Source: a virus
DNA length: 64,000 nucleotides
IMG/VR virus record: IMGVR_UViG_3300023179_009191
Span: 1 to 64,000 of that record
Direction: 5' to 3' (one strand)
Part shown: in pieces, positions 1 to 64,000 of the stretch
Layout: the number at the start of each line of letters is the position of its first letter
Numbering within the stretch: the first letter of the stretch is position 1
Notes under the pieces: generated by a model
Told to the model about the DNA's origin: nothing
What the model saw: only the letters and a program-made list of their open reading frames with translations
Database searches by the model: none
Made by a program: the position numbers and the translations under genes

Positions 1-750
1 TGTAGGAAACTTGTATGTGATAAATTTGTTGCCTTGTGCATCTTTTAATTTGTAAACACTATAACCACCTTGCTCTGGGGTGCCAGGGACCACCTTTACA
101 TTATAAAGCTCCAATTCACCTTCATAACGATCACCAGGCTTGCCTACATGTTGTACTGTAGAAGTTTCTTGATTCTTTTTAGTCACATCATCATAATACA
201 TCTGAGCAAAAGCTTGTATGGCTTGAGCAGTGTCTGTGTGAGCATACTTGGGGTCAGCATTCTTGGCAAGGAATGCAAAGTACCCAGGATCTTCCAGATA
301 CACATCAGGAAATGATTTGCCTCTGTACTTACCAAAAGTAAAGTTTGGTGTAGCTTTGCTCCTGCCTATCAAGTGCTCTCTGGTTTCATCACTATGCAAC
401 TCTACCCTTACATTCTTAACTACTGGCTTAGATATAGCTTTTTCAACTGATGTGACAATGTCTGTGGAGAGGTTTCCAAAATAAATAGGATTTTTAATAT
501 AATTACGTATAGTAGCAGGAATGTCTCTGAATCTCCAGAAAGTATAATAGACTTGATGCTTTCCAGTCACATCAATGAAGTAAAGGTTTTTTTCACCATC
601 TTTGGGGTTGACCACAGCATCATTGTGCTTTTTTAACATTTCATATGCTTTATCTTTCTCTTCTTGGGGTACCTGTTTCCAAGGCAAAATACCACCCGTA
701 GTAGGCATAGTATTCTCTAAAATATTGTTAACTAATGCATCAAATTTCAC
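1..750 (-). CDS. Hypothetical late protein, partial (runs off window start)
   Basis: Manual translation from GTG at 750 (MKFDALVNNILENTMPTT...FTFGKYRGKSFPDV...YKFPT) is open to base 1; TATAAATA lies 6 nt upstream. Confidence 0.75.
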   Translation of the reverse strand, partial: MKFDALVNNILENTMPTTGGILPWKQVPQEEKDKAYEMLKKHNDAVVNPKDGEKNLYFIDVTGKHQVYYTFWRFRDIPATIRNYIKNPIYFGNLSTDIVTSVEKAISKPVVKNVRVELHSDETREHLIGRSKATPNFTFGKYRGKSFPDVYLEDPGYFAFLAKNADPKYAHTDTAQAIQAFAQMYYDDVTKKNQETSTVQHVGKPGDRYEGELELYNVKVVPGTPEQGGYSVYKLKDAQGNKFITYKFPT

Positions 751-756
751 TTTAAT

Positions 757-764
757 TATTTATA
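757..764 (-). promoter_or_regulatory. T4 gp55-type late promoter TATAAATA
   Basis: Exact TATAAATA on the minus strand just upstream of the GTG at 750. Confidence 0.65.
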
Positions 765-823
765 TATTAACGGAATTTTATTGTTTTGTCAATAAAAAAA
801 GTTGATGTTTGCATGTTTTGATA

Positions 824-831
824 TATAAATA
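824..831 (+). promoter_or_regulatory. T4-type late promoter TATAAATA upstream of hsp20
   Basis: Exact TATAAATA, divergent from the copy at 757-764. Confidence 0.5.
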
Positions 832-902
832 TATTTGCTAGTACACATAGTGGCTAGCATTGGACCCAAAAGGCCAAATAACAATGAGAGGAGGTAAAAA
901 AC

Positions 903-1424
903 ATGGGAAATAATGGTGACCTGCCTGTGGAGAGCGGTAGAGCTTATACAGGCCGTGTAGTTCCAAGCTTTAATGCTTGGCCATCGCTTAGAGATGAATT
1001 CCTCACACCCTTTGACAGGGTATTTGACAAATTGACCAATGACTTGTTCCCTAGCCTGTCTAAGGAATTTGGTGTTGGACTGTTTGAAAAGGAATCTTAT
1101 CCCAAAGTGGACATTGTGGATCACAAAGACCGTGTCTCTATTGAAGCAGAGATTCCTGGTCTGAAGAAGAATCAAATCACAGTGGACGTCAAGGATGGTG
1201 TGTTAACTATTGCTGGTCAAAAACAAGACAAAAAAGAAGAGACAGAAGAAGGTACTTACGTTCGCAGAGAACTGAAACGTAGCTCATTCCGTCGTTCTTT
1301 TGCTCTTGGTGAAAACCTAGATCATGACAATGTTAAAGCACAATTCCAAGATGGAATCCTGGTCATTGACGTTGCCAAAGTCAAGCCAGTGGAAACTAAA
1401 GCCAAGATCATTGATATCAAATAA
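903..1424 (+). CDS. hsp20: Small heat shock protein (Hsp20/alpha-crystallin family)
   Basis: YPKVDI...AEIPGLKK...DGVLTI.G...RRE...SFRRSFAL...A.FQDGIL.I motifs; GAGGAGG RBS. Confidence 0.95.
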   Translation: MGNNGDLPVESGRAYTGRVVPSFNAWPSLRDEFLTPFDRVFDKLTNDLFPSLSKEFGVGLFEKESYPKVDIVDHKDRVSIEAEIPGLKKNQITVDVKDGVLTIAGQKQDKKEETEEGTYVRRELKRSSFRRSFALGENLDHDNVKAQFQDGILVIDVAKVKPVETKAKIIDIK

Positions 1425-1443
1425 GATATTCATGGTTGGCTAC

Positions 1444-1478
1444 AGAACCCGCTAGTATGTCCTGGCGGGTTCTTTTTT
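1444..1478 (+). terminator. Intrinsic terminator after hsp20
   Basis: AGAACCCGCTAG/CTGGCGGGTTCT hairpin followed by a T-tract. Confidence 0.85.
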
Positions 1479-1684
1479 AATCATATACGTATTAGAAATA
1501 CTAATACCTTATATTAGAAGCTTGCTTTAAGTATAATTACTATTATAAGTATGTGCATTGAAACAAATTAAAAAATATGAAAAATATTTCTAATGTTTTT
1601 GAGTCTCGTCTGTCTAATATGGTATGAATGCAAGGAACACAGCTCTGCATGAAACATTCAGCACAACAGCTGAACGTTTAGAAC

Positions 1685-1709
1685 AAGCCGCAAATGATGC
1701 GGCTTTTTT
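1685..1709 (+). terminator. Terminator-like hairpin in the leader of the PEP-CTERM operon
   Basis: AAGCCGCA-AATGA-TGCGGCTT then a T run, 12 nt before ATG 1722. Confidence 0.55.
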
Positions 1710-1721
1710 AATGGTCAATTT

Positions 1722-2528
1722 ATGAAAAAACTAATAACAACAATACTATCAATACTAGCAATCAACATTACCGCACATGCAGGTACCATATTAATAGACT
1801 TTGGTACTACAGGGGCAGGGTGGTATGGTGGAGCTTCTGTAGTAGGAGCTGATGCCAGAGGAAATTACTGGAACAGCGTAACCTCTGGCACATACTACCC
1901 CAACCTTGTTGATACCACAGGAGCTGTAACTTCTGTTGGAGGATTTGGGTTCTTGACAGGCATGACATTTAGTAGTTACAACGGGCCTGCAGGGGCCACT
2001 TCCACACCTTTGACGCAAGCACAATTAGATGCTACTGTGTTCACTGCTGATGCAGGAATATTTGGTGTGAAGGAAGTATTAGTTGATTATATTAAAACTG
2101 CCACAAGTATACCCAAAGTTCAATGGGTTGTAAATGGGTTAGATGCTTCATCATTGTACAATATAAAATTTTATGGTTCAGCAAAGTATCAAAATGATTA
2201 TGCCACAAGAATGAATGTTTACAGTGATAATACATTTGCTACTAGTAGCTTGTTAGCTACAACTGTGGCCAACTTCCAGAGCCCCACACAATCTTGGGTA
2301 ATTAATACCACAGACATTGGTGTGTTAAGAAATTTGCCTACAACTGGTTCATTGTATTTTGAAATACAAGGTGCCAATGGAGGTACAGGTTTAATAAACG
2401 CCATGAGCATTGAAACTGTGGCTATTCCTGAACCCACAGTATTAGATATTATCACCCTGCCTTACAAAATTGTAAATTGGTTAAGACCCAAAGGTAATAG
2501 AACCACCTTTTTAGCAGGAGTATATTGA
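1722..2528 (+). CDS. Secreted protein with degenerate PEP-CTERM tail
   Basis: Signal peptide MKKLITTILSILAINITAHA, then ILIDFG; C-terminal AIPEPT followed by a poor TM segment. Confidence 0.75.
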   Translation: MKKLITTILSILAINITAHAGTILIDFGTTGAGWYGGASVVGADARGNYWNSVTSGTYYPNLVDTTGAVTSVGGFGFLTGMTFSSYNGPAGATSTPLTQAQLDATVFTADAGIFGVKEVLVDYIKTATSIPKVQWVVNGLDASSLYNIKFYGSAKYQNDYATRMNVYSDNTFATSSLLATTVANFQSPTQSWVINTTDIGVLRNLPTTGSLYFEIQGANGGTGLINAMSIETVAIPEPTVLDIITLPYKIVNWLRPKGNRTTFLAGVY

Positions 2529-2531
2529 TTT

Positions 2532-4913
2532 ATGAAAAAACTCATAACAACAATACTAGCAGTAATAACAACAGCTGCATGTCATGCAGCACCATTTGGT
2601 CTCTGGATCAATGCAAATACCACAAACAACTACAGCGATTCTTCCAAATGGATTGCTATAAATGGCAGTTTGCCTGGAGGGGTTCCAGGTCCTAGCAATG
2701 ATGCATACATATTTGATGGCACATTATTAGTAGGACCTGGGGGCAATTTTAATCCTCAGCAATTAATCATGGGATGGGAAAACTGGCATGCAGGTGAGTA
2801 CTTGCAAACAGGAGGCACCACAAGAGTTGAGTTCTGGACCACAGTAGGCAAAGCTGGAAATCAGGTATTCAACATGAATGATGGTTCATATTCCACAGGT
2901 GATCTGGCAGTGGGATGGATAAACCCAGTCACTTCTTCTGTAGGCACAGGTGTATTCAATTTGAATGGCGGTACTTTTTCAAGCCGTGCAGCTGTATTTG
3001 TGGGTCTTGAAGGTGCCACTGGAACTGTAAACATCAATGGAGGTACATTAAATTCTACAGGTAATGAGTGGGGTTCATTTAGAATAGCCAATTATGGTAC
3101 TGGCAGTGGTGTGTTGAATTTGGGTGGCACAGGAGTTGTGAATGCTTCTAAATACACTGCTGTGGGAGGCTGGGGAAATGGAGTTTTGAATATCACAGGA
3201 GGCACTTGGAATCAAGTGGCTGGGGGAATTACAGTGGGAGATTTTGCAGATAATAATTGGACAGGCAGAGGAGATGTGAATCAAAATGCAGGAGTGGTTA
3301 ATGCAGATTATGTTTATTTACAAAATGGAACTTACAATTTAAATGGTGGTACATTGAATGTAAATGGAATAGCAGATACATCCAATGTTGCATTGGGTGT
3401 TATGAATCTTAATGGCGGTACTTTGCTTGCTCGTATCAATAGCTCTGATTTTATTCAGGCCAACACAGTGGATATAAAACAGGGCGGGGTCACGGTTAAT
3501 ACTGCTGATAAAGAGATAGTAATTGATAAAGAATTGCAAGGTGTAGGTGGCTTGATAAAAGAAGGAACAGGCACATTAACTTTTAATAAAACCAACACAT
3601 ATGCAGGAACCACTACAATTAATACAGGCACTGTAATAGTGAATTCAAATGGTTCGCTTGCTTCAAGTAACATAGTTGTTTCTGCAGGAACACAGTTCAG
3701 GGTTAACGGGTCTGCAGGTAACATTAATTTGTTAGGCACATTAACTGGTAGCGGCTATGCAGGTTCAGTAATTCTTAATGGAGGAACTGTTTCTCCAGGC
3801 AATAGTCCAGGGCTTTTAACTGTGAATAACCTGGATGCTAGCAATGGTAATTTTGTATTTGAATTAGGAGCTCCCACCACTAGAGGAGGTACTTATGATG
3901 CAATTGATGTTCAACAATTATTAGTTTTAGGTTCAAATACACAATGGAATTTTAGTAATTATAATAATTACATTTTTCAAACAAATGACTCATATGATCT
4001 GTTCAATTGGAACACTCTGGAAGCATCTGCATTTGATTCAAATGTTTTATTAGCCGCACTCCCTGATCTGGATACTGCCAACACAGGATTAGCATGGAGC
4101 GTGAATGCATTTACTGTGGATGGTACCATTTCAGTGATACCTGAACCTAATGCATTAACGTTGTTGATTGCAGGGTTCATATTTTTAGGACTTATGAAAA
4201 CCATAAACAAAACTAAAGCTGGTTTGCTTGCTGCATTGCTGGCCATCTTTAGTCTAAACACCATTAATGCAGAAATTATATTCACAGAAGACTTTGAGGA
4301 TGGTGCATGGACTGGCTTCAGTTCCTACCCTTCAGCAAATACTGCTGTGCTCAACTCTGGTGATACCATATATGGTGCACCTGCCACTGGTGCCCCTGGA
4401 ACTTACATTGTAGCTCCTGGTGGTTCCAAACTGGGTAAAATGTGGCCATTATACTGGTCACCAGGCAATGTGACCACATCCACATTTGTTCTGTATAATG
4501 ACTACTATGCAACACCTGAAACTGGATGGGTGCCTTATTTGCAAGGCAAACAAGTAAAACTATCCATGGATGTGTACATATCCAGTTATGATCCCATGCA
4601 AGCCAGCACTGATGTGAACATATTTGCCAAGTTCTTTAACCAGGACTATTCATACTACTATGATTGGGCATCAGTAATTACTTCTGTCAAAGATACCCTG
4701 CTAGACACATGGGTAACCAGAGAAATAACTGTAACTGTGCCCAATGATGTTTCCATCATACAGTTTGGATTGGAAATGACTCAACAAAATTATAGCTCTG
4801 GAGCTGTTAATGTTGATAACATGGCAATTCAAATAGTACCAGAACCTTCAGCAGGTGCTTTGATAGTAGCTGGTACTGGTTGTTTGGTAGCTCTCAGAAG
4901 GTTCAGAAAATAA
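2532..4913 (+). CDS. PEP-CTERM surface protein with autotransporter-associated beta-strand repeat; tandem fusion carrying two PEP-CTERM signals
   Basis: Signal peptide; Gly-rich beta repeats; GGLIKEGTGTLTFNKTNTYAGTTTINTGT repeat; SPGNSPG; internal VIPEP+TM; terminal VPEPSAGALIVAGTGCLVALRRFRK. Confidence 0.85.
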   Translation: MKKLITTILAVITTAACHAAPFGLWINANTTNNYSDSSKWIAINGSLPGGVPGPSNDAYIFDGTLLVGPGGNFNPQQLIMGWENWHAGEYLQTGGTTRVEFWTTVGKAGNQVFNMNDGSYSTGDLAVGWINPVTSSVGTGVFNLNGGTFSSRAAVFVGLEGATGTVNINGGTLNSTGNEWGSFRIANYGTGSGVLNLGGTGVVNASKYTAVGGWGNGVLNITGGTWNQVAGGITVGDFADNNWTGRGDVNQNAGVVNADYVYLQNGTYNLNGGTLNVNGIADTSNVALGVMNLNGGTLLARINSSDFIQANTVDIKQGGVTVNTADKEIVIDKELQGVGGLIKEGTGTLTFNKTNTYAGTTTINTGTVIVNSNGSLASSNIVVSAGTQFRVNGSAGNINLLGTLTGSGYAGSVILNGGTVSPGNSPGLLTVNNLDASNGNFVFELGAPTTRGGTYDAIDVQQLLVLGSNTQWNFSNYNNYIFQTNDSYDLFNWNTLEASAFDSNVLLAALPDLDTANTGLAWSVNAFTVDGTISVIPEPNALTLLIAGFIFLGLMKTINKTKAGLLAALLAIFSLNTINAEIIFTEDFEDGAWTGFSSYPSANTAVLNSGDTIYGAPATGAPGTYIVAPGGSKLGKMWPLYWSPGNVTTSTFVLYNDYYATPETGWVPYLQGKQVKLSMDVYISSYDPMQASTDVNIFAKFFNQDYSYYYDWASVITSVKDTLLDTWVTREITVTVPNDVSIIQFGLEMTQQNYSSGAVNVDNMAIQIVPEPSAGALIVAGTGCLVALRRFRK

Positions 4914-5834
4914 ATGATAAGAGTTGCACTCTGCATTCTGCTATTTCTGCATGCTAGCATGGTGCAGAGTGCAACCTATCAACTGGTGTGGCAAGATGAA
5001 TTCAATCAATTCACCAGTGGCACTTACAACAGATGGGACGTTGATAGAAATGCATGGAATGTGGAAGTTGTTGATAATCCTAATAACAATGAAATTCAGC
5101 AGTACAGAGATAACAGAGACAATGTAAGAATAGAAGTAGATACTTCCAACACTTCTGATGGTATTCTTGTGTTAGAGGCCAGGAGACAGAACTTCTCTCA
5201 AAACCTGGGAGCATGGACTTCAGGCAGAATCAATACCAAGAACAAAATGGAAATAACTTATGGCAAGGTTGAAGTTTCTGCTAAATTGCCTTCCTTGCCA
5301 GGTAGCTGGCCAGCCATATGGATGCTGGGCAGCAATTATGGCAGTGCAGGATGGCCTGCCAGTGGTGAAATTGATATCATGGAAATGGGACGCAACACAG
5401 GGTGGAACTATATCAACAGCACAGTGCACTGGGAGTATAATGGCCATGCATCATATGGCACTGGAAACAATCAGTCAGGTTCTCCTTTGCTTTTAAATGC
5501 AGCATCCACTTCTTTTCATGTTTATGGCTTAGAATGGGCACCAGATTTTATAAAAACATATGTGGATGGAAATTTGTTATGGGCCATAAGCATGCCAGTA
5601 CCTGGCATAGATCCTTTTGACAATCCTTTCTTTCTTATTCTCAACAATGCCATGGGGGGCGATATTGGTGGAACAGTAGATTCTACAAGCAACATATCTC
5701 GTATGGAAGTGGATTATGTAAAAGTATATCAGTCTGCAGATTATGCCAACACACTTTCTGTTCCTGAACCTAGTACTAACAGTTTATTAATGGCATTTTT
5801 AACGACTGGTTTTATTATTAAAAGGAGATTATGA
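4914..5834 (+). CDS. Glycoside hydrolase family 16 (beta-1,3-glucanase/laminarinase-like) with PEP-CTERM
   Basis: LVWQDEF, WTSGRINTK, WPAIWMLG, catalytic GEIDIME, FHVYGLEW, MEVDYVKVY; C-terminal VPEPS-TM-KRRL. Confidence 0.92.
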   Translation: MIRVALCILLFLHASMVQSATYQLVWQDEFNQFTSGTYNRWDVDRNAWNVEVVDNPNNNEIQQYRDNRDNVRIEVDTSNTSDGILVLEARRQNFSQNLGAWTSGRINTKNKMEITYGKVEVSAKLPSLPGSWPAIWMLGSNYGSAGWPASGEIDIMEMGRNTGWNYINSTVHWEYNGHASYGTGNNQSGSPLLLNAASTSFHVYGLEWAPDFIKTYVDGNLLWAISMPVPGIDPFDNPFFLILNNAMGGDIGGTVDSTSNISRMEVDYVKVYQSADYANTLSVPEPSTNSLLMAFLTTGFIIKRRL

Positions 5835-6283
5835 ATGAGCTTTCAAAGCTTATACAGAAAGCTAGTGTTCTTAATGACCCTGGTGATGCGTATTTTAATA
5901 GTTTCCTTTCTCGCTATAAAATGTATCGTAAGGCAAAAGTTAGAAAACAACAAATCTTGGTGGCTGTTGCGGCCCTAACAGTTGCATGTTTATGCTACAC
6001 ATCTATAAATAATAATGAGCTGGACATACCAACAGCTTCTGGGGTAGACATGACAAATCATTATTTACAACATGGCAAGACAGTGGTTTTTGAAGGTACC
6101 GTGATTGATGTTACTAATTTTATCAAAGAACAGGTTCAACAAAAAACAGAGACATTGAGTTTAAGGGAATATTTTAATGGTGATGATGTGTGGGGTGTAT
6201 ATGTGCCTGGAGAAGAAAAATTCAGATATTATTATCATTGCTTGGGCATGGGAAAATATGAGGTATTTGTTATAAATGAATAG
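5831..6283 (+). CDS. Single-pass membrane protein
   Basis: ATGA overlap with the GH16 gene; basic patch followed by a hydrophobic helix. Confidence 0.65.
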   Translation: MNELSKLIQKASVLNDPGDAYFNSFLSRYKMYRKAKVRKQQILVAVAALTVACLCYTSINNNELDIPTASGVDMTNHYLQHGKTVVFEGTVIDVTNFIKEQVQQKTETLSLREYFNGDDVWGVYVPGEEKFRYYYHCLGMGKYEVFVINE

Positions 6284-6320
6284 TATTTGATTTTTTTAAA
6301 AAAACATTTATAATTAAATA

Positions 6321-6677
6321 ATGAAAAAACATTTTTTTGCCATTTTGGTTTTGCCAAGCCTTGTTTGGGGGCAGACTATCTCCAGTGATAGCAAAGAACC
6401 AATGGTTTTAAATTTTGTAAAAAACGATTCAGGAGAAATAGTCTTAAAGCTCAAGGGCCACAAACAGTCCATTGAAATTCAAATCAATGGAGTAAAAATT
6501 GCTTCTTTAAATGAGCAAGATGAAGCAGCCAATTTAACTCAAGCAGGGTTTGAATCAGCAATGCTTGCTCTGGATACCAAGAGTGGATCGTCAGGTTCTA
6601 AAATTGATGCTCAACCCACAGTGCCTCCTGTGGCCCCTGCAGTTTTTTCCAACCCTTTTGCCGCTACTCCTTATTAA
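6321..6677 (+). CDS. Secreted hypothetical protein
   Basis: Signal peptide MKKHFFAILVLPSLVWG; TAAATA upstream. Confidence 0.65.
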   Translation: MKKHFFAILVLPSLVWGQTISSDSKEPMVLNFVKNDSGEIVLKLKGHKQSIEIQINGVKIASLNEQDEAANLTQAGFESAMLALDTKSGSSGSKIDAQPTVPPVAPAVFSNPFAATPY

Positions 6678-7174
6678 TAGCTGTCAATATCTGCAGGTAA
6701 AAATTCCCAATCATCCACAACAAAGCATTTGATTATTTTAATTCCATATGTATCTTCTGCCCAATTTTTAAGTCTTGCATCATATTTGTTTTTATTTCCA
6801 GCAACTCCTACATACATGGTACCATAATTCATATCATAAGCCCATAATTTATTTTTGTATTCAAATATGCAAATAGCATGACCAAAGACTGTGGCAGTTG
6901 TTTTGCCATAAATTTTTATATCATCATTATAATTATAAGTATATCCAAAAATGGATGCATAAATTTTGGGCGTTGTCTCAGATTTTAATGCCAAGCTGGC
7001 TCGGGAAGAGTAAATTAAAGACTCAATAAAACATGAATTGGGAAGTTTTGTATAATCATATGTTATATAAGATCCATTTTTACCTATTTTAAAGCCAGTG
7101 AGCAATGAAGCATACATGGAGGCTAAAAACAAACCCATTATAGCACAATACTTTAAAATGCGTAAAAGCTTCGT
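6674..7174 (-). CDS. Membrane-anchored hypothetical protein (start ACG 7174 or ATG 7138)
   Basis: Open frame with hydrophobic N-terminus; GCTAAATAATTAT directly precedes the in-frame ACG. Confidence 0.6.
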   Translation of the reverse strand, partial: TKLLRILKYCAIMGLFLASMYASLLTGFKIGKNGSYITYDYTKLPNSCFIESLIYSSRASLALKSETTPKIYASIFGYTYNYNDDIKIYGKTTATVFGHAICIFEYKNKLWAYDMNYGTMYVGVAGNKNKYDARLKNWAEDTYGIKIIKCFVVDDWEFLPADIDSY

Positions 7175-7221
7175 ATAATTATTTAGCTTGTATTGTTTTG
7201 TTTTTCCTGTATATTTTATAC

Positions 7222-8133
7222 ATGCAATTGTCTCTATGTTGTCAAAGTAATTTGCTACATGAAGGGGGGATCAAGTTCCGTACCATGACTGTAACACAAT
7301 TCAAAAAAAAGCCTCTGCATGAGTCTCTCAATGTTTTATGTTCCAGAATCATTACAAATTTTCATACCTTGGAAAAGACAGTAAAACTATGCAAAACCAT
7401 GGGATTGGCAGGCATGCGCATTGGTAGTGATTTAATTCCAGTGATAAATCATCCTGATTTAAATCTAGATTTTTATAAACTGCCCATGCAAGATGAAATA
7501 ATGCATGCCATTAATAATGCTAAATGCATGATGCAACAATCAGGATTGCGCTTCTCTGCCCATCCTTCTGAGTTTATTAGTTTAACTTCTGAAAATCCCA
7601 GAGTAATTGCCAACAGCATAAGAGATTTAATTGCTCATGCCTTGGTATTTGAATTGTTGGGGCTGCAAGAATCTTATGAAGCTCCTCTGAACATTCATAT
7701 TCGCAAAGATGGAGACCCTGAAATTATTTTTAATGCAGTAAAAAAATCATTATCTCAATGCCCTGCATGTGTTACCAAAAGGCTTGTATTTGAAAATAAT
7801 GATAACAAATCAGGTGTATGGAGCATTAAAAACTTGGTACATTATTTTCATAATAGATTGGGCATACCCATTACCTATGATAACTTGCACCATGAAATGC
7901 TTTCAGATGGTTTGTCTCATCAACAAGCTTTTGATACAGCTTATGATACTTGGGGCAGCTATATGCCCATATTTCATTACTCAGAAGGCATCAAGGGCAC
8001 CAGAAAGCATGCAGATTATGCTAAATCTTTGCCTGTTGACCATGGTCGACCAGTCATCTGGGAAGTAGAATTAAAAGCCAAAGACAAAGCCATCAAGCGT
8101 ATGATCAAGGAATATGAAGTATCTCATCATTGA
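7222..8133 (+). CDS. uvsE: UV DNA damage endonuclease
   Basis: RFSAHPSEFISLTS, LNIHI, RLVFENND, ITYDNLHH, FHYSE, HADY, EVELKAKD motifs; start moved to ATG 7222, 34 nt after TTG. Confidence 0.92.
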   Translation: MQLSLCCQSNLLHEGGIKFRTMTVTQFKKKPLHESLNVLCSRIITNFHTLEKTVKLCKTMGLAGMRIGSDLIPVINHPDLNLDFYKLPMQDEIMHAINNAKCMMQQSGLRFSAHPSEFISLTSENPRVIANSIRDLIAHALVFELLGLQESYEAPLNIHIRKDGDPEIIFNAVKKSLSQCPACVTKRLVFENNDNKSGVWSIKNLVHYFHNRLGIPITYDNLHHEMLSDGLSHQQAFDTAYDTWGSYMPIFHYSEGIKGTRKHADYAKSLPVDHGRPVIWEVELKAKDKAIKRMIKEYEVSHH

Positions 8134-8947
8134 TGCTACTAATTTGCTGTACCGCACATGGCATGTCACCCAGCAAGCCCCAGCTGATATTTTAATTCTC
8201 ACCTATCTCAGAAGCATCAGAAAATATTTAAATGAATTTAAACCTGATGCATGTTACTCAGTTTCTGATAAAAGATTGATACATGGTGTGAAGAATTATC
8301 GTAGACAAGATGCAGAGTATAAGCAAAACCGAGACAAAAGTTTGTGGCAGAGTGTGCATGAATCAGAAGATACCATAGAACAATTAACTGCACACTTGGG
8401 CATTATCAACATGTTTCCAGGCATTTTAGAAGCAGATGATGTGATTGCATACTTGTGCAATGCATTGCAAGGCCACAAAACTGTAGTATCAACTGACAAT
8501 GATATGGCTCAGTTGGTAAGTGAAGATACACAATTGTATTCACCAGTAAAAAAAATATTGGTTACATTGGAAAATTTTGAGCAACATTATGCAGTTAGCA
8601 AAAATAGATTCCTGCTTTACAAGAGCATCATAGGAGATGCAGCTGATAATATCAAAGGCATACCTGGCTATGGCAAAGTTAAAGCCAAAAAGTTAACTGA
8701 ACATTTTGAACAAGAACATCATAAATTAACTGAAGAACATAAAAAAACTTTGAAGTACAATTTAGAAATGGTGGATTTAAAACATGGTTTGAAAGTGCAC
8801 CCAGAAGAAGAAGCAGTTTATAAAGAGCAATTGGATAGCAAAGTTCCAAATGCTAATTTTGAAGCCTTTTTAAACTTGTGCAAAGAGCTTAAGATGCAGT
8901 CCATTGTTTCTGATGCATCATCTTGGAGCCATTTATTATCCAGTTGA
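8114..8947 (+). CDS. 5'-3' exonuclease / flap endonuclease (T4 RNase H, PolI N-terminal-like)
   Basis: LIIDATNLLYR, YKQNR, LEADDVI, STDNDMAQL, GDAADNIKGIPGYGKVKA. Confidence 0.92.
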   Translation: MKYLIIDATNLLYRTWHVTQQAPADILILTYLRSIRKYLNEFKPDACYSVSDKRLIHGVKNYRRQDAEYKQNRDKSLWQSVHESEDTIEQLTAHLGIINMFPGILEADDVIAYLCNALQGHKTVVSTDNDMAQLVSEDTQLYSPVKKILVTLENFEQHYAVSKNRFLLYKSIIGDAADNIKGIPGYGKVKAKKLTEHFEQEHHKLTEEHKKTLKYNLEMVDLKHGLKVHPEEEAVYKEQLDSKVPNANFEAFLNLCKELKMQSIVSDASSWSHLLSS

Positions 8948-8977
8948 AATTTGCATAGCTTCATATAATATATTTCT

Positions 8978-9664
8978 ATGGGAATGTTTGATAATGTTAT
9001 TATAGAAGGCTTGAAACTGCCTAAACTACCTGCAGAAATTAATGCTTTTTTAAAAGCCAATGCAGCTGCATTGCCAACAGATTTTCAAACCAAAGATTTG
9101 GACAACACTCTGTCCACTTATACTATCAAAGACAGTGGCCAGATTTATTTGACAGAGCATGTGCCCACAGGCAAGAAAATGCCTTATGAACCTGTGTGGA
9201 AGTCATTTATTGACAACAGAAGCTTCTTGGAGAGACTTTATCACCATGTTAAATTCGGCAGTTACAAAAATAATAGTGAATTGAATTTTGTGGATGAAAG
9301 AAAAGCAGTTCAAACCAAAGTTAAGCTTACAGACACTTTTGATGCTTACATGTACCGTGAAATTGCTGGGCGTTATTTGGAAGCAGAATATGAATTTACA
9401 GCTTCTGAAGGCAAAGTGACAAAGGTTAAATTGCTCAAGGCAGAGCTTGAATCTGAAGCGGTAGCTAAGAAGCGCAAAGCAGATGATGAAGCTTTCAAAG
9501 CCAAGATGGGTGCTTCTTTTGAAGCCAGGAGAAAATTCACTTCTCAATGGTATTATCCTGTGATCAAAGAAATTTACAACCCTGCAGTTTTCTTTTCAAA
9601 ATTATTAATTCAAGCTGCATGCAACAAGATAGTAAGCTGGACATACCGCTGGCATGGCATCTAA
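8978..9664 (+). CDS. Hypothetical phage protein (paralog of 35634-36323)
   Basis: Shares MG[ML]FD.VII, DFQTKDLD and QWYYPVIKE.YNP with the second copy. Confidence 0.8.
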   Translation: MGMFDNVIIEGLKLPKLPAEINAFLKANAAALPTDFQTKDLDNTLSTYTIKDSGQIYLTEHVPTGKKMPYEPVWKSFIDNRSFLERLYHHVKFGSYKNNSELNFVDERKAVQTKVKLTDTFDAYMYREIAGRYLEAEYEFTASEGKVTKVKLLKAELESEAVAKKRKADDEAFKAKMGASFEARRKFTSQWYYPVIKEIYNPAVFFSKLLIQAACNKIVSWTYRWHGI

Positions 9665-9821
9665 TACCACATTCACACTCAAAGTTGAACAGAATGAAAT
9701 GACTGGTGAATATTATATTCTATTACCAGAAAAGCTTTTGAACAAGATTAAATGGAAAGCAGGAGACCATATTAAATGGTCTCTTAATAAAGATGGTTCT
9801 TTTACTTTGAAGAGAGTATGA
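9654..9821 (+). CDS. AbrB/SpoVT-like small DNA-binding protein
   Basis: 55-aa ORF below the track cutoff: MASNTTFTLKVEQNEMTGEYYILLPEKLLNKIKWKAGDHIKWSLNKDGSFTLKRV. Confidence 0.65.
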   Translation: MASNTTFTLKVEQNEMTGEYYILLPEKLLNKIKWKAGDHIKWSLNKDGSFTLKRV

Positions 9822-10363
9822 AAAGTGAGCAAGAAATACAATTACAAGTGAAAAGAATCATGGGCAAGTGGTATAGTGAATCTGTGTTTTCTAAGAACAA
9901 ATACATTGAAGCAAGTTACTTCTTTTTTTGGAAATGGTATTACAAATGTACTTCTGGTTTGTATTACAAGTGCAAATATGCTTTGCAACGATTGTTTAGA
10001 GGTTATGATGATTTAGATAAATGGAATGCAGCTTGGTATATTGCTAGAAAATCTATTCCTGTGCTCAAAGCCATGAGAGATAAATTTCATGGCACTAGTC
10101 TCAAATGGCATAGAGAAGATAGATTTGGCAATTTAATTGAGCTCGCACAAGATGAGGTATTTGTAGAAGGTGAAGAACCTGCTTCATTCACAGAAGATGA
10201 ATGGAGAGCCATATTGGACGACATCATATTTGCTTTTCAGTGGCAGATAGATTTTGATTCAATAGATGGTACTGTAGGAGAAAGAGAATATAGACTGGGC
10301 ATGAAAAGACAGAAAAGAGGTCTGAAGTTGTTTGCTATTTATTTTAACTGCCTTTGGGATTGA
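9818..10363 (+). CDS. Hypothetical phage protein
   Basis: 181-aa ORF with ATGA overlap. Confidence 0.75.
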   Translation: MKSEQEIQLQVKRIMGKWYSESVFSKNKYIEASYFFFWKWYYKCTSGLYYKCKYALQRLFRGYDDLDKWNAAWYIARKSIPVLKAMRDKFHGTSLKWHREDRFGNLIELAQDEVFVEGEEPASFTEDEWRAILDDIIFAFQWQIDFDSIDGTVGEREYRLGMKRQKRGLKLFAIYFNCLWD

Positions 10364-10399
10364 TTTTGTATGTATAGTATTTATATTAGAGACAGAGTT

Positions 10400-10564
10400 A
10401 TGAAATTGAAGGAAAACGATAATTTAAAAGCTGATTTAAATGCAGTACTTAAAAAGCATGGCATTGGTGCAGATGAAGCCATGATTGTATTAGATGAAAT
10501 TTTTTATGACAGGTACAATGGCAATAAATGTATGAACTATCTTGCTGAGGTTAATAGCAAATGA
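10400..10564 (+). CDS. Hypothetical protein
   Basis: ORF MKLKENDN; stop overlaps the next ATG. Confidence 0.55.
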   Translation: MKLKENDNLKADLNAVLKKHGIGADEAMIVLDEIFYDRYNGNKCMNYLAEVNSK

Positions 10565-10812
10565 TTATAAAGTTTGGAGCATACAAGTCTGATGATTATG
10601 CATCATGGGAAAAAATGAAAAATGTTTTTATAAGCAGGCCTTATTTTAAAATTGTTTTTAGTAACGGTTTGGGGTTTTATGTGCTAAATGCTGTTAAATT
10701 TAATTTGCTTCCTAAATTTTATGGTACATTTCACAAATCATTCTGGGAATTTGGTATTAGTTTTGTTGGCTGGATATTTGAATTTATGTGGAATAAAGCT
10801 TTTGTAAAATGA
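10561..10812 (+). CDS. Hypothetical protein
   Basis: Translationally coupled ORF. Confidence 0.55.
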   Translation: MIIKFGAYKSDDYASWEKMKNVFISRPYFKIVFSNGLGFYVLNAVKFNLLPKFYGTFHKSFWEFGISFVGWIFEFMWNKAFVK

Positions 10813-10894
10813 GTATTTCTACTGTTCTTATTTGTGTGGCAGTAATTCTTTATGTATTCTATTTACATGAAAGATTCAAAGACTAGTCATAAAA

Positions 10895-11164
10895 CTAGTC
10901 TTCCAGATACTTTTTTAAGTTTTCTGTTAGTTGCTTTCTCCTTTGCCGCTGTCTTCTGTCTAGCACTGTTACAAGTGTTGCAACTGATATGGGGAAGAAA
11001 AATCTCAGGAAAAATTGAAGGTGATCCTGCATGGTCAACTGATCAAAATATACAGTGTATAGTTCATGAACGCCAAACAGTGTCCAAGTCATAGCAGGCC
11101 CAAAAAGAATCCAAAAAACTAAATTGTAACTTTTGCTCAAGTGGCTTTTGATTTTTTGCACCAT
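10895..11164 (-). CDS. Two-TM membrane protein, late promoter
   Basis: GCTAAATAATTAT-ATG; two hydrophobic segments and a basic tail. Confidence 0.6.
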   Translation of the reverse strand: MVQKIKSHLSKSYNLVFWILFGPAMTWTLFGVHELYTVYFDQLTMQDHLQFFLRFFFPISVATLVTVLDRRQRQRRKQLTENLKKYLED

Positions 11165-11179
11165 ATAATTATTTAGCAC

Positions 11180-11383
11180 ATGAAGCGTTTTTTTACCAAA
11201 GTATGGTTAATTTGGTCCCGCACCATTGATCACCGAGTTGGATTATCAGATTCAGAAAAACCTGACATACCCAACCTCAAGGTGCGTGATGCTAATATAA
11301 GCTTGGTTCTCAGAACACTCATAGTGTTAGTAAATTTTATAACATGTGCATTTATCATAGCAAACGTCATAAGACACTGGTAA
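11180..11383 (+). CDS. Small membrane protein
   Basis: 67-aa ORF with C-terminal TM (NFITCAFIIANVIRHW). Confidence 0.65.
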   Translation: MKRFFTKVWLIWSRTIDHRVGLSDSEKPDIPNLKVRDANISLVLRTLIVLVNFITCAFIIANVIRHW

Positions 11384-11558
11384 TGAACAGAATTCAATAC
11401 AATGCTGCTAAGTTGTATCTGGAAAAATGTGAGTACAGGTTAAAACTACAGAACTCCAGAGCTTTTATTTTAATATTATCAGTAACATTTGTTACAATTT
11501 TCTTTTATATTTTAAAATTTATAGTAGCATTACCATAATATCCATTTATACTAATAAT

Positions 11559-11656
11559 AGTTCACATTAAATGTTGGGTGGCAGTTACCGTAATTGTGAA
11601 CTGATTCGGTAGCCATATCCTAGCATACGTTTTGTGGTGTGCGTTAAAACCACTTA
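11559..11656 (+). ncRNA. Candidate pseudoknotted non-coding RNA
   Basis: Pairings AGTTCACA/TGTGAACT, GTTACCG/CGGTAGC, ATGTTGGG/CCTAGCAT and GTGGT/ACCAC in intergenic DNA. Confidence 0.4.
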
Positions 11657-11657
11657 A

Positions 11658-14600
11658 TTATTTAAGTTTTTTAATTTGTGCTTCTAATTGCTCTATGCGC
11701 TCCAACAAGTTCTTGATTACTGTGCCATGATATGGAATGGCTTGATCATAATTCATGACCAATGCAGCACTGGCAGGTGACACAAAGCCATCTGCATCAA
11801 TCTGCTCTTGAACATTGGCATTTCCTACTATGCTAATCAAATGATCAAAACCAGCTCTCATGACTTGTTGAGCAATAAACCCACTCTTTTTGCCAGGATT
11901 TTCTGCATCTTTCCAATTGAAAGTAACAGCAGAAACACCTTTAACAAAATTAGTAGCATCTTCTAGGGTAATTGGCACAATGTTGTCTTTTAATCTCTCA
12001 TCAGAAGATGCATTGAACTCTGGGCTCTGAATGCGTGAAGAGCATGTGAGTGAGTAAGGATTGGGAGTTGTGCCTGTGGTAGTGCTTGCTCCACTGGAAT
12101 TCAAGTAACCATAAGGTTGAGCAATAGCAGCATTTCTGCTTGAATTGATGCTCACATAACCATTCAGTGTGCTGCTACCAATTGCAACACCTGTTCCAAC
12201 TGCTCCTCCATTCACAGGAGATTGTGTCAAGAGATTGAGTTGACCATTGTTGGTGTTAATCCACATGCCATTGCCTGAACCTCTGGCATGAATATGGGTG
12301 TTTCCGTCATCATAGATTTGAGTGTTATTATTACCAAAACCAATGTAACCGCTCAGTGCATCATTGTTTGCTACTTTGGCTGTACCTGTGCCATACACAT
12401 TAATGGCACCATCATCTGTGATTTGCAGAAGACTTGCTGAATAAGTACTGTTAATTATTTCCAGACCACCATTAGAATTTAAACGGAAAAACTTGTTGGG
12501 TGTAACTGCAGAACCATATGTGTTGGTTACTGATGCAAAATCATGGTAACCTGTGCCACCTTTATTGGCATATCCAGCAATTTGTAATGTTGGGTTAGCA
12601 GTAGAATTGGCCAATGTTACTATACCTGAAGCACTTAAACTACCAAATAAAACACCAGAAAGAGGCGATGTGCTGGAGCCAATAACTAATTGATTGCTAG
12701 CTGTAGCTAAAGCATTAGTGCCCAAAACAATGACACCAGACAAGCTGCCAGTAGACACATTGGCTGTATTGCCTATGATAACGTTATTAGAACCAATAGT
12801 ATTAGCGCATCCTGCACAATTGCCTATGAAATTATTGTTAAAACCTGTACTATTATTAAAACCAGCTTTGTAACCTAAGAAGTTGTTTCTTTTGCCTGTG
12901 GAGTTGTTGAGGCCAGTAGCATATCCCAAGAAATTATTGCAACTGCCTGTGGTGTTTAAACGGCCAGCTGCATATCCAATGAAATTATTGCCAGCACCTG
13001 TGTAATTTGCATAGCCAGCTTGATATCCCAAGAAATTGTTGTATTTACCTGAGGTGTTAAATACACCCGTTTTTTGTCCAAAAAAATTGTTATCATTGCC
13101 TGTAGTATTTCTTATTCCAGCACAAGTTCCCAAAAAATTGTTGTAATTGCCTGTATAATTGTAGTTGCCAGCTAGGAATCCAAAGAAATTGTTGTGATTG
13201 CCTATGGTGTTGCAAAAACCAGCATTATATCCTAAGAAATTATTATTACTGCCTGTGGTATTACGATAACCTGTTTTATTTCCTAAGAAATTGTTATCAT
13301 AGCCTGAAGTATTGCTTCGACCGGCTTGTCTTCCTATAAAATTGTTTTTGCAGCCTGTAGTATTAAGTCTACCAGCTTGAAATCCAAGGAAATTGTTATA
13401 ACATCCTGTGGTGTTACTAAAGCCAGCAAGTATACCAAAGAAATTGTTGTTACTGCCTGTGGTGTTGCGAGCGCCAGCATTTTGTCCCAAGAAATTGTTG
13501 TTGTAGCCTGTGGTGTTGCTACAGCCAGCACATTTTCCAAATACAAAATTGTGTGTGCCTGTGGTTGTATTTTTGCCTGTGGAAGCATCACCAATGAACA
13601 CATTGAATGCAGCAGAAGGAGCAGTGACCAGGGTTCTTCCTGCTAAAAATATGTTGTTTGTGCTCAATGCAGGGGTGCTCAATGCTCCTGTCATAGTATC
13701 ACCAGACAATTTCACATACTGAGAACCTGTTGCATAATTGGCACTTACTGTAGACCAATTGCTCCATGCTGCACTGTTGGTATTGGTGGTAGTATAGTTG
13801 CTGTTCCACTGATCACTGTTGCCACTTATTGTGCATAAAGCAGGCAGTGTTGTTGAAGTAACAGCAAGACTACCAAATAATGTGCCAGTTAGTGGGGCAA
13901 CAGCAGCACCAATGACCAATGTATTGGAGACAGTAGCAGCTGCACTAAGACCTATGACTACAGAACCAGATAAATTATTAGAAGCAGTATTGGCTCTGTG
14001 ACCCATGATGATGTTGTTGGACCCAATGGTGTTGGTACAACCTGCATAATTACCAATAAATATGTTGGTTTGTCCAAAATTGGTACAATAGCCTGAACGG
14101 TTGCCTATGATTGTGTTGCTAAAGCCAGAGCAAATGCAACCTCCTGAATATGACCCTATGATAACATTTCTTGTAGAGCTAGTACCAGTTCTACCAGCAA
14201 AATGACCAATAAAAACATTATTTGAAGCATTACCAAAAGTGTTTATGCCTGCTTGTCTGCCAATTATTACATTAAAAAGTCCAGAATTAAGAGCACCTGC
14301 CATTTGTCCAATGTTTACATTCATGCTACCAGTAGCACCACAGCCAGCTATTTGTCCAATTGAAACATTATCATACCCTGTGGTATTGAGACAGCCTGCT
14401 TCATTGCCAATGAACACATTGCTAGAGCCAGTTGTGTTTTTACACCCAGTTCTAGAGCCTATAAAAACATTTCTGCTACCAGTGGTATTTACCCTGCCTG
14501 CATTAAACCCTACAAATGCATTGTCACTTCCTGTGGAATTATTGTTGCCAGCACTAACACCAAACATGAAGTTGTGTGTGCCTGTGGTTGTATTTTTGCC

Positions 14601-14903
14601 TGTGGAAGCATCGCCCAAGAACACATTGTTAGCAGCAGAAGGAGCAGTGATTAATGTATTGCCTGCTAAAAATATGTTATTAGTACTCAATGCAGGTGTG
14701 CTTAGTGGTCCTGTCATGGTATCTCCAGACAATTTCACATACTGAGAACCTGTTGCATAATTGGCACTAACTGTGCTCCAGTTGCTCCAAGTGGCTGAAT
14801 TGGCATTGGTGGTGGTATAGTTGCTGTTCCATTGATTGCTGGTGCCTCCAGCAGTGGAAACAGGCAAAGTAAAACTATTATCTTGTGTATTTAAAATCTT
14901 CAT
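11658..14903 (-). CDS. Tail fibre protein with 14-aa beta-solenoid repeats and C-terminal intramolecular chaperone (peptidase S74)
   Basis: NNFLG..AG..NTTG repeats; SSDERLKDNI...GFIAQQV...coiled-coil end. Confidence 0.85.
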   Translation of the reverse strand: MKILNTQDNSFTLPVSTAGGTSNQWNSNYTTTNANSATWSNWSTVSANYATGSQYVKLSGDTMTGPLSTPALSTNNIFLAGNTLITAPSAANNVFLGDASTGKNTTTGTHNFMFGVSAGNNNSTGSDNAFVGFNAGRVNTTGSRNVFIGSRTGCKNTTGSSNVFIGNEAGCLNTTGYDNVSIGQIAGCGATGSMNVNIGQMAGALNSGLFNVIIGRQAGINTFGNASNNVFIGHFAGRTGTSSTRNVIIGSYSGGCICSGFSNTIIGNRSGYCTNFGQTNIFIGNYAGCTNTIGSNNIIMGHRANTASNNLSGSVVIGLSAAATVSNTLVIGAAVAPLTGTLFGSLAVTSTTLPALCTISGNSDQWNSNYTTTNTNSAAWSNWSTVSANYATGSQYVKLSGDTMTGALSTPALSTNNIFLAGRTLVTAPSAAFNVFIGDASTGKNTTTGTHNFVFGKCAGCSNTTGYNNNFLGQNAGARNTTGSNNNFFGILAGFSNTTGCYNNFLGFQAGRLNTTGCKNNFIGRQAGRSNTSGYDNNFLGNKTGYRNTTGSNNNFLGYNAGFCNTIGNHNNFFGFLAGNYNYTGNYNNFLGTCAGIRNTTGNDNNFFGQKTGVFNTSGKYNNFLGYQAGYANYTGAGNNFIGYAAGRLNTTGSCNNFLGYATGLNNSTGKRNNFLGYKAGFNNSTGFNNNFIGNCAGCANTIGSNNVIIGNTANVSTGSLSGVIVLGTNALATASNQLVIGSSTSPLSGVLFGSLSASGIVTLANSTANPTLQIAGYANKGGTGYHDFASVTNTYGSAVTPNKFFRLNSNGGLEIINSTYSASLLQITDDGAINVYGTGTAKVANNDALSGYIGFGNNNTQIYDDGNTHIHARGSGNGMWINTNNGQLNLLTQSPVNGGAVGTGVAIGSSTLNGYVSINSSRNAAIAQPYGYLNSSGASTTTGTTPNPYSLTCSSRIQSPEFNASSDERLKDNIVPITLEDATNFVKGVSAVTFNWKDAENPGKKSGFIAQQVMRAGFDHLISIVGNANVQEQIDADGFVSPASAALVMNYDQAIPYHGTVIKNLLERIEQLEAQIKKLK

Positions 14904-14904
14904 T

Positions 14905-17900
14905 TTATGTGTAATCCCATAATCTGATGGCTTTGTTCAATCCATTGATATTTATTACCATGAATTGTCCATTATCTGTTGTTGTGGCAGGAACAATTAC
15001 ATTGGCACCACCCAGAGCAATGTTTGATGCAGAAAGGCTGTGAGTCAATTGCAAACTGCCTCTTATGAACCCAGACAAAGGTGGAGTGCCAGACCCTATG
15101 ACCAATTGATAGTTGTCTGTGGCCACAGTACCTGTACCCAACACCACCACCCCCGATAAGCTGTTAGTAGCCACATTGGCAGCATTACCAATAATGATAT
15201 TGTTAGAACCTATAGTATTAGTACATCCTGCACACCTTCCCAAGAAATTGTTGTACCTGCCTGTGGTGTTGCAAATGCCAGCACGGTATCCCAAGAAATT
15301 GTTGTTACCGCCTGTGGTGTTGCTAAAGCCAGCACCATTTCCCAAGAAATTGTTGTAACTGCCTGTGGTATTGGAACGGCCAGCACTCCATCCAAAGAAA
15401 TTGTTGCTACTGCCTGTGGTGTTGTAAAGGCCAGCACCATTTCCCAAGAAATTGTTGTAACTGCCTGTGGTGTTGCAAAGGCCAGCACGGTATCCAAAGA
15501 AATTGTTGTTACAGCCTGTGGTGTTGCTAAAGCCAGCACGGTATCCCAAGAAATTGTTGAAACTGCCTGTGGTGTTGCTATAGCCAGATTTGTATCCCAA
15601 GAAATTATTATTTGTTGCTGCACCATAATTATTGTCTGTGGTGGAATTGTACCCTGCTTTGAATCCAATGAAAACGTTGTGTTGAGTGGCACGGTGATAA
15701 TAAGTGTGGTAGGTATGGGCTTTTAATTTGAACCCAGCTCGGTAACCTGCAGCAAAATTGTTGTTAACAAAAACACTGGTGGGAATGTAATTGCCATCAT
15801 ATGTGCCGGTACCAGCTCCTGTGCCAATGAATGTATTATTATTAGCTGCACCATATTTGCCAATGCAATAGCCAGCACGGTATCCCAAGAAATTGTTGCC
15901 ACCGCCTGTGGTGTTACAAAAGCCAGCACGGTATCCAAAGAAATTGTTGCCATTGCCTGTGGTGTTGGAAAAGCCAGCTTCTCTTCCAAAGAAATTGTTG
16001 TAATTGCCTGTGCAGTTGCAGTAGCCAGCATTTTGTCCCAAGAAATTGTTGCCATTGCCTGTGGTGTTGTAACGGCCAGCATCTCTTCCAAAGAAATTGT
16101 TGTTAAAGCCTGTGGTGTTGTTGCGGCCAGCATTATTTCCCAAGAAATTGTTGTAAGCACCTGTGGTGTTGCAATAGCCAGTAAATGATCCTAAGAAATT
16201 GTTGCTATAGCCTGTGGTGTTACTGTAGCCAGCTTTAACACCCAAGAAATTGTTGTAACCGCCTGTGGTGTTGCAAAAGCCAGCACCTGCTCCCAAGAAA
16301 TTGTTGTTACCGCCTGTGGTGTTGCAAAAGCCAGCATTTGTTCCAAAGAAATTGTTGCAACCACCTGTGGTGTTGCAAAAGCCAGCATTTCTTCCCAAGA
16401 AATTGTTGTTATTGCCTGTGGTGTTGTAAAGGCCAGCACTATATCCCAAGAAATTGTTGTCACCGCCTGTGGTGTTGTAACGGCCAGCACGGAGTCCCAA
16501 GAAATTGTTGTAAGCACCTGTGGTGTTGCAAAAGCCAGCACCATTTCCCAAGAAATTGTTGTACCTGCCTGTGGTGTTGCTAAAGCCAGCATATTGTCCC
16601 AAGAAATTGTTGTACCTACCTGTGGTGTTGCAAAGGCCAGCACTGTATCCCAAGAAATTATTGTAAGCACCTGTGGTGTTGTTACGGCCAGCACGGTATC
16701 CCAAGAAATTGTTGTAACTGCCTGTGGTGTTGCAATAGCCAGCATTTTGTCCCAAGAAATTGTTGTAATTGCCTGTGGTGTTGTATTTGCCAGCTTGGAC
16801 TCCCAAGAAATTGTTGTAACCGCCTGTGGTATTGTAGTAACCAGCTTTATTTCCTAGAAAATTATTACCTATGCCTGTGGTGTTGCTACAGCCAGCACCT
16901 GCTCCCAAGAAATTGTTGTTACCGCCTGTGGTGTTGCAAAAGCCAGCATTTGTTCCAAAGAAATTGTTGCAACCACCTGTGGTGTTGCAAAAGCCAGCTT
17001 TATATCCGAAGAAATTGTTACAACTACCTGTGGTGTTGCAGTAGCCAGCAGCATATCCCAAGAAATTGTTGCTATTACCTGTGGTGTTGAAAAAGCCAGC
17101 ACGGTATCCTAAGAAATTGTTAAAACTGCCTGTGGTGTTGTAACGGCCAGCATCTCTTCCCAAGAAATTGTTGGCATTGCCTGTGGTGTTGTATTTGCCA
17201 GCTTGTCTTCCCAAGAAATTGTTGTTACTGCCTGTGGAATTGTAATAGCCAGTAAATGATCCTAAGAAATTGTTGCTATAGCCTGTGATGTTGTTACTAC
17301 CAACATCACGACCAAAGAAATTGTTGCTATTGCCTGTGGTGTTGCTAAAGCCAGCACGGAATCCCAAGAAATTATTTTCATAGCCTGTGGTGTTACTAAA
17401 GCCAGCTCTGCATCCCAAGAAATTGTTGTAACAGCCTGTGGTGTTGCAAAAGCCAGCTTCATTTCCCAAGAAATTGTTGTTACCGCCTGTGGTGTTTTTA
17501 TAGCCAGCATATCTTCCCAAGAAATTGTTGCTATTGCCTGTGGTGTTGTAAGCGCCAGCACGGTATCCAAAGAAATTGTTGACACTGCCTGTCATGTTGC
17601 ATAAGCCAGCACATAGTCCCAAGAAATTGTTGAAATTGCCTGTGGTGTTAATTCTGCCTGCACAATTGCCCATGAACACATTGTTACTACCGGTAGTTAA
17701 TGCATTACCAGCACTTACACCAAACACAAAATTATGATTACCGGTGGCATTATTATTGCCGGTGGTAGCATCACCAATGAATATGTTGGTAGTATTTCTG
17801 GAAGTAATGCGAGTTGTGCCCTGTATATACACATCACTGGCACTCAACACTGTGGTGCTTAATGGTCCTGTCATGGTATCACCAGACAATTTCACATACT

Positions 17901-19230
17901 GTGAACCCAAGGCATAGGTGGCACTAACTGTGCTCCAGTTGCTCCATGCTGCACTATTGGTATTGGTGGTGGTATAGTTGCTGTTCCATTGATTGCTGTT
18001 GCCACCTGAAACTGTTATGTATCCGTTACTGCTGATAGCACCATTCACCGTGAGTTCAGCACCAGGGAAACTCTCATTGATGCCCACAAATCCCCGGCCT
18101 CCAGGCTGAGCATTGCCCACATGCAACACTTCAATGCCATCACCATCATAGAAGCTGGCCACATCATATGGACCTGCTGCTTGATACACAAATAATGCAG
18201 GCCCAGGTCCTGTGTTGTAAACACTCAATGCACTGGTGGTTGTGAATATGGTGTTTTTAAATGTGCTGGAACCCAAAGCAGTCAAGTTGCCTTGCACAGT
18301 TAGATTGTTGGGAACAATTAAATTGGTTGGCAAGCTCAGTGTTACAGAATTGTTACCAGTATTGCTACCTGCAGGTGTGGCTACTATTTGATTGGCAGTG
18401 CCATTGATGGTGTACAAGGCATTGTTGTATCCTGTTTGCCAGTTGGCACTGTTGGCATTGGTAGTAGTATAATTGCTGTCCCAATTGCCACTGTTAGCAT
18501 ATACCACTGCATTTACTGCAGGATCACCGCCTCCTCCACCAGAAAATATATCCAACAAGTTGATCCCACCAGAAAGATAATTGCCATTAACATTCAAGTC
18601 ACCGTTCATTGTACCACCATTGGCATACTGTACTGCATTGGTACCCCCACCTCCTGCATACTCTGACATGATGGCAGCTTTCTTAAAATACTTCTCAGCA
18701 TACTGTTCAATGAGCTTTTTAATCTCTGATACTTTCTCTGGCTGTTGATCAGTTACTTTCTCATCACTGAGTTGATCTAAAATTTCCACATATTCATTTT
18801 TATCTTGTTCTTTTTCATTTGTAACATCTTTGGTAACCACTTTTTCATTTGATTCTTCTGATGTTATTTCTGGTACTGGCTCTGATGATTGACTCTTTTT
18901 GCCACTGATAATGTCTTTTAATTTAAATACAAAATCTGAGAAATTATCTTTTTCTTTGGTTACATCTGCATGTTCAATTGTTTTTGCTTGTTCAGTTACA
19001 GACAATGCAGGAACAATTGTTAATTGTTGTTCTGCTTTAACTTCTGTGCCACTTGCAGACTCTTCATTTATTTTCTTTTTTAAGATATCAATGGCAGCTT
19101 GCAATGGATCATTAGCAGGTTCTAAATCATTGGAACTGTTGACTTTTTCCATCAAAGTCTTGTGTTCTTTCTCTATTTTTATCTTATCAGTAACAGATGA
19201 TAAAAACTTAAAAAATGGGTCTTCTGCCAT
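14905..19230 (-). CDS. Large tail-fibre/structural protein with a long 14-aa repeat array
   Basis: Acidic N-terminus, GGGG linker, roughly 50+ NNF[LF]GxxAGxxNTTGxx repeats; TAAATA upstream. Confidence 0.8.
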   Translation of the reverse strand: MAEDPFFKFLSSVTDKIKIEKEHKTLMEKVNSSNDLEPANDPLQAAIDILKKKINEESASGTEVKAEQQLTIVPALSVTEQAKTIEHADVTKEKDNFSDFVFKLKDIISGKKSQSSEPVPEITSEESNEKVVTKDVTNEKEQDKNEYVEILDQLSDEKVTDQQPEKVSEIKKLIEQYAEKYFKKAAIMSEYAGGGGTNAVQYANGGTMNGDLNVNGNYLSGGINLLDIFSGGGGGDPAVNAVVYANSGNWDSNYTTTNANSANWQTGYNNALYTINGTANQIVATPAGSNTGNNSVTLSLPTNLIVPNNLTVQGNLTALGSSTFKNTIFTTTSALSVYNTGPGPALFVYQAAGPYDVASFYDGDGIEVLHVGNAQPGGRGFVGINESFPGAELTVNGAISSNGYITVSGGNSNQWNSNYTTTNTNSAAWSNWSTVSATYALGSQYVKLSGDTMTGPLSTTVLSASDVYIQGTTRITSRNTTNIFIGDATTGNNNATGNHNFVFGVSAGNALTTGSNNVFMGNCAGRINTTGNFNNFLGLCAGLCNMTGSVNNFFGYRAGAYNTTGNSNNFLGRYAGYKNTTGGNNNFLGNEAGFCNTTGCYNNFLGCRAGFSNTTGYENNFLGFRAGFSNTTGNSNNFFGRDVGSNNITGYSNNFLGSFTGYYNSTGSNNNFLGRQAGKYNTTGNANNFLGRDAGRYNTTGSFNNFLGYRAGFFNTTGNSNNFLGYAAGYCNTTGSCNNFFGYKAGFCNTTGGCNNFFGTNAGFCNTTGGNNNFLGAGAGCSNTTGIGNNFLGNKAGYYNTTGGYNNFLGVQAGKYNTTGNYNNFLGQNAGYCNTTGSYNNFLGYRAGRNNTTGAYNNFLGYSAGLCNTTGRYNNFLGQYAGFSNTTGRYNNFLGNGAGFCNTTGAYNNFLGLRAGRYNTTGGDNNFLGYSAGLYNTTGNNNNFLGRNAGFCNTTGGCNNFFGTNAGFCNTTGGNNNFLGAGAGFCNTTGGYNNFLGVKAGYSNTTGYSNNFLGSFTGYCNTTGAYNNFLGNNAGRNNTTGFNNNFFGRDAGRYNTTGNGNNFLGQNAGYCNCTGNYNNFFGREAGFSNTTGNGNNFFGYRAGFCNTTGGGNNFLGYRAGYCIGKYGAANNNTFIGTGAGTGTYDGNYIPTSVFVNNNFAAGYRAGFKLKAHTYHTYYHRATQHNVFIGFKAGYNSTTDNNYGAATNNNFLGYKSGYSNTTGSFNNFLGYRAGFSNTTGCNNNFFGYRAGLCNTTGSYNNFLGNGAGLYNTTGSSNNFFGWSAGRSNTTGSYNNFLGNGAGFSNTTGGNNNFLGYRAGICNTTGRYNNFLGRCAGCTNTIGSNNIIIGNAANVATNSLSGVVVLGTGTVATDNYQLVIGSGTPPLSGFIRGSLQLTHSLSASNIALGGANVIVPATTTDNGQFMVININGLNKAIRLWDYT
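15200..17690. repeat. 42-bp coding tandem repeat array
   Basis: Recurrent CCCAAGAAATTGTT...GCCTGTGGTGTTG...GCCAGC, interrupted at about 15620-15880. Confidence 0.95.
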
Positions 19231-19314
19231 GATATATTATTTAAACAAAAAATATGCAGTTTCTATTTTAAAAATAAGCTTGGATTAAAGAATTTAAGCA
19301 TATATATTAATAAT

Positions 19315-19614
19315 ATGAATAAATTAATTGCTTCACTACTTATTAGTGTTGGTCTGGTGGGTTTGTGTTTGGCCGATACTGCTGCAACACAGTGTGATGA
19401 AGATTGTACTGTGGAACAAGGGTGGTCTGCTTTTGGTGATGTTCTGCTGGTCAGGCCCATTGGAACTGCTGTAACCATTGCCAATTTTGGCATTTTTGCA
19501 GTAGCTTCTCCTTTTGCTGCCATGGCTGATGCTACTGAAGAAGTATACCAAACATTGGTTGAAGAGCCTGCTGACTATACATTCAATAGAGAATTAGGCG
19601 ACTTCAGCAAATAA
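19315..19614 (+). CDS. Secreted/membrane protein of bacterial type
   Basis: Signal peptide; DVLLVRPIG...ASPFAA...LVEEPADYTFNRELGDF. Confidence 0.7.
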   Translation: MNKLIASLLISVGLVGLCLADTAATQCDEDCTVEQGWSAFGDVLLVRPIGTAVTIANFGIFAVASPFAAMADATEEVYQTLVEEPADYTFNRELGDFSK

Positions 19615-19668
19615 GCGAACCGTGACGCTAATGTAGGGCAAGAGTTCCATTCTTTTGCTCTATATTTT

Positions 19669-19908
19669 ATGACTGACAAAGAAAAATTAATTGAGTCTCA
19701 TTTGCAAAGCTTGTCAGCTCATTATGGAGACAGGCTCAATGGCATGAAGTTTGCATGTCCTATTTTTGAAGACAGAGAATCTGTTGTATCCATAAGTGAA
19801 AGCAAAAAAGAAGCCTATCTTACCCGCCATCACATTGCAGGGCATTATTTGAGTCAATTTCCAACACATGTTGTAATTTTAGCAGGTGATTGTTTTGATA
19901 GAATTTAA
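19669..19908 (+). CDS. Hypothetical protein
   Basis: 79-aa ORF. Confidence 0.55.
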   Translation: MTDKEKLIESHLQSLSAHYGDRLNGMKFACPIFEDRESVVSISESKKEAYLTRHHIAGHYLSQFPTHVVILAGDCFDRI

Positions 19909-20265
19909 TTAAAGCATGTGCTCGAATGCAGCTTTGGCCATGTTAACGATTTCCATGGCATCTTGAGGAGAATAATTCTTTTTGTGCAACAGATAATCCC
20001 AAATATACAAAGCATCACTGTGTTTTCCTTTTGCTTGGCTCTCAGCATCTTCAGACTGTTTTTTCTTTGTATCTTCAATTGATTTGGCAATTGCTTCTCT
20101 TTTTTTCTTAAGATATGCATCAGTTGCATCCACTTTGCCATCATTGTTAATATCATCATCTTCTTGACCCACAGGGTCCAAAGATTCTGTTACAATTTGC
20201 TTGGGTTTTTGATGCTTAGCTCTATAAGCTTCAAACATCTTGCTATTGTCTACACCATATGGCAT
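19909..20265 (-). CDS. Late protein with an EF-hand-like DDDINNDGKVD motif (putative head-internal protein)
   Basis: LDPVGQEDDDINNDGKVDATDAYLKKKREAI motif recalled from T4-like phage proteins; TAAATA upstream. Confidence 0.7.
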   Translation of the reverse strand: MPYGVDNSKMFEAYRAKHQKPKQIVTESLDPVGQEDDDINNDGKVDATDAYLKKKREAIAKSIEDTKKKQSEDAESQAKGKHSDALYIWDYLLHKKNYSPQDAMEIVNMAKAAFEHML

Positions 20266-20499
20266 AATAATATTTATTCTGAAACATTAAATATTATTGT
20301 GAGCAACAAGAAAAAAACTAATAGACTAACATTTTCAGAATGCAAAGAATTATTAGAAAAGCTTGATAAACATAAAGATAGCAAATATTATCATGATGTT
20401 TTAAATCAGTTCAATAAACTCTTGCCCAAATCTGTGCCTCACAAACCAAAAAATAAAGATTAAAGTTGATTGTTTTGATGGTGCATGCATAATAAAAAC

Positions 20500-20667
20500 A
20501 TGGAATTTGTAACCACAGGCAACATGCCAGCAACCCCTGATAATACTACTGTATACTATGATGCCAGGGATGAAAAAATTGCATCATTGGAGCTCAGGCT
20601 CCAATCTCTGGAAGATGATTTTACCAAACTAACTGCATTTGTCAATAATATTGCTAATAAGTCATGA
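20500..20667 (+). CDS. Small coiled-coil protein
   Basis: ATG 34 nt after TTGATT...CATAAT promoter. Confidence 0.55.
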   Translation: MEFVTTGNMPATPDNTTVYYDARDEKIASLELRLQSLEDDFTKLTAFVNNIANKS

Positions 20668-20785
20668 TCACAGTGGCTTTCTTAATTGTGTTTGTGACAA
20701 GTTCCATTGGGGCAATTTATTTTTTTAATCAATCTGGCAAGAGAACCAGATCCAAGCGAATACGATAACCCTTTCAGGGATTATT

Positions 20786-20886
20786 ACCTCCTTAGTTTAA
20801 TGATAAAACAAGTGATTTATACTCACTGCCCTGCCAAGGGTGCTCTAGATCTGAGCACGATGCTGGTTTGAATCCAGCAGGAGGTA
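20786..20886 (+). tRNA. tRNA-Ile(TAT)-like gene with a 34-nt two-hairpin variable region
   Basis: Acceptor ACCTCCT/AGGAGGT+A; D stem GTTT/AAAC; anticodon arm AGTGA-TTTATAC-TCACT; T arm GCTGG-TTTGAAT-CCAGC. Confidence 0.7.
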
Positions 20887-20959
20887 AGATGTTATTTTTC
20901 TGTAATTTCTTCTGAATTTATTTTGTTGACTTGTTTGCAAATTCTAATATAATCATTTT

Positions 20960-21553
20960 ATGACTTTTACCATTCTCAATGGATCTCTGGGAGGGAGAAC
21001 TGGTAATACCAATAACCTCATACAGAAAGTTAAGAAACTCATTTTAACCAAAGATGAGAGCACTAAAATTCGTATTATACACCTCTCTCCACATTTTGAT
21101 TGGATAAAGGTACGCCGGGCTATTAAAGCTTCAGATGCATTAATATTTTGCACTGGTACTTATTGGGATTCTTGGGGTTCTCCTATGCAACAATTGTTTG
21201 AGAAGATGACTCAAATTGAAGGAAAGAAGCATTTGCTAGGCAAACCAGCTGGGGCCATTGTTACCATGCACTCTGTGGGAGGCAAAGAAGTATGCTCCAG
21301 AATTTTAGGCAATTTGGTTGGTCTGGGCTGCATGATCCCGCCATTTACTGGATTTGCATATGCATATTCAGATCATGTTGCTCATAAGTCTCGTACTTCT
21401 GGTAAAAAGTTGCTGGATGATGTGTGGCATATTGATGATTTAGATGCATTTATTCATAATATTTTTGCAGCACACCATGGTTCTAAAGATTGGAAAGTTT
21501 GGGACTATCTGGATACTCAAGCCATGGATCCCAATTATGTGTGGTTAAAATAG
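20960..21553 (+). CDS. NAD(P)H-dependent FMN reductase / flavodoxin-fold protein
   Basis: ILNGS..GRTGNT, SDALIFCTGTYW, GKPAGAIVT..SVGG. Confidence 0.8.
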   Translation: MTFTILNGSLGGRTGNTNNLIQKVKKLILTKDESTKIRIIHLSPHFDWIKVRRAIKASDALIFCTGTYWDSWGSPMQQLFEKMTQIEGKKHLLGKPAGAIVTMHSVGGKEVCSRILGNLVGLGCMIPPFTGFAYAYSDHVAHKSRTSGKKLLDDVWHIDDLDAFIHNIFAAHHGSKDWKVWDYLDTQAMDPNYVWLK

Positions 21554-21587
21554 TTGCACAGTTAAAAATTTCATATATATTGAAAAT

Positions 21588-21797
21588 ATGATTTATCTAT
21601 ACAACTTCTTGGACAAGTACATTTTAAATTTTGAAACTTTCATGATGATCATGGTCTGCATAATCTCTTTGCTGTTCATGAAAACAGATGCAGATTTACA
21701 AAAGCTCAAGTCACAAGCCATTGTGCATGGGTTTGCCAAATATGATGAAATCAGGGGCAATTGGCGCTGGATTACTGAGGAGGATATGTTGCGTTAA
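21588..21797 (+). CDS. Small membrane protein
   Basis: TM segment; promoter TTG 34 nt upstream of ATG. Confidence 0.55.
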   Translation: MIYLYNFLDKYILNFETFMMIMVCIISLLFMKTDADLQKLKSQAIVHGFAKYDEIRGNWRWITEEDMLR

Positions 21798-22181
21798 TGA
21801 ACAGGTTTTTAGCAGGATTTGCTGTAGCAATAATAGTTTTAAACCCCAAAACTACTGTTCATGTTGTGAGCACAGTTTTAAATTGTGCCAACAGCATTGT
21901 TGCCAGATTTTCTTACGATTCAGAAAAGAAGTAATTATTTTTCTATCTTAATACCCTGCAAGTACACATCAGCAGGCAATCCAGGTCCTACATATCCAAC
22001 TTGCAGTCTATTTTTCTTGGAGTCTGTACCATAAATGGCATATCCCCCACATGGCAGTTGTTTGGCAGTTAAATCTTTGGCTTCAGGTAATTCGTTTGGC
22101 ATAATCAATATAATAACTTAATTATGATGCATTTCAACTTTTTTTATGGAACTTTTTAAAAAAAGTTTATAACATAATAAT

Positions 22182-22382
22182 ATGAACAAATTAATATGGC
22201 TATTGCCTTTGGCACTGTGTTCATGTGCCAGTGTAAGTGAGAACAATCACTCAGGTTTTTTTCCAAGACCAGGCATGCATGAAGATGCACAAGATTTTCC
22301 TACCAAATACAATCAGATGGACAGTTGTGATGGCAGCCAAGATCCAAATGCAAAAGTAAAAATTTGGAGAACTACATATTAA
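22182..22382 (+). CDS. Small putative lipoprotein
   Basis: MNKLIWLLPLALCSC lipobox-like N-terminus. Confidence 0.55.
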   Translation: MNKLIWLLPLALCSCASVSENNHSGFFPRPGMHEDAQDFPTKYNQMDSCDGSQDPNAKVKIWRTTY

Positions 22383-22867
22383 TGAAACAGATTCCTTTGA
22401 CTGCTGAAGAAAAGCAAAAAATATATGAATTTGCTCATAAAGTTATGCAAGATGCAGCAACAAACCCTGCTTCTCGTTGGAAATTAAAATGCAATTATTC
22501 CATACAATCCATTTGCATAGGCACAGCAGGTGAAATAGCTTATGGCAAATTGCATGGATTAAAAGTTAACATGTTGCTCAAATCCCAAGGAGATGGTGGC
22601 ATTGACTTCAAAGATGGGGCACAAGTAAAAACTGTAACCTATTGTGGTAGAGACAAGAAAGAATTGAAAATGAGCAAGCTTTATTCAAAAAAAATGCCCA
22701 AAAAATTAGTGCTGGCCCATTATGATGCACAGAACAAGAGTGATCATGTGACTCTTATTGGAGAGATATCTTATGATAACTTCATAAATAAGAAGAAAGA
22801 AAAATGGTATTTTAACAAGAAAGTTTATTATGTCACAGAAGATGAACTGGACAGATATTATACATGA
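22382..22867 (+). CDS. Hypothetical protein, possible PD-(D/E)XK-like nuclease
   Basis: GTAGEIAY...GDGGIDF...QVKT pattern. Confidence 0.55.
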   Translation: MKQIPLTAEEKQKIYEFAHKVMQDAATNPASRWKLKCNYSIQSICIGTAGEIAYGKLHGLKVNMLLKSQGDGGIDFKDGAQVKTVTYCGRDKKELKMSKLYSKKMPKKLVLAHYDAQNKSDHVTLIGEISYDNFINKKKEKWYFNKKVYYVTEDELDRYYT

Positions 22868-23052
22868 ACAACGATTATAGTCATTTGAATCAAGATCAGC
22901 AAAAAATATTGAATGCAATTAAAATTATCTACGGTGAAGAGACTGATCGTTTCATGTCTGCGCCCAATAAGTATTTCAGAGGACGTCCGCCCATTGAAAT
23001 GCTTCTTAACAAAGATTATACCTATTTTAATCAGTTCATTAACAAAACCTAG
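22864..23052 (+). CDS. MbcA/ParS/Xre antitoxin C-terminal-like (DUF2384-like) small protein
   Basis: IYGEETDRFMSAPNKYFRGRPPIEMLL resembles the W...PN..L.G..P..LL toxin-binding domain. Confidence 0.55.
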   Translation: MNNDYSHLNQDQQKILNAIKIIYGEETDRFMSAPNKYFRGRPPIEMLLNKDYTYFNQFINKT

Positions 23053-23053
23053 T

Positions 23054-23284
23054 ATGAAATTTTGCAAACCCAGACTTTATGAATATACTGGAGTCAATGG
23101 CAACAATTCCAGCTTCAACTATGTTACAGATAATGATGTGGAAATGCATCATGGCAAAGATTTTTATGATAAATGGAAAGAATATATGAATGCCAAGCCT
23201 TACATGACTCATGCAGGAGAGATAAGGTACTATTACTATGACTACAAAGAATGTGCTTACAAAGCACAATGTTGGTTTGTATGA
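23054..23284 (+). CDS. Hypothetical protein
   Basis: ORF from MKFCKP, coupled to the next gene. Confidence 0.55.
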   Translation: MKFCKPRLYEYTGVNGNNSSFNYVTDNDVEMHHGKDFYDKWKEYMNAKPYMTHAGEIRYYYYDYKECAYKAQCWFV

Positions 23285-23610
23285 ATGATAGAGCCAAACA
23301 ATTGTTGGAACAGGGGCTAGAGAAAGCCAGAAACAAATATGTAACTCGTAAAAAGAGAGAAAAAATGGTGCAAATGCATCATTGGCAAAAAGATACACAA
23401 ACATCTTGGGTATTAAGAGATTACAAAACCTACTTTCTGTACATAGTAAAGAACAAGCAAGGCAAATTTCAATGCAGTTTTAGTGGAGCAAAAATGTCTG
23501 TATACAGTTCCAAGTCAGATGTTTATGACAATCTCAAACAAGCCAAGACAAGCATGATTGAATTCATTGATCAATATGATCATAAACTGAATCCTATTGA
23601 CTCTGAATAA
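23281..23610 (+). CDS. Hypothetical protein
   Basis: ORF from MNDRAK with ATGA overlap. Confidence 0.55.
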   Translation: MNDRAKQLLEQGLEKARNKYVTRKKREKMVQMHHWQKDTQTSWVLRDYKTYFLYIVKNKQGKFQCSFSGAKMSVYSSKSDVYDNLKQAKTSMIEFIDQYDHKLNPIDSE

Positions 23611-23671
23611 GTTATACGGATAAAGAAAAAAATAAGTTGACTCAAGTCATAATGCCTGCATAATAATGTGT

Positions 23672-23980
23672 ATGAAGAGCAACAACACGGCCCCCAAGGC
23701 CAATAAGACGCCGGTGCTTACCTGCATTGTCAGTGGCAAGACCCGGAATACTAATCAGGAGTATCTGGCTAATAAGGCTAACAAGGCCGGTACGACTGTG
23801 GAGGAGATTGTTAGTCACTACGTGTCCCGCGAGGTTCTGAAGAACCTGCGCCGCGGTGACAAGCAGGGTTTGAGCGACCAGCAGGCCGCTCGCATCCTGG
23901 CGCTCAACGGCAAGCAGAAGGGCATCAAGTCCTCTGGCAATCGTCGGGCAAAGACTTCTGAGGCGGTGGTTACTGCCTAA
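23672..23980 (+). CDS. Basic, GC-rich early protein (putative nucleic-acid binding)
   Basis: Own TTGACT-16-CATAAT promoter and strong terminator; GC- and CpG-rich codons. Confidence 0.75.
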   Translation: MKSNNTAPKANKTPVLTCIVSGKTRNTNQEYLANKANKAGTTVEEIVSHYVSREVLKNLRRGDKQGLSDQQAARILALNGKQKGIKSSGNRRAKTSEAVVTA

Positions 23981-24008
23981 CTGATCTAATCCTGTAGATT
24001 AGATGGGG

Positions 24009-24052
24009 GGCCGGCAGAGCAACAATTTAACAGCTCTGCCGGCCTATTTTTT
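24009..24052 (+). terminator. Intrinsic terminator
   Basis: 12-bp stem GGCCGGCAGAGC/GCTCTGCCGGCC followed by TATTTTTT. Confidence 0.85.
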
Positions 24053-24251
24053 ATGAATAAAAACAAGCTTGTTCTGTTGTATACTCTGCTCAAAGAATTG
24101 CATATGCATTTGCAAATCAAGCTTGACATGGGCAAACAAACAGGAGGCACTCAAGGTCATAAATGGGGTTGCAAACTTATGGAATGCAAAAAATTGCTAA
24201 GAACTGTTAAAAACCAGTTGACTGGGTTGTAATTTCTATTATAATCATTGC

Positions 24252-24632
24252 ATGATGAAAACAAAAATGAATACATTGCCCAAAGAAATACCTTTTGTAG
24301 GTCAACATGTTACAGAGTTTCACTATACTGACCGGGATGCTTGGGAGGTTGTTGAAATTATCAGTCCCAGACGCATTAAGATACGAGAGCTTGATGCAGA
24401 ATGCATTCGCAAGCCCCAAGAGTTTTATCCAGGAGGCTTCTGTGGTCACTATGCAGATAATCATGCTCAAGAGTATAGGCTCAGCAGTAATCCTAATAAC
24501 AAGACAAAAGTTCTTAGCTGGCGTGCCAAAGCTATGCGCTGGGCTGAAGTAGGCCAACAAACACGATACAGTAAATTTGGGCTTCATAAGAAGGGGGAAA
24601 CTGCGAATTTTTTTTATGACTATAACTTTTAA
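24252..24632 (+). CDS. Hypothetical early protein
   Basis: TTGACT-16-TATAAT-6-ATGATG. Confidence 0.75.
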   Translation: MMKTKMNTLPKEIPFVGQHVTEFHYTDRDAWEVVEIISPRRIKIRELDAECIRKPQEFYPGGFCGHYADNHAQEYRLSSNPNNKTKVLSWRAKAMRWAEVGQQTRYSKFGLHKKGETANFFYDYNF

Positions 24633-24755
24633 TCTTACCAGCAGGCAGGTAGAAATTATTTCTAACTATTTGAAACTAATACAAGGTGAAACTATAACAA
24701 ATAAAAATTTTATTGCCATGAAGCCAGAAATTGAAGAAATTATTAAACTATTGTC

Positions 24756-25016
24756 ATGAAAAACATAACTTCAGATAAATTAGCAGAATATGTAAAAGCT
24801 GGCATTGATACTAATGAAATTGCCCGGTGGCTCATTAACTGCCAGCTTAATAAGCATGTGCCTTTGAACATCACAGATCTGTCTGACACTGCCATTGTGG
24901 CTGATGAAATGATGGCCATTGTGGAATGCATCCAAGAAGGTGATTATCAAGATGCTATTAACATTGCAGAAGATGGAGCAATTAATATTTTGCAAGATGA
25001 AGGCTTTGATGTGTAA
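24756..25016 (+). CDS. Hypothetical acidic protein
   Basis: 86-aa ORF. Confidence 0.6.
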   Translation: MKNITSDKLAEYVKAGIDTNEIARWLINCQLNKHVPLNITDLSDTAIVADEMMAIVECIQEGDYQDAINIAEDGAINILQDEGFDV

Positions 25017-25527
25017 ATATTTTGGTGAGGAAGTTTTTAGAGATTTTAATAATTTTTTTTATCTTTGTTCCATTAATAGTTATTCTTAAAGCTTATAATG
25101 CATTCAACAACATTAAATTCTGCATCAGAAACATCAAATAAATTGTTTATAGCCAGATACAGCATTATTTTTAATGAATATCTTATAAAGTTGAATGATT
25201 CAACCAAACATTTAATTCGTAACAATGCTCAATTAAATGAATTGTATGATTTATTTTTAGATTTTATAATTGATTCCAATCAACATTTAGAATATAATGA
25301 AATAAAGAAACAAACCAGTGAGATAGAAGGCCATTGAATGAATTATTATTCCATAGAATTTTTTAAACATTATTTAAAACAGTTGCACAATCAGCATTAC
25401 TCTGGTGATATCAATGGTCTTGAGAAAACATTGAAACGCATGATGGAATTTGTGAAAGAACGAGAAAAAAACAATGAATGTGCTTATGCTAAAAAATGGA
25501 TGAACAAACCAATTTTTAAAGACTAAA

Positions 25528-26181
25528 ATGCAAATAAAACTGGTAAGCATCACCCATCCTGTGGTATCTGGTATTCAAGAACCAGAACAATTGGTGGCTT
25601 ACATTGCCCGGGTAAGCAATCCTAACAATCAATTTAATAGTGAAACTGCTCCTAAATTGCTGTCTTTTCTTATCAAGCACAAACACTGGTCACCATTTGA
25701 GATGGTGGATATGACATATGAAATTGTTACTAGCAGGGCCATTGCAGCACAAATTTTAAGGCACAGAAGCTTTTCTTTTCAAGAATTCAGTCAGAGATAC
25801 AGTGCAGCAACTTCTTTTGAAGACATAGAATTAAGACTTCAAGGTGAAAAAAACCGTCAAGTAGGTGAGCAATTGGTTGATATGGAAAGCAAAGATGGAA
25901 GGTATGCAACATTTATAATTACAACGCTTTTGAATGAATGTAAGAGTGTGTATAATGCATTGTTAAAACTTGGAGTAGCAAAAGAAATAGCCAGAATGAT
26001 ATTGCCTTTAACCACAACCACAACACTTTACATGAAAGGCAATTTGCGCAGTTGGATTCATTACATAGATCTCAGGTCTGAATCTAATACTCAGAAAGAA
26101 CACAGAATGATTGCCCAATCCATTAAAAATGATTTTATGGTACATTTTCCTAACATTAGTCAAGCTCTGGAGTGGAAATAA
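25528..26181 (+). CDS. thyX: FAD-dependent thymidylate synthase
   Basis: ARVSNP, HWSPFE, ThyX motif RHRSFSFQEFSQRY, TQKEHR. Confidence 0.96.
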   Translation: MQIKLVSITHPVVSGIQEPEQLVAYIARVSNPNNQFNSETAPKLLSFLIKHKHWSPFEMVDMTYEIVTSRAIAAQILRHRSFSFQEFSQRYSAATSFEDIELRLQGEKNRQVGEQLVDMESKDGRYATFIITTLLNECKSVYNALLKLGVAKEIARMILPLTTTTTLYMKGNLRSWIHYIDLRSESNTQKEHRMIAQSIKNDFMVHFPNISQALEWK

Positions 26182-26611
26182 CATGAAGCATTGGTTTCAT
26201 TTGTTTTTTAAATCATTTGCAAATGAGTTGCATGTTTTCTTGATTCCTGTTATACTATCTTTCCTGGCTGGTATATGTTTCATAAATTTATGTCTAATAT
26301 TTTCAAAATTTTTCAAAATATATTAAACAGTCAGATGTTTACCAATTCTGGTAAAATAGTGTATTCTGTTGGTCCCAATAATTTTGCAGAATTGCTCAAG
26401 CAGTTTGATCAACCTGCAAAACAAAAAACACAACAGCAAATTGTAATGGACATTTTTTACAAAGAGAAGTTTGCTAAATTGGAAGTAGATTTCTTAAAAG
26501 AATCACCCAATGTAACATTCCATGGCAGTTTTAAAACTTTCAATTCTGACTGTACTATTGACATAGATTTTGTGCCCTGTTCAGTAAGGCCAGAAGTATT
26601 ATACTGTTGTT

Positions 26612-26884
26612 ATGGCAAAAATTAACATAGTCTCCAGGTCATTGCCTGTATATTATAGGGTTTTTATCATGGTTCAGGATCCTTTGTGTGAATGGAATAT
26701 AAAAACATATTCAGAATTATATAAAGTTTTTAAGGCTAATAGTATAAAATCTGCTGAAAAAGCTGCAGCTTATTTTTGTATGAAGCAAACTAAACTATTT
26801 AAACAGGCAAAATTTACTTTTAAAAAGAGTGGCATTGAACCATACTTTTACCATGAGCACATATTTAAAAAAGAAGAAGATTGA
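26612..26884 (+). CDS. Hypothetical protein
   Basis: 90-aa ORF. Confidence 0.5.
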   Translation: MAKINIVSRSLPVYYRVFIMVQDPLCEWNIKTYSELYKVFKANSIKSAEKAAAYFCMKQTKLFKQAKFTFKKSGIEPYFYHEHIFKKEED

Positions 26885-26987
26885 TAAAAAATATTATTTA
26901 AATAATATATTTAATGGAAATTTTTATAACAGCATTGGGGTTATTGCTCTTAACTTCTTTTAGCATTATTTCAGACTTTTTAAAGAT

Positions 26988-27182
26988 TTAACACCCACTA
27001 TTAATTGTATGAATGAGCTCTTTGGCTTGTTGCAAGGTGTTGGCTCTGTTAACCAATTTGCCTTGCTCAAATACATAATATATTCCATTTTTTTCTGCAA
27101 TTTCAAATTGTTCATACATTATGCCTACTACAAGAGTTGCATTGTATTTTTGTAGATATTCATTTAAAATATCATTGAACAT
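26988..27182 (-). CDS. Small late protein
   Basis: TAAATA-TTTTT-ATG. Confidence 0.55.
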   Translation of the reverse strand: MFNDILNEYLQKYNATLVVGIMYEQFEIAEKNGIYYVFEQGKLVNRANTLQQAKELIHTINSGC

Positions 27183-27398
27183 AAAAATATTTAATTAACA
27201 GGTGGATGTATTTTAAGATGCAATTAAAATATAAGCATGATGAACAAAAAAGAATCAAAACAAGATAAAAAACGCAAGCTATCTGAAGAAGAGCTAGAAC
27301 TTCTAGAGACTGGTAAAACCAGTGTAGATTGGTCTGAATTGGTACAAAATTTGTTAAAATAAGCTTGCTTATTTTCAGAGTTCCTTTATATTATATGA

Positions 27399-27550
27399 AC
27401 AATTTAGGTCAAAGATATTGAGTACAGATGGTGCAGTCATGGTATCCATGCAACGCGACCAATCCTAGGCTCAAAAGGGTAAGCTGGTTCCCCTGAAGCA
27501 ACCAGTTCATCATCGTAGTTTGCGGTTCTACGTTAAAAAACCGCTTATTT
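27399..27550 (+). ncRNA. Candidate promoter-driven ncRNA with tandem H-type pseudoknots
   Basis: TTGCTT(27365)-16-TATATT promoter with no ORF; stems CATGG/CCATG, CTGGTT/AACCAG with AGGG/CCCT, GCGGTT/AACCGC with CGTAG/CTACG. Confidence 0.55.
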
Positions 27551-27838
27551 TTAACTCAATTTTGAATAAATTTTGTACAAAAAAACAGCAAACAAATGTG
27601 TGGTTAACCCTGCAAATGCTGTGGAAATTATGCTGCCAAACATGTCTGCATATGGATTGAAGAACAAAGATGTAAGAACGCCCATCCAGAAACTACTGCA
27701 TTCAGGACAAAGCAATGGTTTGCGCAAATAAGGAATTTTAGCTATAAAATTTCTAACAGGCATGAATATTTCACTAAAACTGTACATTAGAGAAACTGAA
27801 AGAGATAGTATTAAGAAAACTGCAACTGCTTGTATCAT
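27551..27838 (-). CDS. DUF1360-like membrane protein with CxxC
   Basis: PLLCPECSSFWMG between TM helices. Confidence 0.65.
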   Translation of the reverse strand: MIQAVAVFLILSLSVSLMYSFSEIFMPVRNFIAKIPYLRKPLLCPECSSFWMGVLTSLFFNPYADMFGSIISTAFAGLTTHLFAVFLYKIYSKLS

Positions 27839-28257
27839 AAGAAATAAATGGCAAAACTGTCATTTTCAGCAATAATATTGAATGCTCTGAATGCCCATCT
27901 CTCTTCTGTCATCTTCTTCTGCAAATCAGCAAAAGCTTCATCAGTTTTAGGTATTCTATAAATTTTGCCTGACACATTGGTGACTATGTATTTGGATATT
28001 ATTTCAGCTAAATTTATTTTGAGAGCCAGATTTTCATTGTACCATTTATCTAAAAATGCATGAGCGGTGTCTCTGTTTGAATTAACAAATGCTTCTATCT
28101 TATTTTTACAAGAACAATTGGGGTTGGTTTTATAAGATTCTACATCTGCATAAATGATAGGAAATACAGATTGAACTGCAGTCTTAAATGAATCATGATT
28201 TTGTATTAACTCTAAAAAAATCTTAGATAGATATAAATTCTCTTTGGTTATATTCAT
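27835..28257 (-). CDS. Hypothetical protein with NPNCSC motif
   Basis: 140-aa ORF in a minus-strand cluster. Confidence 0.65.
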   Translation of the reverse strand: MNITKENLYLSKIFLELIQNHDSFKTAVQSVFPIIYADVESYKTNPNCSCKNKIEAFVNSNRDTAHAFLDKWYNENLALKINLAEIISKYIVTNVSGKIYRIPKTDEAFADLQKKMTEERWAFRAFNIIAENDSFAIYFL

Positions 28258-28272
28258 AAAAATTACTTATTT

Positions 28273-29622
28273 TTACAAACAAGGAGTTCCACCATATGGA
28301 GGATTGGCACAATCTTGAGGTGTATCTGCGCACCAGTAGCAGCAGCAGCTTCCTATTCCTCCCAATTGGACTGTGCAACCATTTGGACAAGGCTGTGGAA
28401 AAGGAAGATAATTTGCATCAATGCACTGCTGATAACAACCACCCTCACTGCAATCACAAACAGTTGGAGTAGGTGTAGGTGTAGGAGTAGGAGTGGGAGT
28501 GGGAGTGGGGGTGGGTGTAGGAGTGACAGGGCAGCAGTTTGTTAGGTCTATTGAAGCATCATAATGTTTTTCGTAGTTTTCTGGACAATTTACATTGCCT
28601 TGTAGTACCACTGGTGCACCATTGGGACATATGCCTTTTAGATACACTTTACAAGACATAGTTGTATTAAAACTTTCGTCTGGTTTAACAGATTTGCAAG
28701 GCCCGCTTAACAAATCAATCTGCAAAGGGCTATATGGTTCTGAAGCAGCAGGGCCTGGCAGAACGCTACCATCTGGAATTGTAATGTTATCACATGAAGC
28801 AGCTCCTGAATAATTTATTATAGGAGCAGTTATAACTTCAAAATAAGCTGTACTGCCAGGACGTTGTGTATAATAGCTTTCACTCTTATGGCAATCACAA
28901 CAAAAACAACCAACATACCATGGTGGATAGTTTCCAGTAAGAATGCCTGTATATTCATTTGTTACTTTTGTAATAGCATCTCTTATTTTTTGCCAAGGAG
29001 GAAAAACAGAATTTAAGTAATTTAAAACTGCTTTTCTATGGTTATTATTGGTTTTTTTTAATATACATTCAGGATTTACATCTGGACAATCATTTTTTTC
29101 ATTTATCAAATCAATAGCTTTATCTACTGCTTGACAGCTATTTGTAAATTTATCTCTTAATTGTTTACAAAAATCTTCACTTCCTCCCTTACCAAATACT
29201 GGGTCACCTGTATTAACAGGCGTGTACTGCAACATAATATTATTAACAGCTGTTAGCCATGGTTTAAAATTATTAGCTATATTTTCAAATTCTACACAGC
29301 AATAAAGTGCATACGAGTTATTACAACAAGAAGAAATTATGGGTTCTGGTTGTGTAAGACCAGGGGTAAAAATTTGTATACCTTCTGGCTGTGGAGCATG
29401 TTGACATTCTTGATAGCTTGCAGGATTAGTAAAATTAAACAAAGGAGGGTTTATTACATATGTGGTTTGACCCCAACCCGGCCACACATCTCTAGTAATA
29501 GTAGCACCTACAACTTCTTTTTTAAATTTAAAGCCATATTGATAGAACTCTTTAATTTTGCACATGTCTGTGGCACCTTTTACCACATCATCAAAACCAG
29601 GTAATACATTAAAAACGCTCAT
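28273..29622 (-). CDS. Cysteine-rich protein with (TP)n linker
   Basis: Many Cys residues; long TP repeat; Cys-dense C-terminal module. Confidence 0.7.
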   Translation of the reverse strand: MSVFNVLPGFDDVVKGATDMCKIKEFYQYGFKFKKEVVGATITRDVWPGWGQTTYVINPPLFNFTNPASYQECQHAPQPEGIQIFTPGLTQPEPIISSCCNNSYALYCCVEFENIANNFKPWLTAVNNIMLQYTPVNTGDPVFGKGGSEDFCKQLRDKFTNSCQAVDKAIDLINEKNDCPDVNPECILKKTNNNHRKAVLNYLNSVFPPWQKIRDAITKVTNEYTGILTGNYPPWYVGCFCCDCHKSESYYTQRPGSTAYFEVITAPIINYSGAASCDNITIPDGSVLPGPAASEPYSPLQIDLLSGPCKSVKPDESFNTTMSCKVYLKGICPNGAPVVLQGNVNCPENYEKHYDASIDLTNCCPVTPTPTPTPTPTPTPTPTPTPTVCDCSEGGCYQQCIDANYLPFPQPCPNGCTVQLGGIGSCCCYWCADTPQDCANPPYGGTPCL

Positions 29623-29625
29623 AAT

Positions 29626-30804
29626 TTACTCAGTAAAAAATAAAAACCCCGCTTTCCCTAGGTATGGATCTGTGTCTTCCATGCTTTTAACAAAGTCATT
29701 TAAAAATGAATTTGTCCAAATATTTACACCCGAGAAACCTAAAACATTAGAACCACTGGGTTGATTAAAAAAACTAGAAATATAATTGTTCATGGAAGTG
29801 TAGGGTGATACAAAATTATTTAACGTAAAGGCACTAGTAGCAGTTAAAGAAGAAGATAAAAATTGAGGCTTATAATTTAAGAAAGAAAACTTTATGTATG
29901 TCTCATCTGTAAGTGGATAAAAATAATCTATAAAAACTATTACTTTTGTATCTATTATTTTACTGTAAACAGGGTACCAGGCGTAACTATCAGGTACATA
30001 AACACCGGTAAAATTGGCAGTATTGGTTGCTGGAACATCAAACCCACTTACAGCAGATAATTGAAAAGAATTTGCAGAAATAAAAGATGAATCTTTAGAA
30101 TATTTACAAACAGCCATGAGGCTTGAGCTTATTGTTTTAAAATTAGTAACATTTTTAAAATCAAAAACTAATACAGGTTCATAGTTATAAAAATCAGAAT
30201 AAGAAGAAATTAAATTTATTGTTGTGTTAAAACTTGTACTATCTGTAAAATTTGTTGTAAATTTAAATGTGTTTTGATTGGAAAGAGTAAAATTATAGAA
30301 AGTATTGTAATTATAAGCAGTATTTTCACTTAATGATTGAACATATGCTGCTACATTAAAATTTTTGTTCTTACTTTGAAACCCAGCTACACCTGACAAA
30401 GCATTTAATGAAAAATTAAAAGAAAAAGGAGATTCAAAAGAAACACCAAATACATTTCCTGTGCTTAAATTTTCTGCATAACAAGTGACACTTTTCTGCC
30501 CACCATAAATAAAATTACCAGAAAGTTTAGAATTTAAGCTAAACTGATAAAAATTATTTCCATTTAGACAGCCATTATTTTTAGAAAAAGTTTTCTTAAA
30601 CAATATTGGATAATCACTAATATTGGTAAATTCATCTCCTATTAAAATATAATTTGTATCATTTTCAGAGAAAGAAAAATTTGTTTCAACAGAAAAAACT
30701 TGACCTATTATTTTATTATTAAGCAGAGTAACTAAATTTTCAAAATCTGCTTGAGAAGGTATGCTTCTCTGTAAAAAGTTTTGTAATGTGCTGTAAATGT
30801 TCAT
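29626..30804 (-). CDS. Hypothetical Asn/Phe/Ser-rich protein
   Basis: 392-aa AT-rich ORF coupled to its neighbours. Confidence 0.65.
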   Translation of the reverse strand: MNIYSTLQNFLQRSIPSQADFENLVTLLNNKIIGQVFSVETNFSFSENDTNYILIGDEFTNISDYPILFKKTFSKNNGCLNGNNFYQFSLNSKLSGNFIYGGQKSVTCYAENLSTGNVFGVSFESPFSFNFSLNALSGVAGFQSKNKNFNVAAYVQSLSENTAYNYNTFYNFTLSNQNTFKFTTNFTDSTSFNTTINLISSYSDFYNYEPVLVFDFKNVTNFKTISSSLMAVCKYSKDSSFISANSFQLSAVSGFDVPATNTANFTGVYVPDSYAWYPVYSKIIDTKVIVFIDYFYPLTDETYIKFSFLNYKPQFLSSSLTATSAFTLNNFVSPYTSMNNYISSFFNQPSGSNVLGFSGVNIWTNSFLNDFVKSMEDTDPYLGKAGFLFFTE

Positions 30805-31127
30805 CTGTAGTTTAAAGTATAAATTACGCTTGGAGTTTGGTTTTCAATAAATCTCCCGCTATTGTCCACAACATATCTACCGCTTAAAGAAATAACAAGC
30901 CCTTTGCTATTATCTTTAGATTGATAGTTGAAAATATCTTTTATTTTTTGTGTTAAAGAATAATAATCTATTATGTTTAGCATGGAGTCAAGGTTGGCTG
31001 AAATATAACCATCAAAAGATGAGCCATAGAAAAAATCTTTGTATGAAGCACTTAGAGGGGTAGAAGTACTAAATGCAGATGCAGGTGGTAATACTGCTTT
31101 ATTAACTATAAAGTATTCATACTGCAT
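30801..31127 (-). CDS. Hypothetical late protein
   Basis: TAAATA-GTTAA-ATG. Confidence 0.6.
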   Translation of the reverse strand: MQYEYFIVNKAVLPPASAFSTSTPLSASYKDFFYGSSFDGYISANLDSMLNIIDYYSLTQKIKDIFNYQSKDNSKGLVISLSGRYVVDNSGRFIENQTPSVIYTLNYR

Positions 31128-31549
31128 TTAACTATTTATTATAGAAATGCAGATTTATATGTATTACCAGTATCTAAACCCTGAAATAAATGCTAAATGA
31201 ATAATAGCTCTAAAAGATATGAACAACATGGCTATCGTTAAAATACCAAAAAAACATTTAAAAATGTATTTGTTAATCATTTTTGAGTATAATAAAGGAA
31301 ATAAAATACAAATCAATATTGATTATTATTAAAAATGTTGTATACTTACAAGGTGAAAATGGTTGTTATATATGATATTGTGTATGAAAAGCTTGACAAA
31401 CGCAAAAAGCTTCCTTCTGAACTTGTAGCAGACTTGGATGATTATAAATGTCAAGTAGGATTCGGTAACTTAAATTACCGTTCTCACCAAGCCATATTTG
31501 AAGCAACAGGAGCATACGCTAAAACCTGTAAGATAAAGAATTTAGATTA

Positions 31550-32044
31550 ATGAAAATAGGTTTCAATTGCTCATCTTTTGATTTGTTGCATGCTGGTCAT
31601 GTTACTATGCTTCGCATGGAACGAGAGCTGTGTGATTATCTCAAAGTAGCATTGCAGGTTGACCCAACAATAGATAGACCTGGTATCAAGAACAAGCCCG
31701 TGCAGAGCATCTATGAGAGATATGTTCAGCTTCAAGCGTGCAAGTATGTGGATGAGATTCTAGTGTACAGTACAGAGTTTGATCTGTTACAGCTATTAAT
31801 GACTCAAACAATTCATGTGCGCTTCTTGAGTGAAGAATATGAGAACAGAGACTTTACAGGCAAGCAATATTGCATTGACAATGGTATAGAACTACATTAT
31901 CATAAGCGTCGTCACATATATTCTTCTAGTGAGCTCAGAGAAAGAACAGCCAAGCTAGAGAGTGCTAAGAATGAATCAGTTATAGCAGTTCCTCTGCAGT
32001 ATTCTCCAGAGCTAATAAAAACACCTACTAACGTGGTTAGCTAA
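31550..32044 (+). CDS. Cytidylyltransferase (TagD/glycerol-3-phosphate CTase-like)
   Basis: FDLLHAGHV HxGH motif, KPVQSIYER, CKYVDEI, R.HIYSSSELR. Confidence 0.88.
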   Translation: MKIGFNCSSFDLLHAGHVTMLRMERELCDYLKVALQVDPTIDRPGIKNKPVQSIYERYVQLQACKYVDEILVYSTEFDLLQLLMTQTIHVRFLSEEYENRDFTGKQYCIDNGIELHYHKRRHIYSSSELRERTAKLESAKNESVIAVPLQYSPELIKTPTNVVS

Positions 32045-32085
32045 AAAGTAGTTGACCTATTCTCAGATTCAGCCATAATATTGGC

Positions 32086-32352
32086 ATGATGAAAAAACAA
32101 ACGAACAAAGAGTACAGTCTGTTGGTGTACATGAATGCTCAGCACAAGTATACCGATTCAGAAACGCAATTAGAAACTTTGTGCAAAGAGAAGTTTAACG
32201 GACGCAATGTTGGAGGGGGCACCAATTTGAGCAATGGCAAGCGGGATCAGCAATTTGTTTTTAATAAACTCACTGATGCAAAAGCCTTTCTCAAGCATCC
32301 TTTTACCAAAGCAGTTACCCTCAAGAGTTTTGATCTTGTGGAGGTTGATTAA
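32086..32352 (+). CDS. Early hypothetical protein
   Basis: Promoter cassette with ATGATG. Confidence 0.7.
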   Translation: MMKKQTNKEYSLLVYMNAQHKYTDSETQLETLCKEKFNGRNVGGGTNLSNGKRDQQFVFNKLTDAKAFLKHPFTKAVTLKSFDLVEVD

Positions 32353-32353
32353 T

Positions 32354-32596
32354 ATGGAAAGCACAGAATACAAACTTCCTACTCTAAGTGAGTTTTATGA
32401 TATGCTCGAGCATCATGACTGGAGTTATCAATATTCTGATGATCATCGTTACTGGCGCAGAGGCCAGCAGCAAATGGCTGAAATTCGCACAGCCATAGAC
32501 TCAGGTGGCAAAGCATATAGTGATCTCTTTGAGCAATGGGATGGTTATGCATGGCGTGAAAAAGATAGTAATATTCCTAAGCCTATTAAACCTTAA
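32354..32596 (+). CDS. Hypothetical phage protein (HDW.Y.YSDD family)
   Basis: LEHHDWSYQYSDDHRYWRRG. Confidence 0.7.
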   Translation: MESTEYKLPTLSEFYDMLEHHDWSYQYSDDHRYWRRGQQQMAEIRTAIDSGGKAYSDLFEQWDGYAWREKDSNIPKPIKP

Positions 32597-32787
32597 TGAA
32601 TACAAATAATAACGAGCTTTTAATTGAAGCAGATACTAAATTGAGTGATCTGCTAGAGAAAGGCCATAATCTCACCATACCTCAAATGAGAGCTCTTCTC
32701 ACTGTAAGAGATTATATCAGATTGCTTCGTAAGAATTTAATAGAAAATAAAACTTGACTGATTTCTATATTCCTGCATAATTGTTGT

Positions 32788-33003
32788 ATGATGCCTGAGA
32801 TGTATCAAAAGAAAAAATTTAAAGGTAAGCACCTCAAAGGATGTGTATATGAATACTCTACCTGGATGGGAGACGATCTAGGATGGGTAGATACTTTCAG
32901 AGATGTTCAAGGTGAAAAGGCTCTAAATGCTTACTATCAAGCCAAAGCAGACTTTGAAGAGAGAGATTTTCAGCGCAAGATGGGTTTTAAGCTTGCTAAA
33001 TAA
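32788..33003 (+). CDS. Early protein, paralog of 39969-40172
   Basis: Near-identical protein to the second copy (KKFKGKHLKGC.YEYSTWMG.DLGWVDTFRD). Confidence 0.8.
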   Translation: MMPEMYQKKKFKGKHLKGCVYEYSTWMGDDLGWVDTFRDVQGEKALNAYYQAKADFEERDFQRKMGFKLAK

Positions 33004-33026
33004 TATAGTTCCTGCATAATATAGGC

Positions 33027-33305
33027 ATGATGAAAAAACATAAAGATACATTTGTTAAAGATTGGGAGAAATGGGCCAACATGATGAATGCTCTGCCATT
33101 GCAAATCCGAGTCAATTGCCGGTCAGCAGCAGCCCATAGTATTGAAAGGAGTGGCATGCTACCGGAAGGCTGTGGCATCAGTTCCTCAGACATTAATCAT
33201 GAATTGTTTAGCATATGGAAAGACAACGGCAAGGACTTAGCTGGGTATGTCTCTGCCATAGTAGAATTGTTAAACAGTAAAGATAGCATGGAGGTATTGA
33301 CATGA
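33027..33305 (+). CDS. Early protein, paralog of 37148-37420
   Basis: Shared SGMLPEGCGISSSD.NHELFSIWKD. Confidence 0.8.
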   Translation: MMKKHKDTFVKDWEKWANMMNALPLQIRVNCRSAAAHSIERSGMLPEGCGISSSDINHELFSIWKDNGKDLAGYVSAIVELLNSKDSMEVLT

Positions 33306-33437
33306 ACAAGCACGACTTTGCTTATAACTTGAGACGCATCATTGAATTGGCTCAACGCAGTACTGATGCTGTGGGTAGTGAGGATGATGATTGTCAGATT
33401 ATTAAAGTGATTGCAGAAGACATGTTGAGGCATTGTA

Positions 33438-33716
33438 ATGAACAAGTTTAAATTTGAATGGCAGTATGGTAATGCAGGAGCATCCAGCAAGGTTGGCAGT
33501 GTAGAAATATCTGAACCCAAACTTACCATGAAGTTTCAAGCAGATAGCCTAGATGAAATATTCAGACAGTTCAGCTTATTTTTAAGAGGATGTGGATATG
33601 ATTTCAAAGGAGACATCATTGTTGAAGACTTTGATTGGGGTACTAATGTGGTAACTAAGTATAAGGGCTTCTCTGAACGGGAGCAGGAGGCAGGCACTGT
33701 AGCTGTGACTGAATAG
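33438..33716 (+). CDS. Hypothetical phage protein
   Basis: FQADSLDEI...FLRGCGY.F.G; related to 34157-34495. Confidence 0.7.
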   Translation: MNKFKFEWQYGNAGASSKVGSVEISEPKLTMKFQADSLDEIFRQFSLFLRGCGYDFKGDIIVEDFDWGTNVVTKYKGFSEREQEAGTVAVTE

Positions 33717-33798
33717 ATTAGACCTCTTGCGCGCCAGGCACATAGCCGGGAAGGCGAAGACCTAAGTTTCTAATCGTTCCTCCGCTCTTGATTTTTAT

Positions 33799-33870
33799 GA
33801 GGTTCGTGGTGTAATGACAGCACTTCAGATTGTGGTTCTGACTGATAGGGTTTAAATCCCTCCGAACCTC
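33799..33870 (+). tRNA. tRNA-His(GTG)
   Basis: G-1 and C73; acceptor AGGTTCG/CGAACCT; TCAGA-TTGTGGT-TCTGA anticodon arm; atypical D loop (GA) and T loop (TTTAAAT). Confidence 0.8.
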
Positions 33871-33914
33871 CCTTTTATAGTTGAACAATTTTCTATTTCA
33901 CTTATAATATAAAC

Positions 33915-34151
33915 ATGAAAAATACTAAGACGTTGCCAGAAATTAAAATTGGTCCATTCAAGCCTGCTAAGTATTATCAAGCTGACTTTACCGGTCCAGA
34001 TAAATTCATGGATGAGATCACAGAACTGGGACGCAAAGTTGCTACAAACGATGAGCTTTTTAACATTGGTATTAACTATGTTCTTTCTAATGCAGTTAAT
34101 GGTCAATTTGAGCTTACTTCAGTAGATAAGAAGAAGAAAAAGAAGAAGTGA
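33915..34151 (+). CDS. Small protein with poly-Lys tail
   Basis: Promoter TTG 34 nt upstream of ATG; ends DKKKKKKK. Confidence 0.65.
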   Translation: MKNTKTLPEIKIGPFKPAKYYQADFTGPDKFMDEITELGRKVATNDELFNIGINYVLSNAVNGQFELTSVDKKKKKKK

Positions 34152-34156
34152 GCTAG

Positions 34157-34495
34157 ATGGCAGTTAAATTTACATTAACAGGAGAGCATTTACCTTATGG
34201 TGAATTGCAATCTGCTGAAACTAATAACTTGGTTCAGAGTAAAATTACCCATGAGTTTGTAGCAGAAACTTTAGATGAGGTGTTGCCTCAAATAAAGGCT
34301 TTCTTACTTGGATTGCAATATAACCCAGAAGGAGATCTGGAATTTGTTAATAATTATCCAGACACTCCTACAGAACAGCCTTTTGAATACAAACCATACA
34401 GTTGGCAAGAGCATAATCCTGTGCATGCCAAAGATATTAAGCAGACCACTACCCTAGGTAATACTAAGAAACATAATTGTGTGTCCAAATTGTAA
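34157..34495 (+). CDS. Hypothetical phage protein
   Basis: HEFVAETLDEVL...FLLGLQY. Confidence 0.65.
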   Translation: MAVKFTLTGEHLPYGELQSAETNNLVQSKITHEFVAETLDEVLPQIKAFLLGLQYNPEGDLEFVNNYPDTPTEQPFEYKPYSWQEHNPVHAKDIKQTTTLGNTKKHNCVSKL

Positions 34496-34752
34496 GCTAT
34501 TAATTGGTACAGAGTTTAATTTGAGCGTATTTATCCTGCTAGGATTTGTTGCTTGCATAACTGCATTTCTCATTTATATTATAAGAAAGAATATATGAGT
34601 GATTTAGTAGATGTTTGGTTTACTTTGGAACAATTGAAAACAATTAAACTTTCTCTAAGTAATTATTACCATGAATGTTCTTCAGATTCTCAATTGGAGC
34701 TTGATCCTATCATAGAGCATATTGACCATCTTATTAAACATTATAATCATAA

Positions 34753-35046
34753 ATGAGCATAGACCCCAAGAACAAAGTAGATAAATTTATATTAGAAGCT
34801 GTGAAGAAAATGTTCTCTACTATTGGAGAGAAATATACTGCAGAGTTTGTATTGGACAAAACCTGGTTTCAAAAGAAACAATGGGATATGCAGCAAGAGA
34901 AAAAGTTTAAGAAATGGTTTATTGGCCATGCCAGAAAGCGTTTGGGCTGGAATAAAGCATTAAGTGAAAAAGAATATAGCTGGTTTAACTTGATGTGGGG
35001 GTGGAGTTACAAGGATGAAACAAGAGCTAGAAAACAAACTGTATGA
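34753..35046 (+). CDS. Hypothetical Trp-rich protein
   Basis: 97-aa ORF. Confidence 0.65.
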   Translation: MSIDPKNKVDKFILEAVKKMFSTIGEKYTAEFVLDKTWFQKKQWDMQQEKKFKKWFIGHARKRLGWNKALSEKEYSWFNLMWGWSYKDETRARKQTV

Positions 35047-35234
35047 GATATGCAATAACTAAAACTTATGATACAGATTCAGACAACCCATATACAAATA
35101 AAGTACCTAGTTTTAATGTTATTGATCTAAAGAACGGTCTTCAGATCATGGATACATTTTATACTCAAGAAGCTGCTGAAAGATACTTGAGTGATATTAT
35201 TGATGAAGCAAGAACTAGAAAACAAACTGTATAA
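35043..35234 (+). CDS. Small protein flanked by 31-bp direct repeats
   Basis: Repeats at 35014-35044 and 35202-35232. Confidence 0.6.
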   Translation: MRYAITKTYDTDSDNPYTNKVPSFNVIDLKNGLQIMDTFYTQEAAERYLSDIIDEARTRKQTV

Positions 35235-35541
35235 CGATTTTCCCAAGCTCTTTCGTCAGAAAGACCTGGACAAAATGCAAACATGCATGTGCTGGGGCAT
35301 TGAATGTCCTGATGAATGGTTTGATGTGATCTACAAAGCATGTCAACTAATTCAATCCAGGATTGATAATAATCAGCATTTATCTGACAAATATCCGCAA
35401 ATTGAATTTACTCAAGCCAAAGAGAAATTTGGAACTTTGTGCATGTACTACCATCCCCCCACTGATTGGGTGGATGGGGTGTTAGACATGGCAGATGCCA
35501 TATTATATAATGATAAGTTGATTGGCAGACAGCTTAAATGA
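35203..35541 (+). CDS. Conserved phage hypothetical protein
   Basis: MKQELENKL...CMCWGIECPDEWF...QAKEKFGTL. Confidence 0.75.
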   Translation: MKQELENKLYNDFPKLFRQKDLDKMQTCMCWGIECPDEWFDVIYKACQLIQSRIDNNQHLSDKYPQIEFTQAKEKFGTLCMYYHPPTDWVDGVLDMADAILYNDKLIGRQLK

Positions 35542-35633
35542 ATAGTGTGATTGAATTTGCAGATGTGGCTTCTGTATTTTTATGCTTGAGCTTCTTCATA
35601 TTCTGCTATATGATGTTTAAGAATAAATAAATT

Positions 35634-36323
35634 ATGGGACTATTTGACACAGTAATTATTGAAAAACTTAAACTGGAATATCCTCCAGAAGTGGATAGCT
35701 TCTTGAAAGAAAGAAATGCAGAATTTCCTAATGATTTTCAAACCAAAGATTTGGATTGCAGCATGGCCATGTACAAAATCACAGAAGATGGCCAACTGTG
35801 GCATGAGCAAAGGGTCCCTAATGGTAAGAAAGTAAAAAGAGAGCCATGGCCCAGGTTCAAGCAGGACTTGTCTTGGCTGGAAACTGTTTACTGGGATTAT
35901 AGAGAAAAGCAGCTTGATAAAAAAATGAATGCATTGTATTCTGAATTTGATGAAGGTTATGATTTGGTTTTCAAACCTTCTAATGTTACTACCACTATCA
36001 ATCTGTATACTTTTGAATTGATTCAAGACAAATACTTGACCTTAGATTACGAAGTAATCTTGGTAGGAGGCAAAGTAGTGAGCTCCCGTTTAACTCATCA
36101 TGAGATTGAAACAGATGAAGAAAAAAATAATAGAGAGATTAGAGATAAAGAGTTAGACGAAAATCTAACCGCCCGCAGAAAAGCTTTGAATAAACTGCAT
36201 GCACAATGGTATTACCCTGTTATTAAAGAGGTATACAATCCTCTGGTATTTCTTACAAGTAAGTCCCTGCAATACATAGCAGAAAGACTAAAACAGTTGA
36301 GCTATAAGCTAACAAAATATTGA
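35634..36323 (+). CDS. Hypothetical phage protein (paralog of 8978-9664)
   Basis: MGLFDTV, DFQTKDLD, QWYYPVIKEVYNP. Confidence 0.8.
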   Translation: MGLFDTVIIEKLKLEYPPEVDSFLKERNAEFPNDFQTKDLDCSMAMYKITEDGQLWHEQRVPNGKKVKREPWPRFKQDLSWLETVYWDYREKQLDKKMNALYSEFDEGYDLVFKPSNVTTTINLYTFELIQDKYLTLDYEVILVGGKVVSSRLTHHEIETDEEKNNREIRDKELDENLTARRKALNKLHAQWYYPVIKEVYNPLVFLTSKSLQYIAERLKQLSYKLTKY

Positions 36324-36360
36324 AAATACTTTTAAAAAAGAGAGAAAGGAGTATATCTGG

Positions 36361-36639
36361 GTGAGTAAAGATAAACAATTAGAAAGTGCTTGGAAAGTGA
36401 GATTTCCTTTTTGGTTTTGGGGTAAACTTCCCTTCAATTTAAGATATGAAATCTTTCTGTTTCACAAGTTGAGAGAATGGAGAGATGGAATGTCCTTCTT
36501 TGAATTGATTATTAATTTAGACAGGTATGACAAATTTGAATATATAAAATTTAAAGATAACCCTACATTTAATTTTCATTTAATCATTTTAAACTTTACA
36601 ATATTTCAGATAGAAATATACAAAAGAAAAAATGACTAA
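36361..36639 (+). CDS. Hypothetical protein
   Basis: AAGGAG RBS, GTG start. Confidence 0.55.
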   Translation: MSKDKQLESAWKVRFPFWFWGKLPFNLRYEIFLFHKLREWRDGMSFFELIINLDRYDKFEYIKFKDNPTFNFHLIILNFTIFQIEIYKRKND

Positions 36640-36892
36640 TAACGAACTTCACAACGAATTGATGCATGTTGTGGTGAGGCTCCCCCAAGATTATGAGCCT
36701 TTTGGAACAGTTAAGAGATGGGAAGATGATAACAAAAATTATCCAGATTGTTCCATGGGGTGTAGGTATTATAAACCTCTGAAAGGAGAGTTGGGCCAAG
36801 ATTGGGGTGTTTGTGTTAACCGCAACAATTACAGGTTTGGATTATTGACTTTTGAACATATGAGCGGGGTTACTTGTTTCGAAAAAGCTTGA
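36632..36892 (+). CDS. DUF3027-like Cys-containing protein
   Basis: CSMGCRYY.PL.GELGQDWGVC.N...GLLTFEH. Confidence 0.6.
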   Translation: MTNNELHNELMHVVVRLPQDYEPFGTVKRWEDDNKNYPDCSMGCRYYKPLKGELGQDWGVCVNRNNYRFGLLTFEHMSGVTCFEKA

Positions 36893-36922
36893 CCATATTC
36901 TAAATTCCTACATATTTTAACC

Positions 36923-37108
36923 ATGGATTTAACAACTAATGTACAAAGACTAGTGGAAGAGATCTGCTACATGTCTGAGGGATTTGGAAGTATAGACAGA
37001 GCTATTAGCTTTGCTAAAGATAGACAAATTAATCTTAACTATCATGTTCCCGGTCATATGTGGCCAGACATTGAGCTTGAGTTGGAAGAGCTTATAGCCA
37101 ATCAATAA
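36923..37108 (+). CDS. Early hypothetical protein
   Basis: Promoter cassette. Confidence 0.6.
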   Translation: MDLTTNVQRLVEEICYMSEGFGSIDRAISFAKDRQINLNYHVPGHMWPDIELELEELIANQ

Positions 37109-37147
37109 AAAGCTTGACTAAATTTCTAGTTCCTTCATAATATAGGC

Positions 37148-37420
37148 ATGATGAAAAAAGATACATTTATAAAAGATTGGGAAGAATGGGCTGATATGAC
37201 CAACAAGCTTCCTTTGGAGATTCGAGTCAATAGCCGCAGGGCAGGGGCTTACAGTATCAAAAAGAGTGGCATGCTACCAGAAGGCTGTGGCATCAGTTCT
37301 TCAGATGTTAATCATGAATTGTTTAGCATCTGGAAAGATTGCGGTAAAGATTTTTCCAGCTATCTTTCAACGTTAGTTGAGCTTTTAAATCAGAGAGAAG
37401 ATAGTGAGGTAATGGCATGA
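37148..37420 (+). CDS. Early protein, paralog of 33027-33305
   Basis: Promoter cassette and protein similarity. Confidence 0.8.
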   Translation: MMKKDTFIKDWEEWADMTNKLPLEIRVNSRRAGAYSIKKSGMLPEGCGISSSDVNHELFSIWKDCGKDFSSYLSTLVELLNQREDSEVMA

Positions 37421-37856
37421 AGCTTTCCGTTAATTTAGTTATTTTTATTCTGGGCATTTTATGCTGGAGTATTATAATTAGTGGAAGTATATTAATAAAT
37501 TATCTACTCAAATGAATCATACTGAATCAAATAATTTTACAGAAGAACATCTTGGCAAGAGAGTAAAATTCTATCTGGATGATGGTTCGCTTTTTACTGG
37601 CATTATTACTAGTTTTCCCAATGAAGAGCATGTGTCTGTTCTGGTTGATCATGCCTGGTCAAATTGGAATTGGTATGTGAGGAATGAAGCTGTCTTGCTT
37701 GTATGACTCAGAAACAAGCTCTTAAAATATTGAAGTGCATTCAGATAGATCCCTCCCTAGCAGACCAATTTACTGAAGAAGAAATAGAACAACTTGAATG
37801 TGAAGCTCATAAAAAAGCTTGACAAAATATAATATTTCACTCATAATATAACAATC

Positions 37857-38768
37857 ATGAATATAAAAGTGGGATCTACAAAGTTTCAACATATCAGTGA
37901 AATTACCATTCCAGATGTGTATTACCGCAGGCTCAAGTGTGGCAATGAGAAGATTGATGCTGCATTTGGTGATGGCATTTTGCCTGGTAGTAGCATTACT
38001 CTGACTGCCCGGGCTGGCATGGGCAAGACTACTTTTGTGTTGCAGTTGCTGGAAATGCTTAACAATCAAGGACACAAAGTGGGCTACTGCTCTTCTGAGG
38101 AGAGTGTTGCCCAGCTTGCCATGACTTGCAAACGTTTGCAAGTGAAGAATATCCAGGTGTGCAATGAGAGTGATGTGGATACCATCTCCAAGTACATGGA
38201 AGACTTGGATGTTGTTGTGGTAGATAGCTTTCAGAGTTTGGTCAAAGGCAATAAGAAGGGCAGAGAGCTGGAGAAGTATTGCATTGAGAAATTGGTAATT
38301 CGTGCCAAGGAGACTGAGTGTGCAGTTATCTTGATCTGTCACAATACCAAAGCTGGTGGCATCAAGGGCAGTTCTTTTATTATTCATGCTGTGGATGTTA
38401 ACATTTCTATTCACCAGATCAAAGACGCTGATATTAATGCCCGTTGCATTCGGTTTGATAAGAATCGCTTTGGTCCTGCAGTTGATATTGAAGGGTTCAT
38501 TGAATACTCTGGTTATGACTTTGACAAAGAGGTGGTTGTTGATGCAGGTGCAGATAACAAGCCTTCCAAAGCAGACAAGAAGAAAGAGCAGAGAGACATT
38601 ATTCTCAAGATGGAAACGGTTACTGTGCAAGAGGTTTGCAAGAAACTCAGCATTGACAGTACCCGTGCAGGATTTCTTCTCAGAGAACTGGTCCTGGAAT
38701 GCAAATTGGTCAAGCAAGGCAGAGGGGTTGAAGCCACTTATGCCAAGCCTGATATTAATGTTGACTAG
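37857..38768 (+). CDS. RadA/Sms-like RecA-fold ATPase
   Basis: GDGILPGS, Walker A ARAGMGKTT, SSEES..Q, Walker B VVVVDSFQ, ICHNTKAG, KNRFG. Confidence 0.85.
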   Translation: MNIKVGSTKFQHISEITIPDVYYRRLKCGNEKIDAAFGDGILPGSSITLTARAGMGKTTFVLQLLEMLNNQGHKVGYCSSEESVAQLAMTCKRLQVKNIQVCNESDVDTISKYMEDLDVVVVDSFQSLVKGNKKGRELEKYCIEKLVIRAKETECAVILICHNTKAGGIKGSSFIIHAVDVNISIHQIKDADINARCIRFDKNRFGPAVDIEGFIEYSGYDFDKEVVVDAGADNKPSKADKKKEQRDIILKMETVTVQEVCKKLSIDSTRAGFLLRELVLECKLVKQGRGVEATYAKPDINVD

Positions 38769-38794
38769 GTCTTATATTCCTTCATAATAGTATC

Positions 38795-39379
38795 ATGATG
38801 ATTGCACAAGATACCAAAGTTATTAACGATAGCCATTTTGACCGTCTTTATAATAAAGACTTTGTGTTTGATGTTCATGATACGAATAACTTTCTTCGCC
38901 TTCCTAATGGCAGAGTTCAGGCTAACGTTTCTTTTAGCCCTCGTTATTCAGATCGCTATTCCACTAAGAATAACTATCTTTTTATTAGCGGTGAGCGTGG
39001 TCCTCATGAGTTAGATTCCTCTGTTAAGTATTACCATCAAGAGCTTCAACCTGGCCCAAAAGGTGAGGATGAAGCCATGGATAAAGAATGGCGTATTTAC
39101 AATCGTAAAGAAGTTAAGATCATGAACACATATCTTCTTATTCTGGGTTGTGAAATTGAATATCGTGCTAAGAATGTTGACAGCGAAACTTCGTGGGATT
39201 TTCCTGGTTTCTATATGGTACTATCAGAGTGGCTTAACAAGAGTGGTTTTTATAATCGAACCTTCAGTCCTTATGCTGGCTGCCAGATATGCAAATGCTC
39301 CCCTGGCTTCAAGTTAAAGAATGTGCATCCTAGCATTAAGAATGTGGCCATGTATGTGGATTTCAAAGAAAATGAGTGA
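38795..39379 (+). CDS. Early hypothetical protein with AGC..C.CSPGF motif
   Basis: Promoter cassette; YAGCQICKCSPGF. Confidence 0.7.
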   Translation: MMIAQDTKVINDSHFDRLYNKDFVFDVHDTNNFLRLPNGRVQANVSFSPRYSDRYSTKNNYLFISGERGPHELDSSVKYYHQELQPGPKGEDEAMDKEWRIYNRKEVKIMNTYLLILGCEIEYRAKNVDSETSWDFPGFYMVLSEWLNKSGFYNRTFSPYAGCQICKCSPGFKLKNVHPSIKNVAMYVDFKENE

Positions 39380-39499
39380 TGGCATTTACTTGGAAGCTAT
39401 TCAAAATCTTAGAGAAGAAAACAAGAAGCTAGAAGAGCAAGTTTCATCCCTGAAAAAAATGATTGAGGACCTTATCAATTCCTATAACATTGTTATTAA

Positions 39500-39976
39500 A
39501 TGAGCGCATATATCTACAAATTAATTAGTCCGAAGAAATATACTTGGATGAATGTACAATTTGAGACCAATGGACTAGCTGAAACCAAACCAGTCTATCA
39601 TCTTAAGTTTTGGTATAAACCATACAACGGTATGGAAGATGATAAGAAACTTCAAAAACAGTTATGTAGAGAAGAGAGGAAGACCAAAGAGCTTTTTAAA
39701 AATGTAAAGGTTGAATATGCTATTCTTACATTTGGCTGGGATGGGGGTAAGGGCAGTATTAGTAAACCTTTTAATCATGGGGAATACTTTGGATGCTATC
39801 AAGTAGTCAATTGGAATAAGCTGAGGCGAAATGGTGAAATTATTGACCTTGACGAAGCCTGGCTAGGTAATTGTAATAGGATTTGTTTTAATGATGAGGC
39901 ATTTGATAACATCTATCATAAAGCCTTCCTAGCTTCAAGAGAAGATATTGTAGATGAGGTGATGAGTTGTGCCTGA
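39500..39976 (+). CDS. Hypothetical protein
   Basis: 158-aa ORF. Confidence 0.65.
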   Translation: MSAYIYKLISPKKYTWMNVQFETNGLAETKPVYHLKFWYKPYNGMEDDKKLQKQLCREERKTKELFKNVKVEYAILTFGWDGGKGSISKPFNHGEYFGCYQVVNWNKLRRNGEIIDLDEAWLGNCNRICFNDEAFDNIYHKAFLASREDIVDEVMSCA

Positions 39977-40172
39977 CATGTATCACAAGAAGAAGTTCAA
40001 AGGCAAGCATCTCAAAGGGTGCAAGTATGAATACTCCACCTGGATGGGGAGCGATCTGGGGTGGGTGGATACTTTCAGAGATATAGAAGGTGAAAAAATT
40101 CTGAATGCATATTACCAAGCCAAAGCAGACTTTGAAGACAGAGATTTTGAACGCAAAATGAAATTGGTTTGA
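39969..40172 (+). CDS. Paralog of 32788-33003
   Basis: Near-identical protein. Confidence 0.75.
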   Translation: MPDMYHKKKFKGKHLKGCKYEYSTWMGSDLGWVDTFRDIEGEKILNAYYQAKADFEDRDFERKMKLV

Positions 40173-40176
40173 CTCT

Positions 40177-40383
40177 ATGAAATACATTTCACTGCACATG
40201 GGTGGGGAACAATATGACTATGCTTATGAGCCACAAACTTGCACAGTGTATACTCAAATGTTCAATCAAGTGCCTGTGCACAGTGTGCATTTGAGGTGTG
40301 GTACCATTCTCAAGCATGATGACTTGAGACAGTTGATACAAAATAAACTGCAAGCTTATGAAATGCTTGAAAACAGCTTTTGA
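40177..40383 (+). CDS. Hypothetical protein
   Basis: 68-aa ORF in operon. Confidence 0.55.
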   Translation: MKYISLHMGGEQYDYAYEPQTCTVYTQMFNQVPVHSVHLRCGTILKHDDLRQLIQNKLQAYEMLENSF

Positions 40384-40561
40384 TACAGTATAATCATGTG
40401 ATGAAACATGTATTTGAATTGTATGAACATGGAAGCAGAGGCATTGTATTCAAAGGGTATCAAACTGTGCATGCACCAGATGCTGAAACTGCCAGGCTAT
40501 CTGCACAAGACCAATTTCCAGAATACCATGTGGTGCCCATTCATGTGCCTGAGGGCAAGCA

Positions 40562-40873
40562 GTGAGTGTGGTCAAAATGATGGGTGAGTATTTTCAAAAC
40601 ACCATTTATGCACACACACATGCAGTGTTTGCTCAATTGGGCATCACCATTGACAAGGATAACATCTGGCATGATTTGGCTCAAACCACCCCTCAATGCA
40701 TGAAGAGCACATTTTACATCAAAGGTGTGGACAATGTGGTCAGAAAAGACTTTCATGCTGCAGTTGCTGCCAGCAAATTGCACAATCCCCAATTGACACA
40801 ACTCAAAGTCAAAAGCAAGAGACCAGGCAAAGAAGTTAGATTCTACCTGGAAGTTACCAAGAGTGCACTCTGA
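40562..40873 (+). CDS. Hypothetical protein
   Basis: 103-aa ORF with GTGA overlap. Confidence 0.55.
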   Translation: MSVVKMMGEYFQNTIYAHTHAVFAQLGITIDKDNIWHDLAQTTPQCMKSTFYIKGVDNVVRKDFHAAVAASKLHNPQLTQLKVKSKRPGKEVRFYLEVTKSAL

Positions 40874-40994
40874 GTGACAGCCCATGAATTTGTTCAAATG
40901 TATCTCAAATTCTATTATGACTCTGTGGTCATGAGGAATCAAGATATGCATGAGAAGTTTGATGACTTGGCAGAAATGGCTTTGCAGATTATTA

Positions 40995-41306
40995 ATGAAA
41001 AAAATTAACATGTTCATCATGGACTTTGCAGGATATTTTGTTATTCTGGCAGGAGCAGCATTGATTGCAATGGTGGAAATGTTGGTTCAAATGAAACAAA
41101 CGTTGCAGAAGTTTTTGTTGGATTTTATTGTTCCCTTGATTTTAGAATTTGCTGCATGTGCAAATTGGATTTTGGCAATTGCCTGGCAAGGAACATTGAG
41201 CATCACATCAGATGTTGCTCTTCAATTGAGCCAATGGTTGTTGCATGTGAGCAGAGTGTCTCATGCCAGGAGTGAACAGTTAATTTGTAAAACTTGGCAC
41301 AACTGA
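40995..41306 (+). CDS. Hydrophobic membrane protein
   Basis: Two hydrophobic stretches. Confidence 0.55.
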   Translation: MKKINMFIMDFAGYFVILAGAALIAMVEMLVQMKQTLQKFLLDFIVPLILEFAACANWILAIAWQGTLSITSDVALQLSQWLLHVSRVSHARSEQLICKTWHN

Positions 41307-41483
41307 GAAACTGCAGCATATGCTGCATGCATGAACATGGAGCCACCTCAAAGACACATGACTCATGTTAAAAAATCATAATTTTGCCTGGTTTCCCATG
41401 AATATTTGCATGCCTGAGGCAACTATTTCATGGTGGAAGCTGTGCAAATCAAATATTTACAACCCCTGATAATAAATAACTAT

Positions 41484-42074
41484 ATGAGAAAAGATGATCA
41501 TCTAATTTATGAATCTTTGGTACAAAGCAGGATGCCTATGGGTGATGAGCAGGCAGCTAAGATTATTACAGATAAGATCAAAGGTACTCCTAATCTTAAC
41601 ATACAGAACATAAAAATGTATGTGCAAAAATATCTAGGAATGGTGGGTAAATCACCATCAGATGTGGATTATATTGCTTCTCTGGTGCATGATAATTTAC
41701 AGAACATGGGCATGGGAGAGAATGCTGAAGGTCCTGTGAAGATTGACAGAGTGAGTGCCACAGATATCATAAAACCTGTGTCTCAACAATCTGGACCTGT
41801 GAAAATAGATTGGGGAGTAGAAGATGATGAGAATGCCTCAGGTGCATCTGCTGCTTTTCATTATGATCCCATGCCCGGATTAGAAAAGACAGCTGTCCAA
41901 ATTAGAGACTTATTGCAAGGGGCAGCCAATGATGAGGTGAGAACTGAGCACATCATCAAGATGGCCCAGACCATACTAGGCTCTCCTAAAGACTATGATG
42001 CCAATGAATACAGAAAAATGCTGGATGGATTGATTGTGCTGTTGAACAGATTCATTGTAGTCCCCATGAATTAA
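41484..42074 (+). CDS. Late hypothetical protein (putative head-internal)
   Basis: TAAATA-ACTAT-ATG; MRKDDHLIYESL; internal GPVKID duplication. Confidence 0.7.
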   Translation: MRKDDHLIYESLVQSRMPMGDEQAAKIITDKIKGTPNLNIQNIKMYVQKYLGMVGKSPSDVDYIASLVHDNLQNMGMGENAEGPVKIDRVSATDIIKPVSQQSGPVKIDWGVEDDENASGASAAFHYDPMPGLEKTAVQIRDLLQGAANDEVRTEHIIKMAQTILGSPKDYDANEYRKMLDGLIVLLNRFIVVPMN

Positions 42075-42162
42075 TTTTTTTAGAAAACTAAAAACACCGT
42101 TATTCCATTAGCTTTAGCTGCACGGTTGGGCCTGAAAAATTCTCAGACACATAAATATACAC

Positions 42163-42579
42163 ATGGCCTTGGGCACAGTGGATTATGTGAGTACTGCACC
42201 ATGGAACAATGCATTGAACCCATGGCCTCAGTATGCTCAATTGCAATTGTCTGCTGCAGACATACAAGGTGGTGCATGGTTAACATATACTCTGTTACAA
42301 TTTGATCCATTAACACCTGAAATATTTTACAGTGCCAATACAGAAGAAGGCAATTACTTGACATGCAATGGAACTGAATGGAAAGTTATAGCTCAAGAAG
42401 AGTTAGATTATTATATTTTAACAACTGCAATCAGAGCCTTACCTGCAGGATACAAGCAAGGCAACACGGGCTGGATTGCAGTAGAAGGTAGCCAAGTGAC
42501 CAGCATCAGCATCATGCCAGTGACCACAGTGCTAACTCCATGGGAATTCAGAAGAAGAAGATCATTGGAATATGTGTAA
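42163..42579 (+). CDS. Late hypothetical protein
   Basis: CATAAATA upstream. Confidence 0.65.
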   Translation: MALGTVDYVSTAPWNNALNPWPQYAQLQLSAADIQGGAWLTYTLLQFDPLTPEIFYSANTEEGNYLTCNGTEWKVIAQEELDYYILTTAIRALPAGYKQGNTGWIAVEGSQVTSISIMPVTTVLTPWEFRRRRSLEYV

Positions 42580-42786
42580 AAAAAGCAGATAATATTGGAA
42601 AATAAGTGAAAAACAGAAGGAAAAACATTGAATTGTGGTGGAAAATGACATTTTTCTGTTACCCGGCACTGTACATTGCAGTGTATTTGATGTATGTTGT
42701 TAGTAGAAATGGCTAGGAAATACAGAAATAGTGGGAAAATACCAGAAAATGCTTGACTAAAATACGCGATCATATACAATAGGTAA

Positions 42787-43056
42787 ATGATGAATGCAAC
42801 AGAACAAGTCGGACTTAAATTCGAAACCTATCAAGAGCTCTCAGAGGGGGCCAAGGAGCTCTATAATACCATGTTCGATTATTTCACCTATTCTCCGGAC
42901 CCTCGCTATAAGCATATCCACGAATTTAGGAAGCGTATTACCAGTTACAAGGGTAAGGACTTTACGATTCTCCAAGAGTACTTTAATAATGAACCGGCTA
43001 TACAGTGGCATGGACAGTCTGCTCCTCCGTGGGAATACTTTAAAGATCCTTATTGA
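42787..43056 (+). CDS. Early hypothetical protein
   Basis: TTGACT-16-TACAAT-6-ATGATG. Confidence 0.65.
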   Translation: MMNATEQVGLKFETYQELSEGAKELYNTMFDYFTYSPDPRYKHIHEFRKRITSYKGKDFTILQEYFNNEPAIQWHGQSAPPWEYFKDPY

Positions 43057-43125
43057 ACTATTATCCCCGGACAACGATTATCCCCGTCTCATTTCTACAC
43101 GAACTTAAACAACGATTATCCCCGT
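43056..43125. repeat. Direct repeats ACAACGATTATCCCCGT (x2) plus a partial third copy
   Basis: Copies at 43071-43087 and 43109-43125; ATTATCCCCG at 43060-43069. Confidence 0.85.
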
Positions 43126-43174
43126 TTGAGAATAATAGCCTTGTATATTCGTTAACCGCCTCTATAATATACTG

Positions 43175-43480
43175 ATGGCTAGATGGAAGAGAGGACAAGA
43201 GATATACGAAAAGCTTATCTCCAATTTAGGGGAGTATATATCTGAACAAACCTCCGATTCTAGGGCCCTGGCATATGCCAAATCTAGTATACCGGAGTTT
43301 ATAGATGGGCTTACTGTAAAAGACCTTAACCTCATCCACGAATACCTCTCCTATAGAACAGAGATTACCCCCGATATCCGTACCCCCACCTACGTGTACT
43401 CAGGCGGTGACAGGATAGCTGCAGTTACCCGATACCTACAGAAGAATATAGACCTTGAATTGGCCAAATGCTATGCTTAA
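43175..43480 (+). CDS. Early hypothetical protein
   Basis: Promoter TTG 34 nt upstream of ATG. Confidence 0.65.
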   Translation: MARWKRGQEIYEKLISNLGEYISEQTSDSRALAYAKSSIPEFIDGLTVKDLNLIHEYLSYRTEITPDIRTPTYVYSGGDRIAAVTRYLQKNIDLELAKCYA

Positions 43481-43848
43481 ATGGGCCTGTCAGGTCCCGG
43501 CCATGGGTCTGTTTTCTAGTATAGTAGGAATTCTGGTACTGTTCTACCTGCTTCTTAAACTTCTGTAACTTGTTCATCTTAGCATTTTGCTAAATGGTTG
43601 AAAATGACTGAGCAGACCTAACCATTTCTGTCTCAACACTCTCTGTAGTTTGTTCATGCCCAACAATCCAACCACTGTTCATAATCAACACCTTTACGCG
43701 TAAAGTAAAGGTCCAGAGCCCCCTCCTCCTCTCCTAATATAAGATGGTACTGCCTTCCTAAATTGTCCCTATATTATAAAGGAATTCTAGATTCTGTCAA
43801 TAACAAAATAAGGCTTGTTGCAACCCCAAATTCAGATATAATATAGGT

Positions 43849-44061
43849 ATGATGAAACTAGAAAGAAAGAAACAAATTAGTGAGCTTATTGAAGAGACAT
43901 TCAATAATGTTCAAAAACTAAATGAATTGTTAAAGAAATCAGATTATGAATGGGCCAATAAGAATTGGGAGTCTGAAAATGATGATGATTATGAATTGGC
44001 TGAATCCATTCTTAATGTGGGAGAGAATCTTAAAGATTGGGGCAAGCAATTTAGGGGTTGA
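43849..44061 (+). CDS. Early acidic small protein
   Basis: Promoter cassette; stop codon lies inside the next -35 box. Confidence 0.7.
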   Translation: MMKLERKKQISELIEETFNNVQKLNELLKKSDYEWANKNWESENDDDYELAESILNVGENLKDWGKQFRG

Positions 44062-44091
44062 CTAAATCCAAAATTCAGCCATAATATAGGT

Positions 44092-44295
44092 ATGATGAAA
44101 GAAGAAAACAAAAGAACGTTTGAGGTAGATATTGCAGTCACCCTCTTTATCACTCAAGAAGTAGAAGCAACAGATGAAGATGAAGCTCAAAGAATTGCAG
44201 AAGATTCCATCAAAACTGGAACTGTAATGAATGCTTGGGAGTGTAGAGATTGTGAGATTGAAAGTACAGGCTGTACTGAAGTGGAGGTAGAGTGA
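44092..44295 (+). CDS. Early acidic small protein
   Basis: Promoter cassette; VEATDEDEAQRIAE. Confidence 0.7.
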   Translation: MMKEENKRTFEVDIAVTLFITQEVEATDEDEAQRIAEDSIKTGTVMNAWECRDCEIESTGCTEVEVE

Positions 44296-44510
44296 ATACA
44301 TTCCAACCTTATACACAAACAAATGTTGTAGACTTCTATAAGGAGTTGGTTAAGAGGTGGGCTGATGACCAATTGGACCAACTGCATGAATACCCTATTA
44401 CTGATAGGAAGAATGCATTAGCAAGGCTTCTTGACTCCTCTCTAGATGTGTTCCGAGATGATATTACAGAAGAAATCAGAAAAAGAAATTTGTCTTTTTT
44501 GGTTGACTAA
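44292..44510 (+). CDS. Early small protein
   Basis: GTGA overlap with GGAGG RBS. Confidence 0.6.
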   Translation: MNTFQPYTQTNVVDFYKELVKRWADDQLDQLHEYPITDRKNALARLLDSSLDVFRDDITEEIRKRNLSFLVD

Positions 44511-44536
44511 AAACTAAATTCCACCATAATAGGTGT

Positions 44537-44758
44537 ATGATGAATAAAGAACAATACTTACAAATTGACTTGTATAATGGCAAAAGCAAATGGATCTCCA
44601 AAAAGGACTTTCTCCTTTTTACAGTAGGGGATGGTACTGAAGAGGCAGATTATAATTGGAAAGACAATTGGGAATATATTAGAAAGACTCCCACCCACAC
44701 AACCTATAAAGGGGAAGAGTGTATTTTAGTAGATTTCACCAACACAAAATTGGCTTGA
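44537..44758 (+). CDS. Early small protein
   Basis: Promoter cassette. Confidence 0.7.
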   Translation: MMNKEQYLQIDLYNGKSKWISKKDFLLFTVGDGTEEADYNWKDNWEYIRKTPTHTTYKGEECILVDFTNTKLA

Positions 44759-44788
44759 CCCAAACCCAAATTCAGCCATAATATAAAC

Positions 44789-44989
44789 ATGATGAAACCA
44801 TTAACCGAAGAACAACTCAGTTACCGCGCACTTGACCTGCACATGACAGCTGAGAACATCCGCACCAATCTATCCAATATTGAGGCGATGTTGAGTATAT
44901 CCAATCCTAATTGGAAGAACTTGTATACAGCATTACAAGAGATTGATAGCAAAACTGATCGGCTATCAGATCGGGTTCGCTGGAAATAA
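44789..44989 (+). CDS. Early small helical protein
   Basis: Promoter cassette; similar to 45027-45230. Confidence 0.7.
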   Translation: MMKPLTEEQLSYRALDLHMTAENIRTNLSNIEAMLSISNPNWKNLYTALQEIDSKTDRLSDRVRWK

Positions 44990-45026
44990 GAGTTGACCAA
45001 ATCCTAATTTCCCATATAATATGAGT

Positions 45027-45230
45027 ATGATAAATGATACAGAGAGGTGGGAGAGAATGTTGAAGGTGGGTTATTCAATTGAGAACATTATTAATGGGCT
45101 CAAATATATTGGAAATGAAATTAATATTGAGACTCCTTTATGGGAAACATTCTGCAAAAGAATTGATACAATCGACAATAATGTGGATAAGCTCATTGAA
45201 TTGATTGAGATCAGAAAGCAGAACAAATGA
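45027..45230 (+). CDS. Early small helical protein
   Basis: ATG 34 nt after TTGACC. Confidence 0.65.
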   Translation: MINDTERWERMLKVGYSIENIINGLKYIGNEINIETPLWETFCKRIDTIDNNVDKLIELIEIRKQNK

Positions 45231-45454
45231 AGTTCTCTTATAAGAAGCTGGTTGATGAGCATACAAAAGCTCTGAAGTTAAGATGGGGTAGTGACTGCCT
45301 CTCCGAAGGGAGCAAGACAGCCATCAATTATGGATGGTCACAGACAGACAATTCTATCTGCTCTAAAATATATCAAGAGAGTGGGCATCAAGTTTTAGAT
45401 ACTTGGTTTGATGAAGAGGATAAGATTTACAGGTCAGCCCAATCCAATTATTGA
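45227..45454 (+). CDS. Early small protein
   Basis: ATGA overlap. Confidence 0.6.
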   Translation: MKFSYKKLVDEHTKALKLRWGSDCLSEGSKTAINYGWSQTDNSICSKIYQESGHQVLDTWFDEEDKIYRSAQSNY

Positions 45455-45489
45455 GTTGACTAAAACAGAAGTTCTTTCATAATAATAGC

Positions 45490-45635
45490 AGTTCCTTCCG
45501 CAGTACGGGTTTGACTAGCCCAATTGATGTACTGAAGCCCCAACGCCCAGAGTCTGAGGCGAGTAGAGGTGGGTATATTGTCCTAACTACTGTCGACGTT
45601 ACTAGAGTAGGGGAGTCGGAAGGAGCTACTTTTTT
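45490..45635 (+). ncRNA. Candidate novel structured small RNA (~145 nt) under an early promoter
   Basis: TTGACT(45456)-16-CATAAT; predicted +1 A45490 begins an 11-bp closing stem AGTTCCTTCCG/CGGAAGGAGCT followed by a T6 tract; three internal arms; no start codon at +1. Confidence 0.75.
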
Positions 45636-45671
45636 AGTTGACCCAAACAGAAGTTCCATCATAATATAGGT

Positions 45672-45992
45672 ATGATGAATAACACAGAACTAGCCAAGGC
45701 CTTGACAGTGATGGTAACTGATCCCAAGATCAGAAGCTTCCTAGAAGATAACGATCCCATGGCTCTGAAGCAAGCCACAGAAGCTCTCAGAAACTATTTT
45801 AACCAATATCAGACCACCCATTACACACTTTCAGGTGAAGTGCCCTGGACGCCCCCAGTGGGACCTGCTGATTACTACCCTGATTGGGATTTCTATATGA
45901 AGCCTCACCATGAATACACTACAGACATGAAGACTGAGCCTTTGAAGTGGGGTCCGTTTGGAGAAGGTGGCTCTACACCTCTTGGGAAATAA
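45672..45992 (+). CDS. Early hypothetical protein
   Basis: Promoter cassette with ATGATG. Confidence 0.7.
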   Translation: MMNNTELAKALTVMVTDPKIRSFLEDNDPMALKQATEALRNYFNQYQTTHYTLSGEVPWTPPVGPADYYPDWDFYMKPHHEYTTDMKTEPLKWGPFGEGGSTPLGK

Positions 45993-46158
45993 CTGATGCT
46001 GTACATCATTAAGGTAGAGAAGATGTGTGAGGCTGTTATAACTGTAGAAGCAGAGAGTGAAGAACAAGCCAAAGAGAAAGCAGAATTTCACAAATATAAT
46101 ATGGTTCTTGGTTGGAAATAAGAGTTGACTTCAACCCAAATTCCTGCATAATAGTAGT

Positions 46159-46326
46159 ATGATGACAATGACGATCAAAGAAGCGGTGAAGAAGTACAAG
46201 AAGCAGGACACCTGCAGGTACTTCCTCAAATGCACCAATAAGGCCACCACCACCATCCCCAACCCCATTCTAGGAGAGGTGCCTGCTTGTAAGAGCTGTG
46301 CAGACTTCTATCGGAGACAATCATGA
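46159..46326 (+). CDS. Small Cys4 (zinc-binding-like) early protein
   Basis: MMTMTIKEAVKKYKKQDTCRYFLKCTNKA...VPACKSCADFY, below the track cutoff; promoter cassette. Confidence 0.65.
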   Translation: MMTMTIKEAVKKYKKQDTCRYFLKCTNKATTTIPNPILGEVPACKSCADFYRRQS

Positions 46327-46502
46327 CATACAGAGAACTAGCCAATCGTATCAACCAGATGAATGAGTACCAACAGGACTGTCATGTAACCTATTGGCAT
46401 GATGATGAGTATTATGGTAAGCTGATTATCGACTTCGCTGATGTGAGGACTGAAGATCGTTTAGATGGATGGCATCCTTACTTAACTCAATTACCTTCAT
46501 GA
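46323..46502 (+). CDS. Small protein MTYRELANRI...
   Basis: 59-aa ORF with ATGA overlaps on both sides. Confidence 0.6.
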   Translation: MTYRELANRINQMNEYQQDCHVTYWHDDEYYGKLIIDFADVRTEDRLDGWHPYLTQLPS

Positions 46503-46672
46503 CATACAGAGTAACTTGGTATTCCAATTGGGTGAAGCCTGAAGTTTATACTGAGCTCACCAAAGCAGAAGCAGAAGAACTAGTTAGAGAGGGTGTGGAG
46601 CGTCAGTACAGAGTAGAAGTGATAGAAGAGAACTCTGTGGAATATTGGGCCCAACCTGAGCGCTTAAAGTAG
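46499..46672 (+). CDS. Small protein MTYRVTWY...
   Basis: ATGA overlap. Confidence 0.6.
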   Translation: MTYRVTWYSNWVKPEVYTELTKAEAEELVREGVERQYRVEVIEENSVEYWAQPERLK

Positions 46673-46707
46673 TTGCCGTTAACCTAACTTTCGCATATAC
46701 TATAGGT

Positions 46708-47028
46708 ATGATGAATAAAGAAGTTACTTACGAGATATACGATCAAATGATTGGTGAATGGCGCAATGTTACCGAGCCCGCTATTGGCGGTATCAAGTGG
46801 GGTAAGCGCGAACAGATTGGGGATGAAGTCCAGTCTGCTTATTACGATCACACTTATTACAAGGTACCCTTCTATGGTCCTTGCGATCTGGGTCGTATGC
46901 AACGAGCTCTCTACAGGTTATATCCTGCTCGCTTTAACAAATTTGGTGGTTATACTACCGTTAGTAAGGTAGAAAAGCTTGATGATCAACACATTAAGGT
47001 AGAGATGTGCTACCATATTGGCGATTAG
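46708..47028 (+). CDS. Early hypothetical protein
   Basis: TTGCCG-17-TATACT-6-ATGATG. Confidence 0.7.
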   Translation: MMNKEVTYEIYDQMIGEWRNVTEPAIGGIKWGKREQIGDEVQSAYYDHTYYKVPFYGPCDLGRMQRALYRLYPARFNKFGGYTTVSKVEKLDDQHIKVEMCYHIGD

Positions 47029-47037
47029 TAATTGTAG

Positions 47038-47508
47038 TTACAATAGTTTACAGCTCTTAGTTAGATTTTCTCTTGCCCACAGTGGTTGTAAGTTCTTGTA
47101 ATTGAAGCACTGTTTCTGCTGTTCTACATCAGTTAAATCAAAGCTAGAACAAGGGAGAATGTGATCCACATGCCATCCACGTGCTCCATAATTATCCCAA
47201 GACATCCCTGGTTTAAACAAGGATTCAATATGTTCTCTCAGCTGTTCTATAGAACATCCAATCAACTCTTGCGTTCTTTTAGACTTAGGAGCTTTACCCT
47301 TGAGTGCATGCCATATGCGATTACCTAGCAGTTGCTTGAGTCTGGTACCAGGATTACTTTTATGAAGAGCTCTGCGTCTTTCATAAGCTTTTTGTTTATT
47401 CTTAAGAAAGTAAAGCCTCATACGCTCTTTAGCTTCAGGTGTATCTTTAACACTATTATAGTATTCTCTAGCTTTTTGTCTGTGATACTCAACCCAATCT
47501 CTCATCAT
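47038..47508 (-). CDS. HNH-type (homing) endonuclease
   Basis: FKPGMSWDNYG..GWHVDHILPCSSFDL...CFNYKNLQPLWARENL.K. Confidence 0.8.
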   Translation of the reverse strand: MMRDWVEYHRQKAREYYNSVKDTPEAKERMRLYFLKNKQKAYERRRALHKSNPGTRLKQLLGNRIWHALKGKAPKSKRTQELIGCSIEQLREHIESLFKPGMSWDNYGARGWHVDHILPCSSFDLTDVEQQKQCFNYKNLQPLWARENLTKSCKLL

Positions 47509-47553
47509 ATTATTTATGCTTGAGCTTAAGGGAGTTTCAACTACAATACAAAT

Positions 47554-47775
47554 ATGATGAAAAGCCGATTAAGAGACATTGAAGACATTGTTTTAAACAT
47601 ACCAGAAACGAATGAGCTCAAAGGACAATTGAGGACCGCTATCAACGATAGTGATATTCGTACTGAAGATAAGCGACGTCTTCATATGCACATCAATCAA
47701 TGTAACACTATCAACGACTTACAGCGCCTATTCTATAACGCTTTACTCAAGTATGAAGGACATGGAGTTGTATGA
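47554..47775 (+). CDS. Early small protein
   Basis: Promoter cassette. Confidence 0.65.
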   Translation: MMKSRLRDIEDIVLNIPETNELKGQLRTAINDSDIRTEDKRRLHMHINQCNTINDLQRLFYNALLKYEGHGVV

Positions 47776-48058
47776 GTTGGGTGGCTAGAAAGATTTGTAT
47801 GTCAGATGACGTTGATCAACAGCAGGTTATCAAAGAGTACTTTGATAATAAAGAACAAGTAAGACTACTTCAAGAGCAAGAGATCAAGAAGTTCTGGAGT
47901 GAATATGAGGATGAGTACTACAATGGATAAGCTTATTCAGTTCTGTTTGATGGTGTTAGCTAACCTCATTGCACTGGCTATCTATGGTATTGTTACAGTC
48001 TGTATATGGAGGGCCATTTGGTAGTTGCCGTTAACCCAAATGCCATTATAATAGGGGT

Positions 48059-48286
48059 ATGATGAATAACACAGTTACCGTTGAGTTGCCTCGAGCTGAA
48101 AAGGTTGAGGACAGCACAGGAGGCAGGGTGGGCTATTGCATCGGCCATCTCTTGAACCTCAAACAGATGATGCATATCAATTCTGGCCATGGAGGTGAGG
48201 GAGTGTTCTCTCAGTCTGAGATGCTCCAACAGATCGATAAGGTTATCGACAAGCTGGACCAGATCACTTACCCTTACGCAGTTTAA
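48059..48286 (+). CDS. Early small protein
   Basis: Promoter cassette. Confidence 0.65.
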   Translation: MMNNTVTVELPRAEKVEDSTGGRVGYCIGHLLNLKQMMHINSGHGGEGVFSQSEMLQQIDKVIDKLDQITYPYAV

Positions 48287-48290
48287 ATTG

Positions 48291-48545
48291 ATGAGTACAA
48301 CTGAACAAGCCACCGGTTATGAAACACCCTACAACGCAGAACTGCATTGCAAAAAGATTGCATGGATGGTTAAGAACAGTCCTGAATGGGATGACACGAA
48401 GCAGACTCTGGAAGAGTACCTGGAAACCGTCCCAGATTACCCCACGGATGCACAGGTGGAAGGCTTCAACCATCTGTACGTGGCACCTTTTGTGCCTGTT
48501 AAGAAACAGAAGCCTTATGAAGGAGAAGATGTAAATGAAGGATAA
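48291..48545 (+). CDS. Small protein
   Basis: ORF from MSTTEQ. Confidence 0.55.
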   Translation: MSTTEQATGYETPYNAELHCKKIAWMVKNSPEWDDTKQTLEEYLETVPDYPTDAQVEGFNHLYVAPFVPVKKQKPYEGEDVNEG

Positions 48546-48717
48546 GTTGGATCAGAGCTCTGAGCTCAGAGACATCTTTGCTGGGTTGGCTATGCATGCA
48601 CTAATTGGTCAACCAGCTGCCACTCACAAGTGGGTGGCCCACCAAGCGTACAAGTATGCTGACGCCATGCTTGACGAACGTGACAGCGTCAGTGATAATA
48701 AGGAGAACAAAAGCTAG
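48535..48717 (+). CDS. Small phage protein (LRD.FA..AM...AY..ADAML family)
   Basis: Widespread phage motif recognised by eye. Confidence 0.7.
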   Translation: MKDKLDQSSELRDIFAGLAMHALIGQPAATHKWVAHQAYKYADAMLDERDSVSDNKENKS

Positions 48718-49349
48718 TATTTGTTGCTCTTTTTGATATTATCAACTGCCCACAGTGGCTGTAGATTTTTAATATTAAAACACTCACTCACTTGAACAGG
48801 ATCACTGAGATTGAAGCTGGAGACAGGCCTGATATGATCAATGTGCCACAAGTGCATGTTATTCCAGGTCATGCCAGGCTGGAACAATGCTTCTATGTGT
48901 TGTCTGGCTTGAGTCCAGTGAGTGATGCCCAGCATGCATTTGGTATGCCTCTTCAGGTAGCTGGTAGCCTTGAGAGCAGCTCTGGTCCTGGCTCTGCATC
49001 TGACAGCAATCCTCTCCTCAGGTGTATTGGCTTTAAAGACTTCGGGATGTTCTCTGGTATACTTCTTGCGGTATTCACTCTGTTGCTGTTTGTTCTGTTG
49101 GTACCACTGTCTGCCTTTGATCAGTCTTTGCTCTCTTTGCTCAGCAGTTTCATGCATTCTTTTGGCCTTAGCACGCATAATCTCTTTCTGAATCCTGTCC
49201 TGGACATATGCAGGGTCTTTGCGCCTGTGTTGCAGATACTCTCTCTCACACTGTCTGCATGTTTGCTGCAAACCATGCTTGCCAGTCTTACACTTATTAA
49301 AGTCAGCAAAGTTTTTGTGTATTTTGCAGCTGCTACAGTATTTGGTCAT
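48714..49349 (-). CDS. HNH-type endonuclease with N-terminal CxxC zinc finger
   Basis: KYCSSCK...CRQC; WHIDHIRPVSSF...CFNIKNLQPLWAVDNIKKS. Confidence 0.8.
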   Translation of the reverse strand: MTKYCSSCKIHKNFADFNKCKTGKHGLQQTCRQCEREYLQHRRKDPAYVQDRIQKEIMRAKAKRMHETAEQREQRLIKGRQWYQQNKQQQSEYRKKYTREHPEVFKANTPEERIAVRCRARTRAALKATSYLKRHTKCMLGITHWTQARQHIEALFQPGMTWNNMHLWHIDHIRPVSSFNLSDPVQVSECFNIKNLQPLWAVDNIKKSNKY

Positions 49350-49434
49350 TTATATATTTATGCAAACACAATGAGATGGTCCACTATTTTTAGCATTGAT
49401 TTACTTGGATGGTTCAACTACAATAGGAGGTACA

Positions 49435-50118
49435 ATGCAAACAAATAATATTACAGGTGAAGTTACTAACAAGTTGGTGCAGATGTTTGAATACATCAAC
49501 GCTGAACTTGAATTAAATTTAGACACTCCAGTGTTTACTCTAATTCCTAATCGTGGCCGTCAGAGTTACTATGGATGGTTCTGGCAAGGACGGTGGCAGA
49601 GCGGCAAGAAGAACTTACCAGAGATTAATATTACTGCTGACACCCTCAAGAGGTCTGTGGAAGACATCTTTGAAACAGTTTTGCATGAATGTGTACATTA
49701 TGTGAATTGGTCCAAGGACATTGTGGACTGCAATGTGAACCAGTATCATAACAAAGCGTTCAAGAAGCAAGCTGAAGCATTTGGCTTGAAGGTCGAACGT
49801 ATGCGTAATAAGGGCTATGCGAAGACCTCATTAGATGAGAAGGCCAATAACCTGGTTAAGAAGTACAAATGCAAGTATTGCAAGGATGACAAGAATCCCT
49901 TTCATGTGTACCGGGTAAGTGAAGAGCGCATCTCTATCGTAAAGAAGAATCACAAGAGGTTCATTGCCATTGATGGTGCATTGGCCACACAAGCTGAAGG
50001 ACGGTATGACAGTGGCACCTTGCGTCAATTGGTAGAGCATTTGCTACAGTCATATGTATCTGAAGGTGATGTGTATGAACACATGGCCACAGGCAGTGTG
50101 CATGCAGAGGTCATGTAA
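49435..50118 (+). CDS. SprT-like zinc metallopeptidase
   Basis: TVLHECVH HExxH motif, YHNKAFKKQAE.FGL; AGGAGG RBS before ATG 49435. Confidence 0.8.
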   Translation: MQTNNITGEVTNKLVQMFEYINAELELNLDTPVFTLIPNRGRQSYYGWFWQGRWQSGKKNLPEINITADTLKRSVEDIFETVLHECVHYVNWSKDIVDCNVNQYHNKAFKKQAEAFGLKVERMRNKGYAKTSLDEKANNLVKKYKCKYCKDDKNPFHVYRVSEERISIVKKNHKRFIAIDGALATQAEGRYDSGTLRQLVEHLLQSYVSEGDVYEHMATGSVHAEVM

Positions 50119-50204
50119 CCGTGGTATGCATTGAACTGGCCCTAGTCATAGCCGTATTAAGTTTGTTATTGACCTGCCGCTACTAACCCCATACAATCAG
50201 AGGC

Positions 50205-50504
50205 ATGATGAATACACAAGTAACAGAATATAAGACCATTCCCACGCAATTCAAGAAGAAGGGATTTGTTTACACTCAATTGAAGAGAGAAGGTGCAAGG
50301 GCCATCTATCAACAGACCCGAGAGGGGTCGACCATTAACAATTACGAGGTAGTTAAGATTGGACGGCACAATGGCTACATCATGGGTGGTGTTGCAATTG
50401 AGCCAGCAGAGACCTATCCAGGCTCCAGCTTGTGGGGCATTACAGGGTGGACTTGCACTAGCTTGGAAGATGCTTGCAAGCGGTATGAAGCATTGAGCAG
50501 CTAA
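50205..50504 (+). CDS. Early hypothetical protein
   Basis: Promoter cassette; ETYPGSSLWG.TGW. Confidence 0.7.
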   Translation: MMNTQVTEYKTIPTQFKKKGFVYTQLKREGARAIYQQTREGSTINNYEVVKIGRHNGYIMGGVAIEPAETYPGSSLWGITGWTCTSLEDACKRYEALSS

Positions 50505-50657
50505 TGTTTGACATAGCTATGGTGCTAGGCTTTGCCTGGTTGCTGGGTTGGTGGACATGTTTTGTCACATTGAACAAAGCATGGAAGACAGACATGAAGC
50601 AAGCATTGTTGGGTTGGATTGTCAAGAAGATTGGCAAACCAGACTAGTCATTGCATG

Positions 50658-50729
50658 GGGCAGGTAGCTTAAAGGTGAAGCGCTCGACTCATAATCGAAG
50701 GAGTATTGGTTCAAGTCCAATCCTGCCCA
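50658..50729 (+). tRNA. tRNA with CAT anticodon, probably tRNA-Ile2 (lysidine) rather than Met
   Basis: GGGCAGG/CCTGCCC+A; CGA-CTCATAA-TCG anticodon arm as in ileX-type tRNAs; paired 1:72, so not an initiator. Confidence 0.85.
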
Positions 50730-51161
50730 AGGCCAGTGGTTGCATGATACAATCTGTAGCAGAGTACATGGAGATGAAACGCAAAGTGGCACATGCATTG
50801 GCATCAGATGATCATTGGTTTGTCAGCACCACAGTTGATTGTCTGAGCATGTACCCTGCCAGCATTCCATGGCATGTGTCTGAGAATGGTGCCAGTGCAC
50901 GCTAGACACTGGCAGTAATAGAGAACCCAGGCACGCGAATTCTGTCATATGCACAACTCAGTTCTGGTTTCTAGAAGGTGCATGCCAAATTTTTTTTGCA
51001 AAATCTCAGAGAATTCCATGTAGGGTTTTCCATAGCCAGTAGATTGCCGGTGCCGTAATCCAGCCTATCAGAACACCCAACACAATTAACACAGTACCTA
51101 CAGCACAATCATTCATGAACCATTTGACTGCTTGGTATAGGCCATGGCGCATATCCTTACA

Positions 51162-51632
51162 TTAATAATTGGCTTTTACGTACAATGAACTCAACACACT
51201 TTGTCCTGTGGCCACCCACCCAGCTCCACTGTCCATGGGTTCCACAGTGGAAGGTGTTTTCAGATATGCCACATCATTCAATGTGGACAAGTAAAAGCTA
51301 ACGGTTGCCAGAGTTTCCACAAACCACCGGTCCACTCCAGCATAGTTTGCATATCTCAAGTTTGTGTATGGTGCATTACTATATGTTGCATCTGGTACAC
51401 CTGGATTAAAAAAAATCAGATTTTTGGTATCCAAATTGATGTTGCTGGCACTCATGGTCACACTGAATGACAAATACCATCCATTCTTTTGATATTCAGG
51501 CACTGGTGCTGGTGCAGCCACACTCTGTGCCACAGGACAACCATTGTTTAACACAGATTTTAATGATAATCTGTTGTTCACAGCATTTCTTTTCTGTCTC
51601 TGCAAGTCTGCATATGTGGGTACATTGGGCAT
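51162..51632 (-). CDS. Late hypothetical protein
   Basis: GCATAAATA-ATTGC-ATG. Confidence 0.65.
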   Translation of the reverse strand: MPNVPTYADLQRQKRNAVNNRLSLKSVLNNGCPVAQSVAAPAPVPEYQKNGWYLSFSVTMSASNINLDTKNLIFFNPGVPDATYSNAPYTNLRYANYAGVDRWFVETLATVSFYLSTLNDVAYLKTPSTVEPMDSGAGWVATGQSVLSSLYVKANY

Positions 51633-51938
51633 GCAATTATTTATGCACAGTCTGTATCCACTTCATCCAATTCATCTGCATCTTCATCCATGTCATCATC
51701 TGGTGGATATATGTCCATTCTGATCATATGCTTTTATTCACCAGCTGCATCTGGTTTAAAGCACTTGTTGCACACAGCAATTGCTGTGTTTCTTTCTTGT
51801 TCTGCGTTGCATCTCCTGCAGATCATATGATTTGAATGTGGTCCCATGTTATTTATGGCCTCTATATTCTGAACTGTGCTGCAAGCGGCTGCGCCGCTCC
51901 AGGAATAGGGGAACAATCACAGCTCTTAAAAAAACAAT

Positions 51939-52136
51939 TTACTGATTGATGCTAGCAGACAATTTCTTTTTAAAATCTGCAACATACTTTGCAACAAACT
52001 TGTCCAAAGCTGCATTGGCTGCCTCAAGACCCTTGGACTTGGCAATCTTTGATACCTCATGCACATTCAATGCCACTGCCATGGTGTTGATAACTTTCTT
52101 GCCTGTGATAAAATTTGTTTCAATATTTAAATTCAT
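51939..52136 (-). CDS. Small late protein
   Basis: TAAATA-TTTGC-ATG. Confidence 0.6.
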   Translation of the reverse strand: MNLNIETNFITGKKVINTMAVALNVHEVSKIAKSKGLEAANAALDKFVAKYVADFKKKLSASINQ

Positions 52137-52316
52137 GCAAATATTTACTGCATGCAGTTAATAAGGCAACACCCACAATTTGAAGGCACATATCACCATG
52201 CACCCCAGGGCCACCAACACCATGACAAGAGCAGTGTTGCAAGGCCTCATCACATTATTTAACACCATGAACAAGCAGTGAAACTAAATTGGATGGAACA
52301 ATTCAGTTTGCAAACA

Positions 52317-52517
52317 TCAAGCCACCCTGGCCTTGCGAGCGTTGCGAACTTCTGTGATGCGCTTGCGCTCAGCTTTGCAAATGTCAGCAATGGCCTTCAA
52401 ACCCTTGCGCAGGCGGGAAGATGCTGCATTCTGTTCTTTGACAAAAAACTTTTCATGGTCTGTTGTCAATGCATTTGCCAAGTCAACTATCTGTGTGATG
52501 AAGTTATTGTTATCCAT
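52317..52517 (-). CDS. Histone H1-like (Hc1-type) small basic protein
   Basis: DHEKFFVKEQNAASSRLRKGL..IADICKAERKRI. Confidence 0.65.
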   Translation of the reverse strand: MDNNNFITQIVDLANALTTDHEKFFVKEQNAASSRLRKGLKAIADICKAERKRITEVRNARKARVA

Positions 52518-52713
52518 ATGTTTATATTAAAGGGGCATCACAAAAAATCAACTGCAATTGTTATTAAATATTTGCATGGTGCAGAAAACTAAAATTACTG
52601 CTGACCTTGTTTTGGATCTGTACAAACAAGCCAAAAAAACCACAGGCATCAAAAAAGAAAAAATGATGCACAAAATTATTTACCTGTCTCAACATTTGCA
52701 TGAGTATGTAAAT

Positions 52714-52959
52714 TTAGAAAAGATCACTGTCCAATAAAGATTGCCTGGGCTTGGTTTGGAACAATTTGGCTTGTTTTACTATGTGCTTCTTGTCATGGTT
52801 GAAGCGGTAAGACTTGCACACCGGGCACACATGATTTTTGTAATCCAATATGGAATCACAACATTCACACACTTTGAAAATGCTCCAATTTTGCATGACA
52901 AAATTGCACACCTCTTTGCGAGTCATGTGTTTTATCTGATCCAATTGTGACTTGGTCAC
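52714..52959 (-). CDS. Zinc-ribbon protein
   Basis: CECC...CPVCKSYRF. Confidence 0.55.
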   Translation of the reverse strand: MTKSQLDQIKHMTRKEVCNFVMQNWSIFKVCECCDSILDYKNHVCPVCKSYRFNHDKKHIVKQAKLFQTKPRQSLLDSDLF

Positions 52960-52971
52960 ATAAATACTTAA

Positions 52972-53445
52972 GTGAACAAAGATGTTTTATTGGAACAGGT
53001 TTACTTGAATAAACTCAAGCCCAACCAGAGTGCCAATCATACAGAAACCCAGCCCCAGAATGTTCCTGATGGTGCCCAAGTGCCTGTGGATTACCGTGAT
53101 GAACAGCAAGAAGAAACACCTGTTGCAGGGCCAATTAAAAGAGAGAGAGCAGGAGAACTGGTAAAAATAGACAAGTCTGATTTGGATAAATCTGAAGTGT
53201 TGGTGCATGGCTTTGGAGTTGTAACATTGGGGTATTTGAAACGCAATGTGTCAGAAAAATTTCAAGATTTATCCAAGAGAGTGTTGAACAATGAGCCCAA
53301 TTTTGTTTACAGCCGCATCAAAGAGAAGCATGGGTTCTTGATGCATGCCATCAAAGCATTGGTTGAAATTGAAAAAGACATAGAAAAGCTCAGAAGAGCA
53401 GGCAAAATGCCTGGCATGTTGCGCAGGTATAATTTCAATGCATAG
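52972..53445 (+). CDS. Late hypothetical protein
   Basis: CATAAATA-CTTAA-GTG. Confidence 0.65.
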   Translation: MNKDVLLEQVYLNKLKPNQSANHTETQPQNVPDGAQVPVDYRDEQQEETPVAGPIKRERAGELVKIDKSDLDKSEVLVHGFGVVTLGYLKRNVSEKFQDLSKRVLNNEPNFVYSRIKEKHGFLMHAIKALVEIEKDIEKLRRAGKMPGMLRRYNFNA

Positions 53446-53480
53446 TTGATATTTTAAAACCCGTTTGCATAATAATTTGT

Positions 53481-53918
53481 ATGGAAAAAACCATAGTAAC
53501 TTGGCGCAAGGTAATGTCACTGTGCAGCAACATTGTTGCTCAATTGAAGGACAAATATCCCAATGTTGTTGATTATGACATTGTTGGATTGAGCAGAGGT
53601 GGGCTTGTGCCTGGTGTTATTATCAGCAACATGCTCAACGTGCGGCAAATGCATGCCCTGGGCATGAGATCTTATGCAGATCAAGAGAAAACTGAAACAC
53701 ATGTGTATCAAGTTCCAGACATAGCATCCATGAGAAAAATACTTCTCATTGATGACATATCAGACACAGGTGAAAGTTTCAAGCAAACCCATGAAATGCT
53801 TGTGAACAAAGAAGTCATAACAGTGTCTTTGTTTTTAAAAGAAAAAACTAAATTTGTTCCCAATGTTTATGGGAAAAAAGTAAAACATGACCAATGGGTT
53901 GTATTTCCTTGGGAATAA
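53481..53918 (+). CDS. Type I phosphoribosyltransferase (Gpt/Hpt-like)
   Basis: VGLSRGGLVPG, PRPP loop ILLIDDISDTGES, WVVFPWE. Confidence 0.9.
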   Translation: MEKTIVTWRKVMSLCSNIVAQLKDKYPNVVDYDIVGLSRGGLVPGVIISNMLNVRQMHALGMRSYADQEKTETHVYQVPDIASMRKILLIDDISDTGESFKQTHEMLVNKEVITVSLFLKEKTKFVPNVYGKKVKHDQWVVFPWE

Positions 53919-54029
53919 ACAAGTTTTTTTGCTTGACAATTTTTGCAATTCATTTAAACTAGATTAAATAATAAAGAGTAATTTTTATACTGCCTTTGCA
54001 GGCTTGTGCCGTTGCCGGCAAACTACCTT

Positions 54030-54596
54030 ATGAAAACAAACACAAAAATAAACAAAACACTGCTGCTCAAACTGGTGTTAATTGCATCCACTGCATCAAT
54101 GAGCATTACTGATTATGCAGAGAGAAGCAAAACTATCCATGATATTAAAGCAGAATTAACTGGTGTGCCTCTTGTTCAAGAAAAGCAAAAAGCCAATCAA
54201 ATAGTAGTGCAGAATGATGGCATAAAGTATGGAGATGTTTTTGTGCCCAAAACTAATAACAGTGAATTCAAGATAATTACTGTGCGCTTGACAGTATATT
54301 GGGCCAAGGGTGGAGGAACTGATGGTGATAGTGCTAAAATGAAAAGCTCCACAGGTTATACGTTAAAACAAGGTGAGTCCATTGCTGTGGATCCACGCAT
54401 CATTCCTTACACCAGAGAAGTGATCATTCCCAATGTAGGTTTGGTGAAAGCTGTTGATACTGGCACAGATGTTAAACGTAAAACTGCATCCCATGGCAAA
54501 TTGCCTGTTATTGATGTGTTTTTTATGCATAAAAAAGATGCCATGTTGTTTGCTAATAAATACCCAAAAATCGTTAAAGTAGCTGTCTTAAACTAA
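54030..54596 (+). CDS. 3D-domain (MltA-like) cell-wall protein
   Basis: IAVDPRIIPY, AVDTG, IDVFF; hydrophobic N-terminus. Confidence 0.8.
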   Translation: MKTNTKINKTLLLKLVLIASTASMSITDYAERSKTIHDIKAELTGVPLVQEKQKANQIVVQNDGIKYGDVFVPKTNNSEFKIITVRLTVYWAKGGGTDGDSAKMKSSTGYTLKQGESIAVDPRIIPYTREVIIPNVGLVKAVDTGTDVKRKTASHGKLPVIDVFFMHKKDAMLFANKYPKIVKVAVLN

Positions 54597-54614
54597 TAAA
54601 ACATAAATATATGT

Positions 54615-55055
54615 GTGCAAACGTTTAAGGAATTTTATGATTTTTCAAAATTAGCTAATAAAGATAGTAATTTTGAATCTAAGCACTCGAGTAAACTTGA
54701 TAAATTACAAATAGCTCTTGATGTAGCTGGATTAGAGCCTACTCAAACACTAGGAGCTATTCCTGATGGTGCAAACGCTGTTATCTCGCTTCTTAGAGCA
54801 GCAGCCTCAAAAGAACCAGATGTAAGAAAAAAACACTTAATTAATGCAGGTATAAGTGCAGTTGGGGTAATACCCTTTGGTGACGTTATTAAAGTTTTAA
54901 AAGTTAAAGGAGCAGCAAAGCCAGTTTTAAAAACAGCTATAAAAGGTGCGCGCCTTGCAAAAAATTATGCAAAGATGCAAAGGCAGCAAAGAGTATCACA
55001 AGTACCTGCTTCTGCTCCTGCTACATCTGCTGTAGCTCAAACTGCGGTAGCATAA
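54615..55055 (+). CDS. Late protein with pre-toxin TG-like helical domain
   Basis: MQTFKEF N-terminus; LDVAGL.P...DGANA.I....AGISAVGVIPFGD. Confidence 0.6.
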   Translation: MQTFKEFYDFSKLANKDSNFESKHSSKLDKLQIALDVAGLEPTQTLGAIPDGANAVISLLRAAASKEPDVRKKHLINAGISAVGVIPFGDVIKVLKVKGAAKPVLKTAIKGARLAKNYAKMQRQQRVSQVPASAPATSAVAQTAVA

Positions 55056-55723
55056 TGCATCCTGAGATTAAACATCAGCTCTACGGTGGTGATGTCTCTG
55101 ATTATTACAAAAAACCTGTACAAAAAGATGTTAAGCAAGAAAATAAAGAGCTTGCTGATATTTACGATACAATTAAAAAGAAACGATTTTTTGTAAAAGA
55201 AGATGCAGATTTGCCTCCATCTGCAATAATTCAAAAAGCAGAAGATACAAAGCTTACTTTTGATGAAATATTATCATTAATAAAGCAACATGAAGGCTAC
55301 AGGCATGAAATGTATCTGGATTCCAGAGGCATTCCTACCATTGGCATTGGGTTTAATTTGACAAGACCTGATGCTAAAAAAATACTGCAACAAGTGGGTG
55401 CCAGTCATGAAAAAATCTTGACCAAACAACAATCACTCTCTGATGATCAGATTCAACAAGTTTTTCAAATTTGTATCAATATAGCTTATCAAGATGCAAA
55501 GAAATGGATGCCCAGTTTTGATTCTCTTCCTAAACACATTAAATTGGCCATTTTAGACATGTCGTTTAACTTGGGATACCCGCGTTTGAGCAAATTTATT
55601 AAAACCAAAGATCACATAATACAAGGCAACTACAGAGATGCTGCACAGGAAATTAAAAGCAGCAAATGGGCTACACAAGTAGGCAACAGAGCCAAAAATA
55701 TAGTTAATCTTTTTTCTTCTTAA
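55055..55723 (+). CDS. GH24 (T4-type) lysozyme with N-terminal extension
   Basis: HEG.R..MYLDSRGIPTIGIGFNL, DMSFNLG, SKWATQVGNRA. Confidence 0.9.
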   Translation: MHPEIKHQLYGGDVSDYYKKPVQKDVKQENKELADIYDTIKKKRFFVKEDADLPPSAIIQKAEDTKLTFDEILSLIKQHEGYRHEMYLDSRGIPTIGIGFNLTRPDAKKILQQVGASHEKILTKQQSLSDDQIQQVFQICINIAYQDAKKWMPSFDSLPKHIKLAILDMSFNLGYPRLSKFIKTKDHIIQGNYRDAAQEIKSSKWATQVGNRAKNIVNLFSS

Positions 55724-55901
55724 TTTTCTTTTTTTTCTTTGGAAGAATAATGGGCGTGGTTTTCACGGAGCTAGGAAACGTGTTGTTTATGTCACCTGAC
55801 GTCATGCCTGTGTCAGGCCCAGCATTTATGGCATTTTGAGACATGGTTCTTTGCACAAATGGAGAAATAAATTCTTCGTAGAAGAACTGTTTAAAGTTCA
55901 T
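55704..55901 (-). CDS. Small late protein with poly-Lys tail
   Basis: MNFKQFFYEE start, coupled to the fibre gene. Confidence 0.55.
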   Translation of the reverse strand: MNFKQFFYEEFISPFVQRTMSQNAINAGPDTGMTSGDINNTFPSSVKTTPIILPKKKKKIKKKKD

Positions 55902-57079
55902 TTTTTTTGTTCCAATTTGTCGTTCAATTCTTTGATACTTTCAATGAGCAGGGGTATTAATTTTTGATAATTTACAGCCTTGACACCTGAGTTTCTGCTC
56001 TGTACTGCTTCTGGCACAACTTGTTCAACTTCTTGTGCAATAACACCTGTATCAGCTCCATGCAAGTGTTCATTGCAACCAGGTTTCCAATCAAAATTAT
56101 AGCCTGAAATTTTATTTAATTTTTGCAAAGGTGTTTCAATTTTTTTGATATTTTGCTTCATGGTCACATCTGAAGTATAGAAAGCAATGATATCACCATC
56201 TGAAATTATGGTGCTCTTGGAGCATAATGTGCCAGTAACAGTGGTAGGAACACTTATGTTCACTTTGCTACTAGCCAGTGTCATGTAATTAGAATCAATG
56301 CTAAAAGTAGCTCCTGCTGGTATATTCACAACAGTAATACCATTGCTTCCTGTGAGTGTAGAGGCTGCAATAACTTCATTTATATTGATGGCTGATAAGG
56401 TAGAAGAGCTGATCCTGCCTACCACTTGATTGGGTTGCACAGACAAGATTGCTGGGCCAGCAACACCATTGGTAATATTTGCATACAGTGAGTTGGCTGC
56501 AATGTGTTGCAAGTTGGTATTTGCAACTCCTGTGGAAACAGAACCTAGTGCAATTGCAATTTGAGCAGCAGCAGAAGGCTTTACAATTGTCAATCCATCC
56601 ACTGCATTGCTGTTTAATTTTGTAACAGTAACAGCTTGTGTTTGCAAATTTAATTGCTGGTTTGCATCATAAAAAAATTCAGATGAATTTATGAGAGTGC
56701 CCACATCATAGGCTTGAAAATCAGATGATAGAGGCACATTGGATGAACTGTAGTTGGATCTGGCAGAAAGACTATAAATGGTTCGTGTGGATTTATCAAA
56801 AATTATGTCTCCTTTTTCTGATCCACTCAGAGCAAGCACATTGTATGCCTGTTGACTGAAACCTGAATTGTTATAATTGCCAAACAATGCATTCACAGCA
56901 CCTAAATTTCTCATGCCCACTGCAATGCCACCATATTGACCATTGCCTATGTACAGTCTCTGTGTATCAATACAATAGGCAGGTTCTCCTATTTCAAAAG
57001 CGATGCCTGTGGTGTTTGTTGTTCTTCTCTGTGCATCAAAGCCTCTTCTTATGATAATCTTAGTAATATCGTTTGGCAT
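55898..57079 (-). CDS. Tail fibre protein (Mtd-N-like N-terminus, C-terminal S74 chaperone)
   Basis: KIIIRRG...GEPAYCIDTQRLYIGNG; TSDVTMKQNI...GVIAQEVE...VNYQKLIPLLIESIKEL. Confidence 0.85.
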   Translation of the reverse strand: MPNDITKIIIRRGFDAQRRTTNTTGIAFEIGEPAYCIDTQRLYIGNGQYGGIAVGMRNLGAVNALFGNYNNSGFSQQAYNVLALSGSEKGDIIFDKSTRTIYSLSARSNYSSSNVPLSSDFQAYDVGTLINSSEFFYDANQQLNLQTQAVTVTKLNSNAVDGLTIVKPSAAAQIAIALGSVSTGVANTNLQHIAANSLYANITNGVAGPAILSVQPNQVVGRISSSTLSAININEVIAASTLTGSNGITVVNIPAGATFSIDSNYMTLASSKVNISVPTTVTGTLCSKSTIISDGDIIAFYTSDVTMKQNIKKIETPLQKLNKISGYNFDWKPGCNEHLHGADTGVIAQEVEQVVPEAVQSRNSGVKAVNYQKLIPLLIESIKELNDKLEQKK

Positions 57080-57121
57080 GATTTAAATTATTTATATAAA
57101 AGTATAAATATAAATATAATA

Positions 57122-57358
57122 ATGACATCCAAAAACATGTATTCTGCTGTTTTAGATAGAAATACAGTCAAAGTATTCAATGTGGTCTCTGGTGCTAAAG
57201 AGTATACCATCAACTTAGGATCAGATACAGTAGTCAGCGGGCCTGTAATTTCTGGAGAAACACTTAGTTTTGTGGCTAAAAATTTTAAAGGTGAAACCAG
57301 GGGCAAAGTATATAATTTAGCCAAGGGTAACCTAAAGTACAGTTTCAGTGTGAGATGA
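57122..57358 (+). CDS. Small late protein
   Basis: TATAAATA upstream. Confidence 0.6.
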   Translation: MTSKNMYSAVLDRNTVKVFNVVSGAKEYTINLGSDTVVSGPVISGETLSFVAKNFKGETRGKVYNLAKGNLKYSFSVR

Positions 57359-57359
57359 T

Positions 57360-57746
57360 ATGAAAAGACACAGCTCCAACAACATAACCACCATAAAAAA
57401 AGATTTAGCTGCACTCTATAAAACAGTTTATCAAGGCAATGGTACGCCTTCTATTGTCAATCAAATAACAAAATTAAATGAACAAGTTAAATCTCTGGAA
57501 CAAAAGATGGATACAAAGTTTGAAGGCTTTGAAACTGAAATGAGCCTTAAATTTAAGAACATTACCGACGTGGTCACAGAAAAATTCACAAATTTAAGTG
57601 ATCAAATAGAAAGAGAGTTTAATTCAGAAAAACTAATAACTGATAAAAAATGGAGCCATAAAACTTCCATTACCACTGCTTTGCTTGCTTCTGTTACCTC
57701 TGTTTTTGTTGTTTTTATTACAGAAGTTTTGAAAAGATTACATTGA
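57360..57746 (+). CDS. Coiled-coil protein with C-terminal TM
   Basis: YQGNGTPS, coiled coil, terminal hydrophobic helix. Confidence 0.65.
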   Translation: MKRHSSNNITTIKKDLAALYKTVYQGNGTPSIVNQITKLNEQVKSLEQKMDTKFEGFETEMSLKFKNITDVVTEKFTNLSDQIEREFNSEKLITDKKWSHKTSITTALLASVTSVFVVFITEVLKRLH

Positions 57747-57833
57747 TTTCCTGTAAAGTATCTTTATTATTTTGAATGTGATGCATTTAAAAATTTTTTC
57801 TAATTTTTATTCCTTTAAAGAATAAATTATTTC

Positions 57834-60104
57834 ATGGCTATGAGTTCTGGAACTACTGTGAGAAAGAGAGATGGAGAAGTTGAAAAATTTAATATTGAGA
57901 AAATTAATAAGGTTATTAGTTGGGCTACCGACAACATTTCTGGTGTTAGTTTGTCAGACATTGAAATTAATGCCAATCTGAACATTGTTGACAATATTAG
58001 CACCCGCGAGATACATCAAGTGCTAATTGAATCTGCTGCAAATTTAATTTCCTTGGAGACGCCCAATTATCAATATGTTGCTGCTCGGTTACAAAATTAT
58101 CAGCTCAGAAAAGATGTGTGGGGTGGCAAGCATGCGCCCAGACTTCTGGATGTAGTTAATACTGGCATTAAAAATAAAATTTATGATCCAATAATTTTGC
58201 AAAAATACACAGCTAATGAAATTAATAAAATTGGAGAATTTATTGATCATGATAGGGATTTTATTTTTACATATGCAGGCATCAAGCAATTGTGTGACAA
58301 ATATTTGATTAAAAACAGAGTGACTGATGTGATTTATGAAACGCCGCAATTTGCTTATATTCTCATTGCTGCATATGGTTTTATAAACTACCCTAAGGAA
58401 ACGCGCCTGGAGTATGTGAGAAGATTTTACAATGCTATTTCTAAGCATAAAATTAATTTGCCTACCCCGGTTATGGCCGGTCTTAGAACTAATTCCAAAA
58501 GCTATGCAAGTTGTTGTTTGATTGGTGTAGATGACAATAAGGAGTCTATTACTGCATCCAGTACAGCTATTTCCATTGCTACTGCCAGTCGGTGTGGCAT
58601 AGGCATTGATGTTTCCAGGATAAGAGCTATTGGGGCTCCAGTGAACAATGGTGAAGTGGTGCACACTGGTGTCATACCGTTCTTAAAAATATTTGAAGCA
58701 TCAGTTAAAGCATGGCAGCAAAATGGTTTACGCGGAGGTAGCGCTACCACCAATGTCATGTGGTGGCATTATGAGATAGAAGATATTGTTGTTTTAAAGA
58801 ATAATGCTGGGACAGATGATAACAGGGTGCGTAAATTAGATTATACTGTAGGCATGTCCAAGCTTTTTTATGACAGGGTTTTAAAGAATGAAGAGGTCAC
58901 ATTGTTCTCCCCTCATGAGGTTCCTGAGCTTTGGGATGCTTGGGGCACATCAAAGTTTGATAAAACATACAAAGAATTAGAAGAAAATAAAAAAATAAAG
59001 TTTAAAAGGAAAGTTTCAGCTCGCAAGCTCTTTGGTCTCATAGTAAAAGAAAGAGTTGAAACTGGTAGGATCTATATTCTCAATGTTGATAATGCCAATG
59101 AACATGGCGCATGGCTAGACAAGGTAACCATGAGTAATTTGTGTACTGAGGTCATTCACCCCACTGTTCCTCTCAAAGATTTTCATGATACAGATGCTGA
59201 GATAGGCATGTGCATTCTATCTGCAATAAACATGCTAGAAATTAAAGATTGGAAAGACTTGGAAAAAACTTCAGACTTGGCAGTAAGATTCTTGGAAGAA
59301 ATAATTGATATACAAACATATTTTAACAAAGCTGCAGAAAATTTTGCCAAGAAGAGAAGAAGTTTGGGCATTGGTATTACTAACTTAGCAGCATATTTTG
59401 CTAAGAATGAAGTTACATATGGTTCCAGACATTCTCTTGTTTTACTGGATGAATGGATGGAGCATTTTCAATATTATCTGCTCAAGTCTAGCATGGCATT
59501 AGCCAGGGAAAGAGGAAGGTGTGAAAAATTTGAAAGAACCAAGTATGCCAAGGGAATTTTGCCAGTGGATAGTTACAAGAGCAAGGTGGATGATATAGTT
59601 AAAAGAAAGTTTGCTTTAAATTGGAATGAATTGAGAGAAGAAATTAAGATGCATGGGCTCAGACACTCCACTCTTTCCAGCTGCATGCCTTGTGAATCTA
59701 GCTCTGTTGTTCAATGCTCCACCAATGGTGTTGAGCCTGTCAGATCTTTAATTACATTTAAAACATCCAAAATGGGCAAATTGCCTGTGTTGGTTCCCGG
59801 CATTGGGAAATATGAAGACAAGTATGAGTTAGCATATAATTTTAAAGATAATATAGGCATTTTGAATGTTAATGCAGTAATTCAAAAGTATTTAGACATG
59901 GCCATATCTACTAATGTTTATTATAATTACAGTCACTATGAGAATCATATTCTGCCCGATAGTAAAGTAATGAAGGAATTGCTGTATGCATACAGCATGG
60001 GTCTTATAAGTTTATACTATAATAATACTGATGATGGCGACAAAGAGCAAGTTGTTGATGCTGCAAAAGAAGTAGATTGCTCCAGTGGAGCTTGCAAATT
60101 ATAA
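57834..60104 (+). CDS. nrdA: Ribonucleotide reductase class Ia alpha subunit
   Basis: ATP cone VRKRDG, PTPVMAG, SCCL, SNLCTE, C-terminal CSSGACKL. Confidence 0.97.
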   Translation: MAMSSGTTVRKRDGEVEKFNIEKINKVISWATDNISGVSLSDIEINANLNIVDNISTREIHQVLIESAANLISLETPNYQYVAARLQNYQLRKDVWGGKHAPRLLDVVNTGIKNKIYDPIILQKYTANEINKIGEFIDHDRDFIFTYAGIKQLCDKYLIKNRVTDVIYETPQFAYILIAAYGFINYPKETRLEYVRRFYNAISKHKINLPTPVMAGLRTNSKSYASCCLIGVDDNKESITASSTAISIATASRCGIGIDVSRIRAIGAPVNNGEVVHTGVIPFLKIFEASVKAWQQNGLRGGSATTNVMWWHYEIEDIVVLKNNAGTDDNRVRKLDYTVGMSKLFYDRVLKNEEVTLFSPHEVPELWDAWGTSKFDKTYKELEENKKIKFKRKVSARKLFGLIVKERVETGRIYILNVDNANEHGAWLDKVTMSNLCTEVIHPTVPLKDFHDTDAEIGMCILSAINMLEIKDWKDLEKTSDLAVRFLEEIIDIQTYFNKAAENFAKKRRSLGIGITNLAAYFAKNEVTYGSRHSLVLLDEWMEHFQYYLLKSSMALARERGRCEKFERTKYAKGILPVDSYKSKVDDIVKRKFALNWNELREEIKMHGLRHSTLSSCMPCESSSVVQCSTNGVEPVRSLITFKTSKMGKLPVLVPGIGKYEDKYELAYNFKDNIGILNVNAVIQKYLDMAISTNVYYNYSHYENHILPDSKVMKELLYAYSMGLISLYYNNTDDGDKEQVVDAAKEVDCSSGACKL

Positions 60105-60121
60105 ATATATAATTGTACTCC

Positions 60122-61186
60122 ATGAAGTCAGTTCTTAATATTAAAAACATAGACTATACCAAACAGCCTCTGTTTTTTGGGGAAGATTTAAATCTGCAAA
60201 GATATGATCGTTTTAAATATCCCATATTTTTTGAGTTGTTCAAAAAGCAAGAAGAATTTTTTTGGTGGCCACATGAAATAAGCTTACAAAAAGACCGCAA
60301 TGACTACAAAGAGCTCAAGGGTTCAGAAAGGTTTGTTTTTGATAATAATCTCAAGTTTCAAACACTGGGTGATAGCATGCTGTCCAGATCCATTCATTCA
60401 TTAAAAGATTATGTATCTAATCCAGAATTAGAAATTTGCATGAATACCTGGCAGCGCTTTGAAGGTATTCATAGCTACAGTTATTCATATTTGCTTAACA
60501 ACGTGCATCCTGATGCATCATCATTTTTCGATAGCATCATGGAAGACAAGGAAATAGTATCCAGGGCAGAATTAATACGTAATAATTTTGATAAAATTTT
60601 AGGTGATGATGAAAAGAAAGATTTAAAACAAAAAGTTTTTGATTGTATTCTATCTGTTAATGTTATGGAAGGATTGGTTTTTTATGTTAGCTTTGCTTGT
60701 AGTTTTTATTTTGGCTACAGAGGCATCATGGAAGGCAATGCTAAGATCATTAAATTTATTCAGAGAGATGAATCACAGCACTTTGCTACTACACAAAATT
60801 TAATTAAAATTTTAAGAGAAGAGGATAAGGAAGGATTTACTAGCATAGTAAAAAAGAGTGAAGATAAGATTTATGCATTTTATGAACAAGCAGCTAAAAA
60901 TGAAATTGAATGGTCTGAGTATTTGTTTAGTAAAGGCTCTTTGCTTGGATTGAATGCTGAAGTATTGGGAGGGTATGCCAAATGGCTGTGTGATGCAAGG
61001 TTGCGTTCCCTGGGGTACAAGAAGATTTTTAATCAAAAAAACAATCCCATAGCAGGGTGGTTGGATAGCTATCTAGATAGTAGCAAGGTTCAAGTTGCTC
61101 CACAGGAAACAGAAATTTCTGCTTATAAGATTGGTGCACGTGACACATCAGTTTCTGATGATGACTTTAATGACATAGAATTGTGA
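60122..61186 (+). CDS. nrdB: Ribonucleotide reductase class Ia beta subunit
   Basis: FWWPHEISL, EGIHSYSY, EGLVFYVSFACS, IQRDESQH, VQVAPQETEI. Confidence 0.97.
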   Translation: MKSVLNIKNIDYTKQPLFFGEDLNLQRYDRFKYPIFFELFKKQEEFFWWPHEISLQKDRNDYKELKGSERFVFDNNLKFQTLGDSMLSRSIHSLKDYVSNPELEICMNTWQRFEGIHSYSYSYLLNNVHPDASSFFDSIMEDKEIVSRAELIRNNFDKILGDDEKKDLKQKVFDCILSVNVMEGLVFYVSFACSFYFGYRGIMEGNAKIIKFIQRDESQHFATTQNLIKILREEDKEGFTSIVKKSEDKIYAFYEQAAKNEIEWSEYLFSKGSLLGLNAEVLGGYAKWLCDARLRSLGYKKIFNQKNNPIAGWLDSYLDSSKVQVAPQETEISAYKIGARDTSVSDDDFNDIEL

Positions 61187-61413
61187 TAACCACAGAATTT
61201 AAAAAAAATTGTACTGCTGAAGAATTGGGGTTACTATATTTAATTTTAATTGATGGGTTTTCTTATTGTAACTATGAACCTTCATTTGATTGTTTATCTT
61301 TTTTGCGCATTAATATGGCTATAAAAAAATTAGATGAATTAAAGAATAAGATAAAACCTGAAAATCTGCCTGTAGTTGATTCACTTCAAAAAAAGTTAAC
61401 CCTAGAAATATAA
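61183..61413 (+). CDS. Hypothetical protein
   Basis: GTGA overlap with nrdB. Confidence 0.55.
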   Translation: MITTEFKKNCTAEELGLLYLILIDGFSYCNYEPSFDCLSFLRINMAIKKLDELKNKIKPENLPVVDSLQKKLTLEI

Positions 61414-61520
61414 ATAAAATCGAAGGAGCAGTTGTACTTAGTCTACACTAGGGGTGGGTTGGTGGGAACCTGAGAAAGGTTACTAGTGTAGAGAATAGGC
61501 TTTTGTAAATAAATATTTTT

Positions 61521-61703
61521 ATGGCAGCATTATCTGCTATAGAAAATACTGCATTGTATAGAAAGTTCTTGGAAGAGAGGGAACACATTTTAAGAAACAA
61601 ATGGTTCATGTCTGAGAAAGAAGGGCATGATGTTGGTTTTGAAAGAGCTTTATTAAATTGGGTGAGCAATTTTAGAAACAAATGGTTACAAGATAACAAA
61701 TAA
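61521..61703 (+). CDS. DUF4032-like small protein
   Basis: LYRKFLEEREHILRNKWFMSEKEGHDVGFERALLNW, recalled from Verrucomicrobia proteins. Confidence 0.65.
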   Translation: MAALSAIENTALYRKFLEEREHILRNKWFMSEKEGHDVGFERALLNWVSNFRNKWLQDNK

Positions 61704-64000
61704 TTATTTCTTTGAATTGGCTATAGGACCATTCTGAATGGGTACACCATCTTGAAGAGATTGGGCTGCTTGTCTTACTTCTGCATTTGTATTTTTAAGA
61801 GTAAGCGGTAGATTTTTAAATGTATGACTATGTTTAGAAATTAAGATACTATCTTCATCTCTGCCTGTGCCATACACAACAATGGGCATATTGGCTGCAT
61901 TAATACCACCCGAGCCTAAATCTGAACCTTGCACAGGTAGAGGAGTTTGTGCATAAACAGTAACTGTATCATTATTACTATCGGTAAATGTACCTATGAC
62001 AGTACCTTGTGGTACATAACCAATGATGCCACTACCTGCTGCACCACCAAGCAAAGCAGATTTAGCTACACCATATCCAATTATTTTACCATTGCCGTTT
62101 GTAGGATCGGTTACTGCAGCACCATAGCATATGGTTTCATTAGTCTCTTGAATTTCTGCAGGTGCTGTTACATGTTGAACAAACAATTCTCCTTCATAAT
62201 AGCCACCACCTAAAACAATTGTATTCTTACTAACACCCAGAGTACTGTCTATCAATACTTGTTTTTTGTTTCTTTGTCTGATGCTTATGATATCGCCCAC
62301 TATGGATACTCTCTTGCCACCATCAATATTAATTTCATTTTCAGAGCCAATATTTACTTGCTCTCCTGCTACATTAGTAATAGTACCAGAAATATTAACT
62401 GGCCCATAAGATTTCATGTTTATTCCACCTGCCCCTACAAGAACATTGAACCTGTTGCATACACTTAGAGTATAATTTCCACCTGGTAAGTCAGTAACAT
62501 TAACATATTCATGCAACGGGGAGGGTTTTCTGTTTACGAAAGTACCATAATCAGCTATTCTTATTTCATTTGGATTCATTTTGCCTTTGGCATCTATTCG
62601 AATGGATCCAAAATCATTCATTACTGTACCAATGGTTTCTATTTTATGTTTTGAAATTTCTATTATTTCGCTACCACCAAGGCCTAATTTTTTTTCAATT
62701 TCAGATAAACTATTAATTTTTTCAGTAAAAAATTTGTTTATTAAAGCTTGTTTTGTAGAAGGTGTCCATTGGCCTTCAAAAGATGAAGGAGAAATTCCAG
62801 TGCCTCCACATGCAGGGCAGGGTTTATTGCCTAGAAATGTTGCAGGTGTTGAAGGAAATGTGGTACCATCAACAGCGCCGCCAAGCAATGTTACTGGCAA
62901 GCCATAACTAAAAGTTCCTGCTACCCCTGGATATAATACTGATTTGAAAATAACATTATTATAAATTGTATTTCCATATGTATAATTGCCTGTGCTGTCA
63001 CTATAAGAGGGTAGAACAATATTTTCAAAAGCAGGATTGTAGCTTATGTTGTATGTGAAATAGCTATTTTTGCTTTTTGTACAAACAGGGCATGGGGCAG
63101 CTGCCCCCATTTTCATTTGCTTTGAAGATGAAAATTTTAGTAATTTGTTTGAAAATTTATTTGCTCTTTGAATATCAAACATTTGCTTAACATCAGCTAG
63201 CTCAGAAACAATCTCCTTCCATTTATTAGCAATTTCAGAATTGATTTTACCAATTTTTTTATAAAAGTTTCCTGCTGTGTTTAAATCATAATCTCTTTCT
63301 GTATATTCATTTCTGTCTCCTTTTATGGTTAAGAATGAATCTTCAAGTACTAATTTTTGGTCATTTTTTGTGGCCAGCTCTATATTTGTAAAATTATTAA
63401 ATTCTTTGAAAGAGCCTGAATAATGAGTAAATTTTAAAGCCTCTTTATTGTCAGTATTTACAAATGCTAAGGTTCCACCTTTTTGATTGATTACAAATTT
63501 ATTTCTGTAAGTTTCGGTACTTAGTGTGGGGTCGTTGTTTACTTTGTTTTCAAATTCTCCAGGGTAATCAATACCAGCATCCGCTCTTATGTTTTCATTA
63601 TTAATATCTGTTGCAGATCCTGCAGAATATATGCTATTCCAATCCTCTGCTCCAAAAGATGAAGCAAAGTATACTGGCTTCATTGCATCGCCTGCTGCAA
63701 AGAAAATCCACAAGTGCGAGCCTACACAGGGTATAGAGAAAGAACCTTTGGCACTATTGCTGTATACTTCCGGTACATAGTTGTAACTTAATTTGTTTGC
63801 ATTATTTACGTTTGTTTCTCTTGGGTCATTGAATGCATCTTTTAATTTAAAAAAATCTAAATCAAATAAATTTCCAGGTTTTTCTCCAATATTATCATAA
63901 TTCTGGGAGTATGGTGTAATGTTGCTTGCATTTACTTCATTATTGTCCAGGTTGGTAGCAAATGTAGGGTTTTTATTGGAGTCACTTATGCTACCAACTT
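61704..64000 (-). CDS. Baseplate hub / T4 gp5-VgrG-like protein, 5' partial
   Basis: Frame is open to the window end; FSIPCVGSHLWIFFAAGDAMKPVYF is the OB-fold signature; H.SGSF.E and beta-helix repeats; CPVC/CPACGGTG insert. Confidence 0.75.
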   Translation of the reverse strand, partial: VGSISDSNKNPTFATNLDNNEVNASNITPYSQNYDNIGEKPGNLFDLDFFKLKDAFNDPRETNVNNANKLSYNYVPEVYSNSAKGSFSIPCVGSHLWIFFAAGDAMKPVYFASSFGAEDWNSIYSAGSATDINNENIRADAGIDYPGEFENKVNNDPTLSTETYRNKFVINQKGGTLAFVNTDNKEALKFTHYSGSFKEFNNFTNIELATKNDQKLVLEDSFLTIKGDRNEYTERDYDLNTAGNFYKKIGKINSEIANKWKEIVSELADVKQMFDIQRANKFSNKLLKFSSSKQMKMGAAAPCPVCTKSKNSYFTYNISYNPAFENIVLPSYSDSTGNYTYGNTIYNNVIFKSVLYPGVAGTFSYGLPVTLLGGAVDGTTFPSTPATFLGNKPCPACGGTGISPSSFEGQWTPSTKQALINKFFTEKINSLSEIEKKLGLGGSEIIEISKHKIETIGTVMNDFGSIRIDAKGKMNPNEIRIADYGTFVNRKPSPLHEYVNVTDLPGGNYTLSVCNRFNVLVGAGGINMKSYGPVNISGTITNVAGEQVNIGSENEINIDGGKRVSIVGDIISIRQRNKKQVLIDSTLGVSKNTIVLGGGYYEGELFVQHVTAPAEIQETNETICYGAAVTDPTNGNGKIIGYGVAKSALLGGAAGSGIIGYVPQGTVIGTFTDSNNDTVTVYAQTPLPVQGSDLGSGGINAANMPIVVYGTGRDEDSILISKHSHTFKNLPLTLKNTNAEVRQAAQSLQDGVPIQNGPIANSKK

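Follow-up and report, generated by a model that had tools for sequence, protein, structure and literature searches.

Why would a phage encode a run of exported proteins bearing PEP-CTERM tags, when PEP-CTERM/exosortase sorting is poorly understood even in bacteria and is treated in publications as a cellular system? The locus that raises this question occupies positions 1722-5834 of the window, the 64,000-nt stretch of DNA analysed here, which was taken from a 97.7-kb virus record (IMG/VR IMGVR_UViG_3300023179_009191; G000). The record encodes gp23, virion proteins, ribonucleotide reductase (RNR), nucleases and tRNAs. Its major capsid protein, at positions 69482-70594 of the record, matches the gp23 family (PF07068, 294.9 bits), as expected of a T4-like (gp23-type) phage, and is at most 34% identical to that of any GenBank phage. 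G000 is an uncultured, distant T4-like giant (jumbo) phage with a lytic-type record.

The locus consists of three abutting genes with spacings of 3, 0 and -4 nt, where the negative value marks an overlap with the following gene, ORF4 (Table 1). The signal peptides described for all three in the initial annotation are borne out as signal-peptide-like N-termini: an n-h-c pattern can be read from the sequence in ORF1-3 and also in the internal module beginning at ATG 4194, with small residues at -3/-1 of the predicted cleavage sites (AHA/G, CHA/A, INA/E and VQS/A). No promoter class could be assigned to the cassette. A hairpin similar to the one immediately ahead of ORF1 precedes the first cassette gene in the phage contig L085. 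Downstream, ORF4 was considered as a candidate exosortase and rejected, as it scores 17.4 bits against NF046083 (XrtY; cut-off 160), contains a single hydrophobic segment and matches neither PF09721 nor TIGR02602; in L082, moreover, no PEP-CTERM genes lie beside a homologue of ORF4. Each of the four cassette-bearing phage contigs has a homologue of ORF5 adjoining the cassette, and the two relatives that lack the cassette lack this homologue as well.

Table 1 Features of the cassette and its surroundings, in window positions
Feature	Position	Strand	Remarks
hsp20	903-1424		upstream neighbour gene
Intrinsic-terminator-like hairpin	1444-1473	+	12-bp stem, T-run; closes upstream hsp20
Second hairpin and T-run	1685-1705	+	16 nt before ORF1 ATG
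ORF1 (module M1)	1722-2528	+	268 aa; signal peptide 1722-1781; predicted malectin/CBM-like beta-sandwich
ORF1 IPEP motif	2424-2435	+	motif present in sequence
ORF1 conserved charged tail	2436-2525	+	30 aa, without TM, not PEP-CTERM
ORF2	2532-4913	+	793 aa; modules M2 and M3
ORF2 first module (M2)	2532-4193	+	signal peptide 2532-2588; predicted beta-helix, xxNLNGGT repeats
M2 PATR repeat	3552-3641	+	within beta-helix
M2 IPEP motif and TM	4137-4148, 4149-4193	+	15-aa TM; no stop codon after TM
ORF2 second module (M3)	4194-4913	+	in frame; signal peptide 4194-4271; weakly CBM22/CBM4-like sandwich
M3 PEP-CTERM	4836-4910	+	canonical; PEP motif 4836-4847, TM, RRFRK
ORF3 (GH16, laminarinase type)	4914-5834	+	306 aa; signal peptide 4914-4970
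GH16 catalytic EIDIME	5367-5384	+	intact E-x-D-x-x-E motif
GH16 PEP-CTERM tail	5760-5831	+	PEP motif 5760-5771, TM, KRRL
ORF4	5831-6283	+	150 aa, one TM; start overlaps GH16 stop
ORF5	6321-6677	+	118-aa secreted protein

Four (I/V)PEP sorting motifs had been reported for these genes. All four exist, and two of them belong to canonical C-terminal PEP-CTERM signals: a signal peptide combined with PEP, a helix and a terminal Arg/Lys cluster was found for the end of ORF2 and for GH16, not for ORF1. Against TIGR02595 (cut-off 16 bits), the M3 tail at the end of ORF2 scores 22.2 bits in a six-frame scan and 23.6 as an isolated tail, 17.9 within the 239-aa protein starting at ATG 4194 and 15.9 within the 793-aa ORF, and the GH16 tail scores 17.3 bits in the six-frame scan, 19.0 as an isolated tail and, below the cut-off, 13.9 at full length. 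ORF2 reaches 18.8 bits with PF07589, under the cut-off of 20.7. The internal M2 tail falls just short in TIGR02595 (15.0 bits); it lacks an Arg cluster of its own, is not C-terminal and runs in frame into the second signal peptide. ORF1 was rejected as a PEP-CTERM protein, with no TM after its IPEP and no TIGR02595 match at E <= 10. A regular expression for PEP, TM and basic cluster retrieved only these ORFs and one spurious 67-aa frame from the 97.7-kb record, and a single spurious match from the loci of about 80 other phage contigs. Furthermore, two tails in each of the records G000, G001 and G004 exceed the TIGR02595 cut-off, which is reached in none of 14 control genomes. The PEP, TM and basic arrangement is not a chance pattern.

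The initial annotation saw no exosortase in the window, and our search for PF09721 and TIGR02602 agrees, being negative for the window, for the whole of G000 and for six related phage records (seven records in total, 6-77% complete). It also noted that PEP-CTERM is abundant in PVC bacteria, and the nearest cellular relatives are indeed PVC bacteria with exosortases. The best cellular match to GH16 comes from the Verrucomicrobiota genome UBA3063 (53% identical, E 3e-90; next genome 43%), which encodes two exosortases (scoring 143.6 and 137.3 bits) along with at least 10 PEP-CTERM matches, several M1 homologues and an M3-like domain in the gene adjoining its GH16. The GC content of UBA3063 is 60%, versus about 37% for the phage, and the identity of its homologues is only 33-53%. 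The modules would descend from PVC (Verrucomicrobiota-like) surface proteins, and the tags together with the nearest homologues point to Verrucomicrobiota with exosortases as possible hosts of a phage group without a cultured relative.

With moderate confidence, we propose that the locus is a phage cargo island of swappable, PVC-derived exported proteins that are PEP-CTERM-tagged, processed by the host exosortase and placed on the surface of the infected cell. Since most of the cassette proteins end in a tag that, to our knowledge, only a host enzyme processes, infection probably gives the host cell a changed outer surface. The best-surviving alternative holds that the tails are inherited baggage serving as plain C-terminal anchors, which would leave the proteins fixed on the periplasmic side of the inner membrane or released into the periplasm, without an exosortase step. 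Such relaxed use would fit the GH16 tail of the 90.7-kb phage contig L001, mutated from IPEP to IPEM, the sub-threshold score of the internal tail, the lack of an exosortase in any of the phage records and the replacement of the helix by a different tail in ORF1 and four relatives (the PEP-CTERM tail is retained in six of 11 close M1 relatives). A plain anchor, however, would have no need of a PEP motif, and the PEP core, the length of the helix and the basic cluster persist at identities of 63-84% in M1, 46-81% in M3 and 73% in GH16, whose variants P0002 (90% identical) and P0003 (the 73% case) both keep the tail. As the closest cellular relatives are, moreover, exosortase substrates in exosortase-bearing genomes, we regard the plain-anchor explanation as unlikely.

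The cargo itself argues for action on glycans. ORF3 scores 63.2 bits against PF00722 (cut-off 22), its residues E152, D154 and E157 show no variation among relatives and line up with those of the Thermotoga laminarinase 3azx (E 7e-44), and its best solved relatives are all laminarinases or beta-1,3-glucanases (E 7e-44 to 2e-36), identifying it as a GH16 of laminarinase type and a putative beta-1,3-glucanase. The alignment with the laminarinases of Thermotoga maritima (3azx), Rhodothermus (3iln) and Zobellia (LamA/LamC, 4bq1/4crq) covers the full-length catalytic domain and conserves EIDIME; in contrast to them, the phage protein is a minimal catalytic domain joined directly to a PEP-CTERM tail, and the nearest cellular GH16, that of UBA3063, has several domains in 996 aa and carries no such tail. 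The phage contig L083 has a second GH16, joined to an SGNH esterase; this protein lacks a signal peptide and matches a PHROG tail protein. In ORF2, the PATR assignment is borne out by PF12951 (30.1 bits, cut-off 27) and TIGR02601 (29.1 bits, cut-off 19.85; residues 340-371), and the xxNLNGGT unit is present in six DNA-level copies in M2. While the GH16 and PATR parts of the annotated cargo thus hold, the two sugar-binding domains are supported only at the fold level: the M1 model (pLDDT 74) resembles CBM/malectin-like domains (Z 12.7/12.2/12.1), consistent with a malectin/CBM-like sandwich, and the weak M3 model (pLDDT 66) matches CBM22-like modules at Z 9-9.7; M3 is weakly CBM-like, and the fold matches are generic beta-sandwiches.

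Cargo of this kind could instead belong to the virion, as depolymerases or adhesins acting at adsorption and not on the infected cell's own surface. Phage GH16s do exist: Sinorhizobium phage phiM9 (about 150 kb) has one whose annotation reads putative laminarinase, though its identity is only 29% across 57% of the query, and no more than three GenBank phage records, phiM9 included, match the window GH16 at all. The SGNH-GH16 protein of L083 with its tail-protein match, and fold matches of M1 and M3 that include phage tailspike/fibre domains (Z 7-9), point the same way. We nevertheless consider a virion role improbable, given that the predicted cleavable signal peptides and the membrane tails would remove the proteins from the cytoplasm, where tailed-phage virions assemble, that none of the cassette proteins has a PHROG structural match, and that the genes lie among early-type neighbours (hsp20, nucleases), outside the virion block.

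Comparison with related phages shows how fluid the locus is. The PATR module of the window is absent from L001, which has two modules missing from the window, and L004 has no cassette at the same site. The M3 and GH16 block is 96.7% identical between the window phage and L001, against 76-84% in the flanks. M3 forms a separate 239-aa gene in L001 (L001:9281-10000), and stand-alone homologues of M2 (P0139, 78% identical) have a canonical PEP-CTERM at their end; by these comparisons, ORF2 unites two secreted modules, each complete in itself. At its junction, MKTINKTK is both the n-region of the M3 signal peptide and the basic cluster of the preceding M2 tail, and ATG 4194 has an AGGA 3 nt upstream. 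The TM-MKTINKTK junction is found again in L001 and P0270, and a 44-nt repeat spans the 5' ends of ORF1 and ORF2. Modules are swapped among closely related phages, with the conserved signal-peptide and tail junctions as exchange points, and the cassette is a hypervariable cargo island between hsp20 and early nuclease genes. The operon of the initial annotation is better described as a mosaic cassette, its modules being traded from phage to phage.

The cassette DNA is, by its composition and surroundings, phage DNA and not a host chimera, a possibility that had been raised earlier. Relative synonymous codon usage (RSCU) in the cassette correlates with the rest of the phage at r = 0.94 and with Verrucomicrobiota loci at r = -0.50, and its GC3 is 0.29-0.37 (phage mean 0.29), which bears out the agreement with the phage in codons and CpG seen in the initial annotation. 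With dN/dS of 0.07-0.25, the modules are under purifying selection, having acquired phage codon usage. The long residence deduced earlier is therefore true of the composition and not of the arrangement, which is recent and fluid, given the near-identity of the M3 and GH16 block between phages with diverged flanks. The same locus is internal in L001, with phage-family genes on either side, the cassette lies beside the same hsp20 in three IMG/VR contigs besides G000, M1, M3, ORF5-like and hsp20 genes occur together in both L083 and L085, and the exact GH16 protein is recorded on five contigs. We accordingly give almost no credence to host DNA misassembled onto a phage contig, or to a prophage flank, which the position 1.7-5.8 kb from the contig end, the bacterial-type gene architecture and the lack of PHROG structural matches might suggest, but which the internal locus of L001 and two more contigs from other samples, the flanking phage genes, the phage-like codons and the repeated GH16 protein contradict.

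On the cargo-island reading, the proteins would share a building plan in which a swappable outer domain sits between a conserved signal peptide and a PEP-CTERM tail, with recombination at the signal-peptide/tail junctions exchanging domains between related phages. The cassette proteins would be made during infection and exported through Sec, and the PEP-CTERM helix would hold them in the membrane. As the phage has no exosortase, that of the host would hand the proteins on, and export followed by this step would place glycan-binding proteins and a glucanase on the infected-cell surface or in its slime layer. A helical hairpin may form in the fused ORF2 from its internal TM, the basic loop and the signal peptide that follows, whereby both halves would reach the outside; the M3 half may also be translated separately from ATG 4194. 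Two unproven purposes can be envisaged. Editing or masking a beta-glucan-type surface polymer of the host, for superinfection exclusion or to keep progeny from being trapped, is a tentative first choice that falls short of an even chance, and increased uptake of external beta-glucan during infection is a slightly less favoured one. More speculatively, and with considerable doubt, T4-like jumbo phages of PVC bacteria may possess a plug-and-play surface-display locus, in which the junctions are recombination handles for glycan-binding or -cleaving heads, some made as self-resolving two-in-one polyproteins, and the host exosortase displays the heads, masking or destroying the phage's own beta-glucan-type receptor or the slime layer on infected cells. 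If true, this would be a receptor-destroying system operating via a sorting pathway that had no earlier connection with viruses.

We found no paper on phage-borne PEP-CTERM cargo. A phage with several selected, often-exchanged substrates, one of them an enzyme, but no exosortase implies viral exploitation of the pathway to alter the infected-cell surface or exopolysaccharide layer, and its tail-to-signal-peptide junctions offer compact natural test cases for signal reading in a fused form, an overlapping form and one with an alternative tail. With the bacterial PEP-CTERM/exosortase system (TIGR02595, PF07589; PF09721/TIGR02602) the cassette shares the signal peptide, PEP motif, some 15-20 hydrophobic residues and basic cluster, two tails above the HMM cut-off in the six-frame scan, and PATR beta-helix and CBM-like cargo typical of PVC bacteria. 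Unlike in that system, the substrates lie on a lytic-type T4-like phage record in which no exosortase was found, so that the host would have to supply the enzyme; a tail-to-signal-peptide junction fuses two modules in one frame, and one gene, ORF1, has a different conserved tail after its PEP. Phages do use Sec and lipoprotein pathways for envelope proteins that block receptors or DNA entry, such as the T5 lipoprotein Llp and the T4 superinfection-exclusion proteins Imm and Sp. The cassette would resemble these in that a phage-made protein exported by host pathways alters the infected-cell envelope, whereas here the tag is PEP-CTERM and the predicted cargo is glycan-binding or glycan-cleaving.

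The three consecutive plus-strand ORFs that the initial annotation placed at 1722-5834 abut one another at the coordinates then claimed and form a cassette of PEP-CTERM-tagged secreted-protein genes between hsp20 and nuclease genes. A typical signal-peptide pattern can be read from the sequence at the N-terminus of each ORF, and a second such pattern inside ORF2, from an in-frame ATG (4194), would separate a first module from a second, weakly CBM-like module (M3); ORF1 constitutes module M1. All four (I/V)PEP motifs reported for these ORFs are present, but they are not of one kind and fall into three classes: two C-terminal motifs with transmembrane helix and basic cluster, one internal motif and the helix-less motif of ORF1. 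The expectation that the tails match the PEP-CTERM model TIGR02595 (cut-off 16 bits) was borne out in six-frame searches for the ends of ORF2 and of the GH16 protein, but not for the internal tag or for ORF1. TIGR02595 had matches in none of 14 control genomes, and a regular expression for PEP, transmembrane segment and basic cluster retrieved nothing comparable from the rest of the 97.7-kb record or the loci of ~80 other phage contigs. We conclude that the secretory proteins of this locus, whose heads are glycan-related, carry genuine PEP-CTERM-type tails.

Features of the cassette and its surroundings, with TIGR02595 scores in bits
Feature	Position	Strand	Description	TIGR02595
hsp20	903-1424		upstream of ORF1; PF00011, 85.7 bits	
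Terminator-like hairpin, strong	1444-1473		upstream of ORF1	
ORF1	1722-2528	+	268 aa	
ORF1 motif	2424-2525		PEP + charged 30-aa tail, no helix	no match at E <= 10
ORF2	2532-4913	+	793 aa	
Internal ORF2 tag	4137-4193		PEP + helix of 15 residues, running without a stop into MKTINKTK + signal peptide	15.0
ORF2 C-terminal tag	4836-4910		PEP + TM + RRFRK	22.2 six-frame; 23.6 tail-only; 17.9 as 239-aa protein; 15.9 in 793-aa ORF
ORF3 (GH16)	4914-5834	+	306 aa	
GH16 C-terminal tag	5760-5831		PEP + TM + KRRL	17.3 six-frame; 19.0 tail-only; 13.9 full-length
ORF4	5831-6283	+	small gene 3' of ORF3	
ORF5	6321-6677	+	small gene 3' of ORF4	

The ORF2 signal peptide (2532-2588) ends in ...ITTAAC-HA, which is compatible with the permissive PROSITE lipobox, and P0148 has ...TAGC; judging by these motifs, the PATR protein might be lipidated as well as tail-tagged. 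When the sequence 5' of ORF1 was searched for the promoter class of the cassette, neither a sigma-70 nor a T4-late motif stood out convincingly. In two phages a GC-rich hairpin with a T-run lies 16-20 nt 5' of the first cassette ATG (window 1685-1705; ~8955-8985 in phage contig L085), and no promoter is recognisable between hairpin and ATG in either.

Turning to the cargo, ORF3 belongs to GH16 (PF00722, 63.2 bits), and the solved structures most closely related to it are, without exception, laminarinases or beta-1,3-glucanases (3azx at 7e-44). The EIDIME motif described as intact aligns with these enzymes at E152, D154 and E157, which are invariant among relatives, consistent with a preserved catalytic site. 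One GH16 variant among the homologues, P0003, is encoded on a 128-kb contig. The autotransporter-repeat assignment of the first ORF2 module also stands, with a PATR repeat above cut-off and an xxNLNGGT unit in six DNA-level copies; the module is a beta-helix, of a type often seen among surface proteins of PVC bacteria. The two supposed sugar-binding domains fared less evenly. M1 has no family in Pfam, and Foldseek gave no more than weak matches for it (TM 0.23-0.42). VIA-align gave clearer CBM/malectin-like matches, the AlphaFold model (pLDDT 74) resembling the C-terminal CBM of Bacteroides beta-glucuronidases (Z 12.7), the YxiM N-domain (Z 12.2) and FERONIA malectin-like domains (Z 12.1), so that sugar binding is a reasonable guess at the fold level. 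For M3, whose family is rare (16 cluster representatives among 1.8 billion proteins), it is a weak one, as the model is weak (pLDDT 66) and the best matches, CBM22-like modules, score only slightly above background (Z 9-9.7).

The record from which the window provides the first 64 kb (CheckV completeness 43%) encodes large virion proteins, ribonucleotide reductase, nucleases, two tRNAs and a capsid protein of the gp23 type (294.9 bits), whose identity to deposited phages does not exceed 34% and which is hence uninformative about the host. Its cassette lies near the contig end. In the related phage L001 (IMGVR_UViG_3300012000_000008) the locus lies at ~75-80 kb of a 90.7-kb contig, preceded by hsp20 and phage-family genes and followed by the endonuclease, exonuclease and virion genes that also lie downstream in the window. 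Phage contigs L083 (40 kb) and L085 (118 kb, 77% complete), from other samples, carry M1, M3 or PATR-like modules side by side with an ORF5-like gene and hsp20. The cassette is missing at the corresponding site in the relative L004, whose hsp20 is 88% identical. As initially proposed, cassette codons match the phage: relative synonymous codon usage (RSCU) in the cassette and in the remainder of the phage correlates at r = 0.94 (per gene 0.83-0.90; phage median 0.84), GC3 is 0.29-0.37 where the phage averages 0.29, and CpG observed/expected is low (0.13-0.16 versus 0.33 +/- 0.18), while the codon-usage correlation with loci of the nearest bacterial relative is -0.50. Pairwise dN/dS is 0.07-0.17 for M1, 0.16 for GH16 and 0.07-0.25 for M3. 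We rejected a host chimera on the synteny in L001, L083 and L085 and on codon usage; with the dN/dS values, a chimera or decaying insert is very unlikely. The cassette genes are phage-borne, selected and modular.

Comparison of the window with L001 exposes this modularity: M3 and GH16 are 96.7% identical and the flanks 76-84%, the PATR module is missing from L001, where another module is fused behind M1 and an additional 314-aa PEP-CTERM gene is present. A 44-nt repeat covers the starts of ORF1 and ORF2. An in-frame junction, PEP-TM-MK(T/I)xxKTK-signal peptide, recurs in three independent proteins (window 4137-4271, L001:8506-8615 and the database protein P0270), where it fuses two complete secreted modules. 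M3 in L001 is a separate gene whose start overlaps the preceding stop, and where homologues of the PATR module occur as proteins of their own (P0139, 78% identical, sharing the identical signal peptide), they terminate in an ordinary PEP-CTERM. Together, these observations point to units composed of a conserved signal peptide, a swappable head and a conserved tail, which would be bounded by two junction types, the fused hairpin and an alternative tail followed by TGA.

The latter tail, 30 aa in ORF1 (2436-2525), has no transmembrane segment and no family match, and tails matching it in length and pattern occur in four M1 relatives and on a different cargo in L083. A frameshifted PEP-CTERM is ruled out, the two other frames being full of stops and length and pattern being kept in four other proteins. 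Joining of ORF1 to ORF2 by TGA read-through was dropped as a working idea even though the frame is the same, no membrane helix preceding the junction. In both the window (2436-2535 with the tail) and L083 (L083:9850-9965) the tail is followed by TGA-TTT-ATG AAA AAA CT, in which ATG AAA AAA CT begins, in the same frame, the MKKLI signal peptide of the next gene. The alternative tail may thus be another type of junction, or of sorting tail, beside the fused hairpin.

Exosortase models had no match in the window, as already noted, nor in its whole record or six related phage records; since every one of these records is incomplete, the lack of a match does not prove absence. ORF4 is ruled out as a phage exosortase: its weak XrtY match, at 17.4 bits where the cut-off is 160, is spurious, it has one transmembrane segment, and a homologue in phage contig L082 stands alone without PEP-CTERM neighbours. 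ORF5, a predicted small secreted protein with a Pro-rich end (...NPFAATPY), yielded no family, fold or usable function in Pfam, NCBIfam, PHROGs or ESM Atlas; a homologue lies beside the cassette in all four phage contigs that have the cassette and is absent from both relatives without it. On the minus strand, 6674-7138 encodes a protein of 154 aa that has a hydrophobic segment at its N-terminus and no family match; it is conserved beside the locus in six of six related phage contigs examined, cassette or not.

Of 185,579 species genomes, that of Verrucomicrobia bacterium UBA3063 holds by a wide margin the closest relative of the GH16 (53% identity, E 3e-90; next genome 43%), where it heads a 996-aa multidomain protein, the downstream gene of the same locus having an M3-like domain. 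In this genome there are also two exosortases, which score 143.6 and 137.3 bits, at least ten PEP-CTERM matches and several M1 homologues (33-43% identity). As a guide to the host, M1 homologues were uninformative, as just 2 of the 401 Verrucomicrobiota genomes sampled had any (33-43% identity); other distant ones, with PEP-CTERM tails, occur in Phycisphaerales. UBA3063 has a GC content of 60%, against about 37% for the phage. A comparable gap separates T4-like cyanophages from the bacteria they infect, so the lineage is compatible despite it. The UBA3063 GH16 (L087:1944-4934) and ~895-aa PATR relatives (P0140-P0147) share a basic-hydrophobic C-terminus (...KMFLRLKSSL / ...FYRIRLK) distinct from PEP-CTERM, which may be another Verrucomicrobiota sorting tag.

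We propose that the tagged proteins would be exported by Sec, retained in the membrane through their tails, processed by a host exosortase and displayed at the cell surface or within its slime layer. In the fused ORF2, helix, Lys-rich loop and next signal peptide would make a topologically consistent hairpin, and the junction could be either a self-resolving polyprotein or an internal-initiation site, M3 then arising from 4194 (AGGA 3 nt upstream). L083 additionally encodes a 756-aa protein without signal peptide (L083:11615-13885), combining an SGNH/GDSL esterase that matches a PHROG tail protein with a second GH16 (GEIDIME intact), possibly a virion-borne depolymerase. The glycan theme across the locus and this protein hint that a beta-glucan-type host polymer is important to these phages, and among the purposes initially suggested we therefore slightly favour the editing or masking of a surface polymer over the harvesting of nutrients.

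A full-text literature search found no study of phage-encoded PEP-CTERM proteins, with passing mentions alone, in viral or mobile-element gene lists (PMC11003980; 10.64898/2026.09.15.751708). Few deposited phages encode a GH16 (three records, phiM9 at 29% identity among them). The present locus contributes an enzyme cargo, the setting of a T4-like jumbo phage, two junction types, a concrete host-lineage lead and direct evidence that close relatives exchange modules.

Follow-up and report, generated by a model that had tools for sequence, protein, structure and literature searches.

What does an early promoter cassette of a phage express when the position normally taken by its start codon holds none? 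The question is raised by a short piece of the window, as we call the whole stretch of DNA analysed here, and which is the opening 64 kb of an IMG/VR virus record 97.7 kb long. The window encodes a ribonucleotide reductase along with tail-fibre or virion proteins of T4-like myoviruses, and its NrdA shares ~50% identity with the NrdA proteins of Pelagibacter phage HTVC008M and of cyanomyoviruses. The public runs that contain the stretch are nearly all freshwater or lake metagenomes. On the + strand, from ~32 to 50 kb, there is an array of small genes, each with one TTGAC-N17-CATAAT promoter; when at most one mismatch is allowed, this motif is matched 20 times in the window versus 3.2 times expected.

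One of these 20 matches, which a second promoter scan recovered too, is a sigma70-type early promoter at 45456-45483 (+ strand), with the -35 element TTGACT at 45456-45461, a 16-nt spacer and the -10 element CATAAT at 45478-45483. The cassette that it heads (45456-45636) is the one without a start codon at the usual place, and the next cassette has a near-identical promoter at 45638-45665 on the same strand; both features had been described in an original prediction made from the letters of the window, and the sequence is as described. That prediction also proposed that the cargo is a structured RNA and not a protein, and the results presented below agree with it: 45490-45635 is almost certainly a real structured RNA gene. 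The overall explanation that we favour, with modest confidence, is that of a stand-alone folded RNA gene of a new family, which would pair with itself through one of its arms (P4) and which appears to belong to one lineage of freshwater T4-like phages.

The transcription unit and its predicted fold

The gene (45490-45635, + strand) is predicted to start near A45490, 7 nt past the -10 element, and to end at a U-run or, after trimming, at C45626. Two covariance models match it, R1 at 45488-45635 with 157 bits and R2 at 45489-45634 with 89 bits. As foreseen, it forms a GC-rich island, with a GC content of ~0.51 vs roughly 0.35-0.45 in the flanks.

Its closing helix, P1, is made of 11 bp between AGUUCCUUCCG (45490-45500) and CGGAAGGAGCU (45617-45627). 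After P1 come AC and a run of six U residues (45630-45635), which together with the helix make a terminator-like end. The original prediction had named this stem, the U-run behind it and the early-type promoter in front, and all of them are seen in the sequence. P1 and the U-run end 2 nt ahead of the promoter at 45638-45665, which lies outside the RNA and shows that the RNA unit stands alone. Between 43500 and 47500, where the promoter array is present, a simple scan for terminator hairpins on the + strand returned none.

Inside P1, the predicted fold is a four-way junction, in which P1 is joined by P2 with its extension P2b, by P3 enclosing P3a, and by P4, all of them on the + strand. The P2 arm (45501-45534) pairs CAGUAC (45501-45506) with GUACUG (45529-45534), and P2b (GGGUU/AGCCC, 45507-45521) has the loop UGACU at 45512-45516. 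In the P3 arm (45537-45574), GCCCC (45537-45541) pairs with G-GGGU (45569-45574) around the P3a hairpin CGCCCAG-AGU-CUG-A-GGCG (45544-45561), which includes AGUC at 45551-45554. An A/U-rich linker, AUAUUG (45575-45580), conserved in the homologues, stands between P3 and P4. The P4 arm itself (45581-45614) consists of an outer helix, UCCU (45581-45584) with GGGA (45611-45614), and an inner helix, CUACU/AGUAG; in the window copy its loop holds the palindrome GUCGAC (45592-45597) and a CUAG (45602-45605). The multi-way junction of the original prediction is thus retained as a four-way junction in the consensus of the homologues, and the three arms it had drawn, equivalent to P2 with P2b, P3a and the inner P4, are real and kept in the relatives; it had, however, missed P3 and the outer P4, which the comparison of homologues revealed.

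How well founded is such a fold? Single-sequence folding alone is weak evidence for structure: the minimum free energy is -51.1 kcal/mol with z = -1.9, and 10 of 200 shuffled sequences fold as well. When the consensus fold is threaded on the window RNA, it has an energy of -47.6 kcal/mol vs a minimum of -50.5. The case for the predicted structure rests instead on the covariation between related sequences.

Homologues and covariation

Relatives of the RNA were collected by exact-pattern scans of IMG/VR and of JGI metagenomes, followed by covariance-model searches. These gave 33 distinct homologous sequences, all from uncultured freshwater T4-like phages, which sort into several groups: copies almost identical to that of the window; a type that lacks 10 nt (L255); a large set of members 139-142 nt long; a sequence with an additional hairpin (L200); another with a wholly different closing helix (L407); and a divergent clade of 222 nt, in which an 85-nt domain is inserted between P1 and P2. 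In the four RNA-bearing records that were tested, NrdA is 77-78% identical to that of the window, and in the collected data the family appears to belong to a single lineage of freshwater T4-like phages. Even so, the gene is patchy: of 29 large related records 2 have it, and it was not found in a related genome of 217 kb that is 100% complete. Because most relatives, this complete genome among them, do without the gene, it is dispensable.

Has this RNA been described before? Neither the window copy nor a tRNA-island copy found a match in GenBank phages, and none of 38 core-pattern matches in prokaryote genomes fits the model. When the whole window was compared with Rfam 15, only three tRNA matches reached the gathering score; for 45300-45800, with E up to 10, the best match had 19 bits vs a gathering score of 57; and for five homologous loci, with E up to 1, there were tRNAs and chance matches only. 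The GOLLD and ROOL models, and manA, gave no Rfam match to the RNA either. The original prediction had not recognised the family, and the Rfam check that it proposed has now been run and agrees: no Rfam 15 family matches. By these searches, which covered Rfam 15 and GenBank phage records, the family is undescribed.

A few further candidates were discarded along the way. The matches to the pattern GTTCCTTCCGCAGTAC are due to chance, six of their eight loci being high-GC coding regions, and scans with GGTGGGTATATTGTCC and ARAGGTGGGTATATT returned chance matches only. Three weak model matches (L222, L115 and L387) were judged false. Homologues of the protein encoded next to the RNA on its upstream side fall into 10 clusters.

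Covariation was scored in two alignments. In a MAFFT alignment of 21 rows, 91% of the cells at paired positions are paired and 17 pairs are changed on both sides; shuffled controls have a mean of 10.7 +/- 1.6, with 0 of 500 reaching 17, and slid controls have 2-6. In the model-fitted alignment of all 33 sequences, the paired cells amount to 93.1% and 23 of 40 pairs are changed on both sides, to be compared with 18.7 +/- 1.5 in shuffled controls (0 of 500 reach 23) and 3-7 in slid ones. Collecting homologues and looking for covariation was a check suggested with the original prediction, and its outcome supports the fold.

The compensatory changes occur in all helices except the invariant inner P3a. 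P1, with 5 of its 11 pairs changed on both sides, exists in four forms: AGUUCCUUCCG/CGGAAGGAGCU, AGUUC(U)UUCCGC/GCGGAAGAACU, ACAAUCCUACCCG/CGGGAUUAGGAUUGU in L407, and AGUUCUUCGA/UCGAAGAACU in L419. Changes on both sides affect 3 of 4 pairs in P2, 3 of 5 in P2b and 3 of 5 in P3, where GCCCC/G-GGGU becomes CCUGC/GCAGG in the divergent clade. P4, which in most members is an 8-bp hairpin with a 9-nt loop, is changed on both sides in 8 of 8 pairs across the family. The P3a hairpin (YGCCCAG-AGU-CUG-A-GGCR) is identical in all members except for its closing pair, which can be C-G, U-A or C.A. Six helices contain G-U pairs and compensatory changes that are specific to one strand.

Could the locus encode a small protein after all? 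The clades are separated by indels of 10 nt and ~85 nt, besides the additional hairpin of L200, and the 10-nt indel breaks the reading frames. Moreover, the longest stop-free stretch switches strand and frame from one clade to another, and protein coding was accordingly rejected. With no conserved frame and a covarying fold, the cargo looks like the structured RNA that had been predicted.

The tRNA-island setting and expression

Where do the relatives keep this gene? In the loci other than the window, as annotated with ARAGORN, it is found inside the tRNA-gene region of the phage and on the tRNA strand, and in 20 of 27 such loci a tRNA on the same strand is no more than 1 kb away. A typical order begins with tRNA-Ile(UAU), Met, Lys, Leu and Arg, followed by two small ORFs and the RNA; then come a DUF4032-like gene of 60 aa, which is encoded on the other strand, tRNA-Glu, an ArdC-like anti-restriction gene (PF08401 + PF18818) and a GP88-family gene. 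For the window copy the nearest tRNA (Met) is 5 kb away, so that the clustering with tRNA genes holds for the relatives and not for this copy, and no second copy occurs in the window's own 97.7-kb record. The usual home of the family is therefore the phage tRNA-gene island, and the window copy is one relocated into the early cassette array; in the explanation that we favour, the gene would have moved from such an island into the array of promoter cassettes in this phage.

In four lineages a tRNA abuts the short U-run of the RNA at a distance of 0-1 nt: tRNA-Tyr in L200, tRNA-Pro in L406, and tRNA-Lys in L414 and L418. None of these tRNAs has a promoter of its own, and they must therefore be made by read-through. 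In such cases, the RNase P cut at the 5' end of the tRNA would also free the 3' end of the RNA. The opposite arrangement is seen in L416, L421 and L423, where the RNA begins 38-42 nt downstream of a tRNA.

Every copy has a sigma70-like promoter at a fixed distance, with the -10 element ending a few bases before P1. The cassette type reads TTGACT...CATAAT, while the tRNA-island type reads TTGACA/TTGCAC-N17-TAAGAT. At this private promoter the host RNA polymerase would initiate, producing a transcript closed by the 11-bp P1, whose 3' strand would run into the U-tract, and with P2, P3 and P4 radiating from the four-way junction. A U- or A/U-rich tail follows P1 in most homologues; it is absent in L407, L416, L421 and L423.

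Copies that are nearly identical to that of the window are followed by four different genes in the next cassette, which makes the RNA unit an independent module. Such modularity fits the cassette shuffling described for T4-type phages, whose PeSL cassettes form an array of strong sigma70-like promoters between small accessory genes, with modules shuffled between strains (PMC2839356). Unlike the terminator hairpin of a PeSL, the stem that precedes the next promoter is here the closing helix of a 140-nt structured RNA.

Is the RNA made? It is covered by contigs in two metatranscriptome runs, both from one lake study, although these are assembled contigs and the coverage may reflect DNA carry-over. 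In one of the runs (X20), the only sizeable contigs across a 1.6-kb stretch lie at 45506-45626. One contig of this run, which spans 45555-45626 unbroken, follows the window up to C45626, the last base but one of P1, and then has a non-templated tail of 25 A. Such an end hints at a discrete RNA that was trimmed as far as P1 and then received its A tail, whether in the cell or in the making of the library, and it gives a similar hint in favour of the claim that the cassette expresses an RNA. Depth and holes in the contig-based coverage were left out of account in ranking expression.

Loop palindromes, competing explanations and related RNAs

The more telling of the family's loops is that of P4. 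A 6-nt palindrome is present in this loop in 33 of 33 sequences: UCUAGA in 23, GUCGAC in 7, UCAUGA in 2 (L402 and L393) and GUGCAC in 1. In most clades the loop has the layout NN-UCUAGA-N. In the window type 10 nt are inserted into the loop, whereby the old hexamer is reduced to ACUAGA and GUCGAC arrives as a new palindrome; in one variant of this type (L230), GUCGAC has become GUGCAC. Both palindrome switches invert the central dinucleotide (UA to AU and CG to GC), and in both the self-complementarity is kept. Since adjacent bases within one loop cannot pair with each other, changes that preserve the palindrome point to a pairing between two molecules.

Two further observations bear on the origin of the hexamer. 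The window contains 108 CTAG vs 218 expected and 8 TCTAGA vs 21, a 2- to 2.7-fold under-representation; the retention of such avoided sequences in the P4 loop is therefore not an effect of composition. In addition, the centre of the palindrome is half a base off the symmetry axis of the P4 stem, so that the palindrome is not merely part of a longer inverted repeat in the DNA.

The switches are only two, each seen in one or two sequences, and once both central bases have changed, each switch has a probability of ~1/3 of yielding a palindrome again by chance; for this reason the loop signal is suggestive and not significant. By chance a shuffled 140-nt RNA contains ~2.2 palindromes of 6 nt. The 6-bp loop duplexes are weak by calculation (-5.0 to -7.9 kcal/mol), and in the window type GUCGAC begins immediately at the stem, a position that favours a kissing loop less. 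That the RNA self-associates through its P4 loop is, from these sequence comparisons, a tentative proposal.

A second contact may involve the P2 loop, whose GACU is invariant in 33 of 33 sequences and complementary to AGUC of the invariant P3a hairpin. With the P2 and P3 arms about equally long, an intramolecular loop-loop contact is plausible; as both partners are invariant, this pairing is beyond the reach of covariation. According to the mechanism that we propose, GACU would pair with AGUC within or between molecules, and the P4 palindrome would pair with the P4 loop of a second molecule, leading at least to a symmetric dimer, as in GOLLD and ROOL. The RNA would then act as a folded particle and not by antisense pairing. 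Nothing supports an antisense regulator: stretches of 10 nt or more in the window that are complementary to the RNA are no commoner than chance would give.

How far might the self-assembly go? A more ambitious version, in which this ~140-nt tRNA-island RNA forms an RNA-only dimer or closed particle by combining P4 self-pairing with an intermolecular GACU/AGUC contact, we regard as doubtful. If true, it would make self-assembling RNAs a recurrent accessory of phage tRNA islands, and the RNA itself a miniature counterpart of the GOLLD, ROOL and manA cages.

Other motifs and partners were considered and set aside. The long variable arm of tRNA-Ile(UAU) also contains UCUAGA, and a kissing interaction with the P4 loop was conceivable; this arm, however, stays UCUAGA in L402 and L393, where the loop of the RNA is UCAUGA. 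K-turn, C/D-box and loop-E motifs in the internal loop of P3 are not conserved across clades. A tRNA-like T-loop in P4, with U at position 1 and A at position 5, fits some clades only and does not fit the divergent clade, which has AAUCUAGAG. Neither ARAGORN nor the Rfam tRNA model calls a tRNA cloverleaf in the RNA.

Perhaps the RNA works alone, as a monomeric decoy or sponge occupying a host or phage protein, for instance one that processes tRNAs, cleaves tRNAs or acts in defence; the invariant loops would then be protein contacts. The original prediction had raised a decoy of this kind, for a host defence protein, RNA polymerase or an RNA-binding protein. This explanation is rather unlikely, yet it would account for the many unpaired invariant nucleotides (GACU, the entire P3a hairpin and the A/U linker), for the early promoter, and for a position among tRNA genes that in 15 of 33 loci compared is also near the ArdC-like anti-restriction gene. 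The 11-12 bp of P1 even match the length of the acceptor/T minihelix of a tRNA, although the RNA has no tRNA features. No partner gene is common to all of the contexts, and the window copy is without the neighbours of its relatives. A sequence-specific protein site would also be unlikely to switch from one palindrome to another, something that a dimeric protein could tolerate. The two ideas are compatible, as a protein decoy could also dimerise as RNA.

A role in cis is improbable. Under this hypothesis, the fold of a terminator or riboswitch-like leader would juxtapose the two strands of P1 ahead of the U-run and so set the level of read-through. P1 is indeed both the closing helix and the sole stem before the U-run, and the promoterless tRNAs that abut the RNA in L200, L406, L414 and L418 depend on read-through. 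What, then, would be regulated elsewhere? Copies of the window type are followed, 2 nt past the U-run, by the promoter of the next gene; most of those in tRNA islands have a downstream neighbour encoded on the other strand; and the four members devoid of a U-run retain the fold. Moreover, what follows the near-identical copies differs from one to another, although the RNA itself stays unchanged.

Phages commonly contain several classes of small ribozyme, and a compact multi-helix junction with many invariant nucleotides in its junction and loops is what a new class of self-cleaving or otherwise catalytic RNA could look like. We consider this very improbable: no ribozyme family of Rfam 15 matches with E up to 10, a conserved cleavage-site context was not recognised, and the A-tailed metatranscriptome contig runs through 45555-45626 unbroken.

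Hardly credible is the idea that there is no RNA gene at all and that the locus acts at the level of DNA, as a promoter-terminator cassette or as a palindrome bound by a protein, or else encodes a small protein, for, despite the resemblance of the array to PeSL cassettes of T4-type phages (PMC2839356), the fact that the loop palindromes are also DNA palindromes, and a 48-codon stop-free stretch (+ strand) and a 61-aa ORF (- strand) in the window copy, the strand-specific compensatory changes and G-U pairs, the half-base offset of the palindrome and the A-tail on the RNA contig speak against a DNA element, as the 10-nt indel and the switching strand do against a protein.

With the stand-alone folded RNA as the preferred reading, what does it resemble? 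The closest parallel in setting is offered by RNA C and RNA D of phage T4 (the species 1 and 2 stable RNAs), which are stable and non-coding, measure 139 and 119 nt, and are encoded in the tRNA region on the tRNA strand; their roles are still unknown (PMC3014915). The RNA described here shares with them the tRNA-gene region and the tRNA strand, to the point that a tRNA abuts it in four lineages, and differs from them in that each copy has its own promoter. Homology to rnaC or rnaD was rejected, as there is no model similarity: a cmsearch of T4 68000-76000 with R1 and with filters off gave no same-strand match to either gene, the top match of 10 bits being elsewhere. Furthermore, T4 rnaC has a true T arm, GGGUUCGAAUCCC (CCGGGUUCGAAUCCCGG), which is lacking in the family, and the loop GUUCRAAUC is in none of its members. 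The RNA is a small counterpart of these unexplained tRNA-island RNAs of phages, and in the window it has been moved to an early promoter cassette.

ROOL RNAs are several hundred nucleotides long. Like GOLLD, many members of which exceed 800 nt, they are phage RNAs that often occur near tRNA islands (PMC12286853). The family presented here is also phage-encoded and near tRNA islands, with members of a much smaller size (140-222 nt). Kretsch et al. 2025 (PMC12286853) argued from covariation between one palindrome and another that GOLLD and OLE form symmetric kissing loops between molecules. The UCUAGA/UCAUGA and GUCGAC/GUGCAC switches resemble such covariation, and the oligomerisation that they would suggest is drawn from these two switches.

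Still another comparison is with manA of cyanophages, which forms cages via intermolecular kissing loops between different loops (bioRxiv 10.64898/2026.07.01.735769). It is likewise a short RNA (<200 nt) of T4-like phages of aquatic bacteria, and the GACU/AGUC pair of the present family could act in the same manner. While manA is described as a 5'-UTR element, the RNA of the window stands alone with its own promoter and end. The P4 loop also recalls the HIV-1 dimerisation initiation site, a hairpin in whose 9-nt loop two bases precede a 6-nt palindrome and one follows it, and whose palindrome variants differ in the central bases, as here; it comes from an unrelated virus and serves genome dimerisation, an unrelated role.

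Phage tRNA islands repeatedly carry structured RNAs of unexplained purpose, T4 RNA C and RNA D having been in this position for decades, and GOLLD and ROOL were only recently shown to form RNA-only cages. The family is a further, small member of this company, with a clear fold of four arms, a promoter of its own, two genomic settings and a loop signature that predicts self-pairing. At 140 nt, it is far easier to transcribe, mutate and examine, be it on native gels, by SEC or by cryo-EM, than the large RNAs, and could help to explain what the tRNA-island RNAs do; the pairing of the P4 loop with itself is the most specific prediction to test. As for the early promoter cassettes through which T4-type phages exchange small genes, the window copy indicates that an RNA gene, too, can be shuffled as their cargo.

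The tRNA-Ile(UAU) and the palindrome of the P4 loop

A tRNA-Ile(UAU) with a long variable arm is kept in every one of the phages in which it was located, i.e., at 20786-20886 of the window, at 9065-9158 of L395 (a homologous locus from an uncultured freshwater T4-like relative), and at 15 further loci, with a length of 91-101 nt. Its extra hairpin reads GCUC-UAGAUUU-GGGC, or GCUC-UAGAUCU-GAGC in the window version, so that the tRNA has in common with the P4 loop of the sRNA, the terminal loop of its fourth helix, the rare hexamer UCUAGA. In both phages whose sRNA loop carries UCAUGA instead (L402 and L393), the UCUAGA of the tRNA is unaltered.

As for the abundance of such words, across the whole window CTAG is two-fold rarer than expected (108 observed against 218), TCTAGA occurs 8 times against 21 expected, and GTCGAC 3 times against 7.6.

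A divergent clade of the sRNA

Another form of the RNA is found in a divergent clade that includes L419 (6875-7096, minus strand), L402, L411, and L393. Here an extra domain of ∼85 nt, comprising several hairpins, lies between the closing helix P1 and the arm P2 and brings the RNA to 222 nt. In this clade, moreover, CUCGAGCGAG has become a palindrome of 10 nt, CUCGCGCGAG, through a single A-to-C change; the palindrome is located at the start of the model-matched stretch, at RNA position 10 in L419 (CUCGAG) and position 12 in L402.

Genes and cassettes around the sRNA

In four relatives, a tRNA gene lies directly 3′ of the sRNA (L200, 7502-7586; L406, 936-1011; L414, 4991-5062; L418, 7028-7099), starting 0-1 nt from its short U-run and lacking a promoter of its own. 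The types among these four are tRNA-Tyr, tRNA-Pro, and tRNA-Lys: the same site behind the sRNA took the insertion of differing tRNAs in different phages.

After the tRNA island, relatives carry genes for an ArdC-like anti-restriction protein, composed of an ArdC N-terminal domain and a zincin metallopeptidase, and for a GP88-family protein (L395, 11837-12673 and 12789-13421); the same genes occur in 13-15 of the compared loci, and no homologue of either protein was found in the window. The gene facing the sRNA in relatives, a 60-aa DUF4032-like gene, does have a homologue in the window (61539-61685, plus strand; 63% identity over 49 aa), located directly behind nrdB and distant from the sRNA.

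Within the protein cassettes at 44058-46160 of the window, 5-6 nt separate the −10 box from the downstream GTATGATGA, and this spacing suggests that their mRNAs are leaderless or near-leaderless.
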